Below, piece by piece: positions 1 to 30,090 of a DNA stretch of 30,090 bases (position 1 is the stretch's first letter; each line of letters begins with the position of its first letter). Location: the NCBI GenBank assembly GCA_036444135.1, contig JAZFZX010000252.1, positions 1 to 30,090 on the forward strand. The letters are read 5' to 3'. The position numbers were made by a program, and so were the translations under genes. Under the pieces are notes generated by a model. The model was not told the origin of the DNA, did no database searches, and worked only from the letters and a program-made list of their open reading frames with translations. Source of the stretch: Kiloniellales bacterium (lineage in GTDB: Bacteria > Pseudomonadota > Alphaproteobacteria > Kiloniellales > JAKSDN01).

Positions 1-40
1 TGTAGGGTGCCGTAAGAGATCTCCCCACTACATGTAGCGG
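1..40. promoter_or_regulatory. Tandem NrdR-box-like palindromes (first box cut by the window edge)
   Basis: CCACTACATGTAGCGG (25-40) is a 16-bp palindrome with one mismatch that fits the NrdR consensus aCaCwAtATaTwGtGt at its conserved positions. A matching right half, TGTAGGGT (1-8), lies 32 bp upstream of the right half TGTAGCGG (33-40). Confidence 0.6.
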
Positions 41-55
41 CCACGATTAATGCTC

Positions 56-70
56 CTAACCTCTTGTTAA
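56..70. promoter_or_regulatory. CtrA-box-like site
   Basis: CTAA-CCTCTTG-TTAA is TTAA-N7-TTAA with one mismatch. An extra TTAA lies at 47-50. Confidence 0.45.
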
Positions 71-90
71 ACCCGTGCGATTACTTGTGC

Positions 91-135
91 TCCCATTGAC
101 ACCCATCAGATCCCATGATATCCCACAACGTTCCA
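91..135. promoter_or_regulatory. MraZ operator: five pentamer repeats with 10-bp period
   Basis: TCCCA (91), ACCCA (101), TCCCA (111), TCCCA (121), TTCCA (131). On the bottom strand these read TGGGA/TGGGT/TGGAA, the TGGGN-N5 repeat that MraZ binds upstream of mraZ. Confidence 0.8.
96..124 (+). promoter_or_regulatory. Putative sigma70 promoter of the dcw operon
   Basis: Perfect TTGACA (96-101), 17-bp spacer, then TATCCC (119-124) preceded by an extended TGn. The -10 lacks the -7 T, which is common in Alphaproteobacteria. Confidence 0.6.
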
Positions 136-216
136 TGATCGGGTGGATTGTCTCCGGTGATCAGGGCGCGGGAGACAAAGTGGTGCTAGGGGCAATTACA
201 GAGACGGGAGAGCCAG

Positions 217-687
217 GTGTCGGTGTTCATTGGCACCTTCGAAAACAAGGTGGACCGTAAGGGCCGGGTTTCGGTACCCGCCCCCTTCCGGCAGATCTTG
301 GCCACCTCGGTTTTCCAGGGGATCATCGCCTTTCGCTACACCACCCCCAACGCCATGGAGGCCTGCAGCCTCGAGTTCATGGAACGCCTCGACCAGGGCG
401 TCTCGGACTTCAACCTGTTTTCCGACGAACACGACGACCTGGCCTTCAGTATCTTCGCGGACTCCCACCAGTTGCCGTTCGACGGCGAGGGCCGGGTGAT
501 CATGCCGGCGCCGTTGATCGAGATCACGGGGATCGACGCCCGGGCGGCCTTCGTCGGCAAGGGGCAGACCTTCCAGATCTGGGAGCCCGAGGCGCTGCAA
601 CGCCGCAAGGCCGAGGCCCGGATCCGCACGCGCGATCAGAAGCTCACCTTGCGATTGCGCCGCGATGATGGCGGAGGTTCGCAATGA
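217..687 (+). CDS. mraZ: Transcriptional regulator MraZ
   Basis: GTG start with GGGAG RBS. Two SpoVT/AbrB repeats with DxxGR motifs (VDRKGRVSVP, FDGEGRVIMP) and FVGKGQTFQIW. First gene of the dcw cluster. Confidence 0.96.
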   Translation: MSVFIGTFENKVDRKGRVSVPAPFRQILATSVFQGIIAFRYTTPNAMEACSLEFMERLDQGVSDFNLFSDEHDDLAFSIFADSHQLPFDGEGRVIMPAPLIEITGIDARAAFVGKGQTFQIWEPEALQRRKAEARIRTRDQKLTLRLRRDDGGGSQ

Positions 688-1685
688 GCCCGGCCGCCGA
701 CAACGAAGCCGACGGCCATGCGCCGGTTATGCTGCAAGAGGTTATCGAGGCTCTGGCCCCGCGCCGTGAGGCGATCTACGTCGACGGCACTTTCGGCGCC
801 GGCGGTTACAGCCGCGCCCTGCTGGATGCGGCGGCGTGCACGGTCTGGGGCATCGACCGCGACCCGGACGCCGTCGGCCGCGGCGCGGCCCTGGCGCGCG
901 GCTACCCGGGACGCTTCGAGGCCATCGAAGGCTGCTTCGGCAACATGGATCGGCTGATCGAGACGCAGGGCGTCGGGCCGGTCGACGGCGTCGCGCTCGA
1001 CCTCGGGGTCTCGTCCATGCAGCTCGCCGCGCCCGAGCGCGGCTTTTCCTTTCAGGCCGACGGCCCGCTGGACATGCGCATGTCCGGCCCGGGCCAGGCG
1101 TCGGGCCCGAGCGCCGCAGAGCTGGTCAACGAACTTTCGGAGGATGCGCTGGCCGACATCCTGCGGCGCTATGGCGAAGAGCGGAAGGCCAGACAGATCG
1201 CACGCGCCATCGTCGCCGCCCGCAGCAAGAAACGGATCGAGCGGACGGGCGAACTGGCTGACATCGTGCGCAGTGTGGTGCGCCGCGGCCCGGACGGCCG
1301 CGATCCGGCGACCCGTACCTTCCAGGCGATCCGCATCTGTGTGAACGACGAGATCGGCGAGCTGAGGCGCGGCCTGGGCGCCGCCGAACGGCTGTTGGCG
1401 CCGGGCGGGCGCCTGGCGGTGGTCTCGTTCCACTCGCTGGAAGACCGCGAGGTCAAGGCCTTCCTCAAGGAGCGGAGCGGCGACAGGCCCGGTACCTCCC
1501 GCCATCTGCCCGAAGACCCGCGGCCCAAGCAGCCGCCCAGCTTCGAGCTTCTCCACAAGGCCGCCCGGCGGCCCAGCGCGGCGGAATGCGCCGCCAATCC
1601 ACGGGCCCGCTCGGCCCGCCTGCGCGCCGCGCGGCGCACTGCCGCCCCGGCCTGGCAAGCATCAGCTATGGAGGTTTCACTTTGA
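684..1685 (+). CDS. rsmH: 16S rRNA m4C1402 methyltransferase RsmH (MraW)
   Basis: HAPVML, VDGTFGAGGYS, DLGVSSMQL, LDMRM, ATRTFQAIRI, VVSFHSLEDR and NPRARSARLR motifs. ATGA overlap with mraZ. Confidence 0.97.
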   Translation: MSPAADNEADGHAPVMLQEVIEALAPRREAIYVDGTFGAGGYSRALLDAAACTVWGIDRDPDAVGRGAALARGYPGRFEAIEGCFGNMDRLIETQGVGPVDGVALDLGVSSMQLAAPERGFSFQADGPLDMRMSGPGQASGPSAAELVNELSEDALADILRRYGEERKARQIARAIVAARSKKRIERTGELADIVRSVVRRGPDGRDPATRTFQAIRICVNDEIGELRRGLGAAERLLAPGGRLAVVSFHSLEDREVKAFLKERSGDRPGTSRHLPEDPRPKQPPSFELLHKAARRPSAAECAANPRARSARLRAARRTAAPAWQASAMEVSL

Positions 1686-2053
1686 CCCGTTTTGCCGCCA
1701 GTTGGCTGATCGCCGTGACCGTCGGCGCCCTTGCCCTGTTCTATGTGAGCCACACGGTCGAGCGCCTGGAAGAGGGTCTCGCCCGTCAGCAGCACGCCAT
1801 CCTGCAGCACCAGGAGGCCATCCACGTCCTGGAGGCCGAGTGGAGCTACCTCAACCAGCCAAGGCGGATCGCCGATCTGGCCCAACGTTATTTGGCGCTG
1901 GCCCCCCTGTCTGCCGACCATGTGGTCGGCATCAAAGACCTGCCGCAGCGCCTAGAGCTCGGGAACGACGACGTGGTTCCCGGGCTCCCCCCCGCAAGCC
2001 CGGCCGTCACGCCGGCGCAGCCGACATTGGCCAGCATGAGGTCCGCCCAATGA
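1682..2053 (+). CDS. ftsL: Cell division protein FtsL
   Basis: TTG start (TTGA overlap with the rsmH stop) after a GGAGGT RBS. One TM helix, a coiled coil and the alphaproteobacterial FtsL motif IHVLEAEWSYLNQPRRI. Lies between rsmH and ftsI. Confidence 0.88.
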   Translation: MTRFAASWLIAVTVGALALFYVSHTVERLEEGLARQQHAILQHQEAIHVLEAEWSYLNQPRRIADLAQRYLALAPLSADHVVGIKDLPQRLELGNDDVVPGLPPASPAVTPAQPTLASMRSAQ

Positions 2054-3804
2054 CAGGCGGACCGCCGCCGGCCAGCAACGCCCTATTCGCTCGTGAGTCC
2101 TTTACGCGTCTCCACGACCAGCCCTTGGTGACCCTCGACGGCGTCGCCAAGCAGGCGCTCGAAACGGGCCGCACCCGCCTTCTGGTCACCGGCTTCGTCT
2201 TTGCCTTGGCGTTCCTCGCGATCGGGCTGCGCCTGGTCGAGCTGGGTGTGGTTCGCGAGGGCAACGAGCCGCGCCTGGCCCGCGGTGAAATCGGTCGCGC
2301 GCTCAACATGGGGCGCGCCAATATCGTCGACCGCAACGGCATAGTCCTGGCGACCACGCTGCCGACTCAATCGCTCTACGCCGATCCGCGTCAGGTGTCG
2401 GACCCCGGGCAGACAGCGGCCGCCCTGATCGAGGTTCTGCCCGGCCTCTCCAAGGCCAAAGTCGAGGCCAAGCTACGCCTCCAGCGGGGCTTTATCTGGC
2501 TCAAGCGCAACCTGACGCCGCGCCAGCAATATCTGGTCAACCGCCTGGGGCTGCCGGGCCTGCACTTTCAGCGGGAGCTCGACCGGGTCTATCCCCTCGG
2601 CCCCCTGACGGCGCAGATCGTCGGCTTCACCGACGTGGACAACAACGGGCTGGCCGGCATCGAACGGTCGTTCGACGAGGTCTTGCGCAACGGCGACCAG
2701 CCGGTGCGCCTCAGCATTGACGTGCGGGTCCAGCACATCCTGGCCGAGGAAATGGCGGCGGCCATTGCCGAGTTCCACGCGGTGGGCGGTGCCGGATTGG
2801 TTCTGGACGTGGACAGCGGCGAATTGATCGCCATGGTCTCTCTGCCCACCTTCGACCCGAACCGCCCGGGCGAGGCGCCAAGCGAGGCGCGCTTCAACCG
2901 CGCGACCTTGGGCATCTACGAGATGGGCTCGGTGTTCAAGATCTTCACGGCCGCCATGGCGCTCGACGAAGGCATCGTCGAACTCAGCGACGGCTACGAC
3001 GTCCGCAAGCCCATTCGGGTAGCCCGCTTCACGATCCGCGACTTCAAGCCCAAGAACCGGTGGCTCTCGGTCCCCGAGATCTTCATCTATTCGAGCAACA
3101 TCGGCGCGGTGCACATGGCAATGGACGCCGGCACCCCGGTCCAACAGGCTTTTCTCGCACGTCTCGGCCTGACCCAGGCGGTGGCGATCGAGCTGCCGGA
3201 GGTTGGCCAGCCGATGCTCCCCTCGCCGTGGCGCGAGATCAACACCATGACCATCGCCTATGGACACGGCCTGGCGGTCAGCCCGCTGCAACTGACGCGC
3301 GCCGTCGCCGCGGTGGTCAACGGCGGCTTGCTGAAGCCGACCACTCTGCTGAAGGCCGATGCCGCGGAACCGCCCGCCGGCCAGCGCGTCATCGCGCAGG
3401 AAACTTCCCGCGAGATGTCCTGGCTGATGCGTCTGGTGGTCCAGTACGGCACCGGCCGCCAGGCGAACGCGCCGGGTTATCTGGTCGGCGGCAAGACCGG
3501 CACCGCGGACAAGCTGGTCGGCCGGCGCTACGTCGACGATGCGCGGATGGCCACCTTCGTCGGCGCCTTTCCCATGGACCAGCCGCGCTACGTGGTGCTG
3601 GTCATCGTCGACGAACCCAAGGGCATCGAGCGTACCCACGGCTACGCCACCGGCGGCTGGGTCGCGGCGCCCGTGGTGCGAAAGGTGGTCGAACGCATGG
3701 GCCCTCTGGTCGGCATCCGGCCGCATCCGGCCGCTGAGGTGGCTGGCATGGACCAATTGCTGATTCCGGCGAAGGCCGAAGGATTCGTACTTGCGGCTCA
3801 TTGA
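2050..3804 (+). CDS. ftsI: Peptidoglycan D,D-transpeptidase FtsI (PBP3)
   Basis: ATGA overlap with ftsL. N-terminal TM, RANIVDRNG, and catalytic SxxK (GSVFK), SxN (SSN) and KTG (GKTGTA) motifs. Confidence 0.96.
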   Translation: MTGGPPPASNALFARESFTRLHDQPLVTLDGVAKQALETGRTRLLVTGFVFALAFLAIGLRLVELGVVREGNEPRLARGEIGRALNMGRANIVDRNGIVLATTLPTQSLYADPRQVSDPGQTAAALIEVLPGLSKAKVEAKLRLQRGFIWLKRNLTPRQQYLVNRLGLPGLHFQRELDRVYPLGPLTAQIVGFTDVDNNGLAGIERSFDEVLRNGDQPVRLSIDVRVQHILAEEMAAAIAEFHAVGGAGLVLDVDSGELIAMVSLPTFDPNRPGEAPSEARFNRATLGIYEMGSVFKIFTAAMALDEGIVELSDGYDVRKPIRVARFTIRDFKPKNRWLSVPEIFIYSSNIGAVHMAMDAGTPVQQAFLARLGLTQAVAIELPEVGQPMLPSPWREINTMTIAYGHGLAVSPLQLTRAVAAVVNGGLLKPTTLLKADAAEPPAGQRVIAQETSREMSWLMRLVVQYGTGRQANAPGYLVGGKTGTADKLVGRRYVDDARMATFVGAFPMDQPRYVVLVIVDEPKGIERTHGYATGGWVAAPVVRKVVERMGPLVGIRPHPAAEVAGMDQLLIPAKAEGFVLAAH

Positions 3805-5269
3805 TTTAGCGGGGGAGGCAGAAGACGGAATGGCGGCGGTATCCTTGGCAGAAGCGGTCGAGGTGACGGGGCTTACGGCGGACAGCCGCAAGGTCGCGCC
3901 GGGCTTCCTGTTCGCCGCCCTGCCCGGCGGCCAGACCGACGGCCGCGATTTCATCGACGAAGCAGTGGACAAGGGCGCCGTGGCGGTGCTCGCGCCGGCG
4001 GGGACCGAGCTCAAGGACTACGGCCGGCCGATCGCGCTGGTCGAGGACGCCAACCCGCGCCGGCGGCTCGCCGTCCTGGCGGCGCGGTTCTTCGACGCCC
4101 AGCCCGAGCTGGTGGCCGCCGTCACCGGCACCAACGGCAAGACCTCGGTGGCGGACTTCACCCGCCAGATCTGGGATCGCGCCGCACTGCCCGCGGCGAG
4201 CCTGGGCACCCTGGGCCTGGTGCCGCCGCACGAGTGCGCGCCCTCCTCCCTCACCACGCCCGATCCGGTCGAGCTGCACCAATGCCTGGCGGCCCTCGCC
4301 GAGGACGGCATTCGCCGCCTGGTCATTGAGGCATCCAGCCACGGGCTCGACCAGTTCCGCCTGGACGGTGTGCGGATCGCCGCGGCGGCCTTTACCAACC
4401 TGTCGCGCGACCACCTCGACTATCACGGCGACATGCCGGCCTATTTCACGGCCAAGCGGCGCCTCTTCGCGGAGCTGGTGGAAAGCGGCGGCACCGCGGT
4501 GTTGAACGCCGACGATCCGGCCTTCCCCGACCTGGAGGAAGTGGCCTTGGCGCGCGGCCTGAGGGTGCTCAGTTACGGCCGGGCGGGCCGCAATCTGGTT
4601 TTGCGCGAGGTTGCGCCAACACCGAACGGCCTGTTCATCACCTTCGACCTCTGCGGCCAGCGCGAGCAAGCAGCGCTGCCGTTGGCCGGTACGTTCCAGG
4701 CCTACAACGTGCTCGCGGCCCTCGGGCTCGCCATCGCCACCGGCGCCGACCGGGAGGCCGCTGTGGCCGCGCTGGCCACGCTCGAAGGCGTGGCCGGCCG
4801 CATGGAGCGGATCGGCCGCACACCCTCCGGCGGCGAGATCTACGTCGACTACGCGCACACGCCCGACGCGCTGGCCACCGCGCTCAAGGCTCTGCGGCCA
4901 CATGCGCAGGGCCGCCTCTGGGTGGTCTTCGGGTGCGGCGGTGACCGGGACCGGGGCAAGCGGCCCCAGATGGGTGCGATCGCCACCGAGCTGGCCGACC
5001 GGGCCATCGTTACCGACGACAACCCGCGCAGCGAGGACCCGGCCACGATCCGCGCCGAGATATTGGCAGCCGCTCCGGGGGGTCGTGAGATCGGCGACCG
5101 CCGCCAGGCGATCGACACGGCCATCGCCGAGCTGGCCGAGGGCGACGTGCTGGTGATCGCCGGAAAGGGCCACGAGCCCGGACAGATCGTGGGCGACCGC
5201 GTCCTGCCGTTCGACGACCGCGAGGTCGCGCGCGCCGCCCTTGGCGCCTTGGCGGAGGACCGGTCATGA
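3791..5269 (+). CDS. murE: UDP-MurNAc-L-Ala-D-Glu:meso-DAP ligase
   Basis: TTG start. VTGTNGKTS, LTTPDP, EASSHGLDQ, NLSRDHLDYH, VDYAHTPDAL, and the DAP-recognition motif DNPR. Confidence 0.96.
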   Translation: MRLIDLAGEAEDGMAAVSLAEAVEVTGLTADSRKVAPGFLFAALPGGQTDGRDFIDEAVDKGAVAVLAPAGTELKDYGRPIALVEDANPRRRLAVLAARFFDAQPELVAAVTGTNGKTSVADFTRQIWDRAALPAASLGTLGLVPPHECAPSSLTTPDPVELHQCLAALAEDGIRRLVIEASSHGLDQFRLDGVRIAAAAFTNLSRDHLDYHGDMPAYFTAKRRLFAELVESGGTAVLNADDPAFPDLEEVALARGLRVLSYGRAGRNLVLREVAPTPNGLFITFDLCGQREQAALPLAGTFQAYNVLAALGLAIATGADREAAVAALATLEGVAGRMERIGRTPSGGEIYVDYAHTPDALATALKALRPHAQGRLWVVFGCGGDRDRGKRPQMGAIATELADRAIVTDDNPRSEDPATIRAEILAAAPGGREIGDRRQAIDTAIAELAEGDVLVIAGKGHEPGQIVGDRVLPFDDREVARAALGALAEDRS

Positions 5270-6693
5270 CGGAGCGCGCCCTGTGGACCGCCGCCGAGGC
5301 GGCGGCCGCCACGGACGGGAACACGCCCAAGGGCTGGTCCGCCAGCGGGGTGTCGATCGACAGCCGATCGCTCCGGCCCGGCGACCTGTTCGTCGCGCTC
5401 AAGGGCCCGAACTTCGACGGCCATGATTTCGTGGCGGCAGCCTTCGAGGCCGGCGCCGCCGCAGCGATGGTGAATGACGACCTTGAGGGCCCGCCGACCG
5501 GCAAACCGTTGCTGCGCGTCGACGACACGCTCAAGGCCCTGTGGGGTCTCGGCGCGGCGGCGCGCGCGCGCAGCCAGGCTCGCTTCATCGGCGTGACCGG
5601 CAGCGTCGGCAAGACCGGCACCAAGGAAGCCCTGCGCGCCTGCCTGTCGGCGTTGGCGCCTACCGCGGCCAACGAGGCCAGCCTCAACAACCACTGGGGC
5701 CTGCCCCTTTCACTCGCCCGCATGACGCGCGATGCGGCCTACGGCGTTTTCGAGCTGGGCATGAACCATCCGGGCGAGATCGCCCGGCTGTCGCGACTCG
5801 TCCAACCCGACGTCGCGGTCATCACCAACGTCGAACCGGCGCACATCGCGTTCTTTGATTCGGTCGCCGAGATCGCCGAGGCCAAAGCGGAAATCTTTGC
5901 CGGCATGTCGGACGACGGCATCGCCGTTCTGAACCGGGATCATGCGCTGTTCCACCTGCTGCGCGAACGCGCGGTGGCCGCCGGGCTGAACCGGATCATC
6001 GGCTTCGGCCGGCATCCCGAGGCGGACGTGCGGGCGCTGGCGCACAGCCACGACGAGACGGGAAGCGAGGTGCGCGCCGCGGTCCTCGGCCAGGAGATCG
6101 ACTACCGCATTTCGATCCCGGGCCTGCACTGGGTCGTCAATTCTCTGGGCGCACTCGCCGCGGTCGCCGCGGTCGAGGGCGACGTAGCCCGTGTGGCCAA
6201 CGAACTCGCCCGCCTGAAGCCGCTCAAGGGCCGGGGCGAGCGCTCCACCCAGACGCTGCCGGGCGGCACCTTCGAGTTGATCGACGACAGCTACAACGCC
6301 AATCCATCGTCGATGAAGGCGGCGATCCAGGTGCTCTCGGGCATCACCGTCGCGAAGGGCGCGCGGCGCGTCGCGGTGCTCGGCGACATGCTGGAACTGG
6401 GCGACGAGGCCGAGGCGCACCATGCGCGGCTGGCCCGGCCGCTGGAGCGCGCCGCCGTCGACCTGGTGTTCACCTGCGGCCCCGCCATGAACAGCCTGCA
6501 CGAAGCTCTGCCGAAGGCCATGCGCGGCGGCCACACCCCCGACTCGCGCGGGCTCGCGCCACTGGTGGCGGGCTTCCTCGCGCCCGGCGACGCGGTGCTG
6601 GTCAAAGGGTCGCTCGGCAGCCGCATGAGCCTCGTCGTGGAGACGCTCAAGTCCATCGAGGCCGACCCGCCGCGCGCGGTCAACGGCGAGTAG
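5266..6693 (+). CDS. murF: UDP-MurNAc-tripeptide:D-Ala-D-Ala ligase
   Basis: [58 protein letters not shown]. Confidence 0.96.
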
Positions 6694-6703
6694 GGGGCCT
6701 CGC

Positions 6704-7792
6704 ATGCTGTTCAACCTGCTCACCCCCCTGGCCGACGACTACATCATCTTCAACCTGTTCCGCTATCTGACCTTCCGCAGCGGCGGCGCCGTGCTGACGG
6801 CGCTGGTCATCAGCTTCGTCGTCGGCCCGCGCATCATTCAATGGCTGAAGGCCAAGCAGGGCGCGGGACAGCCGATCCGCGACGACGGGCCGGAATCCCA
6901 CGTGCGGACCAAGGCGGGCACGCCGACCATGGGCGGCTTCCTCATCCTCCTGGCGCTCTGCGTGTCGACCCTGCTGTGGGCGGATCTGACCAACGGCTTC
7001 GTGTGGGCGATCCTCTACATCACGATCGGCTTCGGCACGATCGGCTTTGCCGACGACATGTTGAAGCTCACCCGGCGCAGCTCCCACGGCCTGCCCAGCC
7101 GGTTCAAGCTGCTGGCCCAGATCGTGATCGGCACCTTTGCGGTCATCTGGCTCATCCAGTTGAGCCCGGAGGGCGTGGAAACCCGCCTTGCCATTCCCTT
7201 CCTGAAGAACGTCATGATCGACCTCGGCTGGTTCTTTGGGGTTTTCGGCGTGATGGTGCTGGTCGGCGCCTCGAACGCGGTCAATCTAACCGATGGACTG
7301 GATGGCCTCGCCATCGTGCCGGTCATGATCGCGGCGGGCTGCTTCGCGCTCATCGCCTATCTGGCCGGCAACGCGGTGTTCGCCAGCTACCTGCAAATCC
7401 ACTACGTGGCCGGCACCGGCGAGCTGGCCGTCTTCTGCGGCGCACTTGTCGGCGCCAGCCTGGGCTTCCTGTGGTTCAACGCACCGCCGGCCATGGTCTT
7501 CATGGGCGACACCGGGTCGCTGTCGGTGGGCGGCGCGTTGGGCGGCATTTCGATCGTCACCAAGCACGAGCTGGTGCTCGCCATCATCGGCGGCCTGTTC
7601 GTCCTCGAAGCCGTGTCCGTCATCGTCCAGGTGGTTTCCTTCAAGCTCACCGGCCGGCGCGTGTTCCGTATGGCGCCGCTGCACCATCACTTCGAAAAGA
7701 AGGGTTGGGCTGAGCCGACCATCGTGATCCGCTTCTGGATCATCGCCTCGATCCTTGCCCTCGTGGGCTTGGCAACCCTGAAACTGCGGTAA
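6704..7792 (+). CDS. mraY: Phospho-MurNAc-pentapeptide transferase
   Basis: Multi-TM protein with [30 protein letters not shown] and MAPLHHHFE. Confidence 0.98.
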
Positions 7793-7802
7793 GGCGGCGG
7801 CG

Positions 7803-9233
7803 GTGATCGATCTCTTCTTCTTCAGTGGCCTGCCTGTTGCCGTTCTCGGGCTCGGCACGTCCGGATTGGCCGCCGCCAAGGCGTTGCAGGCGAGCGGCGC
7901 CGATGTCTGGGCGTGGGACGACAACGAAGACAGCCGCGCGGCCGCGGCGGCCGAGGACGTGCCGCTGGTCGATCTCGCCCAGTGCAACTGGCGGGAGCTG
8001 ACGACCCTGGTCATCTCTCCCGGCATCCCGCACACCCACCCCGAACCCCATCCCGTGGCCGCGCTGGCCCGCCAGCACGGTTGCGAGATCATCGGCGACA
8101 TCGAACTGCTGGCCCGCGCCATGCGCAATGCCTCCTATCTGGGCGTCACCGGCACCAATGGGAAGTCCACGACCACCGCGCTCATCGGCCACGTGCTGGA
8201 GGCGGCGGGCCGTAACGTGGAGGTGGGCGGCAATCTGGGCACGCCGGCGCTGGCGCTGCAGCCGCTCGACAGCGGCGGTTTCTACGTCCTGGAGATGTCG
8301 AGCTATCAGCTGGAGCTGACGGTGTCGATCACCTTCGACGTGGCCGTGCTGCTGAACATCACGCCCGACCACCTCGACCGCCACGGCGGCCTTGAAGGCT
8401 ACACCGACGCCAAGCGGCTCATCTTTCAACGACAGACCAAGCCGCGCACCGCCGTCATCGGCGTGGACGACGAGACCTGCCAGGGGCTTTGGAACGACCT
8501 CGACGCGGCCGGCGAGCAGATCGTGGTGCCGATTTCCGGCGGCGAACGCGCCCACGGCGGCGTCTTCGCCCGCGAAGGGGTGCTCTACGACGACACCGAA
8601 GGCAGCGCGGACCCCGTGCTCGACCTGCGCGAGGTGGCCAGCCTGCCCGGCGTGCACAATTGGCAGAACGCGGCGGCTGCCTATGCCGCCAGCCGGGCCG
8701 TCGGCGTCGATCCGCCGGTGATCGCCGCCTGCATGCGCAGCTATCCGGGCCTGCCGCACCGCCAGGAGCTGGTCGCGCTGATCGACGGCGTGGCCTACGT
8801 GAACGATTCCAAGGCGACCAATGCCGACGCCGCGGCCAAGGCGCTGGCCTGCTACGACCCGATCTACTGGATCGTCGGCGGCCGCGCCAAGGAAGGCGGT
8901 CTGGCGGGCCTGGAGTCCTTTTCCCCGCGCATCGCCCACGCCTTCCCGATCGGCGAGGCTGAGGATGCCTTCGCCGCGGCGCTGGAAGGCCGGGTTCCCG
9001 TGACGCGGTGCGGCGACCTGGCGACCGCCGTCGGCGTGGCCCGTGCCCAAGCGCGCGAAGATGGACGGCCGGGTGCCGTGGTGCTGCTGTCGCCAGCGGC
9101 GGCCTCGTTCGACCAGTTCGAAGACTTCGAGGCCCGCGGCGAGGCCTTCCGCAACCTCGTGGCGGCCCTGCCCGGCGAACGCGACGAGGACAGCCTGCCC
9201 GGCGTGCCGCGGCCCGGAGGGCGCTTGCAATGA
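7803..9233 (+). CDS. murD: UDP-MurNAc-L-Ala:D-Glu ligase
   Basis: GTG start. VLGLGTSG, SPGIP, GVTGTNGKSTTT, LEMSSYQL, NITPDHLDRH, NDSKATN, LLSPAAASFDQF. Confidence 0.97.
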   Translation: MIDLFFFSGLPVAVLGLGTSGLAAAKALQASGADVWAWDDNEDSRAAAAAEDVPLVDLAQCNWRELTTLVISPGIPHTHPEPHPVAALARQHGCEIIGDIELLARAMRNASYLGVTGTNGKSTTTALIGHVLEAAGRNVEVGGNLGTPALALQPLDSGGFYVLEMSSYQLELTVSITFDVAVLLNITPDHLDRHGGLEGYTDAKRLIFQRQTKPRTAVIGVDDETCQGLWNDLDAAGEQIVVPISGGERAHGGVFAREGVLYDDTEGSADPVLDLREVASLPGVHNWQNAAAAYAASRAVGVDPPVIAACMRSYPGLPHRQELVALIDGVAYVNDSKATNADAAAKALACYDPIYWIVGGRAKEGGLAGLESFSPRIAHAFPIGEAEDAFAAALEGRVPVTRCGDLATAVGVARAQAREDGRPGAVVLLSPAAASFDQFEDFEARGEAFRNLVAALPGERDEDSLPGVPRPGGRLQ

Positions 9234-10354
9234 CCGGCATCGCCCGCACCGATACCAGCCTGCTCGGCCAGTGGTGGTGGACCGTGGACCGCTGGACCCT
9301 GGCCGCCGTGGCCGCGCTCATGGGTTTCGGCGTGATCCTCATCCTGGCCGCCACCCCGCCGGTCGCCGAGCGCATCGGGCTCGGTTCCTTTCACCTGGCT
9401 CAACGGCACCTGGCGCTCCTGCCCCTGGCGCTGCTGGTGCTGTTCCTGGTCTCGCTCTTGACCCCGCGCTGGGTGCGCCGGGTGGCGGTGATCGGCTTCG
9501 CGGCCGCGCTGCTGTTGTGTGCGCTGACGCTTTGGATCGGCCCCGAAATCAAAGGGGCCACGCGCTGGATCTCCGTGGCCGGGGTTTCGCTGCAGCCCTC
9601 GGAATTCGTCAAACCCACCTTCGCCGTGGTGGTGGCCTGGATGTTCGCGCTGTCCAAGAAGGATCCGTCGTTTGAGGGCGCGTGGATCGCCGCCGGGCTG
9701 TGGCTCCTGGTGGTCACACTGCTGATGCTGCAGCCGGACGTCGGCCAGGCCTTCATCGTTACCGCGATCTGGAGCGTTCAGTTCTTCCTCGCTGGTCTTC
9801 CGGTCGTCTGGGTCGGCCTTCTGGCGGTGGCGGCCTTCGCCGGCCTGGCCGCCAGCTACTACGCCCTGCCGCACGTCGCCCAACGGATCGACAGCTTCCT
9901 CGACCCCGCCACCGGCGATCAGTATCAGATCGAGCGCTCCATTGAGGCCTTCATGAACGGCGGCCTGTTCGGCCGCGGACCCGGCGAAGGCACGGTCAAG
10001 GCCTACCTCCCGGACGCCCATTCGGACTTCATCTTCGCCGTGGCCGGCGAGGAGCTGGGCCTGGTCGCCTGCCTCATCATGGTCGCGCTGTTCGCCTTCG
10101 TGGTGTTGCGCGGCTTCAGCCGCGCCTTCCACCGCGACAGCCTGTTCGTCCTTCTGGCGACCACCGGCCTGCTCACCCAGTTCGGCCTCCAAACCATCAT
10201 CAACATGGCGTCCACCCTGCACCTCATGCCGACCAAAGGCATGACGCTGCCGCTCATCAGCTACGGCGGCTCCTCCCTGATCGCCCTGTCGCTCTCGCTC
10301 GGAATGATCCTGGCGCTGACCCGCCGCCGTATCGGCATCGGAGACGAGCCATGA
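9230..10354 (+). CDS. ftsW: SEDS peptidoglycan polymerase FtsW
   Basis: ATGA overlap with murD. GATRWI, LQPSEFVKP, LQPDVG, LPDAHSDFIF, KGMTLPLISYGGSS. Confidence 0.96.
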   Translation: MTGIARTDTSLLGQWWWTVDRWTLAAVAALMGFGVILILAATPPVAERIGLGSFHLAQRHLALLPLALLVLFLVSLLTPRWVRRVAVIGFAAALLLCALTLWIGPEIKGATRWISVAGVSLQPSEFVKPTFAVVVAWMFALSKKDPSFEGAWIAAGLWLLVVTLLMLQPDVGQAFIVTAIWSVQFFLAGLPVVWVGLLAVAAFAGLAASYYALPHVAQRIDSFLDPATGDQYQIERSIEAFMNGGLFGRGPGEGTVKAYLPDAHSDFIFAVAGEELGLVACLIMVALFAFVVLRGFSRAFHRDSLFVLLATTGLLTQFGLQTIINMASTLHLMPTKGMTLPLISYGGSSLIALSLSLGMILALTRRRIGIGDEP

Positions 10355-11517
10355 GCGGGCCTCCCGTGCGCAAGGTCATCCTGGCGGCCGGCGGCACTGG
10401 CGGTCACATGTTCCCGGCCGAGGCGCTGGCCGGCGAATTGCGCGCCCGGGGCGTTGCGGTAGCGCTCGTCACCGACCGCCGCGGCGGCGGTTTCGGCGGC
10501 GATCTGGCACAGGTCGAAACCCATCTCATCAGCGCCGGCGGCATTGCCGGCGGCAATCCGCTCAAACGCGTCCGCGGGCTGGGCATGCTGGCCCTGGGTT
10601 GGCTGCAGGCGCGGCGGCTGGTCGCCGCCTCGAACGCGGATGCCGCCGTCGGCTTCGGCGGCTATGCCTCGGTGCCGACCGTCCTGGCCGCGTCCCGGGC
10701 GGGCTTGCGGGTTGTCCTGCACGAACAGAACGCGGTGGCCGGACGCGCAAACCGTATGCTGGCCGGGCGCGCCGACGCGATCGCCACCGGCTTCGCGCAG
10801 GTGCGGGGTTTGGCGGATGCCGATCTCGCAAAGACGAAGATGACCGGCAACCCGGTGCGCGCTGAGATCGGCGAGATTGCCCGCTATCCCTACCCGGTGC
10901 CGGGAAACGGCGACGCGATCAACCTGCTGGTGGTCGGGGGCAGCCTGGGCGCCCAGGTCTTCAACAGCGTGGTCCCGGCCGCCGTCCAACGGCTGCCGGA
11001 GGACCTGCGAGCCCGACTGCGGGTCACCCAGCAGGTGCCCGGCGAAGAGCTCGACCTGGTCCGCCAAGCCTATCAGGCCTGCAACGTCAGGGCGGTGCTC
11101 GCCGGCTTTTTCGACGACCTGCCGCAACGCCTCGCCGAGGCGCATCTGGTGATCAGCCGGGCCGGCGCCTCCACCGTGGCCGAATTGATGAGCGCCGGTC
11201 GCCCCGCGGTCCTGGTCCCCTACCCGCACGGGGTCGACGACCATCAGACGGCGAACGCCCAGGCGCTGGCCGACGCCGGTGGCGGCTGGCTCATGCCGCA
11301 AGCGGCGCTCACGCCCGATGCCTTGGCCGCGCGGCTCGAATCGCTGCTCACGGCAGCGGCCCTGCTGGCCCAGGCGGCCGTCTGCGCCGCCGCCCTGGCC
11401 CCACGCAACGCCGCCGGGCGGCTGGCGGACTTGGTTTGCGGGGCAGCCAACGAAAACGGCGGCGATGCCGACCCGCGCGATCTTCCCGAGCAGGATTCCA
11501 GGGAGGCCGCGGCATGA
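10351..11517 (+). CDS. murG: Lipid I N-acetylglucosaminyl transferase MurG
   Basis: [48 protein letters not shown]. Confidence 0.97.
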
Positions 11518-12956
11518 TGGTACTGCCGTTCGACATCGGGACCCTGCACTTCATCGGGATCGGCGGCATCGGCATGTCCGGCATCGCCGAGATTCTGCAC
11601 AACCTGGGCTACCGGGTGCGGGGCAGCGACGTCGCCGAGAACGCCAATGTTCAACGGCTGCGCCAAATGGGCATCGAAGTCGCCATCGGCCAGCGGGCGG
11701 AAAACCTGGGCGACGCCCAGGTCGCGGTGGTGTCCTCCGCCATCAAAGAGAACAACCCGGAGCTGGTGGCCGCGCGCGACGGATTCATCCCCGTGGTCCG
11801 GCGCGCCGAGATGCTGGGCGAGCTGATGCGGCTCAAGTGGTCGGTGGCCGTAGGCGGCACCCATGGAAAAACGACGACCACCTCGTTGATCGCCGCCGTG
11901 CTGGACGCCGCCGACTACGACCCCACCGTGATCAACGGCGGCATCATCAACGCCTACGGCACCAATGCCCGGCTCGGCGACGGCGACTGGATGGTGGTCG
12001 AGGCCGACGAGAGCGACGGCAGCTTCGTCAAGCTGCCCGCCACCGTCGCCGTGGTCACCAACATCGACCCGGAGCACATGGATTTCTATGGCTCCGAGGA
12101 GGTCTTGCACGACGCCTTCGAGGTCTTCGTCGAGAACATCCCGTTCTATGGCTTCGCGGTTCTGTGCATCGACCATCCCGCCGTTCAGGGCCTGATCGGC
12201 CGCATCGAAGACCGCCGCATCGTCACCTATGGCTTCAGTCCCCAGGCCGACGTCCGCGGGCTCGAGGTCACCGTGGGCGAGCATAAGACCACCTTCGACG
12301 TGGCGATCGCCGGGCACCCGGCGGGCGAAGAACGGATGCTCGCCGGCCTGGAGCTGCCGATGGTGGGGCGGCACAACGTGCAGAACGCCCTGGCCGCCGC
12401 GGCCGTAGCCAACGAGATGGGCATCCCGGACGACGTGCTGCGCAAGGGCCTGGCCGCGTTCGGCGGGGTGAAGCGGCGCTTCACCCACACCGGCGAGGCC
12501 GGCGGCATCACCATCATCGACGACTACGCGCATCATCCGGTGGAGATCGCGGCGGCCCTGGAGGCCGCCCGGCAGTCGACCGAGGGCCAGGTCATCGCCG
12601 TCATGCAGCCGCACCGCTACACCCGGCTGTCCACGCTGTTCGAAGACTTCTGCACCTGCTTCAACGACGCCGATCACGTGATCGTCGCCGATGTCTACCC
12701 GGCCGGTGAAACGCCCATCGAAGGGGCCGACCGCGATGGCCTGGTCGCGGGTCTCAGGGCGCGCGGCCATCGCCAGGTGACGGCGCTCACCGATCCGTCC
12801 GCCCTGCCCGGGCTGATCGCGGACCTGGGCACCGCGGGTGATCTGGTGGTCTGCCTGGGCGCCGGCAACATCACGGCCTGGGCCAACGCCCTGCCCGGCG
12901 ATCTGGAGAGCCACTTGGCCGCCCGCGGGCCGAAGAGCGCGGGAGCGGGATTATGA
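11514..12956 (+). CDS. murC: UDP-MurNAc:L-Ala ligase
   Basis: ATGA overlap with mur[55 protein letters not shown]. Confidence 0.97.
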
Positions 12957-13927
12957 TGGCCGCGCAGCAGACCATAACGCCCCGCCTGCTCGACCGGCTG
13001 CCTGCCGTCCGGGGCCGCCTCACCGAATCGGCGCGGCTCAGCGGCATCACCTGGTTCCGCGTCGGTGGACCCGCCGAGGTCATGTTCCGCCCCGCCGACC
13101 GTGATGATCTGTTGGCCTTCCTCGCGGCCAAACCCGACGACGTGCCGGTCACCGCCATCGGGGTCGCCTCGAATCTCCTGGTGCGCGACGGCGGCGTGCC
13201 GGGCGTGGTGATCCGGCTGGGGCGCGATTTCGCCGCCATCGAGCCCGACGGCAACGACCTGGTGTGTGGCGCGGCAGCCATCGACGTCAACGTCGCGCGC
13301 GCCGCGCGCAACGCCGGCATCGGCGGCCTGGAGTTCCTGTCCGGCGTGCCGGGGACTATCGGCGGCGGCCTGCGCATGAACGCCGGCGCCTACGGCAAGG
13401 AGTTCAAGGACGTTCTCGTCTGGGCCGAAGCGGCCGATAGCGCCGGCCGCGTCGAGCGCATTGGCACCACGGACATGGGCTTCGCCTACCGCCGGTCGGG
13501 TGTCCCCGACGACTGGATCTTCCTTGCCGCCCGCCTGGCCGGCCATGCCGAGGACCCGGACGCCATCCAGGCCCGCATGAGCGACATACAGGAGGCCCGC
13601 AGCGGCAGCCAGCCGATCAAGTCGCGCACCGGCGGCTCCACCTTCAAGAACCCACCGGCCGAGGAAAGCGGCGGCAGGAAGGCCTGGGAGCTGATCGAGG
13701 CCGCCGGCTGCCGTGGACTCCAATTGGGCGGCGCCCAGGTCTCCGAACAACACTGCAACTTCCTGATCAACACGGGAGAGGCCACCGCCGCCGACCTGGA
13801 GGATCTAGGCGAAGAGGTCCGCCGCCGGGTTGAGGCCGCCACCGGCGTGCGGCTGGAATGGGAGATCCGCCGGATCGGCGTGGGCGGAACAACCGACGCC
13901 CCGGCGGCGCCGGGAGGTGCCGCATGA
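12953..13927 (+). CDS. murB: UDP-N-acetylenolpyruvoylglucosamine reductase
   Basis: [59 protein letters not shown]. Confidence 0.96.
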
Positions 13928-14844
13928 GCGGGCCTGTCACGGTTCTCATGGGCGGCTCCTCGGCCGAGCGCGAGGTCTCTCTGGTGACCGGCGCGGCCTG
14001 CGCGAAGGGCTTGCGCGAGGCGGGCTACGACGTGGTGGAGATCGACGTGGGCCGCGACGTGGCGGCCTTGGTGGCGGCGCTGAGCCCGGCACCCGAGGCG
14101 GTCTTCAACGCCCTGCACGGGCGCTGGGGCGAGGACGGCTGCATTCAGGGCATTCTCGAGCTGTTGCAGATTCCCTACACCCACTCGGGCTTGCTGGCCT
14201 CCGCACTGGCCATGAACAAGCCGGTGGCCAAGCGGCTCTTCGAAGTGGCGGGGCTCAAATGCCCCGAGGGCTGGGTGGTCGATCGCGACACCCTCATGGC
14301 CGGCGACGTCCTGCCGCGACCCTATGTCGTCAAGCCCACCAACGAGGGCTCCAGCGTCGGCGTGCGCATCCTGAAGGAAGGCACCAACGAACCGCCGATC
14401 GACCCGTCTCAATGGCCGACCGGAACAGAGCTCATGGTCGAGCGCTACGTGCCCGGGCGCGAGTTGACGGTAGCCGTCATGGGCGATCGCCCCCTGGCCG
14501 TGACCGAGGTGCGGCCGCGCCAGGGCTTCTACGACTACGAGGCCAAATACACCGAGGGGCGCGCCAACCACGTGATTCCCGCCCAGGTCCCCACCGAGGT
14601 CTACGACCGGGCGATGGACATGGCGCTGAGCGCCCATCGGACGTTGGGTTGCCGCGGGGTCAGCCGCGCCGATTTTCGCTACGACGATGGCGCCGGATCG
14701 CCGGGCGACCTCTATCTGCTCGAGATCAACACCCAGCCCGGCATGACCCCGCTCAGCCTGGTTCCCGAGCAGGCGGCCTATCTCGACATCGGGTTCGCCG
14801 AGCTCTGCGCGTGGATGGTGGAGAACGCAGCATGCGACGGCTGA
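13924..14844 (+). CDS. ddl: D-alanine--D-alanine ligase
   Basis: ATGA overlap with mur[49 protein letters not shown]. Confidence 0.96.
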
Positions 14845-15731
14845 CCTCGCAAGACCGGCCCTGCCCGCCGCCCGCCCGTGCGCCACGAAAGCGCACCGCG
14901 GGCCGCCGCGCGCCGCCCAAGAAGCTGCGGCGACCCTGGTCACGCGCCGAGCGGAGGCTGGTTATCAATGGCAGCGCGGGACTGGCCGGCGTTCTGGTCC
15001 TCGGCGGCTTGGTCTGGCTTCTGAGCAGCGGCTGGGCCGGGCGCCAGGCCGCCAATCTGGCGACCGGTTTCTACCGCATGACCGCCAGCCAGGGCCTGTC
15101 CGTCGAGGAGATCCTCGTGGAGGGCCGCGGGCGCACCGGACCCGGCAGCCTGCGATCGGCGCTCGGCCTGCAAAGGGGCGATGCGATCCTGGCCTTCGAT
15201 CCTCAGGCGGCGAAGGCGCGCCTTGAGGCCCTGCCGTGGGTGCGGCAGGCCGCGATCGAGCGGCGCCTGCCGTCGCTCATCTACCTGCGCCTTGAGGAGC
15301 GCCGCCCGATGGCGCTGTGGCAACTGGACGGCCGTCTGACGGTGATCGACGAGACGGGCGAGATCATCGCCGGCGCGCGTCCCGAGGACTTCGCCCGGCT
15401 GACCCTGGTGGTCGGCCCCGATGCCCCCGAGCACACCGCCAAACTGGTGCGGCTTCTGGACAGCGCGCCAGAGCTGAAGCGCCGCGTATCGGCGGCCATC
15501 CGGGTCAGCGGCCGGCGCTGGAATCTGCGGCTGGATGGCGGCATCGACGTGCGCCTGCCGGAGCACAACCCCGAGGGCGCCTGGGCGCAGCTGGTCCGCA
15601 TCGAACGCCAGCACGGCGTGCTGCAGCGCGATGTGGCGACCATCGACCTGCGACTGCCGGGCCGCCTGGTCGTGCGCACCATGCCAGAGGCCGCCCGCCA
15701 ACCCGCCGGCACCGACGGCAAGAACACATGA
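14832..15731 (+). CDS. ftsQ: Cell division protein FtsQ
   Basis: Basic N-tail, one TM, POTRA domain (VEGRGRT...LEALPWV...[16 protein letters not shown]) and C-terminal [12 protein letters not shown]. Lies between ddl and ftsA. Confidence 0.92.
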
Positions 15732-15774
15732 CCGGCCGCCCCACAAGGATTGCGGAGATCAGAGACCCACGCCG

Positions 15775-17058
15775 ATGAGAAAGAGCCTCGCCCGATCCCG
15801 CGACAACCGCATTGCCGTCCTCGACGTGGGCAGCAGCAAGATTTGCTGCTTTGTCGCCGATATCGAGAGCGGCGACGATCCGAAGGTCATCGGCATCGGC
15901 CATCAGGCGAGCCGGGGTGTCAAGAGCGGCACAGTGGTCGACATGGAGGCCACGCAAAACGCGATCCTCAGCACCGTGCACGCCGCCGAGCAGATGGCCG
16001 GCGAGGCGATCGACCGCGTCCTGGTCAACCTTTCCGGCGGCTTTCCGGTCTCCTTCTCGATGGCGATCGAGGTTTCGATCGCCGGCCACGAAGTGGGCGA
16101 CGCCGACCTGCGCCGGGCCATCACGCACGGTTTTCAGTCAGACAGCGTGACCGGCGAAACCGCGCGTGGCCGGCAGCTCATTCACTCGATCCCGATCAGC
16201 TACACGATCGACGGCAGTTCCGGAATCCGCGATCCGCGCGGCATGTACGGCGATCTCCTCGGGGTCAACATGCACCTGGTGACGGCCGGCAACGGCCCGG
16301 TCCGGAACCTCAGCACCTGCGTTCAGCGCTGTCACCTGGATGTGGCCGGTTTCGTGGTCTCGCCCTACGCCTCGGGCCTGGCGACGTTGGCGCCCGACGA
16401 GATGAGCCTGGGCGCGACATTGATCGACATGGGCGGCGGCACAACCACGATCGCGGTGTTCCTGGGCGGCAACGTCATCTTCACGGACGTCCTGCCGATC
16501 GGCGGCGAGCACGTCACCAACGACATCGCCCGCGGCCTGTCGACTCCGATCGCCGACGCCGAGCGCATGAAAACCCTGTTCGGCCACGCCATGGCCGTGG
16601 CGGCCGACGACCGCGAATACATCGACGTGCCGCAGGTCGGCGAGGAAAACGACGGCACCCCGCAGCAGGTTTCCCGTTCACTGCTGGTCGGAATCATCCA
16701 GCCCCGCAGCGAAGAGATCTTCGAGCTGGTCCGATCGCGGCTCGAAGCCAGCGGTTTCGACAAGGTGGCGGGCCGGCGGGTGGTTCTGACCGGCGGCGCC
16801 AGCCAGCTGCCGGGCCTGCGCGATCTCGCCGCCTTGATTCTGGACAAGCAGGTCCGCGTCGGCCGCCCCGTGCGCCTTCGCGGCCTCGCCGAATCGACCG
16901 CCGGGCCCGCCTATGCCACCTGCGCGGGCCTGATCAGCTACGCGATCACGGACGACAACGATTTTGAGGGTCCTTTGATGGAGGAAGCCCGCATCAAGCC
17001 AACGGAGCCGAACGGCCTGGTCGGCCGTCTCGGAGGCTGGTTCCGTGAGCACTTTTGA
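15775..17058 (+). CDS. ftsA: Cell division protein FtsA
   Basis: VLDVGSSKICC, LIDMGGGTT, GGEHVTNDI, VVLTGGASQL and the amphipathic C-terminal helix LVGRLGGWFREHF. Start chosen at the ATG at 15775. Confidence 0.96.
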   Translation: MRKSLARSRDNRIAVLDVGSSKICCFVADIESGDDPKVIGIGHQASRGVKSGTVVDMEATQNAILSTVHAAEQMAGEAIDRVLVNLSGGFPVSFSMAIEVSIAGHEVGDADLRRAITHGFQSDSVTGETARGRQLIHSIPISYTIDGSSGIRDPRGMYGDLLGVNMHLVTAGNGPVRNLSTCVQRCHLDVAGFVVSPYASGLATLAPDEMSLGATLIDMGGGTTTIAVFLGGNVIFTDVLPIGGEHVTNDIARGLSTPIADAERMKTLFGHAMAVAADDREYIDVPQVGEENDGTPQQVSRSLLVGIIQPRSEEIFELVRSRLEASGFDKVAGRRVVLTGGASQLPGLRDLAALILDKQVRVGRPVRLRGLAESTAGPAYATCAGLISYAITDDNDFEGPLMEEARIKPTEPNGLVGRLGGWFREHF

Positions 17059-17147
17059 CTTGATCGACCCGGATGTCCCGACCGTCTCGGGACAACGACC
17101 CGGCCCGACCAGCGGTGAGGGCCTTTGCTGAGCCTTAGGAGGCGACC

Positions 17148-18878
17148 ATGACCTTGAACCTCGTTATTCCCACTTCGGAGCACCAACTGACCCCGAAGAT
17201 CACCGTCATCGGCGTCGGCGGCGCCGGCGGCAACGCCGTGAACAACATGATCCAGTCGAATCTGGAGGGCGTCAATTTTCTGGTCGCCAACACGGATGCC
17301 CAGGCACTGTCGCAGTCACTCTGCGAACACACGATTCAGATCGGCCGTCAGATCACCCAAGGCCTGGGCGCAGGCTCGCAGCCGGATGTCGGCCGGGCCG
17401 CCGCCGAGGAGGCGCTCGATGAAATGCTTGCCGCCCTGGAAGGCGTCAACATGGTCTTCATCGCCGCGGGCATGGGCGGCGGCACGGGCACCGGCGCCGC
17501 GCCGGTTATCGCCCGCGCCACCCGCGAGGCCGGCATCCTGACGGTCGGCGTCACCACCAAACCGTTCCAGTTCGAAGGTATTCACCGCATGAAGATCGCA
17601 GAGACCGGGCTCAGCGACCTTCAACAGTACGTCGATACCCTGATCATCATTCCGAACCAGAACCTGTTCCGGGTGGCGAACGAGAAGACCACCTTCGCCG
17701 ATGCCTTCAAGATGGCCGACGACGTGCTGCACGCCGGCGTGCGCGGGGTCACGGACCTGATCGTGATGCCCGGGTTGATCAATCTGGACTTCGCCGATAT
17801 TCGCGCCGTGATGGGCGAGATGGGCAAGGCCATGATGGGTACCGGCGAATCCGACGGTGAGAACCGGGCGATCGAGGCCGCCGAGGCCGCGATCTCGAAC
17901 CCGCTGCTCGACGAGATCTCCATGAAGGGCGCCCGGGGCGTACTCATCAACATCACCGGCGGCGACGACCTGACCCTGTTCGAAGTCGACGAAGCGGCCA
18001 ACCGCATCCGCGACGAGGTCGATCCCGATGCCAACATCATTTTCGGATCCACCTTCGAGCAGGCCATGAGCGGCCAAATGCGGGTCTCGGTCGTGGCCAC
18101 AGGCATCGAGGCCGAAGAATACGCCCAGCCGCACCCGGTGTCGTTGAGCCTGGTTGCCGAGCAAAGCCGCCCGCTGCCCGCCGAAGCGCCGGACGACCAG
18201 CCGGAAGAAACCATCGCAGAGGCCGCGGAACCGGAAGAGGCGAGCGAGGCGGGGTTCGAGGACGTCTCCGAATCCGCCGAGGCCGAAATCATGCCCGAGC
18301 CGGCAACGGCCATGCAGGCAACCCCGGACATCGAGGGCGACGAAGACAGCGATGACAGCTTCTTCGCGCCGCCACCCGCGGTATCCGATCCGACCGCCGA
18401 CGCGGAGCATGCCGCGGAAGCCGCGGCGGCGGATCCCTTCGCCGAGGCGGAGATTGCCAACAGTGGCCAGCGGCATCTTCCGGGGCATGAACAGCCTGAC
18501 GCATCGCCGTCGCGCCGCAGGGCGCAGGGCCTTCTCGCCAAGGTGACGGGCGCGGCCCGTGCGTTCCACGAGGCCACGCAGACTGCCGGCCAGTCGATAC
18601 AAGCGCATGAAGCCCCTGGACGCGACGCTCTCGGCTCGGCCGGGGCGCACCCCAGCCGCACGACTCCGGGCCGCACTGCCGAACCGGAACACGGCGCGGC
18701 GGCGGCAACGGCCGAGGCTCAAACGGCCAAACCCGAGTCGCGTGCAGCGCCCGAGTCGGCCGCCAAGGCCAGCCAACCGCGCCTCACCGGCCTCGATCCG
18801 GCCGAGCGCCTCGGCGTCAGTCCCAGCGATGAGGATCTTCTGGATATCCCAGCGTTTCTGCGGCGTCAGGCCAACTGA
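17148..18878 (+). CDS. ftsZ: Cell division protein FtsZ (long-linker alphaproteobacterial type)
   Basis: [20 protein letters not shown], tubulin signature [15 protein letters not shown], and C-terminal peptide [12 protein letters not shown]. Confidence 0.98.
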
Positions 18879-18958
18879 ACGAGGCGCCACCGAGTGGACA
18901 ATGCAGCCGGGCAAGAGACCGCGAGAAGGAGACGGAACACGCTGCCACAAACATTGAC

Positions 18959-18987
18959 TTGTGCGTACCGGAGCAGATCTCTACCTT
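18959..18987 (+). promoter_or_regulatory. Putative sigma70 promoter for lpxC
   Basis: TTGTGC (18959-64), 17-bp spacer, TACCTT (18982-87). Confidence 0.5.
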
Positions 18988-19090
18988 TGTGTCCTGGTGG
19001 CTTCATGGCCGATTCGCCGGCCCATTGCTGCGGCGATGAAAGCCAAGGTGGCCTGACCCCAAGGCGCAACCACACGACTGGGCCGGGGGC

Positions 19091-20083
19091 ATGCGCGAAA
19101 TCCAGAGCGGAACCGGCGGCGGTTCGTCCCTAGATCATGGGGCGGGTCAAGAGATCGTGCTTCAGCACACGCTGAAGCACGCGATCCGTTGTTGCGGAAT
19201 CGGCATGCACAGCGGCCGCAAGGTCGCTATGACCTTGCGCCCGGCGGCGGTGGATAGTGGCATCGTCTTTCACCGCAGCGACCTGGGCGGCGATGCCACG
19301 CTGGCGGCGTCATGGGACTGCGCCGTCGAGACGCCGTTGTGCACCAATCTGCAAAATGACAAGGGCGTGACGGTGGCCACCGTCGAACACCTCATGTCGG
19401 CCCTTTACGGCTGCGGCATCGATAATGCGGTGATCGAAATAGACGGGCCGGAGGTTCCGGCAATGGACGGCAGTGCGGCGCCGTTCGTCTTCCTGCTCGA
19501 ATGCGCGGGCACGGTTTCGCAGGACGCGCCCCGGCGGGCGCTCAAAATCTTGCGGCGGATTGCCGTCCGGGACGCGGAGCAGCAGGCATCCCTGTCCCCG
19601 GGACACGGGCTGACGATCCACTTCGAGATCGACTTCGAAAGCCCGGCCATCGGCCATCAAGATTGGTTCGTCGCAATGGAAGCCGGCGCGTACAAGCGCG
19701 AGGTCGCCCGCGCCCGGACCTTTGGTTTCTTGAGCGAGGTGGAGGCATTGCGCGCCCGCGGTCTGGCACTCGGCGGCTCGCTGGAGAACGCCGTGATCAT
19801 CGACGGCGACCAGGTGGTGAACGAGGGCGGCTTGCGTTTCCACAACGAATTCGTCCGCCACAAAGTCCTCGACATGATTGGCGACCTCTATTTAGCCGGT
19901 GGCCCCGTCCTTGGCCACGCCAGTTCGCTTCGCGGCGGACATTCGCTGACCGTCCGGTTGCTCAAGCAGCTTTTCGCCGAACCGGACGCGTGGACCTGGA
20001 CGACTGCGACCGAGGCCGAATTGAGCGGCGTGCCGCCGCTTGCGGAACCAGCCATGCCGCCGGTGGCCGCGGCCCGCGCCTGA
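19091..20083 (+). CDS. lpxC: UDP-3-O-acyl-N-acetylglucosamine deacetylase
   Basis: GIGMHSG, TVEHLMSAL, EVPAMDGSA, ARTFGF, and the zinc motif RHKVLDMIGDL. The start could instead be the GTG at 19157. Confidence 0.96.
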   Translation: MREIQSGTGGGSSLDHGAGQEIVLQHTLKHAIRCCGIGMHSGRKVAMTLRPAAVDSGIVFHRSDLGGDATLAASWDCAVETPLCTNLQNDKGVTVATVEHLMSALYGCGIDNAVIEIDGPEVPAMDGSAAPFVFLLECAGTVSQDAPRRALKILRRIAVRDAEQQASLSPGHGLTIHFEIDFESPAIGHQDWFVAMEAGAYKREVARARTFGFLSEVEALRARGLALGGSLENAVIIDGDQVVNEGGLRFHNEFVRHKVLDMIGDLYLAGGPVLGHASSLRGGHSLTVRLLKQLFAEPDAWTWTTATEAELSGVPPLAEPAMPPVAAARA

Positions 20084-20141
20084 TAACTCCAACCGATTTG
20101 CGGGGCCTTCAGAAACAGCCGGATTCGGCCCGGCCGCTCGC

Positions 20142-20170
20142 TTGTGGGCGGCGGCGCGAGCACCTATAGT
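20142..20170 (+). promoter_or_regulatory. Putative sigma70 promoter for bamD-recN-ligA
   Basis: TTGTGG (20142-47), 17-bp spacer, TATAGT (20165-70), 55 nt before the bamD ATG. Confidence 0.6.
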
Positions 20171-20225
20171 CTGCCACCTGCGAGACACTTCGATCGATGG
20201 ATAGAAACCAGAAATCGCTACTCCG

Positions 20226-21065
20226 ATGCGTGGTGCCAATCGTTCTTCCCCGGCCGGCCGCGTGATTCGTCGATGGCTGGCCTCGGTGACCGTCGTCCTG
20301 GCTTTGGCGGCCTGCGGCGGCAATGACGAGCCGGTTTATATCGAGCGCCCGGTCGAGGACCTTTACAACACCGCCATGAATCAACTCGCGGCAGAGGACT
20401 ATCCCGAGGCGGCGCGCTTGTTCGACGAGGTGGAGCGTCAGCATCCCTATTCGGCCTGGGCCGCCAAGGCACAATTGATGGCCGCGTTCGCCCATTACCA
20501 AGACAGCAAGTACGACGAGACCGTGATCACCCTAGACCGTTTCATCGACCTTCACCCCGGCCACAAGGACATCGCCTACGCCTACTACCTGAGGGGCATC
20601 AGCTACTACGAACAGATTTCGGATGTCGCGCGCGACCAAAAGATGACGCGATTGGCTCTGGAAAACCTCGGGGCAATTGTCCAACGCTTCCCGGAGAGCA
20701 AGTACGCCCGCGACGCCGCCTTCAAAATGGACCTGACCCGCGATCATCTGGCGGGCAAGCACATGACGATTGGCCGCTATTATCAGCGGCAGGGGGAATT
20801 TCTCGCGGCGATCAACCGCTTTCGCCTCGTGATCAAGGACCACCAGACCACCACGCACGCCCCGGAAGCGCTGCACCGCCTGGTGGAATGCTATATGGCG
20901 ATCGGCGTGACCAACGAGGCGCAAGCCACCGCCGCGGTGCTCGGCTACAACTACCCTGGCACCGAGTGGTACGCCGACAGCTATGCCCTGCTGACCGGGA
21001 TCGACGTGATGCCCGAGGAACAAGAGGGCAGCTGGATCTCGCGCACCTGGAACGCGGTTTTCTGA
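20226..21065 (+). CDS. bamD: Outer membrane assembly lipoprotein BamD (ComL)
   Basis: Lipobox LAAC, TPR helices, VERQHPYS, FIDLHP, YAYYL, IGRYY, AVLGYNYP. Conserved position between lpxC and recN. Confidence 0.95.
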   Translation: MRGANRSSPAGRVIRRWLASVTVVLALAACGGNDEPVYIERPVEDLYNTAMNQLAAEDYPEAARLFDEVERQHPYSAWAAKAQLMAAFAHYQDSKYDETVITLDRFIDLHPGHKDIAYAYYLRGISYYEQISDVARDQKMTRLALENLGAIVQRFPESKYARDAAFKMDLTRDHLAGKHMTIGRYYQRQGEFLAAINRFRLVIKDHQTTTHAPEALHRLVECYMAIGVTNEAQATAAVLGYNYPGTEWYADSYALLTGIDVMPEEQEGSWISRTWNAVF

Positions 21066-21072
21066 GGCCGGC

Positions 21073-25804
<4,732 letters not shown>

Positions 25805-25811
25805 GGCAGCC

Positions 25812-27863
25812 CTACGGTTCGACCGGTCGGGTCGCCTGGGCGAGCCAGGCCGCCGTCTCCTGGTCGAGCAGCGGCGTCAGCTCGTCGCACACGCGGGCGT
25901 GGTAGGCGTCGAGCCAGGCCCGCTCTTCGGCGGTCAGCAGCGAGACCTCGACGAGCGACTGGTCGCTGGGTGCCAGCGTCAGGGTCTCGAAGCCCAGCAT
26001 GTCCTGCTCCTCGCCCTCGGCCTTCGCGTCCTCGGTCACGGCGACCAGGTTTTCGATCCGGATGCCATAGGCGCCGACCTTGTAGTAGCCCGGTTCGTTG
26101 GACACGATCATGCCCGGATCGAGGGCGATGCGGTTGGCGATCTTGGAAATGCGCTGCGGCCCCTCGTGGACCCCCAGATAGCTGCCGACGCCGTGGCCGG
26201 TGCCGTGATCGTAATCGAGCCCCGCCTGCCACAAGGCCAGTCGGGCCAGGCTGTCGATCTGGCTGCCGGTGGTGCCGCGCGGGAAACGGGCGCGGGCCAG
26301 CGCGATGTGGCCCTTGAGCACCCGCGTGAAGCGGTCGCGCATCTCAGGCGTCGGATCGCCGATGGCCAGCGTTCGCGTCACGTCGGTCGTCCCGTCCAGA
26401 TATTGCCCTCCGGAATCGACCAGATAGAGCTCGCCCTTGGCCAAGTACCGGTTGCTTTCTTCGGTCACCCGGTAATGCATGCTGGCGCCGTTCGGCCCCG
26501 ACCCCGAGATGGTGTTGAACGACAGATCGCGCAGCTCCGCCGACTCGGCCCGAAAGGCCGTCAGCCGCTCGGCGGCGTCGATCTCGCTGATGCCGACATT
26601 GTCCCCGACATCGGCGGTCGCGGCCGCGAGCCACGCCAGGAACCGGGTGAGCGCAACCCCGTCGCGCCGATGCGCGTTGCGGGCGCCGTCCAGCTCGACC
26701 GCGTTCTTCCTGGCCTTGGGAAGCAGGCAGGGATCGTCGCCCTTGACGATCTTGGCCTCCGCCGCCTTCAACCGGTCGAACACCCAGGCCGCGCCGGTCG
26801 CCGGATCGGCTTGCACCGCCTTGCCCGCCGCCACCAAGGTGTCCAGCGCCGCGCCCAGCTCGGCAGGCGCATGGATGCTCACCTCCTCGCCCAGGTGGTC
26901 CTGCAGGCCGGGCACCAGCTTGCGGCTGTCGATGAACCAGTCCACATGGCCGTCGGCGTGAACCACCGCGAACGACAGCGCCAAGGGTACGTGGCTCACG
27001 TCGCCGCCGCGCACGTTGAGCAGCCAGGCGATGGAATCCGGCAGCGTGAGCACGGCCGCATCGGCGCCGTTCGAGGCCAGGGTCTTGCAAATTTCCCGGC
27101 GTTTGTCCGCCGAATCCCGACCCGCGTAGGTCGCGGCGTGGGCGACAACGGGGGCAATCGGCGGCGCGGGCTGGTCGGCCCAGACGGCATCCACGGGGTT
27201 GGTTTCGCAGGCGGCCAGACCGCCGCCGGCCTTCTCTGCCGCGGCGCTCAGGCGCGCCACCTGGCCATGCGTGTGCAGCCAGGGGTCGTAGCCCAGCTTT
27301 GCCTCGGGCGGCAGATGGGCCTCGATCCAGCCCTCGGGCGGCTGTTCGATCAGGTGCTGCGGCGCATAAAGCGTGGTGTCGACCTGCGCCCGGGCCTGCA
27401 AGGTGTAGCGCCCATCGACGAAGATCGCCGCCCGATCCGCCAGCACCACGGCGACACCGGCCGATCCGTTGAAGCCGGTGAGCCATCCCAGACGCCCCGC
27501 CTGCAGGGCGACATATTCTCCTTGGTGCGCGTCGGCGCGCGGCACCAGAAATCCGCCCAGTCCCTGGCGGGCCAATTCGCCGCGCAACGCCGCGAGCCGG
27601 GCAGCCGCGTCCAACGGTTCACCAGCCGCGGCGGCCTGGGCGGCCTTCAATTCGGTCTTGAGGGCCTGCAACTGGTCCTCGAGCGCCGAGGGCAACGCGT
27701 CGCCGATGAGCGCCATCCACGCCCGCGGATCGAAACCCTCGGGCGCCGCCAAGACCCCCGTCAAGAGATCGCGGATGCCAGCGGCGTCGTACGCGCTGCC
27801 CGCCTCGGACAGCAGGCCGTCGAGCGCCTGGTCACCGGCATAGCTTATCGAGTCTCGTGTCAT
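25812..27863 (-). CDS. Aminopeptidase P family (M24B, Xaa-Pro aminopeptidase) with an N-terminal extension of about 83 aa
   Basis: Creatinase-N start LVPRADAHQGEY and metal-ligand motifs DSGGQYLDGTTDVTRT, HGTGHGVG, VHEGP, SNEPGYY, GIRIEN. ATG at 27863 lies downstream of a good promoter. Confidence 0.93.
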   Translation of the reverse strand: MTRDSISYAGDQALDGLLSEAGSAYDAAGIRDLLTGVLAAPEGFDPRAWMALIGDALPSALEDQLQALKTELKAAQAAAAGEPLDAAARLAALRGELARQGLGGFLVPRADAHQGEYVALQAGRLGWLTGFNGSAGVAVVLADRAAIFVDGRYTLQARAQVDTTLYAPQHLIEQPPEGWIEAHLPPEAKLGYDPWLHTHGQVARLSAAAEKAGGGLAACETNPVDAVWADQPAPPIAPVVAHAATYAGRDSADKRREICKTLASNGADAAVLTLPDSIAWLLNVRGGDVSHVPLALSFAVVHADGHVDWFIDSRKLVPGLQDHLGEEVSIHAPAELGAALDTLVAAGKAVQADPATGAAWVFDRLKAAEAKIVKGDDPCLLPKARKNAVELDGARNAHRRDGVALTRFLAWLAAATADVGDNVGISEIDAAERLTAFRAESAELRDLSFNTISGSGPNGASMHYRVTEESNRYLAKGELYLVDSGGQYLDGTTDVTRTLAIGDPTPEMRDRFTRVLKGHIALARARFPRGTTGSQIDSLARLALWQAGLDYDHGTGHGVGSYLGVHEGPQRISKIANRIALDPGMIVSNEPGYYKVGAYGIRIENLVAVTEDAKAEGEEQDMLGFETLTLAPSDQSLVEVSLLTAEERAWLDAYHARVCDELTPLLDQETAAWLAQATRPVEP

Positions 27864-27898
27864 AGGACCGCCCAGATGCGCCGGATAGGGTGCCTGGC

Positions 27899-27927
27899 AA
27901 GCTATGTCCCCCACCCCCGGCTGACAA
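27899..27927 (-). promoter_or_regulatory. Putative sigma70 promoter for the aminopeptidase P gene
   Basis: Minus strand TTGTCA (27927-22), 17-bp spacer, TAGCTT (27904-27899), 35 nt upstream of the ATG at 27863. Confidence 0.65.
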
Positions 27928-28137
27928 GACCCGGTGTTTGGAATCCGGGTGCAGGAAGCGGGCCAAGAGCTATGCCGGCGGCGCAATGCTGCAGTGCAAT
28001 ATCTCCGCTCCCGTTGCCGGCTCCGGCGGCTCATCTTCGCAGTAACGACGGGTGATGCAGACGTGTTCACGCTGCGCACCGCCAGTGTTTGTTAACCCAG
28101 CGATGAAGTTCGCACGATCGACTAAGGAGTTCGACTC

Positions 28138-28860
28138 ATGTCTCGTTTGACCGAGAGAGAGATTTTGGAGATTCGCCGGGTCAAGGGCGCCGTTCACCAA
28201 GGGGCGCGAGATGAGGTTTCTCAGGTTTGTCTCGCCGACGGGACGCCGTCCCGGCAATCAACGCCGCTTGCCGATTTCGCAACCATCGTGGCCCGCCACA
28301 GCGGCCTGGCCGATATTGGTTGGGTCCTTCGGCACAAGATCGCCGCTCCCATCCTGCATGCCATTCGCGTGCGGCAGGCCATCAGGGCACTGGAGCCGAT
28401 GAGCGATATCCTGTTGCGGGACATCGGCATCGACCGGAACCGGATAGAAGAGACCGTCAGGGGCATGGTTGCCGATTCAACGCCCGCGATGCGCCCGGCG
28501 GTTGGCCCTTTCGCGGCCCTGCGGCGCTGGCAGAGCCAGCGGCACACGATCAACGAGCTGAGCCGCCTGAACGACCGTGTCCTCAAAGACATCGGAATCC
28601 TTCGGAGCGAAATTCCGAACCTCGCCGCACGGATGCACAGGACCGGGACGGACGGCCGCATGGCGGGACTTGGTTCCGATCATGTGATGGCCCGCACCAC
28701 GTCTGCGATGCACGGCATCCAGCAGTGGAACCTGAGCCGGCAGGCAGCCAACGATATGGCCCGCATCGATCAGGAAGCCCTGGCCGACCTGGGTTATGTG
28801 AAGGGCGACGTCGACAGGGTCCCCGAGGGGCTTTCGGAGCGTAAGCTCGCCGCCGGCTGA
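28138..28860 (+). CDS. Protein with three tandem DUF1127 (YjiS-like) units
   Basis: TAAGGAG RBS. Three copies of the L..L.D..L.DIG pattern: ALEPMSDILLRDIGIDR, ELSRLNDRVLKDIGILRSEI, DMARIDQEALADLGYVKGDV. Confidence 0.85.
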   Translation: MSRLTEREILEIRRVKGAVHQGARDEVSQVCLADGTPSRQSTPLADFATIVARHSGLADIGWVLRHKIAAPILHAIRVRQAIRALEPMSDILLRDIGIDRNRIEETVRGMVADSTPAMRPAVGPFAALRRWQSQRHTINELSRLNDRVLKDIGILRSEIPNLAARMHRTGTDGRMAGLGSDHVMARTTSAMHGIQQWNLSRQAANDMARIDQEALADLGYVKGDVDRVPEGLSERKLAAG

Positions 28861-28889
28861 AAGAACCCGGAATAGCCGAGCCAGACAGA

Positions 28890-28951
28890 CGCGGCTCGCG
28901 CAAACGGCCAACGCCTCCCGATTGGCCGCAGCGTGAGCCGTGCTTTCTTTT
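28890..28951 (+). terminator. Intrinsic terminator-like hairpin downstream of the DUF1127 gene
   Basis: Outer stem CGGCTCGCGC/GCGTGAGCCG, inner stem CGGCCAA/TTGGCCG, followed by TTTCTTTT. Lies between convergent genes. Confidence 0.65.
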
Positions 28952-28953
28952 CC

Positions 28954-29832
28954 CTAACCGGCCAGGACCAGGGTGACCCACTCGCCCAGTGCAATTCGCC
29001 GATTGCGCCTGAGGCCCGCGGCCCGGTAGCGGGCGATGACCGCGGGTTCCTGATCCCGCAGCAAGCCGGACAGAATGACGATGCCCCGCGGCGCCAGGTT
29101 GCGGCGCAGATCGCCGGCCATGCGGATGAGTGGCCCGGCCAGGATGTTGGCGGCGATCAGGTCATAGGGTCCGCGCTGGGCCACGGCCGCGTGACGGAAC
29201 CCGTCCGCCTGAATGGCACGCACCCGGCGTGCGACCGCGTTCAGGCGGGCGTTCGCAATCGTCACCTGCACGGCCACCGGATCCACGTCACAGGCCATCA
29301 CCGCGGCCGGCCACAGCTTGGCCATGGCGATGGCCAGAACCCCGGCACCGCAGCCGAGGTCGAGCGGCCGATGCGGCCGCGCCCGGCGCGCCAGCCCGTC
29401 GAGCGCCAACAGGCAGCCCCGGGTCGATTCGTGGTGGCCGGTGCCGAAGGCCTGTCCGGCGTCGATGCGGATCGCGATCGTCCCCGCCGGCGGCGGGTCC
29501 GCCAGGGGCGCACCGAACAGGTAGAAACGCCCGGCGCGCACCGGCGGCCGGGCCTTCCGGCTCTCCACCGCCCAGTCGAGCGGCGGCAGGCATTCCAGCA
29601 CGACCTCGGGCACCGCCGTCCCGGTGGCGGCCGCGGCAGCGGCCAGCAGGGCATTCAGCTCCGCCGGGTCCGGCTGGGTGGCGAAATAGGCCTCGAGGGG
29701 CACGGGACGGGGCGTATCGGGTGGGCCGGTGACGGTCGCCCCGCCGAGGCGCTGCAGCGCCGCCTCGATCAGACCGAGTGCCGCCCCGGGCACCGAAAGC
29801 AGGAGTCGGACTCCGCCGGATTCGGCAGACAC
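28954..29832 (-). CDS. prmA: 50S ribosomal protein L11 methyltransferase
   Basis: AFGTGHHEST, SAM motif LDLGCGAGVLAIA, DVDPVAV, YDLIAANILAGPL, ILSGLL. GTG start. Confidence 0.9.
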   Translation of the reverse strand: MSAESGGVRLLLSVPGAALGLIEAALQRLGGATVTGPPDTPRPVPLEAYFATQPDPAELNALLAAAAAATGTAVPEVVLECLPPLDWAVESRKARPPVRAGRFYLFGAPLADPPPAGTIAIRIDAGQAFGTGHHESTRGCLLALDGLARRARPHRPLDLGCGAGVLAIAMAKLWPAAVMACDVDPVAVQVTIANARLNAVARRVRAIQADGFRHAAVAQRGPYDLIAANILAGPLIRMAGDLRRNLAPRGIVILSGLLRDQEPAVIARYRAAGLRRNRRIALGEWVTLVLAG

Positions 29833-29836
29833 CCGC

Positions 29837-30090
29837 CTAACCCGCCTGATCCTCCGGGACCACGAAGCCGGCCATCACCTTCTTCTGACCCGCCTTGTCG
29901 AAGCCGATGGTCAGGCGTTCGCCATCTACCTTCTGCACGGTCCCGTAGCCGAACTTGTGGTGGAACACCCGGTCCCCCGCCGCGCGGCCCTGCCCGGCCA
30001 AGGGCTCGACCACCGTGGGCACCACGTCGATGAAGCGTTCGCCGCGGCCGGAGCGCGCCCGCGCCCGCACCATGCCCGGCGACCAGTGGG
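29837..30090 (-). CDS. uvrD: C-terminal fragment of a UvrD/PcrA helicase (continues beyond the window)
   Basis: Tudor-like tail GDRVFHHKFGYGTVQKVDGERLTIGFDKAGQKKV, typical of alphaproteobacterial UvrD. The frame is open to the window edge. Confidence 0.75.
   Translation of the reverse strand, partial: HWSPGMVRARARSGRGERFIDVVPTVVEPLAGQGRAAGDRVFHHKFGYGTVQKVDGERLTIGFDKAGQKKVMAGFVVPEDQAG

Follow-up and report, generated by a model that had tools for sequence, protein, structure and literature searches.

Gene and domain layout of the locus

The window, that is, the whole stretch of 30,090 nucleotides from a Kiloniellales bacterium analysed here, carries on its minus strand a complete gene for a protein of the aminopeptidase P family, designated P0001 (Table 1). 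The open reading frame extends from an ATG at position 27863 to a stop codon at 25812-25814 and encodes 683 amino acids. Relatives at least 90% identical in the same cluster bear the name "aminopeptidase P family protein [Kiloniellales bacterium]". Enzymes of this family cleave off the N-terminal residue of peptides with proline at position 2. The matches of P0001 to Creatinase_N, Creatinase_N_2, Peptidase_M24 and Peptidase_M24_C were all above the Pfam cut-offs, and the protein was modelled by AlphaFold2 with high confidence over its full length (pLDDT 92.2, pTM 0.91). The conserved enzyme domains are preceded by an N-terminal module with helices at residues 11-20, 27-39, 48-52 and 59-79. The stretch that a sequence-only reading of this DNA had singled out as about 83 extra N-terminal residues (27615-27863) corresponds exactly to residues 1-83, and the Pfam match to Creatinase_N begins at residue 89.

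Table 1. Features of the P0001 gene and its upstream region, with coordinates in the window
Feature	Coordinates	Strand	Basis
Complete CDS, aminopeptidase P family protein (P0001)	25812..27863	-	ORF list and translation; 683 aa plus stop
N-terminal four-helix module, residues 11-79	27627..27833	-	AlphaFold2 models and conservation in 23 relatives
UPF0149 (PF03695)-matching stretch, residues 13-78	27630..27827	-	Pfam, hhalign and structure matches to 1IZM; profile positions 2-70 of 181
Linker between module and first helix of domain I, residues 80-88	27600..27626	-	Secondary structure; composition variable in alignments
Creatinase_N, domain I, residues 89-211	27231..27599	-	Pfam E 3e-15, 57.3 bits vs cut-off of 22
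Creatinase_N_2, domain II, residues 230-390	26694..27176	-	Pfam E 3.2e-39
Peptidase_M24 catalytic pita-bread domain, residues 394-611	26031..26684	-	Pfam E 2.5e-53
Peptidase_M24_C, residues 622-681	25821..26000	-	Pfam E 2.3e-23
Weak promoter-like element	27899..27927	-	By eye: TTGTCA (27927-27922), 17-nt spacer, TAGCTT (27904-27899); 8/12 matches

P0001 is an aminopeptidase P of the three-domain type

P0001 is a three-domain M24B aminopeptidase P of the human XPNPEP1-like (APP1) type. Five residues of its Peptidase_M24 domain (D483, D494, H557, E590 and E604) were invariant in 35 sequences and are, judging from their spacing of 11/63/33/14, the putative metal ligands; we take this spacing to be close to that of the metal ligands in human XPNPEP1. 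Structure matches were obtained with human XPNPEP1 (3CTZ; E 2.2e-58, 37% identity) and with APP-1 of C. elegans (4S2R; TM 0.82/0.91). These two enzymes and that of P. falciparum (5JQK) are alike with P0001 in the four Pfam domains, with identities of 36-37% and TM values of 0.79-0.82 when normalised by query length and of 0.87-0.91 when normalised by target length. The lower TM by query length, along with the size of the best-matching solved enzymes (about 610-630 residues vs 683 in P0001), is consistent with an N-terminal module that lies outside the matches.

On the contrary, E. coli PepP has a two-domain architecture (AMP_N and Peptidase_M24) and is not orthologous to P0001, although both proteins belong to the M24B catalytic family and the same Xaa-Pro specificity is expected for them. 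In the test for PepP orthologues (NCBIfam NF008131), P0001 reached 39.9 bits, below the equivalog cut-off of 465. Pfam domains and orthologue test agree with the earlier description of a longer enzyme, with two creatinase-N domains, that is no PepP orthologue. Unlike the situation in the E. coli pepP operon, neither ubiH nor ubiI was found beside the P0001 gene in the window.

The N-terminal extension is conserved in part of the Alphaproteobacteria

Orthologues of P0001 in 41 related genomes aligned either from residues 2-17 or from residues 66-89, and this two-way split of the start points indicates that the ~80 additional residues are genuine, and more than a chance open frame. The extension was present in 19 of these genomes (that of the window included), absent in 18, and undetermined or fragmentary in the remaining 4; one locus (L016, genome G021) was counted in this tally and excluded from every alignment. 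Residues L11, G29 and W42 in the numbering of the first row of the alignment (L18, G36 and W49 of P0001) were invariant in 23 aligned copies of the extension, which also showed a near-invariant A-A-P motif. Values of dN/dS across the extension ranged from 0.22 to 0.54 in nine pairs, and the cluster members derived from NCBI and JGI gene calls have the same length as P0001, 683 amino acids. Altogether, the sequence comparisons indicate that the extension is translated and has been conserved as protein, under purifying selection.

The clean sigma70 promoter formerly read upstream of the ATG at 27863 was not recovered, since a consensus scan of positions 27400-28300 found none; the element listed in Table 1 is weak. 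A single terminator-like hairpin appeared in the same scan, inside the coding sequence and within chance expectation. It is extremely improbable that the extension is an annotation artefact, with the start really located near residues 80-85 (for instance at TTG codon 83) and a high G+C content keeping the upstream frame open: spurious long open frames are common in high-GC genomes and the ATG has neither a strong Shine-Dalgarno sequence nor a consensus promoter ahead of it, but the extension is conserved at the amino-acid level over 90 genomes with dN/dS of 0.2-0.5, its fold is predicted with confidence, and no similar sequence lies upstream of the orthologues that lack it.

The taxonomic spread of the fusion was mapped in a sample of the class, where the extension was found in 90 of 401 alphaproteobacterial genomes (~22%) and in 69 of 308 genera. 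All but a few of these copies are located in open frames of about 670-720 amino acids, and the shorter frames lie mostly near contig ends. The previous statement that alphaproteobacterial aminopeptidases P normally begin after the extension is too strong in view of this proportion. About half of the order-level relatives lack the extension. A search of 1.8 billion proteins with the extension profile resulted in 299 clusters at 50% identity, of which 145 had E<=1e-10. The 150 best representatives comprise 78 that run on into a recognisable aminopeptidase P, 40 that stop where the extension ends or shortly beyond it, and 32 with different tails, which mostly look frameshifted or chimeric. Free-standing copies of the module were recognised neither in the class sample (401 genomes) nor among the 150 best representatives, and the module is essentially confined to fusions at the N-terminus of three-domain aminopeptidase P.

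Other searches were less productive. A word-based homologue search with residues 1-95 returned only 5 proteins, a yield that reflects a limit of sensitivity, since the exhaustive HMM search found far more. A search for loci with residues 1-130, whose matches were dominated by the conserved start of the aminopeptidase P, revealed the extension in 5 of 80 loci, corresponding to alphaproteobacterial MAGs, Dongia, Elsteraceae and one contig labelled Bradymonadia. A language-model look-alike search with residues 1-85 gave no usable match.

The extension resembles the N-terminal half of UPF0149 proteins

UPF0149 (PF03695) was the sole recurrent Pfam match to the extension. Residues 13-78 of P0001 aligned with positions 2-70 of the 181-position profile with 20.6 bits (E 5.5e-4), and the scores of 20.6-21.2 bits (E 3.5e-4 to 5.5e-4) are below the gathering cut-off of 25 bits that defines Pfam membership. 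Matches to UPF0149 were also obtained for the extensions of 18 of the 23 relatives (E<0.1) and for 36 of the 150 best representatives worldwide (E<=0.01), some homologous extensions passing Pfam significance (best E 4.5e-8). Comparison of the extension with UPF0149 by hhalign gave a probability of 94.3% (E 1e-7, 66 columns), and of 93% when 150 sequences were used; in 32 reversed or shuffled controls the scores did not exceed 13.8, vs 44.5 for the real comparison. In the reciprocal search of ten genomes, two UPF0149 genes were the only matches of the extension profile outside the aminopeptidases P at E<0.1, both of them weak. The match comprises only ~70 of the 181 profile positions and four of the seven helices of the ~180-residue UPF0149 domain. 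A search of PDB sequences with the extension profile retrieved no UPF0149 entry, 1IZM included. The top matches in that search, designed repeat proteins and a nitroreductase-like L-x-A-A-P...W motif (E 0.031), were considered unrelated, and the motif was judged a chance one.

At the structural level, the top match of the extension in a Foldseek search of the PDB was YgfB HI0817 of H. influenzae (1IZM), with a probability of 0.85, TM of 0.66, rmsd of 2.2 Å and an E-value of 0.92. The same structure ranked first among 48,161 chains with VIA-align (Z 6.9, rmsd 2.1 Å, 75 residues) and lpg0076 of L. pneumophila (4GYT) ranked sixth (Z 4.7), values under the Z of 8 below which a helical fold match is not decisive alone. 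Both structures were aligned at their N-termini and in register, with residues 2-80 of 1IZM matched, and they were the only two PDB entries found by a UPF0149 profile search. In addition, an ESM Atlas cluster with Pfam UPF0149 showed a TM of 0.69 to the extension. Pfam, with its score below the cut-off, hhalign and structure thus agree with the sequence-only reading that the segment is similar to the N-terminal helices of UPF0149 proteins, for a half-domain only.

The order of helices in the module is like that in the UPF0149 members, which include the two YgfB-type structures mentioned above and the N-terminal domain of YecA/AscA, and the signature L-x-G-[VLI]-x3-[P/G]-x(6-7)-W is common to them. 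The module differs in having neither the SEC-C metal-binding tail of YecA nor YgfB's C-terminal tail. The residues that it has in common with UPF0149 (Gly, Pro/Gly, Trp and hydrophobics) are core-like and uninformative on a common binding site.

Alternatively, the extension could be a helical appendage specific to the lineage and devoid of UPF0149 ancestry, its likeness being due to helical periodicity and a chance G...P...W motif. Such an origin, which would fit the sub-threshold value of every single-sequence score of P0001, the unrelated best matches of the PDB profile search and the low structural Z, is nevertheless very unlikely: four independent lines (Pfam, hhalign with controls, Foldseek and VIA-align) lead to the same family, N-terminus to N-terminus, both UPF0149 entries found in the PDB are within the top 6 of the chains compared, some extensions surpass Pfam significance, and no second family recurs among the matches. 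We estimate at about 80% the joint probability that the module is homologous, as sequence profile and predicted fold suggest, to the N-terminal half of UPF0149 (helices 1-4) and that P0001 is, as predicted, a metal-dependent Xaa-Pro aminopeptidase of the cytosol, with the three domains of the APP1 type. The architecture is a new, undescribed combination of two known families.

UPF0149 proteins and Xaa-Pro aminopeptidases are associated by gene order and by fusion

The gene order in E. coli is ygfB-pepP-ubiH-ubiI, and pepP was located directly downstream in 20 of the 24 YgfB-type loci sampled and in none of the 10 YecA-type loci, which confirms for E. coli and other Gammaproteobacteria that ygfB lies directly upstream of pepP. 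The ygfB-pepP operon has been described (PMC7641849, PMC7038268), and one beta-lactam Tn screen picked out both genes, their signs being opposite (PMC7038268). YgfB is tied to an Xaa-Pro aminopeptidase by gene order, PepP having its UPF0149 protein encoded by a separate adjoining gene, whereas in P0001 the tie is made by fusion. The possible Rosetta-stone pattern, with components that adjoin as separate genes in those YgfB loci and are joined in one protein in 90 of 401 alphaproteobacterial genomes, involves a half-domain as the fused piece and an enzyme of another M24B type than PepP. Adjacency and fusion, as patterns of gene organisation, hint that UPF0149 proteins and Xaa-Pro aminopeptidases may work together.

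Fused YgfB-PepP open reading frames were also encountered in Enterobacterales; these were five singletons, with 76-90% identity to enterobacterial YgfB, and are probably frameshift or assembly artefacts. The fused module and free UPF0149 genes showed no complementarity: free copies accompany the fusion in genomes G002 and G028 and also occur in G038, which lacks it.

Discussion

Functions described for UPF0149 proteins suggest what the module may do. The UPF0149 domain of YecA has been reported to bind unfolded proteins (bioRxiv 10.1101/2020.07.21.215244). YgfB binds AlpA (PMC9998450), and its homologue MtvS1 interacts with RNA polymerase, the same role having been proposed for YgfB (PMC13627669). 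A UPF0149 half-domain was probably fused to the peptidase in an ancestor early in the Alphaproteobacteria and then lost repeatedly. Where retained, the module would be a built-in YgfB-like docking surface that recruits a partner protein, or unfolded peptides as substrates, for the peptidase, a task that it would perform in cis and YgfB perhaps in trans with PepP. We propose this docking role tentatively, at somewhat less than even odds. Several observations speak against docking: the partners reported for YgfB are transcription proteins and no peptidases, the half-domain may have lost the pocket, and the fused enzyme is no PepP orthologue.

A purely intramolecular function of a module homologous to UPF0149 is also possible, at odds likewise below even. 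Packed on domain I or II, the module would then stabilise the enzyme, change its oligomeric state or control access to the active site, with no docking role and no functional tie to the YgfB-PepP pair. In the full-length model, residues 11-80 showed block-mean pLDDT values of 90-97 and the linker region reached 87-98, vs 51-65 when the module was modelled alone; this gain in confidence of the linker suggests that the arrangement is ordered and docked. On at least two occasions, in family f8 and genome G006 according to a quick tree, the module was lost while the enzyme was kept, which suggests that the module is dispensable, and it comprises only half of the UPF0149 fold. On the other hand, the isolated module was also modelled confidently (mean pLDDT 88), and an intramolecular role leaves unexplained the gene-order tie to PepP in 20 of the 24 gammaproteobacterial loci.

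The docking proposal could be carried further, with the N-terminal half of UPF0149 as a dedicated partner module of Xaa-Pro aminopeptidases: YgfB would physically bind PepP and couple its reported regulatory partners, such as AlpA or RNA polymerase, to X-Pro trimming at the N-terminus, an association that fusion to a non-orthologous aminopeptidase P would have made permanent in about one fifth of the Alphaproteobacteria. We regard this extended form as unlikely; if true, it would explain for the first time in biochemical terms why ygfB and pepP form a near-universal gene pair.

Proteins of the UPF0149 family occur widely but are still poorly understood. Recent papers have linked YgfB to transcription and beta-lactam resistance and YecA to a chaperone role, and they offer no explanation for the fact that ygfB almost always precedes pepP. 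The analysis presented here delimits an unannotated domain with which hundreds of alphaproteobacterial proteins named "aminopeptidase P family" begin, and its class-wide conserved fusion to a different type of Xaa-Pro aminopeptidase would be an independent genomic indication that UPF0149 and the peptidases are directly linked.

Gene context and type of the enzyme

The aminopeptidase P (APP) gene encodes a protein of 683 residues (P0001) on the minus strand, from ATG 27863 to a stop codon at 25812-25814. The gene stands alone in the window, with its stop codon approximately 7 nt from that of the gene for a PLP-dependent (PALP) enzyme, and neither ubiH nor ubiI was found near it in the window.

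Features of the APP protein and of the surrounding genes
Feature	Position	Strand	Remarks
PLP-dependent (PALP) enzyme gene	24824-25804	+	Converges on the APP gene
APP gene (P0001)	25812-27863	-	
Creatinase_N	residues 89-211		Pfam, well over cut-off
Creatinase_N_2	residues 230-390		Pfam, well over cut-off
Peptidase_M24	residues 394-611		Pfam, well over cut-off
Peptidase_M24_C	residues 622-681		Pfam, well over cut-off
DUF1127 gene	28138-28860	+	Diverges from the APP gene; 240 aa, one Pfam stretch above threshold (residues 125-159, 65.8 bits)
PrmA (ribosomal protein L11 methyltransferase)	28954-29832	-	E 1e-53
UvrD/PcrA-like gene, C-terminal tudor end	29837-30090	-	Precedes PrmA; runs off the window

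The score of P0001 against the NCBIfam equivalog for E. coli PepP, the two-domain APP, was 39.9 bits (cut-off 465). A full-length AlphaFold2 model built with 35 homologues as input (mean pLDDT 92.2, pTM 0.91) matched human cytosolic X-prolyl aminopeptidase best in the PDB (3CTZ, E 2e-58, 37% identity), with C. elegans APP-1 and P. falciparum APP among the further best matches. Residues D483, D494, H557, E590, and E604, invariant across the 35-sequence alignment, are the likely five metal ligands, as their spacing fits the APP family. By these data and its Pfam domains, the enzyme belongs to the three-domain APP1 type of Xaa-Pro aminopeptidases; the sequence-only reading had likewise placed it in the longer type with two creatinase-N domains and set it apart from PepP orthologues. 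Cluster members at ≥90% identity are also of 683 aa and are labelled "aminopeptidase P family protein [Kiloniellales bacterium]".

The exact start at ATG 27863 is putative because the Shine-Dalgarno sequence ahead of it is weak and an in-frame GTG is present at 27917, 18 codons upstream. Conservation sets in at residue 8, so that the extension is translated from either start. The clean sigma70 promoter that had been described just upstream was not reproduced: a consensus promoter scan reported no sigma70 site near ATG 27863, and the best candidate found by eye had 8 of 12 matches.

Conservation and distribution of the extension

Comparison with related genomes indicated that the approximately 83 extra N-terminal residues noticed in the sequence-only reading are a conserved element. 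The APP orthologue alignment starts at residues 2-17 in 19 of 41 genomes (families f1, f2, f3, f4, and f9), whereas it starts at residues 66-89 in 18 (f5-f8 and one f1 genome); in the remaining four, APP is fragmentary or ambiguous. The unpublished genome G021 counts towards these numbers and was left out of every other result. Extension-less orthologues begin 5-25 residues ahead of an R-L-x-x-L-R helix, and no sequence resembling the extension was found upstream of them. Among 23 aligned extensions, L11, G29, and W42 (L18, G36, and W49 of P0001) are invariant, and an A-G-V-L-A-A-P ... A-W-M-x-L-V motif is almost so; nine pairs gave dN/dS values of 0.22-0.54 over the extension. These data show the extension to be a real and translated part of the protein.

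When 1.84 billion representatives were searched with an extension HMM, 299 clusters formed at 50% identity passed E≤1e-3, and 145 of these reached E≤1e-10. Among the best 150 representatives, 78 run on into recognisable APP sequence, 40 stop at or shortly past the extension, and most tails of the remaining 32 suggest frameshifts or chimeras. The taxonomic spread of the fusion, whose mapping had been proposed, covers 90 of 401 genomes and 69 of 308 genera in an even sample of Alphaproteobacteria, nearly all copies being part of open frames some 670-720 aa long and the shorter frames lying mostly near contig ends. In a fast ML tree built from the catalytic body, at least 2-3 changes were needed to explain presence and absence; family f8 and genome G006 are devoid of the extension yet nested among extension-bearing clades, a placement that fits an old fusion followed by repeated loss.

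Within f1, the extension-bearing family of the window genome, the APP of locus L012 (G006:C181) carries no module and starts about 15 residues ahead of the R-L-x-x-L-R helix; its nesting among extension-bearing sequences points to a recent loss. Beyond Alphaproteobacteria, the same module was found on an APP (L075:3001-3321, profile E 1.8e-13, 673 aa frame) in the 451 kb contig JBKAGE010000036.1, labelled as a Bradymonadia (Myxococcota) MAG, which points to horizontal transfer unless the contig was misbinned or mislabelled. In the metagenomic proteins P0014, P0021, P0077, P0111, and P0125, the module is combined with unrelated tails (Dus, TPR, and others), which probably reflects chimeric assembly, although a real second architecture is possible.

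Relationship of the extension to UPF0149

UPF0149 (PF03695), which covers YgfB and YecA proteins, was the sole recurring Pfam family on the extension. In P0001 the match (residues 13-78 on profile positions 2-70 of 181) reached 20.6 bits and E 5.5e-4, below the Pfam cut-off. With the family HMM, the N-terminal part of APP was picked up in eight related genomes, and matches were obtained at E<0.1 in 18 of 23 relatives' extensions and at E≤0.01 in 36 of the best 150 representatives (top E 4.5e-8). Profile-profile comparison with 34 bona fide UPF0149 proteins sampled across the phylum aligned extension positions 7-72 with UPF0149 positions 1-72 (94.3% probability, E 1e-7, 66 columns), and the probability was 93% with 150 sequences, 85.7% against the YgfB-type subset, and 50.9% against the YecA-type subset. 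None of the control alignments (two reversed, 30 column-shuffled) exceeded a score of 13.8, compared with 44.5 for the real alignment. In the reciprocal search of ten genomes known to hold UPF0149 genes, the only non-APP matches of the extension profile at E<0.1 were two UPF0149 genes (E 0.008 and 0.017).

The predicted structure of the isolated extension (pLDDT 88, pTM 0.74) matched H. influenzae YgfB (HI0817, 1IZM) first both in Foldseek (probability 0.85, TM 0.66, rmsd 2.2 Å over 70 columns, E 0.92) and in an exhaustive search by VIA-align (Z 6.9, rmsd 2.1 Å over 75 residues, model 1-75 on chain 2-80), where the runner-up had Z 5.4. L. pneumophila YgfB (4GYT), the only other UPF0149 entry found in the PDB by a UPF0149 profile search, came sixth among 48,161 chains (Z 4.7, model 1-74 on chain 10-87). 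In the ESM Atlas, extension-carrying APP clusters were followed by an 89-aa cluster (TM 0.69), 73% of whose members carry Pfam UPF0149.

Each of these five lines (Pfam, profile-profile, reciprocal search, predicted structure, and ESM Atlas) is weak to moderate, and all concur in the same register. Combined, they make common ancestry of the extension and UPF0149 highly probable (about 85-90%). The resemblance to the N-terminal helices of UPF0149 proposed initially is thus supported with caveats, the suggested hmmscan and YgfB structure comparisons having both recovered the family. Because the module comprises only the first four of the seven UPF0149 helices, scores below the Pfam cut-off, and shares with UPF0149 residues that look like core residues, it is a UPF0149-derived sub-domain rather than a UPF0149 domain.

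The ESM Atlas also contained a cluster of 252-aa Myxococcota proteins that matched the module (TM 0.72 over 67 residues) and may be a further carrier of this helical unit. Weak VIA-align matches linked the module model (27621-27842) to region 2 of bacterial sigma-A factors (Z 4.0-4.9, ranks 4, 16, and 48). In a 2026 paper (PMC13627669), the YgfB homologue MtvS1 is predicted to dock on the beta' coiled-coil of RNA polymerase in a way that resembles sigma region 2.2; the likeness to sigma-A may be a coincidence among helical folds.

Association of UPF0149 with Xaa-Pro aminopeptidases

The ygfB-pepP operon has been described (PMC7641849, PMC7038268), and both genes scored, with opposite signs, in one P. 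aeruginosa beta-lactam transposon screen (PMC7038268). In E. coli K-12, ygfB-pepP-ubiH-ubiI are annotated on one strand, with a ygfB-pepP gap of 25 bp. In an even sample of the phylum, a pepP homologue (42-85% identity to E. coli PepP) lies directly downstream in 20 of 24 YgfB-type loci vs none of 10 YecA-type loci. The position of ygfB immediately upstream of pepP, stated in the sequence-only reading, was thus borne out. With the APP fusion, UPF0149 is linked to two Xaa-Pro aminopeptidases that are not orthologues of each other, through adjacent genes in Gammaproteobacteria and through a fusion in Alphaproteobacteria, a pattern that the sequence-only reading had proposed.

No conserved genuine YgfB-PepP fusions were found, only five singleton ORFs (P0173-P0177, 340-642 aa) combining enterobacterial YgfB (76-90% identity to the query) with PepP domains. 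Each occurs a single time, on a single contig, so that frameshifts or misassembly across the 25-bp gap are their most likely source.

Possible role of the module

In the full-length model, mean pLDDT values were 90-97 for the blocks of residues 11-80, 87 for 81-90, and 98 for 91-100. The linker region had values of 51-65 when the module was modelled alone, and its high values in the full-length model suggest that the module may be fixed in a docked position on the enzyme. All functions published for UPF0149 domains involve binding: the domain of YecA reportedly holds on to proteins in the unfolded state (bioRxiv 10.1101/2020.07.21.215244), the antiterminator AlpA is a binding partner of YgfB (PMC9998450), and MtvS1 interacts with RNA polymerase, through a predicted contact with the beta' coiled-coil, the same role being proposed for YgfB (PMC13627669). 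Our tentative preference is a docking role, in which the module would be an integral surface that binds a partner or unfolded peptide substrates. About as likely is a role confined to the molecule itself, either purely structural or regulatory.

Altogether, the original observation is confirmed and its interpretation supported with caveats. The combination of a UPF0149-derived module with an APP1-type enzyme is an undescribed yet widespread architecture of two known families, of moderate interest chiefly because it makes the ygfB-pepP puzzle testable.
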